Shown here: positions 1-64,000 of the stretch, piece by piece | Position numbering within the stretch: position 1 is the first letter of the stretch | Layout of the letters: each line of letters opens with the position of its first letter | NCBI GenBank assembly: GCA_964016885.1 | Contig: OZ024743.1 | Location: 33,728,001-33,792,000 of the forward strand | Direction: 5' to 3' | Length of the DNA stretch: 64,000 bases | Source of the DNA: Eledone cirrhosa | Taxonomy: Eukaryota | Translations under genes and position numbers: made by a program | The notes under the pieces: model-generated | The model's database searches: none | Told to the model about the DNA's origin: nothing | What the model saw: only the letters and a program-made list of their open reading frames with translations

Positions 1-661
1 CTAGAAACAATTTTTTGACATGCAGTTTGTTTGTTTCAGCCAAACCATCAATAGGTTGAAATAATTAAAACAGCTTCTGATACCACTGATATTACAATAT
101 ATTAGAAGCTTCTCTGCTTCTCTGTTGATAATAAAAGAACTCTTTTGTCTCATGTAAAAGACACCATATCATGCTATATGATGATTAATTGCAAGTTAAA
201 TGTTAGCATGTGAGGAAGATTGAACATAAAGGATTTTCTTTGCAAGTTATTTTAAAAGTTTGATTGTCATATTTATTATATTTTCCCATGAACATTAAGG
301 AATAAATAAAGTGAAATGTTTACTGCTAGGACTCAGACTCGGCTTACTTAGTACAACTTCATGGTGGTTTACAAAACACTCATTCTTTGAGGTAAAATGT
401 TAGAAGTTTCTTGCTGTATTTCAGGTTCTATTCATTGCTAAGTCTGAGAAATTTGAGCTATGCACTCTTTTTACATTGTTATAATTACTAATCAGATTTA
501 AAGCATTTGTCTGTGCATTCATTGTTGTTGCTGTACCTAATCCTTTTGATACTCTATTTCTAATGAAAGACACTGCTTGCAATTTTCAAATAATTTTGAC
601 AATAACTAGGTATATAAAGGGATTTAGTAATATAACTAACTTTCATTATCTAGTTGATGAA

Positions 662-848
662 CGGCGGTGGATTGGCAGTATCGGTAGAGAGTCGAACGCC
701 ATGCTTTCCAGCATAGTTACGTCCCTTTACGGTCTGAGTTCAAATCCCGCCGAGGTTAACTTTGCCTTTCATCCTTACGGAGGTCGAGAAAATAAAGCAC
801 CAGTAATACACTGGGACAATTGCTGGCCTTGTGCCAAAAGTAGAAACA
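662..848 (+). mobile_element. tRNA-derived SINE family 1 (Meta-like central domain)
   Basis: A-box-like TGGCAGTATCGG, B-box GAGTTCAAATCCC, central TTGCCTTTCATCCTTACGG.GTCGA.AAAATAAAG.ACCAG and tail GCCAAAAGTAGAAACAATT. Confidence 0.85.
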
Positions 849-865
849 ATTATCTAGTTGATGAA

Positions 866-1045
866 GAGTGGTGGATTGGTAGTATCGGTAGAGCATCAGA
901 CACCATGCTTTGCAGCATAGAGTTATACCCCTTTATGTTCTGAGTTCAAATCCTGCCGAGGGTAACTTTGCCTTACGAGGTTGATAAAATAAAGTACCAG
1001 TAATGCACTGGGGTAATTGCTGGCCTTGTGCCAAAAGTAGAAACA
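866..1045 (+). mobile_element. tRNA-derived SINE family 1, tandem copy
   Basis: Same consensus as 662-848 with a small internal deletion. Confidence 0.85.
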
Positions 1046-4000
1046 ATTATTTACTTGATGTTTAGAACATAAATTAAAGGTTCTTAGGAAGAATTTTAAT
1101 AGAATGTTTTTAGATAAATACAAACACTTTGAAACAAACAGCTTTGTATCACAGAACCACAGTTTGGTATCAAAAGGGTTTAGGAAAATGAGGTTTATGT
1201 CCAGCAGAGAAAATATCATAGTATGCTTCAGTCTCTTACTATTACTCCTTCAATTTTACTTATACTATCTTTAAAGCAAATTTAGCTCCTTTTGATTTTT
1301 TTTTCATTTTACAACTATTTCAGAGTAGCAAGTCCATATTTTTGATCAATAAACAAATAACTAAAAGCAAATCTTTATGAAATGTTGCAATTTATCTAGT
1401 CTCCATCTCGAATTCCATTTAAAACAAAAATAGCATTAAGAAACAAAAATCATATTCTTTAAGAAGTTTGTATAACAGGAAAATACCACACTGCTAAAGC
1501 TGTTAAATAGTGATTTCTATCTACTAGATAACAATCATTGGGGTTTATGAAATACTGTTGCCACCTTAAAATTTGTTTGAGACTACACAGTTGATAGTCC
1601 TACTTATGGAATATATGTTTCCTTGTGTTAGTGATTTCATATTGTGAGCGATAAAAGCTAAAGATTGATAAAAAGTATAATGTTCTAAACACAACTAAAC
1701 ACAAAAGACAGTGAAGAAAATATAATATATAGTCTACTGCTAGATGATTACTCTGAATCTAAATAACTTTATAGAAAGAAAATACAATTAAAATTGATTT
1801 CTAGTGTATTTTGCTTTAATTTTTTATGTATAATCACATAGTGCCTCAGATCATAGAAGCCAACATCCATCATTCCTTTTTAGCTGAACTACAAAACCAT
1901 TATTTAACTGTATTTACCTTATAATTTGAAACTTTCTCTTACACCTTCATTCCTTAGAGCTTGAGATACATTGCTTAGTAGTGATTTACTGTTTCTGTAT
2001 GTACACTTATATACTATTGTCTTTAAATACTTACAAATATTTTCAAAGGTTTTTCTTTTAAATTTCTATTTGATATGTCATTATTACAATCAATCTATAA
2101 TTGATATTTATTCTCACCATTTATTTTGTCCTATTATATGATTATACATTGAAGATATTTTTAAACTATATCAAGTGTTTTACAGTAAATTTCCTATTTT
2201 ACACAATAATAGAGGCAAACTAATTTTGTCTTCTAAAATATTCTAATTACTTTAAAACATACTAGTTATCTCACTCATTACAATAAAATATCAATGTTAA
2301 AGTTGCAGGTGCTGTAGTTCAATATATAAAACACTGGTTGTGCAAATCCATGCAGCCTTCCATTTTAAGTTTCGTATGAAAGCTGTCTAGACACAGGAAT
2401 AATGAAAACAATTTCTATGAAGGTTAACCTTATTTCTTATGAAAAGCTCTACCTATAATTTTCATATTCTGAAAATAATCTGGAATTTGGAGAGATTTAG
2501 TTATATAATTAACTTTCTCAATATATGTTTGGAGTTTAACTTAACAAAGGTTCTTATATAAAACTATGATGAAAGTTTTTATTTTGATAAATATTAACAC
2601 TTTGAAACAGTTTTGTATCATAGAAGCAAGCGAAGTTTAAGATGATTTGATATCAAAAGGATTAGAGATATTTGACTTGGCATCTCGGTCTAAATCCCTA
2701 TCAGAAAGTTTGTAGTCTTGTAATGATTATGCAAATCATTGAAATAGAAATAATATTTTCTTATAACATATATAATTTAGTTAATACAAATTGTGTGTCA
2801 ATTAAATAAAACTACAGCTGATTAAACAATATGAAAATCAACATTCAGAAATGCATAAATTACACCTATTCATATAAGAATATAGAAGTGATTATAACAG
2901 TCATATTCATGTATGCTGTTTCTTGATTACTTACACAAACATTCAGAATTCTCTACTTCAGTGGTCTCTCACACAGATTCTTCCAGTTATTAAGTATAAG
3001 GAATCTTGCCTGTCAAATTAGAGGAGAGAAGAGCTAATTGTATATCTATCTGCTTCCATTTTTGTTCTTTTATTCATAATTTAACAATTGATATAATATA
3101 TCAGTTTGTTTCTGACAATACAGTGTCTATATTAACCTCTGTACTTCCTTCCTTTCCTAACTAGCTTTTCAATTCTCTTTCATTAGACCATATTCTCTAC
3201 CTACTTGGCAATCTAGCCATTTCACTTATACCTGCTAACTAAATATTGACATAGTTTCTTACTTGTTTCTATTCTAGGTATGTGTGAGATAGAAAAAAAA
3301 GAGAAACTTTGTTCTAATTTAAGTAAAACTATCTACCATAGCTACCTTCCATCTCACTTATTGATTGTTACTGCTTTACTTCTATCCAAAACACTGTTTT
3401 TCAATTTCTCAGTCTGTTAATCTACATCTTATTCTCTGTCTCAGTGTGTTCTGTGTTGTTCTTTGTTGTTACTGCATTTAGTTAATTATTATAATTCAAT
3501 CTGTTCTTAACTCTTTCATTATCATATTTCTAATGAAAGACACTATCTGCGATTTTCAAATAATTCTAAAAATAATCAGGAATTTTCAGGGATTTAGTAA
3601 TATGACTTTGCTGTTTTTAAGCTGGTGTTTGGATTATGAATTATTATAAAGGGTCTTTAGGAAAAAAACATAGTAATTTAACTAACTTTATTATTATTAA
3701 ACTGGTGTTTAGAATATCATGTAACAAAAGTTCTTGCATTCATTATGATGAAATAACTAATAGCTCGGGGCTTCAATATGAAATTCAATTGATATGGTGC
3801 TTCTTTAGGTTAATAAACAACATTAAATATTGTTTAATAATTCACAGTAATTATCTTGGCTGAACTATTTATTGATAGAAATTGTTCTGTAATATTGTCA
3901 TCAACAAAAATGAAACATGACATTGATGAGAAAATGTTTGGATCAACTATTTAATAGGAGGGGGAGGGGGGGGGATATGTTCGTCATGTCTATGGTGCAA

Positions 4001-4450
4001 TATTTATATGGTGTTATTTTTATCTTTTATCTTCCTGTTTCCGTCTTCACATTAATTTCAATTAGTATGATGCTCGATATGTTATCAAACAGCTTGCATA
4101 AATGTTCAGATGAAAAAAATAAAAGAAAACCACACTAAACGGAATATATCAGAAGTCATTAACAGATATTAGATTGCAGAAAATAACACCCAGAAAATAC
4201 AACAATAGATAATGGTAAAGTGATTATATAGATTATATAGATATAATATTGTGCATAAAAACTGTATCTATATATTTTCTTGGGTTTGCCTATAAAAAAA
4301 AGGTTGGATTAAATTTGCAATTAAGCTTTGACAGATATGTAAATATTCTATTAAATAATAGAGATATAATTGATCTATTCAGGTTACAGTACAGCCTGTA
4401 AAGTGTTAGTACTAGTGCCATAATAAAATGTACCCAGTACACTCTGTAAA

Positions 4451-4630
4451 GCAGTATTGGTAGAGGGTCTGACGCCATGCTTTGCAGCAAAGAGTTACGG
4501 CCCTTTATGGTCTGAGTTCAAATCCCGCTGAGGTTAACTTTGCCTTTCATACTTATGGGGTTGATAAAATAAAGCACCAGTAATACACTGGGATAATTGC
4601 TGGCCTTGTGCCAAAAGTAGAAACAATTAT
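4451..4630 (+). mobile_element. tRNA-derived SINE family 1
   Basis: Matches the family consensus from GCAGTATTGGTAGAGGG to AGTAGAAACAATTATT. Confidence 0.85.
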
Positions 4631-7600
4631 TGTTGATGCTACAATAAAATGCATCCAGCTCACTTTGTTGTCATACTCAGTGTTTAACTCTTTATTTGAC
4701 ATAGCTCTGTCTGATTTTCAAATAATTTTGAAAATAATCAAATATCTTAAGGGATTTAGTAATATAACTTTGTCATTAAGATGGTGTTTGAAGCAAATTA
4801 TTAAGGAGGATTTTTATAAAAGCTTAAGCACCTTAAAGTAAGCAGTTTAGTAACATAGGACCAGGGCTGTTTCAGGTGTCTGCATGCACGTGTATGAGTA
4901 AGCACATTATAAACTATATATTCTCTGTTTCTTGTCAGTTGCCATATGTACATATACATGGCCTGGAATTTACCATGCCAACTTTTATTTAGTGCAGGGC
5001 TATGTAATGCACTTGTTCACTTTCTACAGACATGTAGTACAAATTGCAACACTATTTGAAATAAGTTAATGAATACATATACGGCATTTAGGAACTATAC
5101 CATTTGAAATCTTACATTTTTCAAAAAAGAAAAAAATATATATAACTGAAAAAAATGTTTTTGATCAATATAGTTTATTTAGGGAGAGTCATGTTCTAAT
5201 ATTGCTGGGAAAATATAGTAAAACACGCTCACTGTTTGGTTTGGTTTATTTACTTATCTCAAAACTTTAAGCATATAGTAATTTATTTACTTATCTTAAA
5301 GCTTTAGGCATATAATAAAATGGATAAGCCTTACAAACAAAACGATGACCTGATATTGAATAGGATTTTAGTACTTTTCTTAATTGGAAACAATGTAATG
5401 ATGTGGAAGTGGGTAAAACTGCAGAATAGACAACAACTTGAGGTTTCAATCCCTTGAATAAATTAACAATTGCTGAACATTTGAAGAATTAAAAATATAT
5501 TGATTTAACCCTTTTGGTAGCTCATGTATAATGAAAGACACTGCCATTGATTTTCAAATAATTTTTAACATAATCAAGACTTTGAAGGGTTTTAGTAATA
5601 ATAACTTTCTGATTATTAAACTATTAATTAGAGTGTAATTTCACAAAGTTTCTTATACAAGGGAATCATTTTAGATTAATATAAATACTTTAGAATTAAC
5701 AACTTCATGTGTTGAACCAAGGTCAGTTTTAGGGTTAATAACCATGTTTCATAATAAGCATTTTGATTTTTTTTGTTTTGAATTTTAAACATTCACCTGG
5801 CTGGCAGTATTACTGATATATTATCTGCAGTATATGCTCAGTATGAACATTTCAGTATATTAGAGAAAATTTAATAGAAATAAATAGAACCATTGGTTTG
5901 GCAAGATTTGAACTTAGAACACAGAGAACCAAAGTAAATAGTATAAATCATTCTATTGAATGCTGTAATGATTCTGTCAAATTGCCACCAAAATATCATC
6001 ACCTTTTTCATGCTGTTATGGGTTAGGTGGTACATTTTGAGTCGGTGTTTTATGACTGGATGCTCTTCTTCATGCCAACCCTTTTAACTGCCTCTTAACA
6101 CATTTTAAAAACAGTGATACACACCAACACACATTTAGACACACACACACACACATATATATACATTTCGTTTATATATATAACAGATCAGAAATGGATA
6201 ACACTAAGATGATGAGCATTAAGGGACAAAGATCGATATATTTGAAAAAGCTGATTTATATTAAAAATATTTGGTGATAGATTAAAATGAAGAGATAGTG
6301 TTGGAAGAAAAAAGAGAGGTTATTTTACAAGCCAAGAAGCAGAAGTTATTGGAAATGGGAAGTATAAGTCAAGGAGAGCTATATGTAAAGATGTTATTAA
6401 CAAAAATGAAAACCATTGATTAATACTGATACATTGATTTCTAATATACTCATACAAACAAACTGATATTAAAGACATGTGCATGTATCTGCACCTGCGC
6501 AGCTTTCTACAAATACTAAGTTTTGAATAGAATAACAGTTTTTAGGTACTTTTACTTCCAGTTCTATAATTCTAAATTTGTTCACAGTTAAATAACGACA
6601 GTGTTGTATGGAATTTGTTTTTAAATTCTACAACTTCCATATCATCTCTATAAACTTAATGTGAAATTATTTTACTTTTAGAAAATGATATTTTGTTGTA
6701 GTGGTTTATAGTTTTATAGAATTTAATAGTTGTAGCATAGACAAATGGTGAAGAAGCTTGCTTTACAAATCATTAAGTCCTGGATTTAATTCCACTGAGT
6801 TGTATCTTGGATAAGTGTAATTTACCATAGCCTCAAGTTGACTTTCTGAGTGAAATTGGGTAGATGGAAACCATTTGGAAGCCTGTCAACTAGACTACAC
6901 TTGTAATTCAAGGGGCCAGCCTTGTCAGATGAGATTTACACTAAGGGTACTCAAGTCTATGGAATACTCAGTCACTTCCAAGTTGATTCCACAAAGAGCC
7001 CATTCCAGTGATTAAACTACTGGGAGAACCATTGTTAAAATCAATGGCAGTCCCTTCCATCCAATTCCATTGTGTTGAATTCAAAACTTGCTGATATCAG
7101 TGACATTTTATGTATTTTACATTTCATTTCTTTCTCACTGAATAATAGAAATAATTCATATATTTATAATTACATAGTATTTCATGTATAATAACTGACA
7201 AATAAAATAAAATAAAGTGAGCTAAGGAAAATAATTCTAAGTTTAGATAAATTAGTGGGTGTTGTATAGACTGTCTCCAACTAAAAGGAAGATTTCCATT
7301 AATTCAGAGTTGTATTTTTACATAGTAAATAATAGTTACCTTATTATTTTCTAGGTACTGCAGCTTTCTAAAGAATGTAAGGAGAATATATCTCATTGTT
7401 AAAAATCTGAGATAGTGATGGCTTGTTATATTTCAACAATTGAAGAATTCTTAAAATTGAGAAGACAAATTGAATTTGAATGTTTCGAGGTTCTTTTTTT
7501 TTTTTGAGGAGGGGGCGGGTTGTTAAAAATTATTAAATTATGGTTGTGTGTAGGTGATTTACATGAAAACAGCCAGCACACCCTGAAAAGTGATTGGTGA

Positions 7601-7748
7601 TAGGAAGAGCATCCAGTCATAAAAAGAACCTCTCCAAAAAACTGTGTTTTGAGGGAACATGTATGCAAGATGCAGGCCTTCCACCCATCTGAGCACTTTT
7701 AGCAGAGTTCAAGAACATATGTAAACAGGATGCAGTAGCTCTGCTTAA

Positions 7749-7970
7749 CCCTTTAGCATTTACATTACTCTTATATATAGTATTGTATTTTTGTGGTAAA
7801 GGCTTTACCTCATATAATTATCTCACATAATATTGAATCTACGAGATTTTTATGTTATTTATTTTTGGAACAATACCTTAACATCAATATGAGTGGCCAG
7901 TTATGGCCGGTTTGAACAGAAAGAGGTAAGAGAATTCTGCCCAGATGTGGCTGGTTTAAATGCTAAAGGA
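7749..7970 (+). mobile_element. piggyBac-type MITE family A
   Basis: TTAA|CCCTTTAGCATTTA...TAAATGCTAAAGGA|TTAA, i.e. 14-bp TIRs and a TTAA duplication. Confidence 0.85.
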
Positions 7971-8475
7971 TTAAGTATCAGAAAAAATTATTATTACGTA
8001 ACACTTTCAGCTTGAATTCTGATATAGATATATATATACTTTAAATTTAAAGTTATTTGTGGCTGTTTTACTTGCGGTCATAAAGGAATTTAAGTCATTC
8101 CTCTGTATTACTTTGAACATTCATCGCAAGAATTATGCATAAAGAGAAAGAGATATTAGATGATTTTTGTGGTTCTCCTATGTTACCTCTGTATTTGCTA
8201 CAGTATTGTGTCAATCTACCAGACCAATTAACACAAATATAATTATCTAGTTCTTTTGAGTGAGCACTAATACTTCCTCAAGATAGAGATTTAGATAGCA
8301 GCTTCTGCTGTAAAACCAGTCTCTAATATAGAGATAATTAGGAGCATGGCAGGAATGAGTCTTCCAGTAACATTCTATGTCAGAAAGGTAGAAATTTAAT
8401 TTATGACATGGACATCAACTTTATCTACCGTTTTGTGATGCCTTTTCAGATACGGGTGGGGGTAGGGGGTGGGGG

Positions 8476-8790
8476 CTTCTTCTTTGCTTTCTTCTTCTTC
8501 TTTGCCTTCTTCTTCTTTGCTTTCTTCTTCTTCTTTGCTTTCTTCTTCTTCTTTGCTTTCTTCTTCTTCTTTGCCTTCTTCTTCTTTACTGTCTTTCTTC
8601 TTTGCCTTCTTTCTTTCTTCTTTGCCTTCTTTGCCTTCTTCTTTCTTTTTCTTTGCCTTTTTTTTCTATTCTTCTTCTTCTTCTTCTTCTTTGCTTTCTT
8701 CTTCTTTGCCTTCTTCTTTCTTCTTCTTTGCCTTCTTTTTTTTCTATTCTTCTTCTTTTTTGCCTCCTTCTTCTTCTTTGCCTTCTTTTC
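8476..8790. repeat. (CTT)n-derived compound minisatellite, unit about TTTGCYTTCTTCTTCTTC
   Basis: Near-pure pyrimidine + strand. Generates four low-complexity ORFs in the track. Confidence 0.9.
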
Positions 8791-10449
8791 AATATATTGC
8801 TCCCTCTACTTAGATTCACTGAAATCAGTTACAATAATAAGTTTAGAAATTGCATCAATCATTGAATTTGTTCCTTCCTAATACCTTACTACCAGCTAAA
8901 CAATATCTCTTTTGGTATTGATCTTGAGTTTCTCATTTTACACAACTCACAAGCTAGATTTTGGAGACTTATCTTTCATTACTTTAGCACCAGCATATGA
9001 TGCTTTGTCGAAAAATCTCTAATTTTCATATTTTTCTCGCAAAAACTAAAACAAAAAATATGAATAATCAATATCCATTTTTAACATTATCTATTATTAT
9101 ATCAAATCCACCACAATCTTTTGAGTGAGATGTTATTCTTTTAGCACATTATATATTTTCTTATATTGCAGTACAAGTTTTAGAAGTGCTTCTTGCCTCA
9201 CCTAAATACTAGAAAGACAACAAAACATTATGTGCCTCCTTATATACTTATCCTACCAATAGTAAATTGTATACAGTTTCACTCAGAACATAGACATGAT
9301 TATATTTTGCCAAACCATAAATCTACCTTAGATAATAATCATCACAATTGTTTATATTCATCATGTATTTTTACTATCTACGATTATATATTTACCCTGG
9401 TCGTGGCTTAGTTTTTCATAATAATATTTGCCTTGACCGTTTATTTTATTCTCCATCTTTATATATCTTCACCAAATCCTTCAGCTTCTATATTTGCTAT
9501 TATTTTTATATCACCACCATTACAAAATATTCTTTTATTTATTTGTGTACATCTCATATGTTTCAAAATGCTTTATCTCCTACTATTTTCTGTGCTAAAT
9601 ATTTCTATTTTAATTCATTTTGATTGTTTCCTGTGCATGAAAAAAATATTCCCTGAATAATTTAACAATAAAATATTTTAAAATCTTTTGCAGTGAATTC
9701 AATGTGTCACAAATGCTGTCAGTGTGTGATTACTCTGCAATTTCTGGTCATCATTAGATACTTATCAAATAAATCTCAACTGACTCATTGTTCCATTCTC
9801 ACCGTGTGAAATCAGATTCATTCCATTACCTTGATTGTGTCAACAAAAGAAATATTCTCACTTCATTCTCTACTACTGCACCTACAACCTCGACAATATT
9901 TAACCAAGACATCATCATTAATAATTATTCATAAATTCTATTCTAATTCTGACCAATTAACCTCATTACAAACCTTTGATTCCTGACCTGTTCATGTGAT
10001 AGTTCCATTACTTTATGAGTTTCGTTTTCTATAGTTTCTAAAGGGTGTTTAATAAAACTCCTTAATTTATTAAGTAATGTAATAATTTTCAGAATTCTTC
10101 TGACATGTCTTGCACTAAAATTTTATATGGTAATAGAATTCATTGACTGCTTTTTGTTTCTCATTCATGACCTACCCTCTCCATTTATTTAGCATTCTTT
10201 AATCATTAAGTTTACATAATTACAAGTGATCAACTAATGGTAGCATTATCCTTAATATTATTTTATCGTCATCTATATTATTTTAATCATGATTATCATT
10301 ATTATTATTAGTTATAATATTGTAAGTTTTATGGCCATTAATATCAATGACTTTAATTATATATTGCTCTGATCAATTGACAAGATCCTATACCCCATTC
10401 ACCTCATCAAATCAATTACTGCTGATACTATCTACCAGTTACAACTCCT

Positions 10450-10570
10450 GGCAGAAGAAGCAACGTGAAATAAAGTGTCTTGCTCAAGGACACAACACAT
10501 CACTCAGTCCGAAAATTGAACTCACAACCTCATGATTGTGAATTCAACTCTCTAACCATTAAGCCATATG
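10450..10570 (-). mobile_element. SINE family 2, 5' half (diverged)
   Basis: Reverse complement of the TGGCTTA.TGGTTAGAG...GAGTTCAATT...CCTTGAGCAAGACACTTTATTTCAC head seen at 19191 and 60240. Confidence 0.7.
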
Positions 10571-10930
10571 CTTTCAATAAAAACATATATATATATATAT
10601 TTATATATCATAATTTTTCATTCACATAGCAATAATTACCTTAATCATCATATACATCATTTTCGTTTTATTACTGGCAAGTGTCAAAAAGTAAAGTTGA
10701 ATCCACAGAGTATAGAACCTCTTCACCTTACGACACAAATGCCTTTGGAAAAGTATAAATGTTGCAACTTTCCATTCCCCTAAATATCTCAGATTTTATC
10801 TTCATAAAAATATCCATTATTATATTATTATATCATCATTAATTTGTTAATTTAGTTTTCAGCTTCCTTTGAACTGCAAATGATATCAGTTTATGTTTGA
10901 TGTTAGTATTGTGATATATTTAACACCTGA

Positions 10931-11000
10931 GGGGTCGATAAAATAAAGTACCAGTAATGCACTGGGTAATTGCTGGCCTTGTGCCTAAAGTAGAAACAAA
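10931..11000 (+). mobile_element. 5'-truncated SINE family 1 with 18-bp target-site duplication
   Basis: GATATATTTAACACCTGA at 10913-10930 and 11001-11018 flanks the SINE 3' end. Confidence 0.85.
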
Positions 11001-12624
11001 GATATATTTAACACCTGAAATATTGATGAATTTAGTGAATTTAAGGATCGGAGAATTTATCTAGAGAGTGACCAAGATGACAAGCTTTTTTTTATGATGT
11101 AATTTAAATTGTTTGCAAAAAGGACTGCTTATGTTGGCTGATATATATTTATTTTGAAGCCATTGTGTTTGGAAAAAGTTATTTGTGTGATGCCAACGAT
11201 TTCTTTACAAATAGCATTATTTACATAAGCATTGAGTAACTGTATAATGCTTCTCGGCTTAAAAGAAAAGCTTTTTATTTGGCTGTTTAGCTTTATAAGG
11301 GTCAACTCTAAAAATTAGAAATGTAGAGAGATTTCAGACCAACCTAAGTTAATATTTTAGTTTTAACTAAAAGAATGAAATTTACCTTGCAATCAAACTG
11401 AAGCAGATATGGAACCACATTTTCTTCAGTTTGCTTATGGAAAGTTGTAGTTTAGATAATTTTAAAAATAAAAGAAAATATTATTTTCAAATTAGTAATG
11501 TGATTATTTATCAATTCTGCTTTCTATTAACTTGAAATGTTTGGATGAAATTCTTTGCTTTTCGTTTATTTCTGTGGAGAAGAAGAAAAAAAACTGTTAA
11601 CATATAAATCTGTTCTGCTTTCTTTGAAATTCCTTTAGAAAGAAGACTTGTTATTGTTGTTGTTGTTGTTATTAAGCAAAGCATGTTAAATAAGCAATTT
11701 ATTCATATTTATTTTCTCTTTTGCATTTTACTTCCAATGTTTTTTTGTTTTTTTTTTTGTTTTCTTTTTTTATTGTTCTTCCTGCTGCTGTTGCAATACT
11801 GTTGCTATGACAATGACTTCTGCTTACATACAACTAATCCAGCCTGCTGCTGCTGCTGCTAGCAGAGTTGAACCTTCAACCTTTAGAAATCTAAAAATCA
11901 CTCAAGGCTGCCATTCCAAATCTTCTGTCTCCCCTGCTTGCATCCTATGTTCATATCCCATTTAATCAAAATCCTCTAACAAAATAGACAAGAATATTTA
12001 CTTTAATCTATCAATAATATATTTCTATAAAGCAGTGAATTTCTAAACAAATAAATCAAATAAACAAACATTTTTTTAATTTTTTGTAATTGAAAATGGA
12101 ATTACAAACTAATTATTGAAAGAATCTTGAAAATTATTTCAAACCAAGATAATTATTTCAGAGAAATATTTAATATAAGAGTTGATAACAAGAGACATAT
12201 ATATTTGGGTGAAAAGTGTGTGCATTTTGATTAGAATAGAAATTGTTCATTATAAAGTATTTGTACTGCAAAATTGTGTTTTAAGACTTTGAAAGTGTTA
12301 TTGAACACATTACTAATCAATTTGATGACCTAGTTATTTAACAGCACTCTTTTCCATAGAAACTAATAATAAAATAAGAGGTACTTTATTTATTCATGTA
12401 TAAAAAATGCAATTTTTTCCAGATTTTTAAATCTAAAAATTAGGGGTACACATTCTCAGACAAAACTAAATGGTACTGATTTGTTTGGTCATATTGAAGT
12501 GTGTGGTTATATTGAGAATGGCATGATTCAGAGTTAGTTATAGCTATTGTCCATGTGAACAGATGTAAAGAAAATAGTTTAATTCACTTTAACAATATTA
12601 CATATTTCTATGCTAATATATTAA

Positions 12625-13061
12625 CTCTTCTGTTACCATATATTTAAAAGAAGAAACTGCTTATTATCAAGAATTTGGCGGGATTATGTAATATAACTTT
12701 CTCATTATTAAGCTAGTGCTTAAAACATAGTTTAACAAAGGTTATTACTTAAAATTATGATGGAAATTCCTTTGACAAATATAAATACTTTAACCCTTTA
12801 GCATTTACATTACTCTATATATACTATTGTATTTTCGCAGTAAAGGCTTTATCTCACATAATATCGAATCTATGAGATTTTGATATTATTTATTTTGAGA
12901 ACAATACCTTAACATCACTATTAGTAGCAAATTACAGCCAGTTTGAATAGAAAGAGGTGAGGGAATTCTGGCTGTATTCAACCTGTTTAAATGCTAAAGG
13001 GTTAAATCAGTTGTGTACTATAGAAGCAAGGGTGATTTCAGACAATTTGATATCAAGAGGG
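12625..13061 (+). mobile_element. piggyBac-type MITE family B containing a nested family A MITE
   Basis: TTAA|CTCTTCTG...TATCAAGAGGG|TTAA outer ends, with family B internal sequence on both sides of the nested element. Confidence 0.7.
12794..13001 (+). mobile_element. piggyBac-type MITE family A
   Basis: TTAA|CCCTTTAGCATTTA...TAAATGCTAAAGGG|TTAA. Confidence 0.9.
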
Positions 13062-14845
13062 TTAAATGCTCATTATGTTCCAAATGCCTATGTTGGAGAT
13101 TGTATCAATCAATATTGTTTCCTATTTTACTAAAATATCAAAATGAATCAGAAGTACAAGGTAACAATCAAAGATTAACAGTAAAAATGAAGAAATACAC
13201 TCAGTTCTGTTTATATGCTACTACATGATTTTGTTTGATTATATTTGCTGTTACAAGAACATTTACTTCATATAACCTAATGTTTCAATAACCCATTATT
13301 ATAGTAGGTTATTGAAAGAAAAGTAAAATTTTAGCAAGTATATATTCTTGTAGTAACATAAGTTACATATGTATCAACAGAATTTAAGTGCAATTCATCA
13401 TTTCACCACTTCCATTATTGTTTTACATTCTATTTCTAAATCGTTTCAATCAATGTATGTTTAAATACAACAAAACTTTGCTCATAATAAGTTTTGAATG
13501 TGGTTTTTCAATTTATTAAGATACTGATAAAAAAATTTAATGACGAAATTGTCAGATCTTAAATATTTCTCGTTCAAAAATCAAGATCAAAAAGTCATTA
13601 AAGTATAAAACTAAATTTAAAGAATAATTAGAGGTTTTCTTTATGCTTAGACAATAAATACTTTGTTCATCATTCCACAAACTGACTAGTAAAATTGAGT
13701 ATAAACTTAAGTAGACCAGCATTGACAAAATCAAATTGGTTTCCCCCCCAAAAAAAACATGATTATGTGATTCTCACGGTGTTGATGTTACACATGTGGA
13801 TACATATTAGCCTACACCAGTAAAGTTTAAAGTTTAATTTATTTTTTATTTTGTTTAAGTTTTCAATATATTTTATACACCAATTCAGTTCAATTTGAAT
13901 AAATGTCTCCCTTTTCTGTGCATAATTATAGTAAAGAAAACTCGGTGGGTATTATACACAAGAGACAGTTTATTGGAGATCTCTTTGCCCATAATTAGAT
14001 ATACACAAATAAATACACTATTTCTAAAGCATTGCAATATCACATATGAGAGATAATTACATGCTTTCTCATTGTTTTCTTGAGAAAATAAATACTGTCA
14101 GTATAATAAATGTCTTATTTTCTTAAAATATTTAATATCTATATCTGATTAGCTTTTTTAAAACTTTGAATGCTCTGTATGTGTAAGCACCTGTGATTGT
14201 GTGCGTCTTTGCCTTATGTCTGTATCTCCATGGGTAAATATGTCTATATCTTTGGATTAGATGTTTTTCAGTTGAATCAGTCAACTGGTACAGACTAGGT
14301 GTGTCTTCAAGCCATACTTTATAGTAGAGTTTTACTAATGTACACATTAAAGAATGGAACTTAAAAATGTATATGATATATGTGTGTATATATTCACAAA
14401 ACTAAATATGTATTGTTTCTAAATATTATGTATCAGCTGTCTGAAAGCAAATTCAAATGTTTATAGCATATGTAGAAGCTGTCTTGCATTAGCTATACAG
14501 TTTCTAGTAATTTAACTGAGATGTTTAAATCAAGTCTTCTATTCTTTCAATTATAATTGGTCTGCATTAGAAATTGTTTCTATTTCTACTGAAATATTTT
14601 CAAGATTCATTGTAATAAAATAATGTTTAATATGGAATAAATTAATCTTTTCAACCCAAACATTACAACTGTAATTCTCTCTCGTCTTGCCTACATAGTC
14701 CTATTTTCTTCCTTATTTTCCCCCGTCTTCCTCTCTCCTTAATCCTGTCCTTCTGATATCAAGTGAATTTTCTATCAACAGCAGCTCACCCTGGTGACTG
14801 CTCTGCAAGCTATATTGAATTTTAAAGGTGTTCGTTACTTTTCAG

Positions 14846-14943
14846 TCATCGAAGGCGGAATAGCACAGGCCGTACCCGAACACCCCAAGAGGGAAAATAT
14901 TTTCTCTCTCAGCACTGCATTTGGAGATGCTTACCTATTTCAG
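14846..14943 (+). CDS. sif: still life/TIAM1-like Rac GEF, internal exon (C-terminal part of N-terminal PH domain)
   Basis: ttttcag acceptor and CAG|gtagta donor. Encodes (x)[32 protein letters not shown], which matches the recalled Sif/TIAM PH motif [19 protein letters not shown]. Phase 1 start, phase 0 end. Confidence 0.93.
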
Positions 14944-16145
14944 GTAGTAAATATTTCTTTTTGTTTGTATTTCTTGTTTAAGTACAAATGGAAATTTGGA
15001 AGGAAAAGAAACATTCAACTGTTTCTAGTTTCTTGTCCTTTTCCCTCTGTACTCTACATATCAACTGTACAATGTTAAAAAAAACAATGGAGTTTTTTTA
15101 TCATTATTTTAAAACTACATGCTAAATGTTTTGAAAATGAGAATTTTCAAACTTTTGGTTTTCTTATTTTTACAGCTATGAGTTCCTTGCTTAATTGGCA
15201 GTGAAACATTAGAAAGTGCTTTTTTTTTTCATTTGTATTTCTTATAAACCTTTTCAACAATTTGGGTTCTGCCGATTCCAAAACACAAGATTTTGAAAAA
15301 TGAATTTTTCAGACATACATTCGTCAGTATATATTAAAAGTCATTTCCAAAATAATTGATGATCTCTCTCTGTATTTTGGTGAACACATTCTTTGGTTAT
15401 CTACAACCATTGAAAAATTACAAAACGGAAATTAATTGAATAGTATCTACATTAATGCTTCAAACTGGTCATCCTGGTATTTATATTGAGACCAGAATTG
15501 TTAGTGAAATTTAAACAGATTGTACAGTTTAAAAAATATAAATTTGAAAATTTTTCTCTCCTCATTTTCTCCTTAATTTTGACATTTTAATATATTGAGG
15601 AATGAAATCTGAAAAAGTTCATAATGAGGTGTTATGTATAAAAGAAAAAAAAAAAAGTTTTAAGTGGAACTTTTAAAAATCAAATCAAAATAAAACTGAA
15701 AAGAAACCAAGAACTGAAGCAGCTTTACAACTTGACAGTGATGAGGATGTGGATGATGATTGACACTGCTATTAGGTAATGTTTCTATTATCTGCTTTGT
15801 TTTAATCCTTGTATCATGTAGCACCCATATGTGTCAGAGGTGTGCCAGTTGCAAGCAAGAGAACAAAGTCAACATTGTTCATAAAACACTAGTCTTTGCT
15901 CCACCTCAGAAATAGAATCATAGAGGGGAAAAGAAGAAAAATTAACTAGCTTCAATTTAATGTCAAGCATAATAATCTTTAATTTGACCCTTTGAGTTAG
16001 TTGTTGATGGCATTATCATAAGGGCTGGTGTTATGAATGTCATCTCTTTTATGAGGGGTTTTCTGTTTTTGAACCCCAAGTTTTTCACAATTGAAGGCTG
16101 AAATAGATTGTGTTAACTACTAAGAGAATAAAAAGCCAGTACATT

Positions 16146-16178
16146 TAACACACACACACATGCACACGCACACACACA

Positions 16179-16251
<73 letters not shown>
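16146..16251. repeat. (CA)n-(CT)n compound microsatellite
   Basis: Read directly from the sequence. Confidence 0.95.
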
Positions 16252-16255
<4 letters not shown>

Positions 16256-17107
16256 CTATGCCTGAATTAAGGAAGGACAAACATTTTACAAATAGGGTTT
16301 TCAGCTTTACAGCCACAAATTTCCTATCATATATTTCAAACCCTATGTATGCATGTTTAATTTTACATGCCATTAGTTGATGCTTTATGCTGAGTGTTTT
16401 TGTTCTTAGTTATTAGTTCCTAATGAAACGTACTAATACTGCATTACTAAAATAGCTTTATGGTTCAGATAAATGCTTAATGAACAATCAGAGCTGTTTA
16501 TTCATACTCATCTGATTGTACTTAATATAAATGAAGGTGTTTGAATGTGAATAAGTACATAAATCTCTTCATTTATAATCACATATGAAAATGTGGATTC
16601 CTGTATCTTTAAATTTGAGCAATATTGGCTTCTTTTTCTCGAACACACATCTGACACTTGGACTAGAGCATGGGCTAGAGTTGGCAGATATAAAGAGAAG
16701 CTGGGTAGATGTTTGCTGCATTTCCTGATGGAAAGAAGCATGAACTAATCAAACAGAAATCATTTATCATGAAATATATAATGCAGCCTCACATGTGTGC
16801 TTGAATAAAGAAAAAGTCAGAAAAATCACTCAATTCATTCAATGGCTTACATGAAATTCCATAAAGGAACCGGTCTTCTTGGTTATTGGCAATGACTAAA
16901 AGAACATGCAATATTTGACTTCAGACGTTTGGATAATCTGATATTTTTTAAAGAATAGTTTGGGTGAAAGTTATTTAAAATACTATTTGAATTTGGAGAG
17001 CAATGAACAAATGACATTTTATTAACTGACGCAAAATTACAACGAACAACACTTCAATTTTCATTTTGAATTCTATGTAATAGAACATTTCCATTGTTAT
17101 GTATTAA

Positions 17108-17346
17108 CCCTATTCTTACTGTATTTCTAATGTAAAACACTGTTTATGGATTTCAAGTCAATTCCAAAATACTCAAGAATTTGGAGAACAGTGATATAAA
17201 TAACATTCTCATTACTTATCTGATGTTTGGAACATAACCTGATAAAAGTTCTAACATAAAATGAGGTTAGGTTTTTAAATAAATATTTAAAATAAATAGT
17301 ATTATATTCTTGAAGTGCTGGCTCAGGTGATTTGGTATCAAAAGGG
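17108..17346 (+). mobile_element. piggyBac-type MITE family B
   Basis: TTAA|CCC...TTTGGTATCAAAAGGG|TTAA. Further partial copies near 2500-2660, 3511-3760, 4690-4840, 5509-5738, 28028-28268 (-), 28435-28636, 50720-50914 and 62752-62975. Confidence 0.75.
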
Positions 17347-18679
17347 TTAAATATGTTATGGAAATGTTGTCAATGGTTCTCTCTCAATATGTATACTCCT
17401 ATTACATGAGGAAGAAGTTATACTCTCCTATCTCACTAAATTATTTTACTAATTTATTTAATACAGTTTGCATGAAAATTACTAATATATTGTTTATGAC
17501 TTAAGGAAATATTGAGATCACTACTTTGATTTGATGCTCATGTTTCTCACTAAATTTTCCCAAAATAAACCTTATCTTCAAATAGTCAATAATTAATTCA
17601 TGACAATGTGTGTATGGAGAATTTAAGCATTTCTCTGTAGGCTGCAAAAAAATAGTTAATCTCTTTCTCCCATACTTTCATTCTCTTGGAAAGGAAATTA
17701 TTTGAAACTGAAGTCATATTTGCAGTTAATATAAACTTGAAATTGCTCAATTCTGTCCTGCTCTGCTTGCCTATATTTGGAATTTCATTTAATCCACTTC
17801 CTTACCACTCTCATTGAACATAACTTGTATATTGTGCATATGCAAACAGGCTGCTTATCTGGGCACCCACATCACTTCAGTTCACTTGTATTCCTCCACA
17901 AATTCACTTACAATTACTTTCTTCAGGAAAGTCAATCACTGAGAAAATAACTAGCAAATGACTTGCTTTCTTACCAACTTTTATCTATACTGAATAGCAC
18001 AGATCATTCATTTCTGTGAGTCATCTGTTCTTTAACAATAATGTCTGATATGGTTTTTGTTTGTATTATTATTATTATTAACTTCCCTGTTTTGGGCTTG
18101 AAAATTTTTATTAAAAAGGAATCAAAAATTTTTCCGACAAATAATGAACAAAATGATTTTAAATATGACTATTTCATTCGAAAGTGAAATATCTAATAAA
18201 AATTGAGCAACATCCGAGTCAATTGACGTAAATGGAAGATGTTATATACATTCTTTAATATATTGTAAACAACTAGAAATATATAATTATAACATTTAAT
18301 TTGATTTGGTTAAAATTAATTCACATCCAAACTAGGCATTTGTGTTTAAAGAGGAAACATATAAGTATTTTTAGATTTGAAAATAGAAAATGTGGACAAT
18401 AAAGATGTGTATTAGTTCGCTGTGAGAAGAGACGAGCAGTTCATGCAAAAGTTCTCGCTTAAAGTGTTATGATTAACATTGACGTTAATTCACAGCTCTT
18501 TTGTTACAGAAATCATAGTTAGTCAATTAGACTATTTGTTTTTAATTGTTGGGCTTTGAATTGATATATATATATATATATAATATGTATTATATTATAT
18601 ATATTATATATGTTATATTATATATATTATATTATATATATTTTATATTATATATATATTATATTATATATATATTATA

Positions 18680-18864
18680 AGGTGGATTGGCAGTATCGGT
18701 AGAGGGTCGGACGTCATGCTTTCCAGCATAGTTACGTCCCTTTACGTTCTGAGTTCAAATCCCGCCGAGGTTGACTTTGCCTTTCATCCTTACGGGGTCG
18801 ATAAAATAAAGTACCAGTAATGCACTGGGTAATTGCTGGCCTTGTGCCTAAAGTAGAAACAATT
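18680..18864 (+). mobile_element. tRNA-derived SINE family 1
   Basis: Full-length consensus match within an (AT)n-rich tract. Confidence 0.9.
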
Positions 18865-18942
18865 ATATATATATTATATTATATACATATATTATATTAT
18901 ATATATATATATATATATATTTATTATATATATATATATATG

Positions 18943-18973
<31 letters not shown>

Positions 18974-18984
18974 ATATATATTAA

Positions 18985-19172
18985 GGGCGGTGGATTGGCA
19001 GTATTGGTAGAGGGTCGGACGCCATGCTTTGACGCATAGTTACAGCCCTTGCCATTCTGAGTTCAAATCCCGTAGAGGTTAACTTTGCCTTTCATCCTTA
19101 CGGAGTCGATAAAATAAAGTACCAGTAATGCACTGGGTAGTTGCTGGCCTTGTGCCAAAGGTAGGAACAATT
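18985..19172 (+). mobile_element. tRNA-derived SINE family 1
   Basis: Full-length consensus match starting GGGCGGTGGATTGGCAG. Confidence 0.9.
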
Positions 19173-19190
19173 ATATATATACATATAGGT

Positions 19191-19535
19191 GGAGGTACAT
19201 GGCTTAGTGGTTAGAGCATTGGCCTTGCAATCGAAAGGTTGTGAGTTCAATTCTCAGACCGGGTGATGTGTTGTTTCCTTGAGCAAGACACTTTATTTCA
19301 CATTGCTCCAGTTTACTCAGCTGTAGAAATGAGATGATAGGGACTAGGGTCCATATCATTCCACTGCAAAGTGGTCGTGGAGGTGCCACGGCAAAAAAGC
19401 ACCCAGCACTCACTGTAAATGAGGTTGGTGTTAGGAAGGGCATCCAGCTGTAGAAATCAAGCCAGAATCAGTTCCCGTCCCACCCTTGTAAGCAGGGAAA
19501 AAGCGGACGTAAAATGAAATGATGAAAATGAAATG
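19191..19535 (+). mobile_element. tRNA-derived SINE family 2 (CORE-like segment, RTE-like (GAT)n tail)
   Basis: A box TGGCTTAGTGG, B box GAGTTCAATTC, CCTTGAGCAAGACACTT, GTTAGGAAGGGCATCCAGCTGTAGAAA and tail GGACGTAAAATGAAATGATGA. Nearly identical to 60240-60584. Confidence 0.88.
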
Positions 19536-19546
19536 ATATATATATA

Positions 19547-19815
19547 GTTCAATTCTCAGACCGGGTGATGTGTTGTTTCCTTGAGCAACACATTGCTCTA
19601 GTTTATCCAGCAGTAGAAATGAGATGATAGGGACTGGGGTCCATATCATTCCACTGCAAAGTAGTCGTGTAGGCGCCATGGAAAAAAAGCACCCAGCACT
19701 CACTGTAAATGAGGTTGTTGTTAGGAAGGGCATCCAGCTGTAGAAATCAAGCCAGAATCAGTTCCCGTCTCACCCTTGCAACCAGGGAAAAAGCGGATGT
19801 AAAATTAAATGAAAT
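19547..19815 (+). mobile_element. SINE family 2, 5'-truncated tandem copy
   Basis: Repeats 19244-19520 with a small deletion. Confidence 0.85.
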
Positions 19816-22800
19816 GAATATATACACACGCACACATACACACACACATAACATAAGAATGGTAATAAAATATATATTTTATTACCATTCATATTTATTC
19901 CCTTCAGAAATAGATTTCACACTATTACAATTCTACTTCTGTCTCTATATTACTCATAGTGAATAGATTTAGTTAAGGTATAATACATCTACCACTTAAT
20001 GTTAGTGTAAAACAAGGGGATATTTCCTGATAAATCCTACTTTCAAATATGAATACTGAACAACATATAGTTAAGGATATGACAGTTGCAGCAGGAATTT
20101 ATTTTTGTTCAGCATATGAAAGCATGAGAATACAGAACTATATGAAATGTTGATGATAATGGTGAGTGAAGAATTTATTCCAATAAGTAGCACATCAATA
20201 AACTTGGCTACTTTTGCAACATGCTACAGAAGTTATTTTAGATTTCCCATACAATGTTAATTTTCTTGTGCCACAATGTTATAATCGTATTAAGTAAAGA
20301 AAAATGAATTTAGGCTAATCCAACTATTCTATTTTCTGGATCAGCTGCTTTGGAGTTGAGTTTGAGCAGCTTAGAAAATAAGCTACAACAATTTTTGAAC
20401 TGAACTTTCTGTTATTGATACATTCTAATGTGCATTAGAGAGAGATTCATCATAGATTGAATGGTGGCCTAACATGAGATGTCTGCTAATTACATTACTA
20501 ATGACCTGAAAATATATTTAGGGGAGCATATAAACCAGATATTTTATAATCATACTTAAAATGAAAACTTGGTGAACTTTAAGAGAAGATAAGAAATGAA
20601 AAATGGAAATGTTTTTAAATGTTGCAATTCTTCTATTATTCTGTTAGTTTCAGCCATTAGACTGTGGATATGCTGGAGTACTGCTCTGGTTTATTCAATC
20701 ATATTGACCCCAGTACTTGTTTTTTTCTTATAAAATTATAGAATTTAGAAATACAAAATATTTTCTAAAATATTTCATTGAAATATTATTTTAAAAGATT
20801 GAAATAAACCACATATTCTATTATTATATAAATGTTTAGTATTTCTTATGCACCTATTAGGAATCTTTTCTTTTGACACACTTTAGATAGAACTTCATGA
20901 TAAAGTTACAAATTTTTAACTCCCTCAAAGAAGGAATTTCTTAGTCAACTGTATAGGTATTTACTCAGAGTTTTGACTTAAATATTAAACAATATAAGAA
21001 AATTAATTATTGATAGAGAGGCAGATATGAATTGTAGCTTATGTAGTAAAAACATTTACTGTGTCAATCAGACATTTAAAATGAACATTGCTATATGTAT
21101 TGAAATACGACAAGGACGTATCATATAAGATTGTATAACTGCTACCAAATACAAGTCAGTTTGAAAACACCATAACTTGGCATCAAGAATGAAATAGTTT
21201 AAAATCTACATTGTGTCATTTGGAATAATGTCCTCAAAGTTTATATATATTAACTATGAAAAAACATTGGTCAAAAAGCATTTATTATAAAACATTTGTA
21301 GGTAACATTCATACAATTCATATAGCACTCAATACTTTCATCTTCATTTCATGTCAATTGATACAATCTCATAAGCAGGTTTGTTGTGAGATAAATAATT
21401 TTGATGCACTGCAATTTTTATCATAAAACATTCAGGCTGCAATGTTCCTTTGCTGTATTCACTCCAAAATCAAACATGCATAAACATATATACAGTTTAT
21501 TTATCATGAACAATTTTCAATTGAAATTATACTCTTCCTACATAGACATATGGAATTGTATATTTGTTTACATGTATGTTTTCACTTGTGTACATATACA
21601 ACATACTCACGTGCACATATAGAACTGTGTGTATGTATGTACTTATGTATGTATGTATGTCATCCTATGGATGTGTGTTTAATCATATGCTTACATTTAT
21701 CTTATTGATTGCTTTGTATCATCTGTGTGTCTTTCTATATGAGAAGCTAATGATTTAGTTATTAAATTAAATTGCTAATAGATTATAACATTTTAAGTTA
21801 TAAAATGCTGTTAGACCCAATAAATTAGTTGTTCGTTTGTTTTAACATTACAGAATTATCATATATACTTGTATACATGCCAAGAAATATATAAACCCCC
21901 CCCCCCACACACACACACACAAAGGTAAAATAGTAAATGGGGGAGTCAGGTTATATTTGAGGTTAATCTTTACAATTTTCACCAACTTAAAATTGTATGT
22001 AAATAAGGTACTAATCTATCTAATGTGATTATTTTCCAATGAAACACTATTTTTCTACATTGACTACATCATTGTTAATGTTATTTATGCATTCCCTTGA
22101 AAATATTTTCAACAAGGTTTTATAATACCGCATACATGCACATATGTGCCTGCTGTTTTTCTCTGATTTAATACTTCTTCTTTCAATCCTACGTGAGATT
22201 GAAATCTTACTTCTGACTTCGATTTTATTGCTCTTGCTCTCTCCCCCTTGTCCTCTATGAATCCTTATACAAAGTTCTGTTATTCAATCTCTTGTTTTCA
22301 AAGTGCTTCCAGCATGTGAGTGACTGGAAATAAACAAAAATTCAAGAAATTTGTTGAAACTTTATAAAATGGATGAAATGGTAAAAAAGCATTATGTAAT
22401 GTAGTTGTGAAATGAAAACTATATCCTAAAGGACACTTGAAACATTTTCAACTTCAAAATATTAAAACCTCATAAATATATTTTATACTCATGAGAATTT
22501 CAAAACCAGGCCTTCTTAAATGTAATGCCTCATCTTATAAATGGAGTTTGGATTTTGGCCCATTTCAAAGACTTAAAATAAGAATTGACTTATATTTGAG
22601 TATATATAGTAACTTTATCCAAACGATATCTTTACTGCTATCAAAAACTGATTTTATAAAAAATTACTGGAAGTACTGAGTTAAATGGATACATTAAATA
22701 CTGGTCAGCCAAATTTTGGGGGTTATGGTCTGAACTGGATATGTTTATGTCTAGCATGCTAAGTTGAATAAAATTAAACCATAATCATACAAGGCTATGA

Positions 22801-22889
22801 AAAATACTTTAAACTAAAAATGACTTTTATGTTTATACGCATTTAACATAGTGTAAAATATATAATTTTCATTGTTGATATAAAGAATG

Positions 22890-23097
22890 GTGGCAGATTG
22901 GCAGAATCATTATAGTGATGGACAAAATACCTTTCAGGATGATGTGTTTTAGCCATTTACATTCTGAGTTGAAATCATTACAAGGTCAACTATGCCTTCC
23001 ATCCTTGATAAAATACAGTACCAGTTAAGTTCTGGGTCAATATAATCTATTTTCCCTCCCATCAAAATTGCTGGCCTTGTACATAAATTAGAAACCA
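22890..23097 (+). mobile_element. Older diverged SINE related to family 1
   Basis: TTGGCAGAATC...TTCTGAGTTGAAATC...GCCTTCCATCC...GCTGGCCTTGT...TAGAAAC. Similar diverged copies near 38355-38575, 48480-48610 (-) and 52850-53000. Confidence 0.65.
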
Positions 23098-26000
23098 AAA
23101 GAATTACCTAATTGCATTAATAAAAATATTTGTTTTACTAAGCCATTGAAAGCTCAGAAATTTAACTGAGAATAATTCATATAAATGAAGTAGAACAAAA
23201 ATTGATAGGGAAAACAGAATTTTTGTATGTTATATTTCATATTGAAGGAAATCTGCAAGCCAGATGAAATATAGCTGTGGGACAGATTTGACCTGTTGTC
23301 TGTAGTTTACAGAGCCCCTACTTTAAAATATGGTTCATAACTGAACACATCTATTTGTTGTTTCTGTAAAATGGATTTGGATATGATTTATTTCATTATC
23401 CTGTGACTTTGAGTTACTTTTGCTATAATTGTTATCAAATTATAGTTCAAAAGTGTTATTCACTTTAACCCTTTCTTGGCTCAGTTCAGTTCTTAGAGAA
23501 AGTAAAACTGATCATAATTACTGCTGTAGCAATCATTTCATTAATTGTAATGATGATGGTATTAAGGTGGTTGCATGGCTTTTGCCAATGTTATTATCAA
23601 TAAATAGCAATATAAACTAGATAAACAATAAAAAGTCAAGGATAAGTAAAATGTTTAGTTTTCTTGTGTCAACTCCACAGTGGACTCTCCCATTTCTACT
23701 GAAGGCATAGAGACACATTTATTTGATAATTAAAAACTTGATGTAGTTTGAAAATGAAATCAGATTGTTATGATATATCAAAGTTTAAAATCCTTAGGCC
23801 TTCTAGATATAGTATGACACACACGCAATTCAGTTTACCTGCTTTTTGTTTCATTCCTAATATTGCATGCATATATTTTGTTGTTTTCCACTTTCACAGT
23901 TTCTTCTAAGAAATGTACTGTTGTGAAAGTCTCCTCTGACATTGCATGTAATATTTTCTGCATAAAATGTTATTTATTTTCTCTTGTTTGGTTTTCTTTT
24001 ATTTATATACAATACAATTTAATGTTAAAATCTTTGCAAAAATGTTAATGAAAGTGTATAATAGCATTTCATTGTTCTAAAAGACTACACAATACAACTA
24101 TAGTTAGCACACTGGCCAAGTGAAAGGAGTCTTAAAATTTTTATTCATAGAAATCAACAGACTACTGATCTCCAGTACATTATTCGTTTTAATTTCTTTA
24201 GATGTTTTCTATTTTTTATAGCAAAGTAGAATCCAGCATCATTTCCGGTGAAACTGGGCTTGAACTTTTATTTCATTCCCATGAAAATGAAAGTTTTCTA
24301 CATAAAAATCACTGTGGAAACTGCTTTAAATAGATAATGGCAATGACACAGTGATTGTGCTGTTTAGAGGGATTATTTACTCCAGAGTATGAAGTGTCTT
24401 TGTTATATAAATAGAAAAAAAAAATTCTAGTATCTAAGCAATCTATTAAGAACAGTGTTCTGTCGATCACATAAAATTCCATAAATTATGTTTTCAAATA
24501 AAATCAAACCTATTTTTTAATGTGGTGTTAGAAAGCAATCTCTCAAAGCTAGCAGTGAAAAGGTTGACTGCATTTCTCTACTCAGAACAGAGTATCCAAA
24601 TAAACTAACAGAAAAGACATAGTTTATATATGGAAAGAAATAAAAACTGAATCTATCCATGCATAATAATCTTCACACGCAAGCTAAGAATTTTGTTTTA
24701 TACTATAGCTAGCTGTCATATCTTCTAATCGGAACTCCTATACAAGATAAAACTATTTGAATTGATTAAGAAAATCTCTAAAAGTTATTTTAAAGGAGAA
24801 GTTTTGCAAAGATTTTACATCTCACTGAATTAACTCTTTTATTAAATTTTGTTTTGTTTTTGTTGTTTTTTTTTAAATTATAAATATTCTTAAATAATAA
24901 TTCCATATAATCATGTAATAATATAAAGATCTTTACATTAACTGTCTAAAAGCAGTTTGTCTGTCAGTATAATGCTGACATTAAACTTAAAGTTGGGTAA
25001 TATATTTAAAATGATTGCCTGTATGTTTAACTTTTATAATGAGCAGTAGAACAATATAACTAAAATCTAATTATATTCTTCTGTTGTTCATCATTAAAGC
25101 AACAAATACATACAATCATTTTTCTTTGTTTGCTATCACTTCAATATTAATTTTACTGTGATCAAATCAAAGATAATTCCTCTATTATTCTGTATATGTA
25201 AATATGCAATTTCACTTTCTCCCAACAGGAAAAGTATTTAGTCTCATTATGTTGAGAAAATATATCTTTTAACTGTTTTACTAATTCTGGAAATATTAGA
25301 TATAGACAAATCCATTGATTTGGAATTTATTTTCCATTCAAAGTTCAGGCAATTTTATGAAAAACATCTTATACCGTTTAATATTCAAAAGTGATGATGA
25401 TGATATTAGCTGTCATATCAAATTACACCATCAATTTTTGTATGGTATTTCCCTTTAAAAGAAACTTATATAATTATCTGATGTCTCTCAACTTTATGTT
25501 CAGCAATATCAGTTACCTGATCTAAAATTGAACTTTAACATTCAACTAAAGCAGTATAAAACCTTTTAGAAACGATTGTATTTGTTAGTGTTTAGAAGGC
25601 AAGTGTGAGAAAGCTTGGAAGAGAAATAGCTTTTATATCTTACTATGTAAAATTATATAACTAATCTAAACTATATATAGAGAAAATATTAAGAATTTAG
25701 CTAGAAAGATCTCCTGTAACAACAATAGTTGATAGTTTTTCAATAGATTTCATTTCTTGTTTTTTTATGTTATAAATCACTTTTAGCTCAATGGTTAGAA
25801 CAGTCAGACATATTGGAAAGATATGAAGTTCAATTCTTCTTAGTGACTGCTGGCCACAATTTTTCCACCTATAAGGGGTCACTTGATTTTCTAAGTTGTT
25901 TATAGCATCTATGAACCTCAAACAAGTCGGACTACACACATACACACTAATAATGAGCTACAGGAGAATTAAAGAATGTATAATTTCTTGTCTTCACAGC

Positions 26001-26609
26001 AGAGAGTAGTTATACAAATATATATTTGTTAAAGACGTTTAGCATAAATTTCCTTCAAATGGAAGCCGATTTAGAGAATTCGCATTGGAAAGTAGATAAT
26101 GTAATTAGAAAATATAGACATCTAATCTTCATCTTAGAATAGCTTTTGATTTATTTATGACATTTTAATTAAGTTTATCTATGCTATCTTTATTTTAGTA
26201 TTTATTATCTTTTTAATTTCCAGAATTTTATTCCTTTTTATGAAAAATAGTTTTGTTCTCTTCCAGGCTTTCTTTTGTAACCTAATTAAAAAAAATATAT
26301 ATTTTATTATTTAGAATTAAAAACATGTTTAGTTGTTATCTTCCAGACTTTTCTTTTAAACATAATTTAATAATAATAATAATAATAATAATATTAAAAA
26401 ATTATATTTTATTGAGAGTTTATAATACATATTTGGTTGTTCTATAAGCTTTGTTTTTCTAAAGTGAAAATATAGAAAACTAATTTTAACCCCTTAATTT
26501 TATTTTTTATATTCTTCTATTTAATCTCTTTTTGTAAATCTGGTTCATTACTTTGGTTCTGAGTAGAATTAAAAGATAATTAAATGATGTGTATCCTTTG
26601 TCTTGACAG

Positions 26610-26753
26610 GCACCATCACAGATAGAACTGGAGAACTGGATCCGTGCCATTCATTCAGCGTGTGCATCGCTGTTTGCAAGGCAGCATGGGAAAGATAACA
26701 CCCTGAAGTTGCTTAAAAGTGAAATTCAGAGACTGGAAACCAACATAGACATG
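26610..26753 (+). CDS. sif: still life/TIAM1-like Rac GEF, internal exon (end of PH domain, start of coiled coil)
   Basis: ttgacag acceptor and ATG|gtgagt donor. 144 nt encoding APSQIELENWIRAIHSACASLFARQHGKDNTLKLLKSEIQRLETNIDM, in frame with both neighbouring exons. Not in the ORF track. Confidence 0.95.
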
Positions 26754-26883
26754 GTGAGTTCCCTTACATATTTGAAAGTTCTTCATTTAAACCGCACAAG
26801 GAGGAAATAATGTATCATCAACACTTCATATGCGTATTTCATACAAACTGTATCTCCTTCCTCTCTTTCTCTTTCTCTCTTGC

Positions 26884-26929
<46 letters not shown>

Positions 26930-27389
26930 TTGTGTGTGTGTGTGTATACACACACACAAAACACACATATATAGTCAGCACAGTATTGTATTTCCATATC
27001 CTTTCTCTGATACATCAGCTCATTGGAAGTAGATTTATCTAAATGGTAACCTTAATCATCAAAGAGAATTGTCAATAATCAATATCACAATTAGCTCTTT
27101 ATCTTATGCATATCTCAAAATAATTATATGCAGGTTTTAAATAGTTAATTTCCAAGTAAGATAGAATATATCTAGAAAAATATACAAACAGGTGTACTTA
27201 TAATGCCTACAATGGTGTGTATGTGTTTCTATGAGGAAAATAAAGATAGAATGTGAAAGAAAGACTGATTAATTGACTATCATCGACCAAAATATTCACT
27301 TTGTAGATTACAAAACAGTTCACTGCTAAAAACTATTGTAAACAATGAAATGGACCTTCGTTGGTGTCAACAGTATTCCAGTTGTTTAA

Positions 27390-27597
27390 CACTTTAGCAT
27401 TTACATTACTCTATTTATACTATTGTATTTTCGTGGTAAAGGCTTTATCTATCATAATATCGAATCTATCAGATTTTGGTATTATTTATATTGAGAACAA
27501 TGCCTTAACATCAGTATGAGTGGCTGGTTACAGCCAGTTTGAACAGAAAAAGGTGAGAGAATTCTGGCTGGATACAGCCGGTTTAAATACTAAAGGG
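27390..27597 (+). mobile_element. piggyBac-type MITE family A
   Basis: TTAA|CACTTTAGCATTTA...TAAATACTAAAGGG|TTAA. Confidence 0.85.
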
Positions 27598-28636
27598 TTA
27601 ATCCATGGAATAGTCTGTTGATGAAATGAATCAGTTTGGAACAGTGAGTGACTAGTCTGGTCCATTGAATTACAGATACAGTCAATCCAATGGGCTTCGA
27701 AACAGGTTCTGTCTGGGTCATCCCCAGACTAGGGTAAAAGGCACTTGACAAAATGCCATGATGTGGGATTGAATCCATGACCTTATGGTTGTAAAATGAA
27801 CTTCTCAAACATTCAACCATGCTGCATTGACATTGTAAATAAGACAATCATTCTAAATAAATAGAAAGTGGAAATGTGGCAGATACTGAGTGTCTGATAT
27901 GCAGCAGACAATATAAGCATCGTGTGATTTATGTTTGATTTATGTTTGATGAATATGTCAAGTGATTCCCCCATCCAGGTGAGGCAGAACTAAGTACAAT
28001 TTGTTTACCAATATCAAATTATCTTAACAAATTTGATATCAAACTGTCTGAAATCACTCCTGTTTCTATGAAAACTGTTTTAATTTGTTCTTATTTCTGT
28101 AAAAATCTTTCATTATAATTTTCTTTAAAAACATATAAGCTATGCTTCAAACACCAGCTTAAAAATGAAAAAGTTATTTGACTAAATTGCCCAGAATTCT
28201 TAATTATTTTCAAATGTAATTGAAAATCATAATCAATGCTTTTCATTAGAAGTATAGTAACAACTGGGTTAATAAAGTCAGTTTGCTAAGTGAGGGTATG
28301 AGATTCATTAAAAGGAAGGTATAAAGTAAAACAGACTGAAGCACAGTTTTATGCTGGAAATACTTTACCTATAATGAAGATCACAGGAGTAGAGTGGAAA
28401 CTGTGATTTTGAGTGACCTTAATGTCTTTCATTACCCTATTTCTAACAAATACACTAACTGTGATTTTCAAATAATTTAAAAAATAATCAGGAAGCAACT
28501 TTATTATTACTAAGCTGGTGTTTGAAACAAAACTTAGCAAAATTATCTTAAATAAAATCATGATGGAGGGTTTCAATTTACAAAGGACATTGCATCATAA
28601 AACCAAATGTGGTTTCAGGCAGTTTGGTCTCAAAAG

Positions 28637-28837
28637 AGCATTTGCATTACTCTATATTTACTATATTATTTTCATGGTAAACACTTTATCTAATATAATT
28701 ATATCACATAATATCGAATCTACGAGATTTTGATATACATTTTGAGAACAATACCGTAACATAACTATGAGTGACTGGTTATGGCTGGTTTGAACAGAAA
28801 AGGTGAGAGAATTCTGGCTAGTTATGGCTGGTTTAAA
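28637..28837 (+). mobile_element. piggyBac-type MITE family A with damaged ends, abutting a family B copy
   Basis: Internal consensus match that starts directly after the family B end TTTGGTCTCAAAAG. Confidence 0.7.
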
Positions 28838-29340
28838 TTAAAACTAAAACAGACTAATTGAGATTTTTAGATAATTTTATCTTTACTCATTATTTAATTG
28901 AAACACTCCCAGTGAAACCTTTATATTTGAAGCAACAATCTAACTAGAAATAATATTACATTTTTTTTATTAAAATCTCATGTATCTACAACTAGAAATG
29001 TCAAATATAATCAAACATTTAATTTTGATGCACATACCTACTGATTTACAATATAAATATTTAATTCAATCAAACTTTTGTATATTTCAATTAGTGTAAT
29101 TGTTTTACAGTTTAAACTTGCTTAGCTATTTGTTTTTACTTAAACATAACTTCTTTCAAATTCAGGCTTTCCTCAATCTGTAGCCTAAAAATAATTTCTA
29201 CTTCATGTCTTACTTTTTTCTTTTGTGTGTGTGTGTGTGTGTGTGTGCGCGTGCATAGTTATACAAGCATGGTGACACTAAAAGTAAATGTGGTGAGAAC
29301 TTGAAAGCCAAATTGATTGGAGATTGAAAAGACAATTTAA

Positions 29341-29548
29341 TCCTTTAGCATTTAAACCGGCCATATCCAGCCAGAAATTGCTCACCTCTTTCTGTTCAAT
29401 CTGACTGTAACCGGCCGCCCATACTGATGTTAAGGTATTGTTCTCAAAATAAATCACATCAAAATCTCATAGATTTGATATTATTATTATGTGAGGTAAA
29501 GCCTTGAAAATACAATAGTAAATATACAGTAATGTAAATGCTAAAGGG
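29341..29548 (-). mobile_element. piggyBac-type MITE family A
   Basis: TTAA|TCCTTTAGCATTTA...TAAATGCTAAAGGG|TTAA, with the internal sequence in reverse orientation. Confidence 0.85.
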
Positions 29549-29809
29549 TTAAAGTTGAGAAGACTCTTCTGACTGGCTGAGCATATTGCAAACTTTCTAA
29601 TGTTGGTGTCATGATAAAATGCACCCAGTACACTCAAACGAATGTTAGGGTTGGTGCCACAATAAATGCACTCAATTTACTCTGTGGTGCTGCTGTATCC
29701 AGCTATAGAAACCATGTTAAATATGATATGTATGTCAAGATGAAATTGCTCTGCCCCTCATGGAAAGTAGATATAAAATGAAGATATATATATATATATA
29801 TATATATAT

Positions 29810-30025
29810 CATCATCACCGTTTTACATCTGCTCTTCCACACTAGCATGGGTTAGACGGGTTGTCCCGTTGTGGGCAGTGTCCAGTCGGCTGACCTTGTC
29901 TTGCTCATACGGGAATTGATTCTGGCTTGATTTCTACAGCTGGATGCCCTTCCTAACACCAACCTCATTTACAGTGAGTGCTGGGTGCTTTTTTGGCGTG
30001 GCACCTCCACGACCACTTTGCAGTA
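29810..30025 (-). mobile_element. SINE family 2-related 3' part
   Basis: 29915-30025 is the reverse complement of about 19362-19472. (CAT)n tail at 29810. Confidence 0.8.
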
Positions 30026-30068
30026 GGAGGGGGTTGGGGCATATTGTCTATATGCTTCAGCTTCGGCT

Positions 30069-30117
<49 letters not shown>

Positions 30118-30186
30118 TCATCATCATTTTACATCCGCTTTTCCCTGCTTGCAAGAGTAGATATATACATATCAGAATTTCATTAA

Positions 30187-30247
<61 letters not shown>

Positions 30248-31447
30248 GGTGTTTAATGAAATTCTGACTACACATTTATTGTGGAAGTCTGTTAAATTGT
30301 ATTTCATATGAAGATTATTGTGGTTGTGTACAGATGAATTGGGATTGAAAATCATGTTACATATGATTACACATGAAAATCCAAACACAAACCAGCAATA
30401 TTAAACTTTCGGTAGTTAGATTTAGCAAATAAACTATATTTTAATGCATTGAACATGTTCATGAGTTAATGGTATGTGTGTGTATAGGTGTATAGTAAGA
30501 GGTTGCGGTCGCAGCCAAAGTGTATGATAAAATTATATCTATATAAATACAGGATGTGTAACTGAGACTACTCCAACATGTATATATACACATATCTAGT
30601 ATGTAGGCATGTAAACACGCCAGAAAATACTAAATCTTGTGTTGGACCAAGCCCACTCTCTGAACAATGGTGACAGTTATCCAAAAAGAAGAGGTCAGCA
30701 TCATTGGCTGTCTTTGAGTCACAGGTTTTACATCAATTTTCCTTCTCTCAGAATGATGTCCAAACAAGAACTAGGGGTTTCCCCAGTGGGCTAGCTGTAT
30801 GCTGCGGAACCAAACTATTTCCATGTTCCCATGCATACACACGCGCACAAAAAAAAAAAGCATTTTCATTCTCCCCAACATTTTTTTTCACAAACTATAT
30901 ATATATAGTGGAAGGGTACCATAATCTAAGTTTTTAGGGCTTCAAAAATATTTAATCTGGTCCTAGTTGAATATGAAATGATGTGGGTAGGTGGTATATT
31001 ATAGTTTAGCCCCATTTTTTTTTTCTCTTTTTGTTCATAAAAGACATAAATCCATATAAACTTTGTTACTCGATCAGTTCCTGTGTTAGAGGGTTAGGAA
31101 GGGTAATTTGGCTCATAACATGAGAAAGAAAACAAAATCTTTTGAAAGATGGAATTAGGATATAGCAGAGTTGAAATTTTTGGCTTAAGAATTATTTTAT
31201 TGAAGATCATCAGGGTCATTGAGTGGTCTGGTGAAATATAAAAGTAACATTAGTTGGGCGATTGATGTAGTTGTATTTAAAATGTGAAATAGGGTGATGT
31301 AGAGGATGCTATTTTGGGTAGCAAGGCAAATTATTGTGTTAAGGTGTCTGTGTGTAAATGGAGGAGTGGTGATGGCTTCAGACATATGGATTTTAATAAG
31401 AGAGCAAGAGAGAGAAAAACACATACATATACAGAAGTGAATACACA

Positions 31448-31640
31448 TAATTGTTTCTACTTTTGGCACAAGGCCAGCAATTATCCCAGTGTATTACTGG
31501 TACTTTATTTTATTGACCCTTATAAGGATGAAAGACAAAGTTAACCTCGGCGGGATTTAAACTCAGACCATAAAGGGCCGTAACTCTATGCTGCAAGGCA
31601 TGGTGTCCGACCCTCTACCGATAATGCGAATCCACCGCCC
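31448..31640 (-). mobile_element. Full-length SINE family 1 with 13-bp TSD
   Basis: AAGTGAATACACA at 31435-31447 and 31641-31653. Confidence 0.92.
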
Positions 31641-32281
31641 AAGTGAATACACAATATACATCTGTTAGTATCTATGTTGCTCATAATTTTTTGAAATACA
31701 TTTTTACTCTATAAACACATTAAGCATATTGAGTTCTCTTTCTAAAACGTAGTAAGTAGTGCACTTTACTTAATTTACACACACACATAAGAAAGGTTGT
31801 CAAATACATAAGTGGTTGTACAGTACTTAAAAACAAATGAAGCTGTGCTGTGTCACAGCTTCATTTGTGACCTTCGTATTTGACCCATGATTCTGTTACA
31901 TGATTCTGTTATTTTCCTTCTCTTTCAATAATTTGTGTGTGTGTATGCCTATGTGTTAAAAAAAATATTTAATTTCATTGCAACATTTGGTCAAAATGAA
32001 TTCTCTCTCTCTCTCTCTGCACACACACACACACATATACATATATTAATATTTTTTTAAATTTTAATAGATAAAAACATAAGTATAAACATAAATGTAA
32101 TTATTTCTTCCAACTAAATTCCTTAATAGTATATTAAAACACAACAATAATAAACATAGAGGCTGTAAAGTATTTTAATCCAACATTCCAATGACCCTAC
32201 CAATTTGGCACATTACAAATATTGAAATAAAATGAAAATTATCCCAAAATAAATGATAACATAAATTCTGTTATTTTACAG

Positions 32282-32464
32282 GATGTAAAAATGAAAAAAA
32301 TGGCTGAACTTCAACTGACAGTAGTGACTGACCCCAAGAGCCGAACAGCTATAGTGAAGCAGATCAACCAATGGGAAGAGAATCTCGAAAAATTGTTTAT
32401 AGAGCAGTATCGGTTACGTTGTTACATGGCATCACTTCAAGGATCAGAACTTCCCAATCCAAAG
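32282..32464 (+). CDS. sif: still life/TIAM1-like Rac GEF, internal exon (CC-Ex region)
   Basis: ttttacag acceptor and AAG|gtcagt donor. 183 nt encoding [61 protein letters not shown]. The QWEENLE and [16 protein letters not shown] motifs are characteristic of Sif/TIAM. Confidence 0.96.
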
Positions 32465-32832
32465 GTCAGTTTATTGAAAGAAAACATATCCTGGAAATTT
32501 ATCTACTTAAAGTTTGTATTGTCTTTAAAATAGTGTATACGAGATCACTCCTACTTTACTATTAATGTTCATTGATTTTCTTTATGTATTCTCCTCTCTC
32601 TCTCTTTCTGTCTGTCTGTGACACACATACATATATACACATACTATAAAGAAGAGAGACGGTTTTAATGTACATCTTTCTCTTTTCTTTATAATACTGA
32701 CACTCCTGTTTGATACCTTATTGATCATACAAGTTGTGGAGTACTTTATGGCTGTTTACAACTACAGTGAGTAGATTAATTGATTAACCAAAGTTTCTTT
32801 ACTTGAATAATATATATATATATATATATATA

Positions 32833-34184
32833 CTTGCTGGCCCGCCCGGCTAGGTATACCGGCATTTTATCTTTTCAGGAATCTTCCCTACACTCGAGTG
32901 CAAGAATGCCGCACGGCCTCTCAAGTCAGCGAGGGGGGGGGGGGGGGTTAACGTGCTCTGATGTTGGGTTTGAATAGTTTTTTAGGATTCCCCAGTTCAG
33001 CAGCCTGTACGTTAAAGAAAATTGATAGTTACAACAATGAAGGCTGAACAGAGAACAAATTTTTTAACAAACAATAATTTGTACATCCATAATGGAAATT
33101 CCAAGTAACAGAAAATATTTAAATTACATTGTTAGAACCTCAGAGTATATAATATTTTTTGTTCTGCCCTCCGGAGCAAAGATGAAGAGAATGTTTGGCG
33201 AGCTCATCCTAGAGCATCCTACATACAATTGACCATGGGAGAATCACTAATTTCGTAGCTCGTCTCGCGGAGAAGCTCTGTAGACGTTGATCTCTGGACA
33301 CTCCTGTCAGGAGCAGGTAAGCTGTAGTGACTTAGAGGTCTACCACCAATCTCCAGGACACTGTTTTCAAGACAAATGAGCACCTCATTGAAAACGACAT
33401 CGTATGCTATGTTTGGATTGTGTGTGCGTGTGCGGTGGGGGATGTCCTCAACTAGACTTCCACAGTGAGAGAGGGTCGGCAAGATCGCAGTTGTGCAGCA
33501 TAATAGCAAAAAGTTTTCGCAGCTGAGAAGGGAATTTAGCAGTTGCTGCTTCTTGCAGGGTGAGGTACCAATGGCTGTCATCGTGTAACATACCACACAT
33601 CTGGCAAGCCAAATGGTAAGTGGAACATTGATGGCCATTGATGGTTCTCAGATCTTGGAAAGACTGTGGTCCTCTAACCTCGAACAGTAACAATGATGAT
33701 AAGCTGTCTGTGCTTTCGTGAAATAAATAGGTTTTTGTTTTTGTGTATGCAAAAATATCTGTACACGATTATATATATTAAAATAACAGATTAAAGTTTA
33801 AGCAAAGAATCGCTGCTTTCACCCTTAACAGGATCTTCTGAAACTATAAAAATCCGTCTGTGAACGCAGAAGTAAATATTTCGAAAAACGTTATCTAATG
33901 CAGACAGCCAGAGATACAGCCTAAGAAAAAGAGTGGAATGTTGTGCGACATCATAAGAAAAAGTGAGGAATAACGTATAACCGGAAGTGTTGACATTTGA
34001 AATTTTAAAGAAGTGAATATTTAAATAATGTCTTTAATCTTTTAACAAAATTCAGTAGACAAAAATACCCACGCCTTTTTACTTGGAAAAAGTTACATCT
34101 ATGGTGCAAATTTGGTGTTGTTTGGTCCAGTCGTTTGGCGGAAAGTTTGTTACCTACATACGGCCGTCAGCTTTAAAGTATAGA
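32833..34184 (-). mobile_element. Internally deleted non-autonomous Helitron
   Basis: Minus strand starts TCTATACTTTAAAGCTG and ends with a CCGG..CCGG hairpin plus CAAG, inserted between A and T in (AT)n. It retains RepHel fragments VRGPQSFQDLRTING...LHDD..W...QLRKLFAIML..C....PLSLW (33693-33250) joined to the Pif1 C-terminus FSHGQLYVGCSR...TKNIIYSEVL (33243-33124). Confidence 0.88.
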
Positions 34185-34275
34185 TATATATATATTATAT
34201 GTACAGATTAAAGTTTAAGCCAAGAATTGCTGCTTTCACCCTTTTACAGAATCCTCTGAAACTATATATATAACA

Positions 34276-34855
34276 CTAGCCGAATTACCCATGCCTTGCT
34301 GCGTTTGATGATTGATATTAAATCAATGATATAATTTATGGAGAAAAACTCTGCATTTCAATATTACTCAATGTAAAATGTAATATATCAAATCAAAATT
34401 ACATTATTAAATCTTATTGTTATTTTGTTTCTTGTAAATAATTTTTTTCAAAACATCAATTCAAAACTTTTGTGAATAGGCATCATATCTTGTCATTTAC
34501 CTATGGTTTAAATTTCATATAAATCGAAGGGAAAACATTTTCAGCTGGGGTTTGTGCCCTCGGGGAACCCTTTGATTAAAATGAAATATCCAAGTACCCT
34601 GGGCAATGTAGTTTCAGAATATAGTTATGGGGGTCTATCTCCAAAACCATAGGAGGAATTCGTGAAATCTTGTTCCATTTATTGGCCAACATTTTCACTA
34701 TAGGGAGTTTAACCCCCATTAAGGTGTCTTAATATTATTGAAATTTGCTGAAATTTTGTGAATAGGCATCATATCTTGTCATTTACCTATGGTTTAAATT
34801 TCATATAAATCGAAGGGAAAACATTTTCAGCAAGGGAAAACATTTTTAACGCCCT
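34276..34855 (-). mobile_element. Probable second non-autonomous Helitron fragment with an internal 78-bp direct repeat
   Basis: Minus-strand 3' end ...GCAAGGCATGGGTAATTCGGCTAG|T. Identical 78-bp repeats at 34468-34545 and 34754-34831. No 5' TC end found. Confidence 0.55.
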
Positions 34856-34858
34856 CTC

Positions 34859-35059
34859 ATGATGTCCAGCAGAAGCAAGGGGGACAACCGTCTATGCATT
34901 TCAGGCTTAACTGGCCATCGTCAGGACGGTCCCTCCCACTGCTTGTGACTGCTGGACTATTACACAGACGAGAAAACTATATATTCTCGCCTATCTTTTA
35001 TGGCCAGTTAAGCCTGAAATGCATAGACGGTTGTCCCCCTTGCTTCTGCTGGACATCAT
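34859..35059. mobile_element. Head-to-head inverted repeat carrying a hammerhead; putative Penelope-like pLTR relic (family H1)
   Basis: Perfect ~59-bp inverted arms at 34859-34918 and 35000-35059. The left arm extends into a full hammerhead on the minus strand. Confidence 0.65.
34886..34931 (-). ncRNA. Minimal type I hammerhead ribozyme (Penelope-like element type)
   Basis: Minus strand reads GACCGUC-CUGACGA-UGGC CAGUUAA GCCU-GAAA-UGCA-UA/GACGGUU. This gives a 7-bp stem I, an intact core, stem II GGC/GCC, a 1-bp stem III closing the palindromic loop UGCA, and an AUA cleavage triplet. Confidence 0.8.
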
Positions 35060-36689
35060 CATCATCATCATCATCATCATCGTTTAACGTCCATCTTCCA
35101 CGCTTGCATGGGTTTGGATGCTCTTATATAACTAATTTTGCAAATAACACCTGATGACTAATTTATTGTTTCAGTTATCTTTCTAACAAGTATCAGAATG
35201 TATAGAGAGAATTCTTTGGTCATGTGGATGACATGACAACATCTCTAGGGCTGTTGCCATGATCATATGTAACACTATCATGTGATTGTGTTAGAATGGG
35301 CATCTAACCATATAAATTGTGCCCAAAATAGAATATATAGGTGAAACATGGTCCTCTAACCTACCTGGGAAGGCAGTAACTCAAAATAAGAACTGACTCA
35401 AGTGATAATCACTGTTCACCCATGCCTGCAGGGAAAGTGGACATAAAATGACAATGATGATGAGAGAAAAAAAGAAATCTTATTTCAGATTTTTTCAATA
35501 TCATTTTAGATTTAGTAAATTCAACAAAGTGACTATATTAGAAACAATTATTACTATTATTATTACAATTCTTACACCCTGTGGCCTATTATTTTAGGAT
35601 GTTAGATTCCTAAACATAAAGTTGTGTGTTCAATTCCTGGACAGCACAGCATGGTGGATTCTTAAGCAAGAGGCTTCATTTCACATCGGTCCAGTCCATA
35701 TAACTGAAAAAAAGAAAAAATAATTAGTACCACCAGCAGCTGGTGGATAACACTTGCAGTAGACATTACAACCCCTGAGACACCTCATTTATGGTGCAAC
35801 CATGTAAAAGGCCAGCTAAACCTGCACTGTTGTGAAATGTTTCCAAAATATTGAGTTGGCTTGTGCCTATATTAATAGCCCTATTATAATTGCTATGCTT
35901 GAGCTTTCACTTATTTTCTAACTTATGTATTTGTAGTAATTTCTCTAACTTTCTAAGATGTTGAGTGTATGTATCTTTTTGTTACTATATCACAATTAAA
36001 CAACCAATTTTCCACTTGAGACTTGCCAGATGCTACAAAAAATTAGCATTTTAAGCTGATAGGAATTACTTTAAACTCCAACTTCATGAAATAGAAATGT
36101 CTGTCTACCCATAAAGAAATGGCCTGTAAATTCTTTAAAGTCATTATATATGTATGAGTGTGTGTATGTGTGTGTACACATATGTACCCGTTTTCTTTTC
36201 TAAGCTTAGACATATTAGTCATTATTGAATTAATCTTTTTCCTTGCATTGAGTTTTCAACTGCCTCCCCACCACCACATCCTCCAAACCTTATATGGCTG
36301 ACATCCAAATCTATTTCTCAGTAACAGAAAAGTAACAGATAAACATTGTCTATGTTATATTTCTCAACCAGTTGTCAGGTATATTTATGTATTTTTACCT
36401 GCTGTACAGATTGAAATTCTTGACCTATCACTTTCCTAACCATTTACAAATGTCAATTATAGACAACATTTGTAATGATGATAGTGATACGAGTTTTTAT
36501 ATTAATAATAATGGTTTCTGATTTAGGCACAAGCCCAACAATTTTGTGATGGAGGGAGAGTCGATTGCAGTTTTGGCGGGCTTATTCGCGCCAGTCACTA
36601 ATCTGGTAATTTCTCAAATCCTCGAAGATTAGGCTTTTTTAAAGGCAGTCTTTGCTCACCTCGTCATAGCTGTGTCACTGGGTTGTGAG

Positions 36690-37500
36690 AGTTGTACAGC
36701 AGCAGCGATAGTAGTGCTTCTACACTAGTAGCAGTTTATGCCCCAGCTGGGATTGGAAGGTTTAATTTCTTCAAACATCTAAAGATTTTCCTCAGAACAT
36801 CTCACTCGTTAGTGTTAATGGACACCTAGGTTAGCATCCTTGGTGTATGTAAGGATTGCACAGGAGTAGCTGATAAAAGAGTTGGGTATAAAATTCTTGC
36901 AAACCTGTTCAGGTGTCAACAACTGTCTGTCAGAGAAAACCTCGATTTCCTGAATACATCAATATTGAAATGGAGAAACTAAAGTTGATCATCCGGATCA
37001 TCTTCGGAGTTTTCCTTATAATAATCATTAGGGATTTTGTGAGCTGTCCATAGTTTCAAGTAGCTGGCTACACTGACCACAAATACATGATATGCACAAT
37101 CAACTTAGACAAGACTAAAAAAGGGGGCCTTGATATGAGAATCTAAATGCATCTTTCCCAGCATGGAAAGATTTTTGGGATCAAGTTAGTGATGTAGTTA
37201 AGTGAAAATGTTCAGGTGTTGTTAATTATAAAAGACGAGTTTCACTAAAACAGATATTTGGACTTGAATATATCAGCTTTCGGGTAAATGGAGCAATAGA
37301 GAGCAGCAAATTAAAGAGAAGGGCTTAATCAATTATAAGAAGAGGCAAGCAGAAAACATCATATATGATATGCTTGCCACAAGAAAGGCCCTTCACTCCC
37401 TTAGTAGGTAATGTGGAGCATGTTTTGTTAATGCTTGGGTACATGATCTGAAAAACAAGTAGTAAATACTGTCAGATGGATGCAGGGTAGAAATAAAGAT
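36690..37500 (+). mobile_element. Decayed Tx1/L1-like LINE, APE endonuclease region
   Basis: Broken frames give TLVAVYAPAGIGRFNFF, FLRTSHSLVLM, GYTDHK and GP*YENLNAS, comparable to VYAP, GDxN, SDH and GPGYWKLNxS. Many stops and frameshifts; boundaries approximate. Confidence 0.55.
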
Positions 37501-38589
37501 GTATTTCAGTCTTTGGCAAACTTCAGCAGATACATGCTACCAATTTCTAAGTAGATGTATGTGACTTTCCAATCACACTCCACCAAATTGTGTACAAGAA
37601 GCAACGGACTGGAGATGCTGGACTCTGATTTTTACCCAGATAGTCTGCTGTGATTTGTGATTGAAGGGACAGAGTACTGCCAAAAAAAAAAAAAAAAGAA
37701 TTCAGCAGATAAAGTAGTAAATATGTAGTCTTAGAAGCTGTCTCTTGCAACTGACAGCAGACTGGGAACATTCCAAGTCATATGAACTGAGTGGTGATGT
37801 TGCTGAGAAAGGACTTAAAAAGTGGTGGGGCTGGGCATAATAGACAACTTCAGACACATTATTTTGTTGATTACAGAGTAAGAGATTTTGGCAAAGGTGC
37901 TTTCCAAGAGGTTGGCGCTTGTTCAAGCACCTCATGGGGAGAAAGGTAAGGGAGAGAAGGAAGTGCTGCTCTCCAGTAACTTTTAAGAAAGATTGGTGAT
38001 AGGCATGGAATGGTATGGTTAAATAGGCCCAAATGAACTATATGGCCGTAAGCTGAGAATAAGCACTGGGAGAAGGTATTTGCTTTTGGCCTATCAAATA
38101 GGCTGAGTGTAGATTCACTGAATTATGCTATAGGGTTTCTACTTCATCTTTATGAAACTTGTCTTCTGTTTTGTTCTTTACTGTTAGTTCTATTTATTAT
38201 TAACTATATATTAATATCCTCATTTCTATTGATGATCTCATACATTTGTTCAATGGAACTTCTCCAAATTGTTTCTTGTTTTCTCTGAAATTTGATTTTA
38301 TATGGTCCCTAAATTCTTGGACATTTGAAATCAATAAAACAAATTATTGTTTCTGTTATTGGGTTGGCTGAATCATTGGAATGTTGAACAAAATGTCTTG
38401 TTCTATATTTTTATTATGGTCTTTTATGTTCTGAGTTCATATCTGTCAGAACTCAACATTTAATTTCAACAATCTAGGAATGAACAAAATAAAGCCCCTT
38501 TCAAGTACTGAGGTTGATATGATCAACTATCCTTTCCCTCCAAAACTGCTGTCCTTGTGCCTAAATTAGAAATCATCATTATTGTGATG

Positions 38590-38760
38590 TAGAGCATCAG
38601 ACACCATGCTTTGCAGCATTGAGTTATGGCCTTTTGCATTCTCAGTTCAAATCCTGCCGAGGTTAACTTTGCCTTTCATCCTTAAGTGGTTTATAAAATA
38701 AAGCACCAGTAATATACTAGGGTAATTGCTGCCCTTGTGCCAAAAGTAGAAACAACAATT
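38590..38760 (+). mobile_element. tRNA-derived SINE family 1 (slightly 5'-truncated)
   Basis: Consensus match flanked by ATTATTGTGATG-like repeats. Confidence 0.82.
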
Positions 38761-39071
38761 ATTATTGTGATGATAAATAGTATTAAATAATTTGTGAAAT
38801 TTCAAACTAGACTTTAGTTTCTGTTCTGTTTGACATTTTACCACACATTTATTTATACAGATTGATCTTTGATCTTATTTGCTTGAATACCAAATGCTGG
38901 GAAAAGTACATTTCCTGTGATGGGAAATAAATTCACAATAAAAAAAAATCAATAAACATCATAGTCACGTAGCTATTTCAGTTTTTCTTTGTGATTTCTT
39001 GTAAACAATTGAAAAAGTGAAATTTATTATATAATGCTTTTCTTTTTTTCTTTTATTATTTGTTTTGATAG

Positions 39072-39325
39072 AGTCTGCTAGCAAATGTGTCCAAATCAAC
39101 AAAGGGAATACTGGGCCGACTTGGCATCTTCACCGTGACATCATTCCACGCTCTGGTCTGTGCTCGTTCTCCACCAACCATGACTGCCATGCAAGGGAAG
39201 ACTCTGCCTGCAAAAAAATCAACTCCTTATGTTCCTAAGAGCAACGAACCACAAGGAGGAACATTGGGAAGACATCCACATCAAATGGCCAATCAAATGC
39301 CACTTGCCCCACCTAGTCACGTTGA
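39072..39325 (+). CDS. sif: still life/TIAM1-like Rac GEF, internal exon (Ex region and linker)
   Basis: ttttgatag acceptor. SLLANVSKSTKGILGRLGIFTVTSFHALVCARS... continues the conserved PNPK-SLL...LG.FTV.SFHA..CAR motif. The donor GA|gttagt at 39326 was chosen because it keeps frame with the next exon. Confidence 0.88.
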
Positions 39326-40093
39326 GTTAGTAAAAGCATTTTCATTTCTTCAATTGTATACACATTAACTCTCCTTTTGTCGGCATCACACCAAAACCTC
39401 AAAATTGGTCTCTTTAAGGAGAGCAATTTCATCTTTGATCTTCTGATTTATAATTTCATTAGGAGTCTGGTTCTTTTTTTGCTGTTATATCAATTTTTCT
39501 ATGTGTGTATGGGTGGGAGTGGCTTATCTATGTGAGCAATTGATTTTACAATTAGTCAGTGTGTGTTGAAGACCATTTTCATGGCTTCAGAGAGGAAATG
39601 AGGAAGGTAACCTCAGATCAATGACTGGGCCTGAATACTTGCAAATGAGTGGGCTCCACTAACAGCACCCAAGTACCAGGTGATGGTGTTAATCCAGACA
39701 ACAAATTAAGTCTATGATCCATTATTAAGTCTACCTCAAATGTATACTTCCAGATGTTGATGATCAGAGAACAAAACTGATTGTCATATAGTGTAGACAT
39801 AGATATTGTAAATATATGCTCTAAATATGAGGTTAATAGCTGAACAAAATATAATTTGTTGACAGTAGTAAGAATTGAACTTATGAACATATACTTAATG
39901 GTACAATACCTTAAACTCACTGCCAATGTACCTCTTTCAACTTGTAAATTTAATACTATATTCAGATTTGGGCAGTAACAATTTTAAATTAGTCATTATA
40001 TTATTTAAAAATCTAAAGCTTTCTTACTTCTTAAGTGTACTATCATATTTAAAAACACCCTGAATGTTTTATTTGCTTTTTGTATTTTCTTAG

Positions 40094-40232
40094 AAAACAT
40101 TTACACAAAGATTTTGAAAAAGAGCAACGAGAAGGTAGACAAACTCCTGATCAACTTCCAAGTCATCGTTCTGATACCCCAGACAGTAGCGCTAAAGAAG
40201 GACTGTCAAAAATCTCCTTACCACACAACCAG
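40094..40232 (+). CDS. sif: still life/TIAM1-like Rac GEF, internal exon (linker, probable start of Raf-like RBD)
   Basis: ttttcttag acceptor and CAG|gtaatg donor. Open frame (E)KHLHKDFEKEQREGRQTPDQLPSHRSDTPDSSAKEGLSKISLPHNQ. The terminal ISLPHNQ resembles the LPNNQ start of the TIAM RBD. Confidence 0.8.
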
Positions 40233-40879
40233 GTAATGGATAATTAAATTTATATTAGTAACATAGGATACAGTGATGTTGTGCTTTTAATATTTTCTTT
40301 CTTTCCTAATATATATTTTTGCATGTTGTAAAATATTTAATCTTTTAATAGTTTCTGTTTATTTTGCATATAACAGTTTTTTGTGTGTGTTTCTATTTTT
40401 TAGTTTAGGAAAAATGGATTTTACCCAATAAACTACACTGTTCTGAACATGTAGTAAGTTTGAGATGATTCTGAAACTATATAATTTAAAAATAGAGAAT
40501 GTAAAATATAGTAAAATAGTTATACATCTGAACATCAACACATTCCTCTTTAGAACCCTCTCTGTTTTTAATCGGGTAATTGGTTGCAGCTCCAGCAAGT
40601 CTATACTCACTCTCTTTCAGAGCAAATGTGCTTTGCTTCTGACACATTTAAGATAGCTAAACAAAAACTGAAACTGTACTCTTATCTATGTACTGCCAAA
40701 TCTCCCAGACAACCACAAGTACCCTAATACACTCAAGTAATTCACTCACAGAAATATTACAAATTGTACAAGTGAAAAACATATAGAAAATGTCACCTAC
40801 TATCATTGAGTAAATGCTTAGAGAACTAAGGGTTACCTTCATTCATTGCATGGTATACAAGCCCTCCCACCTCACAAAT

Positions 40880-41830
40880 TGTTTGGGGTTTATTCGTCCC
40901 TTATAACAAATATCTGAAATAAATTTACAGAATCTTCTTCACCACTCCTCAATCGAGGTGGTCCTTTATGTAGCATTTTGACAGATAAAGCTACTGTATT
41001 TACTGTATGTTTTGTTTCAAATTTTAGAATGGATACACATAAAAGCATTCTAAAATTCTCTATCTCTTCCTCTTACCTTAACAACTAGTTGCCAAGTATA
41101 AAACTTCTCCAATCTAGCAATGTTTCCAATTCTGACCCCAGTGCTATCTCCTATACTCACCCCAAAATGGAGACTTTATGTATCTCTCTCTTTCTCAACT
41201 TATAAAAGCATGTGACAGTATCCCATTCCTTTCTGACTCTACCAACTATCATTCTACAACCCACAGTCGTAACATCACTTTGTTTCTTAGCTTTTGAGTA
41301 ACTACCAGTAGTTAAGAGTAAGTCTACTGAAGATTTGCTCTCCTATAACATACACCAGTACTATTTTGTTAATAACAACTTTGAAAAGAGCGGTACCATT
41401 GTCCTTGGCATTAACAAAGCCCTCAGCCTAGTCTGGAATAAAAACTTAGCATAGCTACTCACTACTGGTCTTATCTATCTGATAAATTGGAAGTTTCTTG
41501 TCAGATCACTCAATTGAAGCATGCTCAAATGTAGTTCTCTTCAACCCAACATCTACTCTAGTATACTCTGATATTCTTCCCCTTATACATTAATAGCCTA
41601 CTAGCATTTACCTCCTAGCTGATATACCTCTACAAAGATTGACCATTCTTTACTTCTCCTTAACCCTCCACACACGGGTTTCATCCATACACACAGATTT
41701 ACATTTTTTTTTCATCTTCCAATTACCTACAACTTCTTATACATCTGAGACAGTCCTACCTAAATATCCTAGACTGCATCAAAAATGGCTATCCATCTGT
41801 TTGGCAAAGCTTCACCCACCAACATGCTTT
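40880..41830 (+). mobile_element. Heavily decayed Jockey/CR1-like LINE RT relic
   Basis: IVLGINKALSLVWNKNL at about 41398-41448 (compare ALDISKAFDRVWH) and a degenerate F.LYIN.L at about 41575-41600. Boundaries approximate. Confidence 0.45.
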
Positions 41831-41852
41831 AACCACTTGATTCTTTTATTAT

Positions 41853-42059
41853 TAGGTGGACTGGCAGTATCGGTAGAGGGTCGGACGCCATGCTTTGACG
41901 CATAGAGTTACGACCCCTACCATTCTAAGTTCAAATCTCGCCGAGGTTAACTTTGCCTTTCATCCTTACGGGGTCAATAAAATAAAGTACCAGTAATGCA
42001 CTGGGATAATTGCTGGCCTTGTGCCAAAAGTAGAAACAATTATTATTATTATTATTATT
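41853..42059 (+). mobile_element. tRNA-derived SINE family 1 with (ATT)n tail
   Basis: Full-length consensus match. The tail abuts the 3' end of the Dong element. Confidence 0.9.
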
Positions 42060-43490
42060 GTTCTTTGAGTCTCAGTCATTGATGTTAGTTAACTGGAAAG
42101 TTTGTTGAAATGAATATCAAGCCACTACCTGCAGCCTCAGATATTCAGGACGTATCGGAGGGTTCTTGGTGTTCCCAGCAAGCATGCCTTTTGAAGCGTT
42201 CCAAAAAGCGTGGCGGGGCCAATTTTCTTTAACCATCCCTGGAAACTTTTTGAGATAGTACCTAGTGCGCCTATGACAATCGGGACCACTTTGACTTCAT
42301 GGCAGTTCCAAATCCTTTTTACCTCCCACTTTAAGTCCTGGTATCAGTTAATTTTCTCCCTCTCCTTCTCTTGCACTCTCGTGTCGAATGGGCAGGCCAC
42401 ATCCACAATCAGGCACAATCTTTTTTCTTTGTCCAAAACCACCAGGTCAGGTCTATTGTGTTCTAGTTTCTTGTCCGTCTGTATCCTAAAATCCCACAGC
42501 ACCTTCACCTGATCGTTTTCTATCACCGACTCTGGCTTATGCTCATACCACTTCTCAGAGTGTGGTAAATTGTTTACTTTGCATAGGTGCCAGTGGATCA
42601 CCCTGCCCATCACATCATGTCTCCAGCCCTTATAGTGAGTCTGGGCTAGGTGTTTACACTCGGATACAATGTGAGCCACAGTCTCCTCTCTCTCTCCACA
42701 GATCCTCCACAGTGGGCTAGCCTCCTCCTTGTAAATATGGTGTTTCAACCACTTCGTTTTGAGGGCCTGCTCTTGCGCAACCATCAACATTCCTTCTGTA
42801 GCCTTTTTAAGGTCTCCTCTTTTCAACCAGTTCCATGTCTGTGGATCTCTGAATTCAGTTTTCTCAAAGAAGGTACTATGAAGGGATTTTTCATGAAGGC
42901 TGCTCTTTCTCCTTGTTGTCATTTCCTCCTTGGACATCCCCTGGTCTATTGTCCTCTCCTTCAGTACAGTTCTGAGCATTGGCTCCTTACTATCAGTCAC
43001 ATATTTGTGTAGGTTGTTTTTCTCCATCTGAACACAGTCCTCTATGCTGATAAGACCTCTTCCACCTCCAGATCTCCTTAAGTAGAGTCTATCGACATCA
43101 CTCCTCTTGTGGAACATGTTGTAGATAGTCAATAGCTTCCTAGTCTTCCTATCCATTTCTTTTTGTTCAGCAACATTCCATCTCAGAATTCCCGCACTGT
43201 ACCTAATAATAGACATAGCTCGAGAATTTACTGCACTTATGGCATTCCTACTGTTCAGATGTGACTTTAATACGCTCCTTACTCTCCGAATGTATTCAGA
43301 TCTTATCAATTCCTTCATTTTTTTGTTCTTGATGTCATCAGCCTCCAGAACACCCAAATACTTGTATCCTTCTTCAGTGTCAATTTCCTTTATCATCTCA
43401 CCTGTTGGTACCTGGATTCCGTTGTTTCTGCTCAATTTACCCCTCTTCATCACAAGGACTCCACACTTACTAATACCAAATTGCATACAT
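42060..43490 (-). mobile_element. 5'-truncated R4/Dong-clade non-LTR retrotransposon (RT C-terminus, CCHC knuckle, restriction-like endonuclease), inactivated
   Basis: ORF 43486-42344 has YKYLG, RLYLRRSGGGRGL, a CCHC-like WRICGEREETVAHIVSEC (first Cys replaced by Trp), RHD and RPDLVV..D. It continues in frame past a premature TGA to a stop at 42137-42139 (YQDLKWEVKRIW...VVPIVIGALG...LQKACLLGT). Both ends abut (TAA)n/(ATT)n tracts. Confidence 0.92.
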
Positions 43491-43500
43491 ATATCATTGC

Positions 43501-43532
<32 letters not shown>

Positions 43533-44205
43533 TACTACAAAGTCCTTTACAAAGTTCTTTACACAAGCAATCAGTATGCTAGTCTCATTCAAAACACCTA
43601 CTGGTTTTTCACTTGTCATGCTCATTGTCCCATCTTACAAGACCTATATTAAATACTTTTCCCAGATTTCTTTACTAATCCCCCCGGAATTCAATCCTAA
43701 CTCAATCTATATCAGTTCAAGATGAACATTAATTACATCAATCACACCTGTCTAAGAAGACCTAAAGATGCCAATGAGATGAACATCCCACAGAAATGTT
43801 CTTTAATTACTTTCATTACTTTTATTCTCAAGGTACTTCCCTACTTTTCATTAGTCTTCAACTATGCGATCAATAATCTCAATATTTTTAAAGGAACAAT
43901 TCACTTACATTTTTAAAGAGTTTCTTCTAAAATTTCCTTTACAGATGACAGCTAACTTGAAGAAAAAATGGTACAGCTTCAATCCTAAAAGGCTGATGTC
44001 ACACAGTGTCAGTAACTATTCCAATATTTTAGATTTGCTATCAGAGCAAATATTGCTTTTACTAATGATACTTCTTCTGGTATTTCCTACTATTTTGGTA
44101 CATAGTTAAGATATAATTGAACATAATTTCTTTAAAACAAATGTGTGTATATATATATAATCACACACACATAGACCTATATACACACACACACACACAG
44201 ACATA

Positions 44206-44432
44206 TATGTATAATCATTTACAACAATGATATATGCAGGCACTTAAGTTTCTTTGGGTTGTTACTCCAACTCATTCAGTCTGCCATATTGTAATGGAGT
44301 ACCTATGGCAGACTGAATGAGCTGGGGTAACAACCCAACAAAACTTAAGTACTTGCATATTGGTGTATGTTGTAACTGATTATACATACCTTATCACACA
44401 GGCTGTGTAGTGGATACTTACACCAAGTTTAT

Positions 44433-44440
<8 letters not shown>
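44206..44440. mobile_element. Head-to-head inverted repeat with degenerate hammerhead; putative Penelope-like pLTR relic (family H2)
   Basis: ~83-bp imperfect arms at 44206-44288 and 44304-44388 with a 15-nt spacer. Arm consensus is GCAGA-CUGAAUGA-GUUGGG..CCCAAC-GAAAC-UUAA-GUA-CCUGC. Flanked by (CA)n and (TA)n. Confidence 0.55.
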
Positions 44441-44501
<61 letters not shown>

Positions 44502-45786
44502 TATATATATATATAATGTGTGTGTGTGATATGTGTTTTTAGGCCATCTTCTCTGCTAAATCAAGGGTTAGCTTTGCAGATCCCATGATATTATCACGGA
44601 AACCTTTTAATATAATCTTTTATATGTGGACACTCTTCCTGGTGCCAAACCTTTTATCTGCTTTTTACAACATGCAGGCATATGCTATACTATTGTAAAC
44701 CAGATAAATACACTGTATGTGTGTGTATTAATATTCAATTTTCAACAGAAAAAAATCAATCAAAATACTTAATGAATATGAATCTAAGCTTTTAGTACAT
44801 AATGGTTAAATAATTGACCTTTTATAGTCTAGGCAAAATTCTCTAGATATTAGATTTATTGATGGATATTCTAAAGTTGAACAGCAAATATGTTTACATA
44901 CATGTTTATGTATGTACTAGTGCATACATGAAGAGAATGCAAAAGGGAATTCAAGCCTCAAACGAACCTCTATGTGACTGCTCTGTCATCCAGAAATAGC
45001 AGCACAATCTCACTAAAATCACATACTGCCCTCTTAAATAAATATTGGAAAGATAGGATTAGCACTTGTTGCTAAACAACAGTCAATAAACCACTGCTAC
45101 CATCAACTCCATACTACAGAACAATGAAGCAAATAGAAACCCCCATTTGCAGATAGCATCACAGTCATATCTTCCTGTAACTTTTCATACTCGGATACAA
45201 AAGTATTCCAACTAATCTCCCTAGAAAAGGAATGATCTGATAGTTAGGATTGGAATGATTTAGATCATAGGTCTGTTCTATTAGGGTCACTTTATGTCTT
45301 AAGAGCAACAATCATTTTTGCAGGGGGTACATAATCAACATCAGCATTTTACATTAGTTTTCCATGCTGGCATGAGTTAGAGTTGTTGGGGGAGCGACAT
45401 CTTACTCAATATGGTCCTTTTTGATATGGGATATGGTTTCTGTGGCTGAATGCCCTTCCACCTGCCAACCACTTTACAGGGTTACTGGTTGCATTTTATT
45501 ATAGCACCAGCACTTGAGCGGTTAGCATGTTCTTGGTGTGGCTGAAAAAAAATTGTTTTAAACTCTTTTGGCATGGTTTCTACATGTAAATTAACCCTCC
45601 TAATACCAATCAATTTAGAGTGTACTGTGTGTATTTTATAATGGAAACAGCTCTAGAAAGTTTCATCATATCCTTAACATGACTGAAGAGCCCTCACAAC
45701 TATTTTGGCATGATCTTTACAACTGAATTATTTTCTTAATGCCAATTACTTTATAGAATGTAACAAATAAGTGTTAATTACATTAA

Positions 45787-45983
45787 CCCTTTAATGTTCA
45801 AACCGGCCAGGATTCTTTACCTTTTTCTGTTGAAACTGGCTGTAACTGGTCACTCAAACTGATGTTAAGGTATTGTTCTCAAAATAAATACTTTCAAAAT
45901 CTCATAGATTCGATATTATGTGAGATAAAGCATTTATCATGAAAATATAATAGTAAATATAGAGTAATGTAAATGCTAAAGGG
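45787..45983 (-). mobile_element. piggyBac-type MITE family A
   Basis: TTAA|CCCTTTAA...TAAATGCTAAAGGG|TTAA. Confidence 0.85.
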
Positions 45984-46699
45984 TTAAGGCTTTAACAAGC
46001 ATTTTGAAGTATTCTAGCTTCTTACAATTTCATCTCTCTTTGTATTCTCTTTATATCTACTAAAAAGTTATTTAAATGTTAGCTTTTATTTTCAAGATAT
46101 TTGACATCAATCAAGTAAGATTTCATAAAAATATAAGGATTTTTTTTATGGATATGTAAATCAAGTGTTTACATGTCTCCAATTCCAGTAAATGGAAACT
46201 AAAAGAAATTAAAATAATTTTAGTATTCCTCACTAAATCTTAGGTAATAATCATATCTAAATATTAATGTAAAATGAGTAAATACAACAGAATATTCTGA
46301 AATAATATAACTAGATTTGGGATATTTTTTACATAATCAAGGATAGTGATGTTAAAAATAGTTCTAAATGTTAGGATTATAGATTCATTCTTGTTAAACA
46401 TCTACATTTGAATAATATATTTACATAAACTATTTCATAAGCTGACTACTTCCAATAATTTTTACATTTTTCTTAAGGCAATCTATACCTTCTGTAAATT
46501 ATATATTTAATATGTAACTACATAATAATTATTTGAAGCCTTTAGTATGATCAGGTCCATGGTAGTGGTGGTGATGGTGGTGGTGCTATTCAGAAATATA
46601 GACACACTATATTACTTGATTTATTTCATCTTTTTTGCCTTTATTTAATTTGGACATTTCTTTTGCTTACCTATTGTTTTTATTCTCTCTCTCACTCAC

Positions 46700-46797
<98 letters not shown>

Positions 46798-46828
46798 CAT
46801 ACTTACATGTTTACGTTTATAATTTGCT

Positions 46829-46868
<40 letters not shown>

Positions 46869-47389
46869 GTATATATAATATGTATATTGTATTATATTAT
46901 ATATAATATACTATAATACAATATATATCTATATACATAATTTTATTTTCTGTATCCTATTTTGCTTTATAATACAATGTGTATGCATGACTTTGTCTAT
47001 AATATTCATTTATTTTTACTCTTGATTTATTATTAATTTAATTATTATTTACTGATATATATTTAAATGGATTATAATTTAATAATAATTTTAACCTCCA
47101 CAGCAACATAAAACATGAAATTTATAATTCTATTTGGCATCTTACTAAACAAAATGTATTGTTTCACTGTATTATAAAACAGTTCCAACCTGAAAGAACT
47201 GGATCTGATACCTTGCTGTCTTTGGAATAAATATTAAACAGTTTGGAGAAAGTGAAATTAAATGAAACATTGATTTAGTTTTTTAATGATTTTTTTTTTT
47301 TCAAAATTGTTTGTACATTTTTACAAATTTACTTTGGTACCTTAGGTGTGACAATTCCATCTTACCTTTCATGAAGAATTTCCTTGAGG

Positions 47390-47420
<31 letters not shown>

Positions 47421-47473
47421 GGCCTTTCCTGATGATTTCCTTCGAATGAAACGGATCTAGTCCTGTAGAAGCC
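47421..47473 (+). ncRNA. Type I hammerhead ribozyme
   Basis: GGC(CU)UUC-CUGAUGA-UUUC CUUC GAAU-GAA-ACGG AUCUAGUC CUGU-A/GAAGCC. Core is intact with a GUA triplet, and stem I has a 2-nt bulge. Homologous to 61400-61450 and 61475-61590. Confidence 0.7.
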
Positions 47474-47548
47474 ATTTCTATATTAAACATTTATACTCTG
47501 CTTTTTATTGAGTACCTTACTTACTCTGGTTACCCCCTGATTGAATCT

Positions 47549-47550
<2 letters not shown>
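47421..47550 (+). mobile_element. Solo copy of hammerhead-bearing repeat family H3
   Basis: ~115 bp alignable by eye to 61477-61590. Lies between a (TA)n and a (CA)n tract. Confidence 0.65.
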
Positions 47551-47635
<85 letters not shown>

Positions 47636-49980
47636 TGGTGAAAGTAATAGCTTTATTTTGAAACAGAAGTAAAGTAACTAGCTGTTTGATCACATGACTA
47701 TCTGCCTATTGTATATTATAATGTAAATGGTTAAGTATTTCACTTGAGAGAAACTTGTACCCTTTACATAACCTACCTAGAAGAAACATCAGCATAAGAC
47801 TAAGTGACAAAGCTGACTTCTTGAATTATAGACTTCTACAATATTCTAGCCTACCCAACTTTATTCACAAGCCTTGGGCCATCCCAAGGCTATAGTAGAA
47901 AACACTTTCCCAATATGTTGAATAGTAGTATCTAATCTGGAAACCTGTGATGCAAAAGGAATGCTTCATGCATTGTACAGTTCACAATGCAGTCATTTTA
48001 ATTTAAAATATGTTAAAAATTCAGTTTAATTTATCACTCCATGTGCTGTATTTGTACAAGATACATAATACGTACTTTAGACCTTAATAATTGAAATAAG
48101 ACCACTACGCTGTAATTAATATTTAGCAATTATCAACTCAGCAAACAACCTTTCTTTAAATCCTTCAACACAATACTAAATGACTGTCATGTTTTTGTTT
48201 TTATCACTTAATCCAGGAGAAGGGTAATACCATTGACCCTTCTCATGAGCTTTTAAGACTCGTATGAGTAAGGGAGTAAGATAACCTCTAACTGGAGACT
48301 TGGTCCAAATACTTACAACAGAGTGAATTTCATAAAAGACATGCATGCATCAAATAGTGGCATTAAACTGGCAACCAATTAACAATGTAGGCTACAGTAA
48401 TATTTAAACTTTGAAGGCAAATAGCTGAAATAGATACTGCAATGGTATCCCATCCAATGTTCTACAGATTCCACTCTAGCCTGGTACTTTATCAACCCCA
48501 AAAGGATGAAGGGCAAAAGTAACCTCATCAGGATTTGAACTCAGACTGCAAGGAGCCAAAATCATTATTGCAAAGTGATTTTGTCTGATATCTTAAGACT
48601 TCTGCTAATTTGCTGCTTACCCGAGCATAATCATGTGTACTTCATTTGAGAAAAAAAAAAAAAAGATTGGTGGGGGTAGTTACAAAGTATAATTAATGTG
48701 TCTATTAAACTGCATAGCAAGAACAAAATAAAAAGCTAACAGAATAAAGTAAATAAATCCAACTAGAAATCACAGATTTAAGAAATTTATTAAAATATTA
48801 CAGTAACTGAATTGTCTACAACTGTTTTTATGCATATAATAAGCTTGCTGAAGAGATGATGTAATGTTACAGATCATATTGCAGGAGAGATTTTCTTTTA
48901 TATTTCCAAAACTTCTCTTCAAAATGAAGTGAAGAATAATACAACCTTTAATGACTCTTTAGTTCATCAGTTGTCTTTAAACGTTATCAGACATCAATAA
49001 AATCAGCTAGAATCACTTTTTTAAATATCTAATTTGCTTTAGCCACTAACGAATATTATTCTCATTCTAATATAAAAATATAGAGTTTTAATAGGAGGCT
49101 CCCTTTGGTCATGACTAACTATGGATATGCACTGCCTGGTCTTGGAATCAAACTCTCGATCTTATAATTGTGAGGCCAACACACTAACCACTAAGAGGCA
49201 TAACTTGGGTATGGCAAGCATGGTATATGCCATGAGCACCACTTGGACTAGGATCACTTTCTATTAAAGCCAGATAACTTTCTTTGATTATCATGTGTGA
49301 GAGGCACGATGGTGGCTGGATCATCATCATCATCATCTTCGTTTAACGTCCATCTTCCACGCTAGCATAGGTAAACCATTTATATAAATTATTAGGCCCA
49401 TACAGTGCTGGAAACTACATGACCACATATGCATACCTCATTGTATGAGATCAAATATTTTAATAGGGTCATCATCATCATTTTATGTCCGCTTTTCCCT
49501 GCTTGCAAGGGTGGGACAATATTTGTCAAAAATCAATATTACAAAGATCACTCCCTTTAAAAACCCTAACACTTTTGAAAATACTTCATGTATACTTAGG
49601 TGTAAAGGATACCTGTAGAACAAATGAAAATGCAGTTTATTACCTTAAACATTCATTTATTTAAACAGTGGTCGCAGTCCTATGGTCTAACAATTACTAT
49701 ATAGCTTGATGCATTGCAGGGGCACAATTTCACTGCTTGCCATATGTGCTATTTTCCCTGGTTACGCCTCTGAGACCTTCAAGGATTTAATAAATACATG
49801 CAAAAACAAAGAAAATTCACCAGCCTGTATATTTCATCAATCGGGATTGAATTGCAGTAAAGTGCTTTCCATAATGATATTTCATATTTAAGGAAATATT
49901 AAACCCTCAAACAAGTTATGAAAATAAATTCTGAAATTATAATTATTAATATTCAATATAACCCATGTGTATGTATGTAT

Positions 49981-50019
<39 letters not shown>

Positions 50020-53000
50020 CATATGCATAATTACATTTATGTATCTGCTATGCTAGAGCAAGAAATAAAATTCTAGATTTTAGATAGTTTTATATAAAAC
50101 TGAAAATTCTGTTTGTAAAGTTCTTCAATAGCTATAAAGTTATTTTTCTGATAAATCGTTCTTTGAAAGAACAAAAGGAAGTTGTAATTTTCTATACTTT
50201 TTAGTTTGCTACATTATTTCCACAGATATTGAAATACACTGCAATTAAAATGAATGCTACTATGAATGGTATGATTTCATTTGATTTCCTGTAGACGTTT
50301 CTCACTCAGTTGCTATTAAAATCACTGTTATCAATATGATTTTTGTTAGTTTGGTAGTAACAATAATTAGAATTTGATAAATAATAAAATTGTAAATTTT
50401 GAAAGAAATAGTCTATTATACTGCTATTAATTAGAAATTAACCATAGATCAATTAAATCAAACAATTTTGGCAATTTTCTCTTGTCATGCTGAAAGGAAG
50501 TTGTCAATCAGATGTATAATCACAACAATTTATTTGAGAGGAAGATAAATACATAGATAATTAATACATACATTTCTGATACGATTTCTACTTGGAGATA
50601 GTGTCATGACATCTAATTTAACTAAATGCTCTTTTCTGTAGCAGTTACAATTTACCACAAAATATGTTCAGATGATTTTATAGTGAGATTGAACTTTGAG
50701 TATGAAGCTTCATGTTTTCATTATCCTATTTCTAATGAAAGCTACTGACTATAATTTTCATATCAAGAATCTTGTTGGATTTAGTAAAATAAGTAACACA
50801 TTTTTCTAACATAAAATTATGATGCAAGATTTAAATTTAAGTATGAACACTTTAAAACAAATGGCTTGGTATCATAGAACCTGGTGCAGTTTAAGATATT
50901 TGGTATCAGAAGGGTTAAATGAAATCACCCCTCTAATATATTTCAAATGAACAAATAAGGAATCAAACGTAAATATACTTTTGACCTGAATGTCCTACTC
51001 TTAGAATCCAACAGCTCAGTCATGTTCAATGCTGCTGAGCAGAGAGTGTAGTTTTAAGACTAGAAATTATAAAGCTCTTGTTAGTATGGAAAAAGACATG
51101 TATAATGAAGATAAAGAAAATGGAAACCTGAGTATTATATAAATATATGGTTGATTGAAGTTACCCTGTGTATATATTATCCATCCCAGAGTACCTAAAT
51201 GATATAGAGTAAGCCAAGTGTCAAAGATTTAAGCTTTTAATTTTGAAACAAACTTTGAAATAAATCATAATCTTTGTATTTTTTCAATGCATTAAAATTG
51301 AGAAATATTCTGTTTAGAAATTCTCTGTGCAAATATTTAAGAAAATTTCTCAAGAATATATGAGAAATATCAGCCTGATTTATGATAGCCTGGTGAGAGC
51401 AGCTTGAAGAATACTGATATACTAGTAAAATGTTGATTGATTTTGTATTGATATACAATGTGATGAAATAAAAGGAAGACATTAAATGCATCCATTTTAT
51501 TACACAAAGGATCAATTTACATTGTAGCATTTGCTAACCATATTTGCTTAACTAAAGATCTCCCTGACTAGATACAATTAAAAGCACAACTGATAATAAA
51601 GGTTTAAGCTATTTTGTAAAACCTTTCAGAATACTAACCAGAAACTAATTACAATATTAAATCTTCTCTGTCATACCAGACAATATCAAATTTGCTAATC
51701 AAATCAAAGGTTCAACAATGTGACATAATCTGCTAATATCAGATTAACTGATCAAATTTAGACGTTAAATATATAATTTATGTTAGAGAGTATAATACAT
51801 CTCTCTTTACAATAAACAGTAAGAAAAGAATTTATGGCCTGTGTTTCTTAGTTTAAATTCTTTTACATTTGATATTGTAAGTGTTATTATATAATATTAT
51901 CTCACAAATCAGGCTATCTTTAATATTTAACCCCATATATGCTACAGAATTTCTGATTAACTTGGCTATCTCACACCATTTTATCTTGGGTTAAATATAT
52001 AATGTTCAATATCAATAAAGTGTATTAGGCAAATGGCATTTTGATTAATTGCAATACTACTGCATATTCTTTATATAACTAACAGAAGCACTGCATAAAT
52101 ATGTATATGGCAGTCTACTTCTATACAAAAACTGTATCAGCTAGAACATTTTAAATAGACACTTTTGGGGCCAAAGTAGCCAATTCTGTTGAATGTACCC
52201 TTTACAGTGTGGTTGAACTGCAAAATTTCAGCAAGTTTGTTGCTTATGCCCAAAATACTGGTCACAAACATAGGTATGAGGCTAGGAAATTTGCTTAATA
52301 AACTCTTGGCTACAGGTTCAATTCTGCAAAACAGCACCTTATGAATGAAATTTGCTAAATGGGAACATATGTCTTAGATAGACAGTGATAATGTGTACTA
52401 GACTAACAAATGTAGCCGATATATTTAGCTACAATCCTGGAAGTCTGTGTCCCAACATGGAAAAGAATAGATTAATAGTAACATCGTGATAAATTTTAGT
52501 TATAAAAATTTATAAACATGGTGCATTTTTGATAATTTTGTTGTTTACATTTATTGAATGACACCAGATGCTATAATGCTGTGTTTTAAACCTGTGGCTT
52601 GTTGAAATTAACTCTCAAGTCTTTACACCAAAAATAATTGCTATTTCCTGCAGTTTATGAGAGCTACAGATGTCATGTCAACAGACAATCAACTAGGTTA
52701 TCATTAATAGATCCTGGTACTATGCTGGGAGAGACTACATAATTGTTGATGACACTGTCCACCTAGCTCTACATAGCACAGTTGATAGTATTAACAGATT
52801 CAGCAGTAATATTGATCACGATTTTGTTAGATTTTGTAGTGACAACTTGAATTGGCAGTTATTACAGCCTCAGATAGATTGTGTTGTCATATCCATTCTG
52901 GCTATTTGAACTCTGAGTTCAAATCTTGCTGAGGTTATCTTTGCTTTTCATTCTTTCAAGGTTGATAAATAGAGTGCCAGTATAGCATTGGGTTGATTCT

Positions 53001-53335
53001 TCCTCTATATCTCTTTCTTTCTCCTACTTTCCTTTTTTCTTTTTCTAGAAGAAATCAGCTGGGTTTAAATATTTAATTTCACAGGGTTGCCCCTAGATAT
53101 AATTTCTTTAGAGGTTTCATTCATACTAAAATGATCAAATTAGAAAATGTGATGTCCTCATGTCAGACACTTTTTGAAATAAAAGAAACTTAGTCTTTGT
53201 TGTAGCATCTATGATGTATTTAATTTGATATTTAAACTAAAAATATTTTTACTTTCAGAGGTAATAATTCCATTTTACTTTGAGTTTAAATGATTTTACT
53301 TTAACCCATTGTTTAGTCTTCTTGTAAAATGTTAA

Positions 53336-53556
53336 CCCTTTAGTATTTAAACTGGCTGTATCCAGCCAGAATTCTCTCACCTCTTTCTGTTAAAACTGGC
53401 TGTAATTGGCTGCTCATACTGATGATAAAGTATTGTTCTCAAAATAAATAACTTCAAAATCTCATAGATCCAATATTATGTGAGATAATTATGTAAGATA
53501 AAGCCTTTACCATGAAAATGTAATAGTAAATATAGAGTAATGTAAATGCTAAAGAG
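53336..53556 (-). mobile_element. piggyBac-type MITE family A
   Basis: TTAA|CCCTTTAGTATTTA...TAAATGCTAAAGAG|TTAG. Confidence 0.85.
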
Positions 53557-55101
53557 TTAGACTTTTATGAAGTTTCAATAATTTTACAAGTTGAAAATGT
53601 ATTTGATAACAGTTGCAAATAACTAATTTATAGAGTCTGTTGAATGGCAATATATTGAAGAATTAACTTACAAATCAAATTGTAACTCTGAAATTTGAGG
53701 ATACAACAAAACTGAAACCCCCTCCCCATGAAACTAAAAGTTATCAAATATATTTTCAACCTGAATTCAGTTTAATTTGATGACAGGTAAAATGCATTTT
53801 TCTATAATTGCCTTTGCACTCTGTTATCTCAAGGAAGTACAGATTTTTAAATTTCAAGCAATCATTTTACATTTTAAATAACCCTTTGAATATTTTGTCA
53901 TGGTACTAAAAATATCCAGTTTCTGAAGGCACCTCAATCACATATTGTAAAACAAATGCTAATTCTCATTAATAATATTGTATAGTATTTCAGGTCATTT
54001 CTAAAGAAGAAATTGTGCTCTTAGCCAGTTATGTCATTATTTACTTCCTGTATTCCTTATATATGCCCATTTTATGTGTCATTTCCTATTCTAATATATA
54101 TTCTATCCCATTTTTGTAATTTTACATCCTCTATGTATAGAATCGCAATTTTTTCCCACGTTTGCTCTTGTTCTAAATGATTCTTTCAACAATTATTTAA
54201 AAAAAGATACAAAACACTTACGTACATTCAACACCACACAAACATCTGTACTGTACCACTGCAATATTGTTATATACCCATGTTATGAAATTGAGAAGGT
54301 AACATATTTTTCCTGCTTTGATGCAGCAGCATGCTGGGTATTTCTCACCTAGAACAAAGGGAAAACACTGCATTCATAACCAGGTAAGCTGTGAACATAA
54401 CCTCCTGCTTGCCAGCCCCAACATTCTACCTATTAGCACTTTCTCACCTTGGTGTCAAGGTAAAAATTTCACTGACCACTATATATGCTTGGCATTATCA
54501 TGAGATATTTTCCCCAAAGTTAAATAAATTTACAACATGCATTGGGATAATGATTCATTAAAAATAAAGTCCATTCCATTAAATATTGATAAATTAACAA
54601 AGTGTTCCGCATGTTATTATCAGATTTAACTCTTAACATCCTGTACTGCATGAAACCATATTAGCAAGACATTCTTGAAAAGTATAAAATGGCACTATAA
54701 TTATATCACATTAAAAATTGAATACTGCAAATTTTCACAAGTGTCTGTCTGTTAGTAAATATATTATAAGCATTTCAATTAACAGGACCATTTTGAAATA
54801 TTTTCTGATAAATTATTACATCATGTTAAGAGTTAAATAAAGTTACCTACTTAATTAAAACTAAAATAAATATTTCTTAGTGTAAATATATAATATAACC
54901 TGTAATGAAAACTTTGTAAGTTTTAAAGCATTTGGAAATTTGAAAATATGGTCACCACAATGCAGATAACTAACAATAGTTGATAATTGTAGATAATAAT
55001 TGAATAAATCTAGTAAAGTACACCTGGAGATAGAATAAAATGGCCTTTATTCAATTTATACAACTATTAGATAAGGTTATCAACTATTATTATAATTATC
55101 C

Positions 55102-55202
55102 CGCTGAGGTTAACTTTGCCTTTCATCCTTACGGGGGTCGATAAAATAAAGTACCAGTAATACATTGGAATAATTGCTGGCCTTGTGCCAAAAGTAGAAG
55201 CA
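55102..55202 (+). mobile_element. 5'-truncated SINE family 1 with 16-bp TSD
   Basis: ATTATTATAATTATCC at 55086-55101 and 55203-55218. Confidence 0.85.
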
Positions 55203-55663
55203 ATTATTATAATTATCCACATTGTGTCAACCATATTTTCAAATATTTAATTAGTTTTCATGTGGAAAAGATCTCAAATTACAAGTAAATATTATTTATA
55301 TGATATATTCCAAGCTGGGTGATTTGTGGTGATGGTTGAATATGTGTAGTGGGAGAAAAATAATTTGTATATTGTCCATCTATTGTGGTACCTGGTAAAT
55401 GTCTTTTAACCATGGATGAAAGAATTGTTTTCTTAACCTCTGTTGTGGTTCCATACTGTTTAAATATTTGAATGACTTTAATATTTGCAACGAGTTCGTT
55501 AAGTTGATTATTGCCTGAAAACACAACTTGTATTATTTGCATCTGAATGTAAATGTAAACAACCAGCACTTATATATCCAATACAAAAAAGGTTAGATAT
55601 GGAGTTACTCATGCAATTAATATTATTATTACCATTATTAGTGCTATTATTACCATTGTTGTG

Positions 55664-55700
<37 letters not shown>

Positions 55701-55844
55701 CATATAAGTATTCAAGTGTGGCATGTGTAAATGTTTCAAAACATAAGTTCATAAAGTTCCTACACGCACGTAACATCATCTTATTTTAATTTTAGATATC
55801 AAAATTATCTTAATTACATTTATATAATTACATATAAAAATACA

Positions 55845-55904
<60 letters not shown>

Positions 55905-58635
55905 ATACTTTATTATTGGCATCCATCGGTCTAGAAAGACTATCGATCTGCGCCTGGAGAATTTTGTGTCAGCTGCTGATATGTATATATATGTATGCAT
56001 GCATATAAACATATATATGTATGTATGTATATGTACACATGCATATAAATATATAATGTGTATATATATATATGTATGCATATGTACACATGCATATATA
56101 TATATGTGTGTGTATATGTATGTGTATATATATAAAGTGGAGAGAACCAAAGTTTTTAAATTAAATCCATCTTTAATATCTACAATTGTTTCTATACAGG
56201 TGATAAGCTAGTATGTATATGGAAACAATGAATCAATCAGTTTTAATTAATGATTATTCACATAATATACAAACCACTTGCATATCATCAGTATTATCTA
56301 GAGGCATTGCATTCTACAAAAACATGTGTCAAGGACATTAGCATTATCAGATGTTAAATACAGGTGAGCAATTAAGAAGGCAGGTGAAGCAGGTAAACGT
56401 ATAAATTGATAATTATGGTGAAGAAGTATTTCTTTAGACTTAAACATAAGGCAGTATAGATTATTTTATGTAAGTGTTAGAAAAACATACATTGGTGATA
56501 CGTCACAACTTAGAGAGAGACAAACAGTCCAATAGCCACACCAGTAATTAATTTTTTCAATTAATAGATGTAAAATAGGTAAGTATATAATTATTATTAA
56601 GTTACTCATTCTAATATATCAGAAAATCGGGTGTAGAAAATATAAAGTGGCTTAATAATAACGGCATGCTGAATGATGATATCTAGTGGCAAGTTCAAAT
56701 GAGAAAAACAGTGTAATATTTATGAGGCAGTGTATTTAGGCATAAAATAGTTTGTTTAATTTATGCCCTGTGTTAGTGTGGCTACTTATAAATTACATTA
56801 CTTAATAATTAAGGATCTCTGTGTTGGTTTATGAAAGTACTTCTTGACTTTGTAGATTCTTAATATGAATCAGATAAGCAAAAATGTATTCACATGTATA
56901 AACCTATACAACAACTCGTATACAATTGTTCATATCATTACACTTATGAATACGGAGTATACAGTGTAATCGGTACAGGTCTCAAATCATAACAACATAA
57001 TACTCAGCCATAATTCATTGTTGTATCACAGTATTAAAGTAATTAAATGCGAGGAAATCCATGTCAGGCCTAAAGGACCAATAGCAATAAATAATTTAGT
57101 TACTATTCAATTGAAGTTGACATGTTAGGTTTTTAGTTAAATTATTATCAATATCCACTTATACACACACAAACACACCCACACATATATATAAATACAT
57201 TATATTCATACATATATAAACAAATGCATCACATAGTAGGTTGTAATGTGTGCTGACATGTAATTATAGATTAAATGAGAGGGGGGGGATATTCATTAGG
57301 TTAAGGGATAGTATAAAATGGCCTTTAAAATTGCACTATTAAGGCTTAATTGATATAATATTGTCAAAAGGTGTTGTTCAAAGTAGTTAAGACTCAGTGG
57401 AGGGGTAAGGCTTAAATTTATTATTCATGTGTTTTGTTATTTTCTTAATTTGTTTACAGTGTGTGTGGCTAAAGTTATATTTTATTTTCATGTTTTGTTT
57501 TTATTAAATTTTCTGATTCATTTGTGTGTGCGTGTGTGTGTGTTTACACAAAAACATTGTAAATACATTGAGTTACTTAAATCAAGCCAAGTATCAATCA
57601 ATATATCAATAACTTTGAACCAAATATCAATCATGACACCTAGAGCAACGGCAACTAATGGAGTCATTCTTCGGTGACATTATACATTGCGTGGAAGTTC
57701 TATTCATTTCCAGTTGAAGCAGTCAAATTCTAGGAGAAATTCAGTTAGTTGAACTCTCAAATGAGCCAGAGGGAAGTGCCTGTCACTTACATGTATTCCT
57801 GCACTCTACAGAATGTACTGGGTACATAGAATTATGGTAGCAGCACTAGATTGGCTACTATGTCTTTGACATGACTGAAGAGTCCTCTTGAATCTTTGTT
57901 TGGTAGGTTTTCTACATTTGAATGTTCTTCCTCTCATTAACCACTTTACAGATTGTACTGGGTACATTTTATTGTGGTGCCATAAAGTCAGTAAAGACAA
58001 AAATTATATATAATCAGCAACCTGATTAAGAAAGTTGTATTTCACCCCAACATTCAGTCAACCACTAAGAGTTCCATTGAAACCCAAGGGTGGTATTGAC
58101 CTCTCTGGGGACCCTTAGTTTGTACCATAGTGTCTCTAGGTACTTTATGATGCCAAAGAGAGTATTAGTGACACTTAAACTGTCATTAGGTTGTTGACAG
58201 ATATTATTGAAATTAGCAACAACCTAATGGCCACCACACACACACACACGTTTGTTTGTATATGCGATGTCTTCATTCATTTTTTGTTTCAATACTTTGT
58301 GAGTCTGTGTGTGTGTGCATATAAACCATGAATGTGTGTGTGTGTATGTATGGATTAAAATAAAAAACAGGTAAGAATAAAACAGGTACATTGTATGAGA
58401 AACAAACACAAAGCCTCAAAAAGGGAACTCTTTGAAAGGTCACAGAAGTGTGATGAAAGACTTTAATAAACAAATTTATGAATTAACTATCTAATTAGTT
58501 AATTCAATCTAAAATAGAAATGAAGTACAGTCAGTGCATGTGTTGTATTGAGAAACTGATTCTTTCAAAGTTTGGGCACTCAATGCAATACATTTGGTAT
58601 TACATCATAGTCGGTATTCTTAAGAAGCAGTGCGT

Positions 58636-58900
58636 TAATAATAATAATGAGCAGGAACGAAGTATCAATATAGCATCACTATGTTTATGCACATCTGACG
58701 CATGTTTTGTGATCAATCAGCTCAAGGTACGATCTACATTCATTAAGGAATCCACAAGTTTGATGAGTTATCAATTCCATAGTCAGGCCCAGTCGATACT
58801 GATCATACCTTGAGTTGATTGATCACAAAATACATGTCACACCTGAATAAACATAATGATGCTATATTGATACTTTGTTCCTGCTCATTATTATTTATTA
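58636..58900. repeat. ~98-bp imperfect inverted repeat with 66-bp spacer
   Basis: 58636-58734 pairs with 58801-58900. The outer ends are (AAT)n and (ATT)n. Confidence 0.8.
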
Positions 58901-58950
58901 TTATTATGTGTGTGTTTTTGTGTATATATATATATATATATATTATATAT

Positions 58951-59995
58951 AATATTGTTATACTTGGGGAGGGTCATATTTGTGTAATAATATTGCCAGA
59001 ATTAATAACAGAACACACTCACTGTTTGGTTGGTTTTCACTTCTGTGTCTTTTATATCGGTTAATTCAATTTATTCGGTCCTCAATGTTACCATTGACTG
59101 ATCAACGGTCAAAAATACAGATATAATATAGACACAAACACGTATATATAGTCTAACAAAGTTATTTCGTTGCAAATCTGCAACCTCGTCAGTGGTGTTT
59201 GGGTGTTGTTGTTATTTTGCTGGCCTCTCTGATTTGCCTATCTGCTGGGTCATTTCTATGTTTAGATATTATTCTAATTTCTATGTTGTCTATATTACCG
59301 TTGTGTTGTTGTCTGGCATGTTCGTATACGAACATGCCAGACAACAACAAATCAGAGAGGCCAGCGAAATAGAACTTAGAAGGCCAAGGCTAAACAGAAA
59401 AAATGAATGGAATAACAACAACACCCAAACAAACAATACTGACCTAAGAGAAGTGTAAATAAATAAATAAATACATACACAAGCACAATAACAACAAACA
59501 AATATAAACACACACTAGTAAACTAAGATAGAATACAATAACCAATACACAGTCACCCAAACACGAACACCCATCAAAAACTATACACACACGCAAACGC
59601 ATGCGCAGAGAAGACAAAAAAAAAAATAAATAAATAAATAAATAAACAGACGAAATAAAGATGGCATAGGCATACAATATAACGGGAGGAAATATAATAG
59701 CACCACACGATGTTGCAGATGTGCAACGAAAGAACTTTGTTAGACTATATATATATATATGTGTTTGTGTCTATATTATATCTGTATTTTTGACCGTTGG
59801 TCAGTCAATAGTAACATTGAGGACCGAATAAATTAAATTAACCGATATAAAAGACACAGAAGCGAAAACCAACCAAACAGTGAGTGTGTTCTGTTATTAA
59901 TTCTGGCAATATTATTACACAAATATGACCCTCCCCAAGTATAACAATATTTGTTTCGACACACGATTTCATATCAAAAACCTCGCAAAACTAAT
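58951..59995. mobile_element. Palindromic 5'-truncated Penelope-like retroelement (GIY-YIG C-terminus, 3' UTR and pLTR-like arms)
   Basis: ~245-bp inverted arms at 58951-59196 and 59701-59951, with a perfect 46-bp palindrome at 59304-59349. The two arms together encode YEHARQQHNGNIDNIEIRIISKHRNDPADRQIREASEIELRRPRLNRKNEW, matching the H...H / RxIxEAxxI...PxLN C-terminus of PLE GIY-YIG endonucleases. Confidence 0.75.
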
Positions 59996-60149
59996 TATAT
60001 ATAATATATATATACATATTATATATAATATATAATATATATAAAGGATAACAAAAAATCGTTATAGACTGCAAATAAATCCCCTTTTTTGTACTGTTGA
60101 CCATGTTATTCTCCACCTTTTCAATTATATAATATATCTATATATATAT

Positions 60150-60182
<33 letters not shown>

Positions 60183-60239
60183 ATGTATATATATATATTA
60201 TATATAATGTATATATATAATGTATATATATATATATAT

Positions 60240-60584
60240 GGAGGCACATGGCTTAGTGGTTAGAGCATTGGCCTTGCAATCGAAAGGTTGTGAGTTCAAT
60301 TCTCAGACCGGGTGATGTGTTGTTTCCTTGAGCAAGACACTTTATTTCACATTGCTCCAGTTTACTCAGCTGTAGAAATGAGATGATATGGACTTGAGTC
60401 CCTATCATTCCACTGCAAAGTGGTCGTGGAGGTGCCACGGCAAAAAAGCACCCAGCACTCACTGTAAATGAGGTTGGTGTTAGGAAGGGCATCCAGCTGT
60501 AGAAATCAAGCCAGAATCAGTTCCCGTCCCACCCTTGCAAGCAGGGAAAAGTGGACGTAAAATGAAATGATGATGATGATGATG
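60240..60584 (+). mobile_element. tRNA-derived SINE family 2, full length
   Basis: Nearly identical to 19191-19535, with a (GAT)n tail. Confidence 0.9.
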
Positions 60585-61385
60585 AATATATAATGTATAT
60601 ATATATATAATATATAATGTATATATATATATTATATATAATATATAATGTATATATATATATTATATATAATATATAATGTATATATATATATATTATA
60701 ATGTATATATATAATATATAATATGTGTGTATATATATATAATATATAATGTGTATATATATATATATAATATATAATGTATATATATATATAATATATA
60801 ATGTATATATATATATATTATATATAATGTATATATATATATTATATATAATGTATATATATATATATATTATATATAATGTATATATATATATAATATA
60901 TAATGTATATATATATATATTATATATAATGTATATATATATATTATATATAATGTATATATATATATATATTATATATAATGTATATATATATATTATA
61001 TATAATGTATATATATATATTATATATAATGTATATATATATATATTATATATAATGTATATATATATATTATATATAATGTATATATATATATATATAT
61101 ATTATATATAATGTATATATATATATATATATTATATATAATGTATATATATATATTATATATAATGTGTATATATATATATTATATATAATGTATATAT
61201 ATATATTATATATAATGTATATATATATATTATATATAATGTATATATATTATATATAATGTATATATATTATATATATTATATATAATGTATATATATA
61301 TATTATATATAATGTATATATATATATATATTATATATAATATATATATTATGTGTAATATATATATATATGTATGTATATATAT
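60585..61385. repeat. AT-rich minisatellite, unit about TATATAATG(TA)nT
   Basis: Tandem units of about 22-28 bp with variable (TA)n length. Confidence 0.92.
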
Positions 61386-61392
61386 TTAATAC

Positions 61393-61590
61393 AGAAAAAG
61401 GCTTCTACAGGACTAAAACTGTTTCATTCGGGAGAAATCCTCAGGAAGCCGACTATAATATGGTGGTAATTGGTGATTTCTCCCGAATGAAACAGTTCTA
61501 GTCCTGTAGAATCCTTTTCTATATTAAATATTTATACTTTTCTTTGTATTCAGCACCTTACTTACTGTGGTTACCCCCAATTGAACCTGG
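61393..61590. mobile_element. Head-to-head inverted copy of hammerhead-bearing repeat family H3
   Basis: 61393-61439 is the near reverse complement of 61475-61520. The right arm continues with sequence shared with 47474-47550. Confidence 0.65.
61400..61450 (-). ncRNA. Type I hammerhead ribozyme
   Basis: Minus strand reads GGCUUC-CUGAGGA-UUUC UCCC GAAU-GAA-ACAG UUUUAGUC CUGU-A/GAAGCC. Perfect 6-bp stem I, 4-bp stem III and a GUA cleavage triplet. Confidence 0.78.
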
Positions 61591-63810
61591 AATAAACTTA
61601 TATGAACTGATAGATAGACAGATAAATGTAGTGTGTTGGAGAAAGAGTTGTGATAAACATATGCATACAGTTAGCTAATATTTCTCTTTCTGGAACTGAT
61701 TTGAAATTGACATTCAAAATTTTATTATTTCTTAATTTACCGACCCTGAGAAATATTGTTGGATAACATCCATGAGCTCGGCTGGTCTCCAGCTGAATCA
61801 GTTGGAGACAGTTGCTTCTGATAGGTCCCACTGGAAGGAGTGTTTGAAGAACCACCTCCCCATAACCTAGGAATAAGTGGGTGGAGAAGAACTAACTAAG
61901 GAAGAAAAGAAATGTTGACTTTGGTGGGATTTAAACTAGCAAAGCATTAGTCTTGGGCTCTAACAACCCTGCTAATTCACCAAGTCTGGGTTAACTATTC
62001 TTTTATGTTCACGATTAAACACCTTATTGACAAATATTTTGCATATTGGATTTTAATATCATCATTTTACATCTGCTTTCACATTTTGTATGAATTGTTA
62101 CAGATCAAGTCAGTATCTTCTAGACTGGTGGGGGAACCTCGTCTCCTTTAATACATCTCATTTTTGGCATGAATTCTTTGGCTGGATACCCTTCCTAATG
62201 CCAACTCCTTTTCAGAGTGTACTGGATGCATTTTATCATAGCACCAGCTATAACAAAATTGTATACAAAAATACTTTGAGAGCTATTGTATAAAGAGAAT
62301 TTCTTAAATTATCTTGAAATAGAACATCTGAAAATGAAAAAAAAAATTAAATCTATTAAGATATTTTGGAATAAATATAAAAATGAAGTTGATTTATTCT
62401 GGTGAGCTATACTGTGTTAAAATGTTGTTTTAAATTGAAACACTTGACTAACTTGCATTCATTTATAACACAGTTGTTACTCTAAAATAGGATACTGTTT
62501 AATATTTTTGCAATTAACTAAAGTAGACATAGCTTTAATTATCTTATTTCATTTCTTTGCTGATATTAAGATTGAACTTATCAGCATTAATAATTGAGAA
62601 ATAGGTGATGCAGTTTTGGAATGAGAAAATATTTACTATATTAGCTATACATTTCATCAAACATGAGGTCAAGACAAGATTGAAATTTTATTGAAACTCT
62701 ATCTTTCTACAATAAGCTGTGTATACAATAAAATATGAAAGTAATGTTTAAGCTTTTCATAACCATATTTCTAATGAAATAATTTTTACAAAGTAATCAA
62801 GAACTTGAAGGGATGTAGTAATATAACTAACCTTCTCATTATCAAGTCAGTGTTTGGAACATAACTTAACAAAAGTTCTTTCATAAATTTTTGATGGAAC
62901 TGTTTTTAGAGAAATATAAACACTTTAAAGCAGTTTTAAATGGTAGAACCAATGGTAGTTTCAGATGATTTGGTAGATAACTACTAGTACTTTATTAATA
63001 ATTAATCTGAAAACATATTGATTCATATAGATTAATTATTGGTGCCTATAATAGTGTGCGAATATAAAATATGGGTAATCTTTCAAGAAATTAGTTTGAT
63101 TTTCTAGTTTGGTTTTCTATTTTTCTTCAGCTTCATTTATCTGTCCTGTAGTAATAATTGATGCTATTTTATGAAACTGTGTCCCAAGCAAGGGCAACTA
63201 CTTATGAAACAAATGTGCTATAACATAAACATATTACTTTTAAAACAAATCCAATAATCACTGCTTCTATTCCATTCTTTCTGTTATGTTTTCTTGTCAA
63301 ATAATAAAGAAAGAGTAGAATTATAGAATTAAAGGGATTCTTTCAAACTACTGAAATAAAAACAATTTCAAACAACCAATACATCATTAGTGTTAGAATT
63401 ATTAAGGACAAACTGCCTAATTCTGCTACATAAAGTTATTGACTTCTTTTTGTGGCCATTAACTAATATTTATTTTGTAAGGAATAGGCTAATTCTTTTT
63501 ATATCGATTCTAAATTAAAATTATCTCAGTTTGATTTGTATTCTTGTTTTGGGTCGATTTTATCAATGTGTTTCAGTTGATTTCATATTTCCTATCAATG
63601 AAAAAGAAAATCAATATGATAAAATTACCTATGCTACACCCTCTCATTTCTTCCTTTCTTAACCTTTCCGCTTCTCTGTAGCTCCTCTCTAACCTCACTG
63701 TTGAGTGTTTACTGACAGAATCTAGCCATAAATACATTTACTCATAGTCAAACCACCAAGCATGAAAATAAAATGGATGTAAAAGAATAAAATTCAAAAG
63801 CAGAACTTAT

Positions 63811-64000
63811 CCCTTTAGTATTTAAACTGGCCGTATCTGGCCAGAATGATCTCACCCCTTTCTGCTCAAACCAGCTGTAACTAGTTGTAACTGGTTGTAG
63901 ATACTGTCAAAATCTCACAGATTCAATATTGTGTGAAATAATTATGTGAGCTAAAGTCTTTACTGTGAAAATATAATAGTAAATATAGAGGAATGTAAAT
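63811..64000 (-). mobile_element. piggyBac-type MITE family A, cut by the window edge
   Basis: CCCTTTAGTATTTAAACTGGCC... matches the reverse-orientation copies at 29341 and 53336. Confidence 0.8.

What the first reader, a model, noticed from the sequence alone, without database searches (positions are those of the whole stretch)
47421..47473. Hammerhead on the host-sense strand, with structure-preserving differences from its paralogue
Seen: relative to 61400-61450 the changes fall at the variable core position N7 (U vs G), in loop II (CUUC vs UCCC), in loop III, as A-U to G-U in stem III, and as a 2-nt bulge in stem I. All catalytic nucleotides are unchanged. Inference: if this region is within the sif intron, the ribozyme is transcribed in the pre-mRNA and could cleave it after 47467, affecting splicing or RNA output.
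Basis: partly seen in the sequence, partly recalled or inferred. Interest (0 to 1): 0.75.

Follow-up and report, generated by a model that had tools for sequence, protein, structure and literature searches.

The report
Penelope-type hammerhead stub in octopus intron
The self-cutting-RNA (hammerhead) motif is really there, on the sense strand of an intron of the octopus still life gene, but it is one of at least 5,881 copies of a short repeat that was likely pasted in by a Penelope-type jumping gene, and it is predicted to be a mostly inactive passenger, not a gene regulator.

Summary
A type I hammerhead motif with all 11 core bases lies at 47421-47473 (+), cut site after 47467; 0 such motifs in 200 shuffles. 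It is intronic and sense in still life/Tiam1, between two optional small exons. But it is the 5' end of a ~130-nt insert between (TA)n and (CA)n, and a 30-nt piece of the family occurs 5,881 times in this genome. Copies have the Penelope-like layout: inverted twin (68 of 90), one-sided tail, microsatellite targets. The 'structure-preserving' differences do not show selection: loop II and one stem I base mark subfamilies; across 68 copies the core mutates like flanking DNA (7.0% vs 6.4%), with 0 compensatory and 49 pair-breaking changes; 17 of 68 look equally intact. The stem I bulge is probably damage, and the active fold is predicted to be disfavoured. No ORF-bearing parent and no RNA data were found. 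One side result: half of the copies start at the hammerhead's 5' edge, 30 nt after a TATA box of the long copies, often with an extra G, as if copied to the end of a capped RNA. The scan noted such octopus elements before on other DNA.

The parts
47421..47549 (+). Whole insert: 5'-truncated copy of the hammerhead repeat (hammerhead, spacer, tail); no inverted twin at this site
47421..47473 (+). Type I hammerhead motif; core 47429-47435 and 47448-47451, U16.1 47466, predicted cut after A17 47467
   Evidence: sequence, descriptor scan
47421..47428 (+). 5' strand of stem I and 5' edge of the insert; GGCC start is rare in the family (1 of 100 listed) against GGGC (60 of 100)
   Evidence: hand tally
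47436..47447 (+). Weak stem II: U.U at 10.1-11.1, 3 bp, loop CUUC (one of the common subfamily loops)
47451..47466 (+). Stem III (4 bp, A>G at 47453) with 8-nt loop holding a CUAG palindrome (U>A at 47455)
47496..47549 (+). One-sided tail: absent from 64 of 68 inverted twins, present on the main arm
47394..47420 (.). (TA)n tract, left flank and likely target
47550..47634 (.). (CA)n tract, right flank; a common 3' end of this family
61376..61466 (-). Second copy: tail-less inverted arm with intact core (hammerhead 61450-61400)
61470..61600 (+). Third copy: tailed arm of the same fold-back pair, on the sense strand, core broken (C3 missing, A6>G at 61473)
40095..40232 (+). still life/Tiam1 exon upstream, present in all three homologues used
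43945..44007 (+). Optional small exon 3.4 kb upstream (in P0001 only; ends approximate)
54330..54383 (+). Optional small exon 6.9 kb downstream (in P0001 and P0002, not P0011)

Best explanation
The motif is the 5' end of one of thousands of short copies of a non-coding, hammerhead-bearing repeat that was likely inserted into a (TA)n tract by a Penelope-type reverse transcriptase/endonuclease, and it is predicted to cut the still life pre-mRNA slowly or not at all. Shown: copy number, insert limits, twin-and-tail layout, a 419-nt long form with no coding link, decay without regard to structure, intronic sense position. Inferred: the enzyme (supplied in trans, perhaps by a Hydra-clade element) nicks TA-rich DNA, starts reverse transcription at one of two internal sites (about +66 and +124 from C3) and runs to the RNA's 5' end at the hammerhead's edge; two such cDNAs give the fold-back pairs, one gives a solo copy like this one. 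The ribozyme served the parent RNA, not the host.
For: 5,881 exact copies of a 30-nt piece (2,927 + 2,954; reversed control 0) and 2,712 of a 32-nt tail pattern. Of 90 tail-selected copies, 68 have an inverted twin and only 4 of these twins reach the tail end; this matches the twin, tail and (TA)n features described for PLE insertions (PMC8557442) and the two internal RT start sites of PAc (PMC11167929). In 68 copies that span the motif (of 120 examined): core 52/748 changed vs 117/1840 downstream (Fisher p=0.60); core intact in 28 (44% expected if sites decay independently); core plus 10 inner pairs intact in 17; pair changes 13 one-sided, 0 compensatory, 49 breaking; this copy's divergence (4/68 sites) equals the median. 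Hammerhead fold energy -2.4 kcal/mol here vs -4.2 for the family majority sequence and -8.3 for 61400-61450; forcing the fold costs 5.6, 13.2 and 12.7 kcal/mol with 30, 60 and 150 nt of native flank; z-score 0.36. PLE hammerheads cleave poorly alone (PMC4209133) or need the element's protein (PMC11167929). The genome holds many Hydra-like ORFs with RWK and DKT motifs, up to 719 aa open.
Against: No autonomous parent was tied to this family: no shared sequence upstream of the long form in 49 flanks, none downstream in 27, and the one Hydra-like family followed ends in a different hammerhead-like motif. U10.1.U11.1 hammerheads can be active (PMC3088659; axolotl HHR_Amex2 cut 22% in 1 h as a monomer, PMC7229834), and stem III here is long enough for a monomer. 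Folding programs ignore tertiary contacts and were not calibrated on an active hammerhead here. Neutral decay of the family does not exclude selection on this one copy; orthology in other species could not be tested.
Confidence: 0.85

Rival explanations
1. The copy has been recruited by the host: it cuts the nascent still life intron and so affects use of the two optional small exons or mRNA output, as the Cpeb3 intron ribozyme does.
For: Sense, intronic, core intact, no inverted twin to mask it; lies between two exons that differ among homologous isoforms. Precedents: Cpeb3 (PMC10919898, abstract); conserved amniote intronic hammerheads (PMC6155905, passages).
Against: One in four copies looks equally intact (17 of 68); divergence is at the family median; the stem I change weakens the fold; active fold predicted 6-13 kcal/mol above the best fold in context. 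With thousands of copies and very long introns, sense intronic copies are expected.
Confidence: 0.04
2. The copy still cuts a small share of pre-mRNA as an unselected side effect, alone or by pairing with another family RNA through the CUAG loop, with no useful role.
For: All catalytic bases, GUA triplet and three helices can form; U.U-based stem II tolerated elsewhere.
Against: Probability of the full fold about 1e-5 for the isolated 53-mer, inner pairs <=0.08; no recognisable loop I-loop II contact; the nearest same-strand copy (61470) is core-dead and 14 kb away.
Confidence: 0.2
3. The family is a classical non-LTR retrozyme that spreads through circular RNA cut from tandem arrays, and this is a fragment of a monomer.
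For: Long form is 419 nt, non-coding and AT-rich, with helix III, like retrozymes (PMC7229834; bioRxiv 10.64898/2026.07.22.740005). A 312-nt tandem array with the same core and stem II arms exists in this genome (L321).
Against: No clean head-to-tail unit among 232 loci with a family hit (2 candidates, both separated by 250-300 nt of unrelated DNA). Copy ends do not fall at the cleavage site. The sample is small against thousands of copies. This rival overlaps the best explanation, since retrozymes are proposed to be PLE derivatives.
Confidence: 0.2
4. The motif is a chance match in AT-rich DNA.
For: No Rfam hammerhead hit; fold not more stable than shuffles.
Against: 0 motifs in 200 shuffles vs 2 in the window; the family majority sequence has every core base and three helices.
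Confidence: 0.01

Closest known systems
Truncated pLTR insertions of endonuclease-bearing Penelope-like elements, esp. Hydra clade (Craig et al. 2021, PMC8557442; Cervera and de la Pena 2014, PMC4209133)
   Same: Type I hammerhead near the element end, 5' truncation, inverted twin, one-sided tail, (TA)n target, mostly solo motifs. The tail shares a GTATTGAG-AC word with the Hydra record printed just before Hydra-1_Obim in the supplement (seen by eye).
   Different: No RT/GIY-YIG ORF linked; tail about 58 nt rather than 30-40; hammerhead differs from that of Hydra-1_Obim; has a 4-bp helix III and short helix II, unlike min-HHRs.
PAc (Poseidon) of Anolis (Frangieh et al. 2024, PMC11167929)
   Same: Two internal end points downstream of the hammerhead that define the tail; AT-rich target; both strands extended fits the fold-back pairs.
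   Different: In PAc the ORF starts inside the hammerhead; here both ATGs in the motif stop within 6 codons. No biochemistry here.
Metazoan non-LTR retrozymes, esp. axolotl HHR_Amex2 (Cervera and de la Pena 2020, PMC7229834)
   Same: Non-coding, a few hundred nt, thousands of copies, type I hammerhead with U.U at the base of helix II.
   Different: No tandem arrays found for this family; dispersed, truncated, fold-back copies; circular RNA not tested.
Domesticated intronic ribozymes (RECK and C10orf118 hammerheads; Cpeb3 HDV-like)
   Same: Sense-strand ribozyme motif in an intron; Cpeb3 also lies in a neuronal gene.
   Different: Those are single or few-copy and conserved across species; this is one of thousands, at median divergence, with no sign of constraint.

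Membership tests
Type I hammerhead ribozyme | Core CUGANGA, GAAA, UH in order | tested here: met
Type I hammerhead ribozyme | Three helices, helix I open | tested here: met
   All can pair; helix I needs a 2-nt bulge, helix II has 3 bp
Type I hammerhead ribozyme | G10.1-C11.1 pair (usual, not universal) | tested here: not met
   U.U in this copy and in 67-68 of 68 copies; known variant
Type I hammerhead ribozyme | Active fold favoured in context | tested here: inconclusive
   Predicted disfavoured by 5.6-13.2 kcal/mol; no calibration on an active control
Type I hammerhead ribozyme | Self-cleavage | not testable with these tools
   needs an assay
Penelope-like element insertion | Inverted 5'-truncated twin | tested here: met
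   68 of 90 copies and 61376-61600; absent at 47421 itself
Penelope-like element insertion | One-sided tail | tested here: met
   4 of 68 twins reach the tail end
Penelope-like element insertion | Insertion in (TA)n microsatellites | tested here: met
   (seen in printed flanks, not counted)
Autonomous Penelope-like element | Linked RT + GIY-YIG ORF | tested here: not met
   only one Hydra-like family was followed to its 3' end
Non-LTR retrozyme | Tandem units each with a hammerhead | tested here: inconclusive
   none clean in 232 loci with a hit; genome-wide map not possible
Non-LTR retrozyme | Circular RNA accumulates | not testable with these tools
   no RNA holder listed
Domesticated intronic ribozyme | Sense strand of an intron | tested here: met
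Domesticated intronic ribozyme | Constraint above neutral | tested here: not met
   divergence at family median; family core not constrained
Domesticated intronic ribozyme | Kept at the orthologous site in other species | not testable with these tools
   no relative genomes; contigs laid did not bridge the site

The most novel reading that the evidence does not exclude
The thousands of short copies, this one included, are run-off cDNAs of a capped RNA that starts right at the hammerhead: a TATAAATA box lies 30 nt upstream in the long form (25 of 30 long copies carry it), 44 of 90 copies begin within -12..+4 of C3 and none between -100 and -30, and most full short starts carry an extra G where the long form has C, as a cap copied by reverse transcriptase would leave. 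The octopus genome would then be a record of a strong-stop-like step in Penelope transposition, made from RNA that the hammerhead had not cut.
Probability: 0.4. Interest if true: 0.5.

Novelty: new member of a known kind. Interest (0 to 1): 0.2.

Why it matters
As a host regulator the site is very unlikely to matter: it is one ordinary copy of an abundant repeat. The family has some value: it shows that 'intact, sense-strand, intronic' hammerheads are expected by chance in octopus, with a measured base rate (17 of 68 full copies look intact), and the fixed 5' edge with TATA box and extra G offers a cheap test of where Penelope-type RNAs start and how fold-back insertions arise, which is still open. 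If the copy did control the still life small exons (about 4%), it would be an invertebrate parallel of the Cpeb3 ribozyme.

Tried and rejected
Rfam: no hammerhead hit. RNA evidence: no RNA holder listed. Empty-site or orthology test: contigs of three runs of one sample hold the family; one contig matches the right flank 47642-48300 with no difference, so the runs may be the source of the assembly; nothing bridged the site, and the left flank had almost no cover. Parent search: sequence upstream of two long copies on contig C2 proved to be another repeat, linked to the family in only those two of 30 loci; no shared continuation after the tail in 27 loci, apart from one duplicated locus pair; PF26215 is not in the library; the abundant Hydra-like family has another 3' end; a second Hydra-like fragment (L129) was not followed. 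A long open frame on the antisense strand of the long form had only a weak Pfam match (DUF2824, E=0.14) and the Atlas gave no answer; treated as probably non-coding. Four short family words were absent from the PMC8557442 supplement, but that file was cut when stored and line breaks can hide words. tRNA-SINE origin: considered by eye for a GGTTCAATC word at the antisense end, dropped for lack of an A box; not tested with a tool. One search had U16.1 and H17 off by one; its 'core intact' count is void and one search replaces it.

Full report
Observation. It has CUGAUGA at 47429-47435, a 3-bp stem II on a U.U pair, GAAA at 47448-47451, a 4-bp stem III with an 8-nt loop, GUA with A17 at 47467, and an open stem I. 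A descriptor finds two motifs in the window, this one and 61444-61406 (-), and none in 200 of 200 dinucleotide shuffles. Rfam does not call it.

Host gene. A window exon peptide is 100% identical to a still life protein of Octopus bimaculoides over 60 aa; the genome has 3.0 Gb, so the host is very likely an octopus. tblastn with three homologues places exons on + at 14827-14943, from 26607, about 32285-32464, 39072-39326, 40095-40232, about 43945-44007 and 54330-54383, and the RBD to C-terminal exons at window-equivalent 132,269-183,911. The site is thus intronic and sense, 3.4 kb after one optional small exon and 6.9 kb before another; P0001 has both, P0002 the second, P0011 neither. This rests on protein homology, not on transcripts.

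What the motif belongs to. The match to other copies runs from 47421 to about 47549, between (TA)n and (CA)n. A 30-nt piece of the family occurs exactly 5,881 times in the genome, control 0; a 32-nt tail pattern 2,712 times; the far 5' end of the long form only 13 times. I took the first 90 listed tail matches on contig C1, chosen without regard to the hammerhead. 68 of 90 have an inverted twin next to their 5' end, and only 4 of the 68 twins reach the tail end; most stop near +66 from C3. 61376-61600 is such a pair: a tail-less arm on - and a tailed, core-broken arm on +. The long form is 419 nt and starts at a fixed point after (TG)n. Inverted truncated twin, one-sided tail and (TA)n targets are the published marks of Penelope-like insertions (PMC8557442: passages, section 11 and supplement searches); hammerheads in their terminal repeats are general (PMC4209133: parts 1-2 of 4); the tail equals the stretch between two internal RT start sites in PAc (PMC11167929: parts 1-2 of 4).

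Parent. I found none. 49 upstream flanks of long copies share nothing adjacent except simple repeats and other repeat families; 27 copies not followed directly by (TA)n share no continuation. The genome has an abundant Hydra-like element (RWK and DKT motifs, open frames to 719 aa; 150 scored of 21,484 candidates; no Pfam match). In 16 copies followed past the ORF there was no match to this family, and the one copy read out ends in another hammerhead-like motif. The family is therefore likely non-autonomous; which enzyme moved it is open.

Do the differences show selection? No. Of 120 copies examined (90 tail-selected, 30 chosen by upstream sequence), 68 span C3 to the end of stem I; the other 52 are truncated and were left out. 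Core positions differ from the majority in 52 of 748 cells (7.0%), downstream unstructured positions in 117 of 1,840 (6.4%; p=0.60). The core is intact in 28 of 68, close to the 44% expected from independent decay; core plus ten inner pairs in 17 of 68. Stem changes: 13 keep a pair on one side, none is compensatory, 49 break it. At a 25% base rate, two intact copies out of three in a window has a chance of about 0.16. Loop II and the third U of stem I are subfamily states; N7=G is found in 1 of 68 copies and belongs to the other copy. This copy has two changes inside the motif (47453 A>G, 47455 U>A), and 4 of 68 scored sites differ, the family median. For the 5' end, a hand tally of the first 100 of 1,015 matches gives GGGC in 60, the long-form TCGGC in 26, and this copy's GGCC in 1. 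The '2-nt bulge' is thus most simply the family's 1-nt bulge plus a G>C change or junction base that breaks a pair and is rescued by a register shift (inference). Limit: a family-wide test cannot exclude selection on one copy.

Would it cut? The hammerhead fold scores -2.4 kcal/mol against -8.0 for the best fold of the 53-mer; with native flanks, forcing it costs 5.6-13.2 kcal/mol. The majority sequence scores -4.2, so this copy is the weaker. Against this reading: the program ignores tertiary contacts, the other copy and the majority sequence are also predicted to misfold in part, and U.U-based hammerheads can work (PMC3088659, passages; PMC7229834, passages and section 15: 22% in 1 h as a monomer). 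PLE hammerheads were weak alone or needed the element's protein. No RNA run was listed.

Side result. 44 of 90 copies start between -12 and +4 of C3, one at -17, 40 further inside, 5 more than 100 nt upstream and none between -100 and -30. 47421 is at -8. TATAAATA is present in 25 of 30 long copies, 30 nt before stem I in the 18 where the offset was measured cleanly. Among 22 short arms that keep the full GGC, 16 have G before it and 1 has the long-form C; about half of the 16 could take that G from the twin. A capped RNA starting here, copied to its end, would explain all three; that reverse transcriptases copy a cap as an extra base is recalled, not from a call. Alternatives: a 3' splice site at the ACAG just upstream (in D. 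virilis Penelope an intron ends at helix I), or a separate short master copy.

What is known. Six paper searches listed no paper on this family; only two papers hold both 'hammerhead ribozyme' and 'cephalopod'. An octopus repeat annotation reports Penelope-like elements and does not mention ribozymes (PMC13282606, passages). A preprint argues that animal retrozymes derive from PLEs (10.64898/2026.07.22.740005, part 1 of 5; its supplements are closed). Subscription papers and repeat databases were not searchable, so the family may be catalogued there. Domesticated intronic ribozymes (PMC6155905, passages; PMC10919898, abstract) differ by being rare and conserved. Earlier scan notes describe the same kind of element in other octopus DNA; a look-up by this sequence found none.

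Verdict. Real motif, correct placement, ordinary origin: a new family of a known kind of hammerhead-bearing Penelope-type repeat, most likely inert at this site. Interest 0.2.

Noticed in passing
window 59192-59165 (-): Hammerhead core with a 6-bp stem II and an extra base after A9, from a different repeat family (related copies in L018 and L294); U16.1 is not in place, so it fails the descriptor.
   Followed up: partly
L321:2023-3436 and the opposite strand of the same locus (G000:C3:255118000-255122000): Young 312-nt tandem array (4.5 copies, 99% alike) plus an inverted unit, each with CUGAUGA and the same stem II arms as this family: a likely non-LTR retrozyme.
   Followed up: partly
L288:1258-3414 and loci L273-L302: Abundant Hydra-like Penelope element with open frames up to 719 aa and a long 3' region with internal microsatellites; in L319 it ends in a hammerhead-like motif with a long stem II about 1.3 kb after the stop.
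   Followed up: partly
window 43945-44007 and 54330-54383 (+): Two optional small exons of still life before the RBD, used differently in three cephalopod-type homologues; the second has a tandem CAGCAG acceptor.
   Followed up: partly
long form, antisense strand (e.g. L039:1505-1744): The majority sequence has about 95 open codons on the antisense strand; no convincing family match.
   Followed up: partly
window 42344-43531 (-): 395-aa open frame that looks like the C-terminal part of a LINE reverse transcriptase (by recall; no Pfam match at E<=0.01).
   Followed up: no
window 33219-33768 (-): Frames that resemble a Helitron helicase fragment (by recall; no Pfam match).
   Followed up: no
L033:2068-3090 and L049:349-1119: Fragments of GC-richer Penelope-like elements with GIY-YIG matches next to long copies of this family; probably independent insertions in the same TA tracts.
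   Followed up: partly
L061-L065, L069, L072: Seven near-identical loci on contig C1 carry the same truncated copy with the same flanks: the copy was amplified inside a larger repeat or duplication, so exact-match counts overstate independent insertions somewhat.
   Followed up: no

What the first reader, a model, noticed from the sequence alone, without database searches (positions are those of the whole stretch)
58951..59995. Spacerless palindromic Penelope-like insertion whose arms carry complementary deletions
Seen: the symmetry centre is at 59326/59327, in a perfect 46-bp palindrome. Reading outward, the - arm encodes YEHARQQHNGNIDNIEIRIISKHRNDPADRQIREAS, then lacks the next ~40 bp and ~270 bp of 3' UTR. 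The + arm lacks HNGN...DR but keeps QIREASEIELRRPRLNRKNEWNNNNTQTNNTDLREV*. The deletion junctions show short microhomologies (CAA, AATA). Together the arms rebuild a PLE GIY-YIG C-terminus. The RQIxEA...NxKxEW ending recalls Naiad-type PLEs, from memory and unverified. Inference: the insertion formed as a perfect fold-back of about 1.4 kb, then was stabilised by deletions on alternate arms or made by template jumps.
Basis: partly seen in the sequence, partly recalled or inferred. Interest (0 to 1): 0.72.

Follow-up and report, generated by a model that had tools for sequence, protein, structure and literature searches.

The report
Eroded fold-back Penelope retrotransposon insertion
This is a real back-to-back pair of cut-short ends of a very common Penelope-type jumping gene, a layout already known for this class; it likely began as one long hairpin-like insertion that later lost pieces, because intact long hairpins are common among young copies of the family and almost absent among old ones.

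Summary
Real, and of a known kind. The 46-bp palindrome, the three breaks (69, 43, about 265 nt) and the peptide are confirmed; natural copies carry the sequence unbroken as the C-terminus of a 1217-codon RT plus GIY-YIG frame. It is not Naiad: the nuclease is C-terminal. Head-to-head joins occur in 97 of 169 sampled loci, the 43-nt tail sits on exactly one arm in 54 of 64 pairs, and palindromes at the inverted junction are published. 'Complementary' deletions are not special (chance 0.32). New detail: the family folds back again and again on native 4-6-nt palindromes at this spot (26 other events found), and 23 of these also have one arm broken 9-63 nt from the centre. Intact near-symmetric pairs are 7 of 40 young loci against 1 of 64 older ones, so long palindromes are likely born often and lost with age. 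Later deletion (0.55) and jumps at birth (0.35) could not be separated; reads did not span the locus. The scan reported such fold-backs before on other DNA of this genome. In passing: the RT has a telomerase-sized insert not described for C-terminal-nuclease clades.

The parts
58942..58953 (.). left copy of a candidate 12-nt target-site duplication, in a TA-rich tract
   Evidence: identical to 59994-60005 and directly at both ends; weak, the 12-mer occurs 29 times in the window
58951..59197 (-). left arm, outer block: 3' end (pseudo-LTR) of the element without the tail; starts at a decayed hammerhead-like core
   Evidence: 97% to family majority, element positions E434-E680; E0 = first base of the Tyr codon at the fold point
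59196..59216 (-). left arm, 21-nt block between two breaks (43 nt with AATA microhomology; 262 nt with CA)
59213..59328 (-). left arm, inner block: codes the last His pair and the catalytic R/E stretch of the GIY-YIG domain
   Evidence: 35 of 38 residues identical to the full-length ORF in L071
59304..59349 (.). perfect 46-bp palindrome; its right half is a 23-nt stub of the right arm
   Evidence: same centre in three other loci
59325..59328 (.). fold point: a TATA that is native to the intact element
   Evidence: alignment of natural copies
59348..59950 (+). right arm after the 69-nt break (CA microhomology): end of the ORF (stop 59456-59458) and 3' UTR / pseudo-LTR
   Evidence: 10 substitutions in 607 nt against the family majority
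59951..59993 (+). 43-nt 'tail', on this arm only; it is the start of the element's ORF region
   Evidence: matches the pLTR-ORF junction of full-length copies; tail on exactly one arm in 54 of 64 complete pairs
59994..60005 (.). right copy of the candidate target-site duplication

Best explanation
This is one old insertion of a high-copy Penelope-like retrotransposon in which two 5'-truncated 3' ends sit head to head on a native TATA, and it likely formed as a nearly full 1.4-kb fold-back that was later broken by three microhomology deletions. Shown: family identity, the native TATA at the centre, tail on one arm only, TA target, the three junctions, and that intact near-symmetric pairs are frequent in young copies and rare in old ones. 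Inferred: the nuclease nicked a TA tract, reverse transcription ran from the tail to the TATA, the new DNA end primed on itself (or on a second cDNA) through that short palindrome, and synthesis ran back out to the fixed pseudo-LTR end; the long spacer-less palindrome was unstable, and this copy would have persisted because a deletion 23 nt from the centre and two more on the other arm cut the pairing down to blocks of 23, about 22, about 20 and about 250 bp. It codes nothing functional.
For: Natural copies hold the arm sequences contiguously. Young copies (99-100% alike) show long fold-backs with unbroken arms and a tail on one arm, e.g. L345 with no spacer on a native hexamer palindrome. Intact near-symmetric double arms: 11 of 46 young arms against 1 of 70 older arms; 7 of 40 against 1 of 64 loci, Fisher p 0.005; among inverted loci only, 7 of 29 against 1 of 32, p 0.02. 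At this same spot 23 of 26 other old fold-backs have one arm broken 9-63 nt from the centre (my tally). Two non-palindromic copies (L045, L047) lost nearly the same 69-73 nt with other breakpoints, so that piece can go by simple deletion. Three breaks in 1035 nt against a family rate of 0.13 per kb. Palindromes at the inverted junction, self-priming and microhomology deletions are described in PMC3846280; long spacer-less palindromes are unstable (PMC7999016 passages).
Against: Short stubs are no more frequent in old than in young arms (3 of 70 against 1 of 46), so loss of whole intact palindromes, without conversion, explains the age trend as well. Young copies already carry 18-84-nt re-copied patches and one 43-nt cap with a jump at their junctions (L330, L336, L342, L360, L373), so jumps at birth exist. 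The deletion leaves the symmetric tip intact, where stabilising deletions are usually said to remove it (recalled, not from a call). No derived substitution is shared by the two arms (0 shared, 7 and 1 private in 298 nt), so self-copying is not shown here. Deletion excess in near-symmetric pairs is weak (5 in 16.4 kb against 26 in 226 kb, p 0.055, with some hits picked by my queries and some likely artefacts). Young and old sets are different subfamilies, picked with different queries. The locus was chosen for its breaks, so its rate is inflated.
Confidence: 0.55

Rival explanations
1. Born broken: two cDNAs were primed from the two nicked strands (one with the tail, one without); the left one stopped at the TATA, snapped back for 23 nt and was joined through CA to the right one, which had stopped 90 nt further down. 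The 69-nt gap would then be a junction, not a deletion; the left-arm gaps would be template jumps or later deletions.
For: 9 other old loci show fold-back, 10-54-nt stub, then a jump to a second 3' arm, and 14 show a stub joined to flank; L220 and L159 do the same at other centres. Most head-to-head joins are asymmetric (median offset 572 nt; 13 of 98 within 12 nt). Young copies show short re-copied patches. A Penelope protein cleaves and extends both strands and has two RT start sites that bound the tail (PMC11167929 passages); cDNA snap-back before the 5' join is seen for R2 proteins (PMC11371274 passages).
Against: Among young near-symmetric junctions intact double arms outnumber stubs about 8 to 1. 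Internal gaps are rare in young arms, and this locus needs two more on the left arm.
Confidence: 0.35
2. Assembly artefact (a fold-back chimera of reads or a collapsed repeat).
For: No public contig or read set bridged the junctions.
Against: The arms differ by 8 substitutions in 298 nt and by indels, end at the two fixed family ends and have the same 12-mer outside; 97 of 169 loci show the same kind of join.
Confidence: 0.04
3. Two independent insertions, one landing in the internal TATA of the other in opposite orientation.
For: The family targets TA tracts; the arms share no derived base.
Against: The join is 5' end to 5' end, while an incoming copy would put its 3' end at the cut; tail on one arm and one candidate duplication frame the whole unit.
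Confidence: 0.04
4. A non-autonomous palindromic mini-element that moves as a unit with these deletions.
For: The same centre recurs (3 exact matches of the 24-nt centre in the genome).
Against: The left-arm double junction occurs only here (1 of 40 scored of 43 candidates); other fold-backs have other stubs and centres; the four loci with one shared stub are segmental duplicates with shared flanks.
Confidence: 0.02

Closest known systems
Endonuclease-bearing Penelope-like elements with inverted pseudo-LTR arrangement (Adineta vaga Penelope families, PMC3846280; overview in PMC8557442 Fig. 2 text)
   Same: 5'-truncated copy inverted next to the 5' end, palindrome at the inverted junction, tail on one end only, microhomology deletions, Asn-rich stretch in the ORF, partial tandems
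   Different: Here thousands of copies allow counts: recurrent fold points on native 4-6-nt palindromes and a fall in intact symmetric pairs with age; the A. vaga families belong to Penelope/Poseidon and lack the Cys linker
Nematis / Neptune clades (PMC8557442)
   Same: C-terminal GIY-YIG with CCHH, CX4CxxC linker before it, TA-tract targeting; the short linker and the short E-to-N spacing look like the Nematis rows of Fig. S2 (by eye)
   Different: RT motif A to B distance is 127-134 aa in all 16 aligned proteins against about 61-63 in the Penelope and Nematis rows of Fig. S1 (counted by hand); clade not placed on a tree
Naiad clade (PMC8557442)
   Same: CCHH, Cys linker, TA targets, insertion between RT motifs A and B, inverted and tandem structures
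   Different: Naiad has the nuclease N-terminal and a DKA motif; this family has RT first, DKS, and an insert about 45 aa longer than Naiad-Amil
cDNA snap-back junctions of R2-protein insertions (PMC11371274) and L1 twin priming (cited there; not read)
   Same: short antisense copy of the cDNA end before the 5' join; inversion at the 5' end
   Different: different enzyme class; here both arms can carry a complete element 3' end

Membership tests
EN+ Penelope-like element | RT related to telomerase RT | tested here: met
   AlphaFold model of the RT-EN part of L071, pLDDT 91.5; the three best Foldseek hits are telomerase RTs. Pfam gave no hit on the L071 protein; four of five homologues tested hit RVT_1, two above the cut-off
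EN+ Penelope-like element | GIY-YIG endonuclease in the same ORF | tested here: met
   VVY..YIG core with conserved R, H, E, N in the alignment of 16 proteins; Pfam GIY-YIG only weakly on one homologue (E 0.005, below cut-off)
EN+ Penelope-like element | pseudo-LTRs from partial tandems, inverted truncated copy, tail on one end | tested here: met
   tandem 4.1-kb units; 97 of 169 loci with a head-to-head join; tail on one arm in 54 of 64 pairs
EN+ Penelope-like element | hammerhead ribozyme motif in the pseudo-LTR | tested here: inconclusive
   a CUGA..GA / 6-bp stem / GAAA core is visible by eye in natural copies and is mutated on both window arms; Rfam found no hammerhead in the window or in L071
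Naiad | nuclease N-terminal to RT | tested here: not met
   full-length ORFs run RT then nuclease then stop
Naiad | DKG motif changed to DKA | tested here: not met
   DKS in all 16 aligned proteins
Naiad | insertion between RT motifs A and B | tested here: met
   127-134 aa against about 84 in Naiad-Amil (hand count from Fig. S1); homology of the insert not tested
Hydra | no CCHH motif, DKT motif, CxCX5C linker, under 3 kb | tested here: not met
   CCHH residues present, DKS, CX4CxxC linker, 4.1-kb unit
Nematis / Neptune | C-terminal nuclease with CCHH and CX2-5CxxC linker | tested here: met
   short spacing as in the Nematis rows of Fig. S2 (by eye)
Nematis / Neptune | no insertion in the RT fingers | tested here: not met
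   about 70 aa longer than the Nematis and Neptune rows of Fig. S1
Nematis / Neptune | placement inside the clade on an RT tree | not tested
   no named reference proteins were available to the tree tools

The most novel reading that the evidence does not exclude
This family is a natural time series of palindrome decay in an animal germ line: its reverse transcription folds back on native 4-6-nt palindromes so often that about a sixth of young short insertions are kilobase near-perfect palindromes, which are then removed or eroded by stepwise breaks about 20 bp into the stem; and the enzyme belongs to an unnamed, widespread C-terminal-nuclease Penelope lineage with a telomerase-sized fingers insert.
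Probability: 0.35. Interest if true: 0.55.

Novelty: new member of a known kind. Interest (0 to 1): 0.27.

Why it matters
The locus itself is a dead fragment. Its use is as one point in a large series: Penelope integration is still unresolved, and thousands of dated copies with fixed ends, recurrent fold points and an age-dependent loss of perfect palindromes would let the self-priming and two-strand models be tested, and would give a germ-line decay rate for long palindromes. The RT insert may widen the described clades.

Tried and rejected
Public runs: contigs of four runs and two contig sets plus two RAD read sets gave only family-level pieces; no record bridged a junction, so no verdict on the assembly. 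Rfam: only sub-threshold microRNA hairpin matches to the palindrome, no hammerhead. Pfam: nothing on the full ORF; PDB sequence search only weak RT matches. No stable RNA structure at the fold point (z -0.16). One genome search returned nothing; one meant to sample young copies caught mostly other copies because common words are skipped (23 of its loci went into the older set). Flank TA content did not separate stub-ended copies from plain truncated ones (3 of 13 against 12 of 51). Late hairpin opening as the source of stubs is disfavoured, since stubs and main arms carry separate mutations. The stop hot zone at E-13..0 is uneven: 8 of 32, 3 of 22, 0 of 25 and 0 of 41 arms in four sets, 5 of 45 in an upstream-blind set against 0.9 expected, two of them seen before, 3 of 46 in young arms; the zone was chosen after seeing data. 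Rejected: Naiad, Hydra, a mobile palindromic mini-element, special meaning of 'complementary' gaps.

Full report
Observation. The window holds a perfect 46-bp palindrome at 59304-59349 and outer arms at 58951-59197 and 59701-59951 that are 93.7% alike. Aligning the arms outward from the centre shows a 69-nt gap on the + arm after 23 nt, and gaps of 43 and 271 nt on the - arm. Against natural copies the junction overlaps are CA, AATA and CA, and the long gap is 262 nt. I use E-numbers, with E0 the first base of the Tyr codon at the centre. The unit reads E680-434, E173-153, E113 to -2 on the - strand, then E-2 to 22 and E90-722 on the + strand. Random placement of gaps of these sizes avoids overlap in 0.32 of trials, so 'complementary' is not a signal.

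Identity. The own genome (3.0 Gb) gave 2931 first-look candidates for the region, 40 scored; the copies carry the two arm pieces as one contiguous sequence. A protein search gave 12468 candidates, 125 scored, many with 1217-codon open frames. [quoted passage not shown] A fold of the RT-EN part (pLDDT 91.5) has telomerase RTs as the three best matches. Of 94 homologues among 5146 candidates the best is an Octopus vulgaris protein at 69%, so the host is probably an octopod (inference). By the criteria in PMC8557442 (abstract, main-text parts 1-5 of 9, supplement parts 1, 53, 54, 55 and searched passages) this is not Naiad or Hydra; the nuclease end looks like the Nematis rows, by eye; no tree was built. 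The window's copy belongs to an older subfamily: arms 1.6% and 2.7% from the majority, other copies 1.0-3.9%; its 3' UTR is about 78% alike to the young subfamily.

The layout is ordinary for the class. PMC3846280 (main text read, parts 1-4 of 5) describes inverted pseudo-LTRs, 18- and 38-bp palindromes at the inverted junction read as self-priming, a tail on one end, microhomology deletions and Asn-rich inserts. In this genome 97 of 169 distinct loci (14 duplicates dropped) have a head-to-head join; 13 of 98 joins are within 12 nt of symmetric and the median offset is 572 nt. The tail is on exactly one arm in 54 of 64 complete pairs, on both in 8, on neither in 2; the window follows the rule. 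The same 12-mer flanks both ends, a weak sign of one insertion event because it occurs 29 times in the window. These samples are the top-scored hits of my queries, not a census.

Fold points. The centre is a TATA native to the element. The exact 24-nt centre occurs at 3 places in the genome and a fourth has one mismatch. A query from another fold-back (544 candidates, 40 scored) brought many more, centred on the neighbouring native AGTACT. Counting four segmental duplicates once and leaving out one 8-nt stub, I tally 26 other fold-backs centred within E-11..1: 3 have a partner arm over 100 nt (L080, L251, L256), 14 have a 9-63-nt stub that joins flank, and 9 have a stub that jumps to a downstream part of the element as in the window. 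Two more stub-and-jump cases lie at other short native palindromes (L220, L159). Whether copies stop here more often than elsewhere is uneven: 8 of 32, 3 of 22, 0 of 25 and 0 of 41 arms in four sets, 5 of 45 in an upstream-blind set against 0.9 expected, 3 of 46 young arms; the zone was drawn after seeing data, and the RNA there has no notable fold.

Age. A protein query for the young C-terminus gave 150 identical hits (24327 candidates); I examined 88 stretches (30 returned by the tool, 60 fetched mainly for short or paired open frames, 2 duplicates dropped), which covers nearly all hits whose junction can lie within 700 nt. Among arms with a junction in E-700..0, intact near-symmetric double arms are 11 of 46 young against 1 of 70 older (159 stretches), stubs 1 of 46 against 3 of 70; by locus 7 of 40 against 1 of 64, p 0.005, and 7 of 29 against 1 of 32 among inverted loci, p 0.02. 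So long near-perfect palindromes are made often and do not last. This fits the known instability of long spacer-less palindromes (PMC7999016, passages). It does not show that old stubs come from intact pairs: stub frequency does not rise significantly, young junctions already carry 18-84-nt re-copied patches and one cap with a jump, and the two sets are different subfamilies.

Mechanism. Inferred: the nuclease nicks a TA tract; reverse transcription starts at one of two fixed points, which gives tail or no tail (a Penelope protein cuts and extends both strands and has two start sites bounding the tail, PMC11167929 passages); the cDNA end pairs through the short native palindrome and synthesis turns round (snap-back before the 5' join is seen with R2 proteins, PMC11371274 passages). 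For this locus I favour a nearly full fold-back eroded later (0.55): it has three breaks where the family rate predicts 0.13 per kb, internal gaps are rare in young arms, and nearly the same 69-73 nt were lost independently in two non-palindromic copies. A 23-nt snap-back joined at birth to a second cDNA is close behind (0.35). Against my reading: no shared derived base between the arms, only a weak excess of deletions in near-symmetric pairs (p 0.055), and an intact tip. Runs laid on the locus gave no bridging record.

Novelty. The kind is known and the scan noted similar fold-backs elsewhere in this genome. Searches for a description of recurrent fold points or age-dependent loss of such palindromes in Penelope elements (listings only, apart from the papers named) found none beyond PMC3846280; an octopus repeat paper (PMC13282606) and a retrozyme preprint (10.64898/2026.07.22.740005) were seen as passages only and the preprint's supplements are closed. 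Most subscription papers and repeat databases were not searchable, so absence is weak. The RT motif A-B distance of 127-134 aa in 16 of 16 aligned proteins, against about 61-63 for canonical rows, 84 for one Naiad and 118 for human telomerase (hand counts from Fig. S1), was not found described for a C-terminal-nuclease clade in one search. Verdict: a real, decayed, ordinary Penelope fold-back; modest interest comes from the family-level series.

Noticed in passing
L071:3279-5495 and homologues P0001-P0088: RT motif A to B distance 127-134 aa, about 70 aa longer than canonical Penelope, Neptune and Nematis rows and close to telomerase, in a lineage with a C-terminal nuclease; PMC8557442 describes such an insert only for Naiad and Chlamys. 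Over 80 full-length relatives at 29-69% identity, mostly unnamed.
   Followed up: partly
window 58636-58900: A second, older fold-back (76% self-complementary) directly left of the finding; it belongs to another repeat family (1206 candidates, 40 scored, many also self-inverted); no RT or nuclease motif found in 11 loci.
   Followed up: partly
L071:1842-3280: About 190 residues of Asn-rich low-complexity sequence in the N-terminal part of the intact ORF, like the N-rich inserts reported for A. vaga Penelope but in another position; the ORF start lies in the tail region.
   Followed up: no
L330, L336, L342, L360, L373: Young copies carry 18-84-nt re-copied patches of the element at their 5' junctions, often about 25 nt, a sign of repeated priming during the 5' join.
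   Followed up: partly
window 59701-59735 and 59165-59197: The hammerhead-like core of the 3' UTR is damaged on both arms (2-nt loss on the + arm, three substitutions on the - arm), and the long left-arm gap ends just before it.
   Followed up: partly
L261, L266, L269, L270 (G000 C28, 43-47 Mb); L025, L026: One fold-back insertion present four times inside segmental duplications 91-99% alike; such sets could date deletions within one insertion.
   Followed up: partly
window 27385-29553, 34859-35059, 44206-44388, 61376-61537: Further inverted repeats or fold-backs of 165-220 nt in the window, not examined.
   Followed up: no
window 60223-60592 and 19172-19546: Two 95% identical copies of a tRNA-like SINE (label recalled, not tested) and a long TATATAATG-type satellite at 60580-61390.
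   Followed up: no
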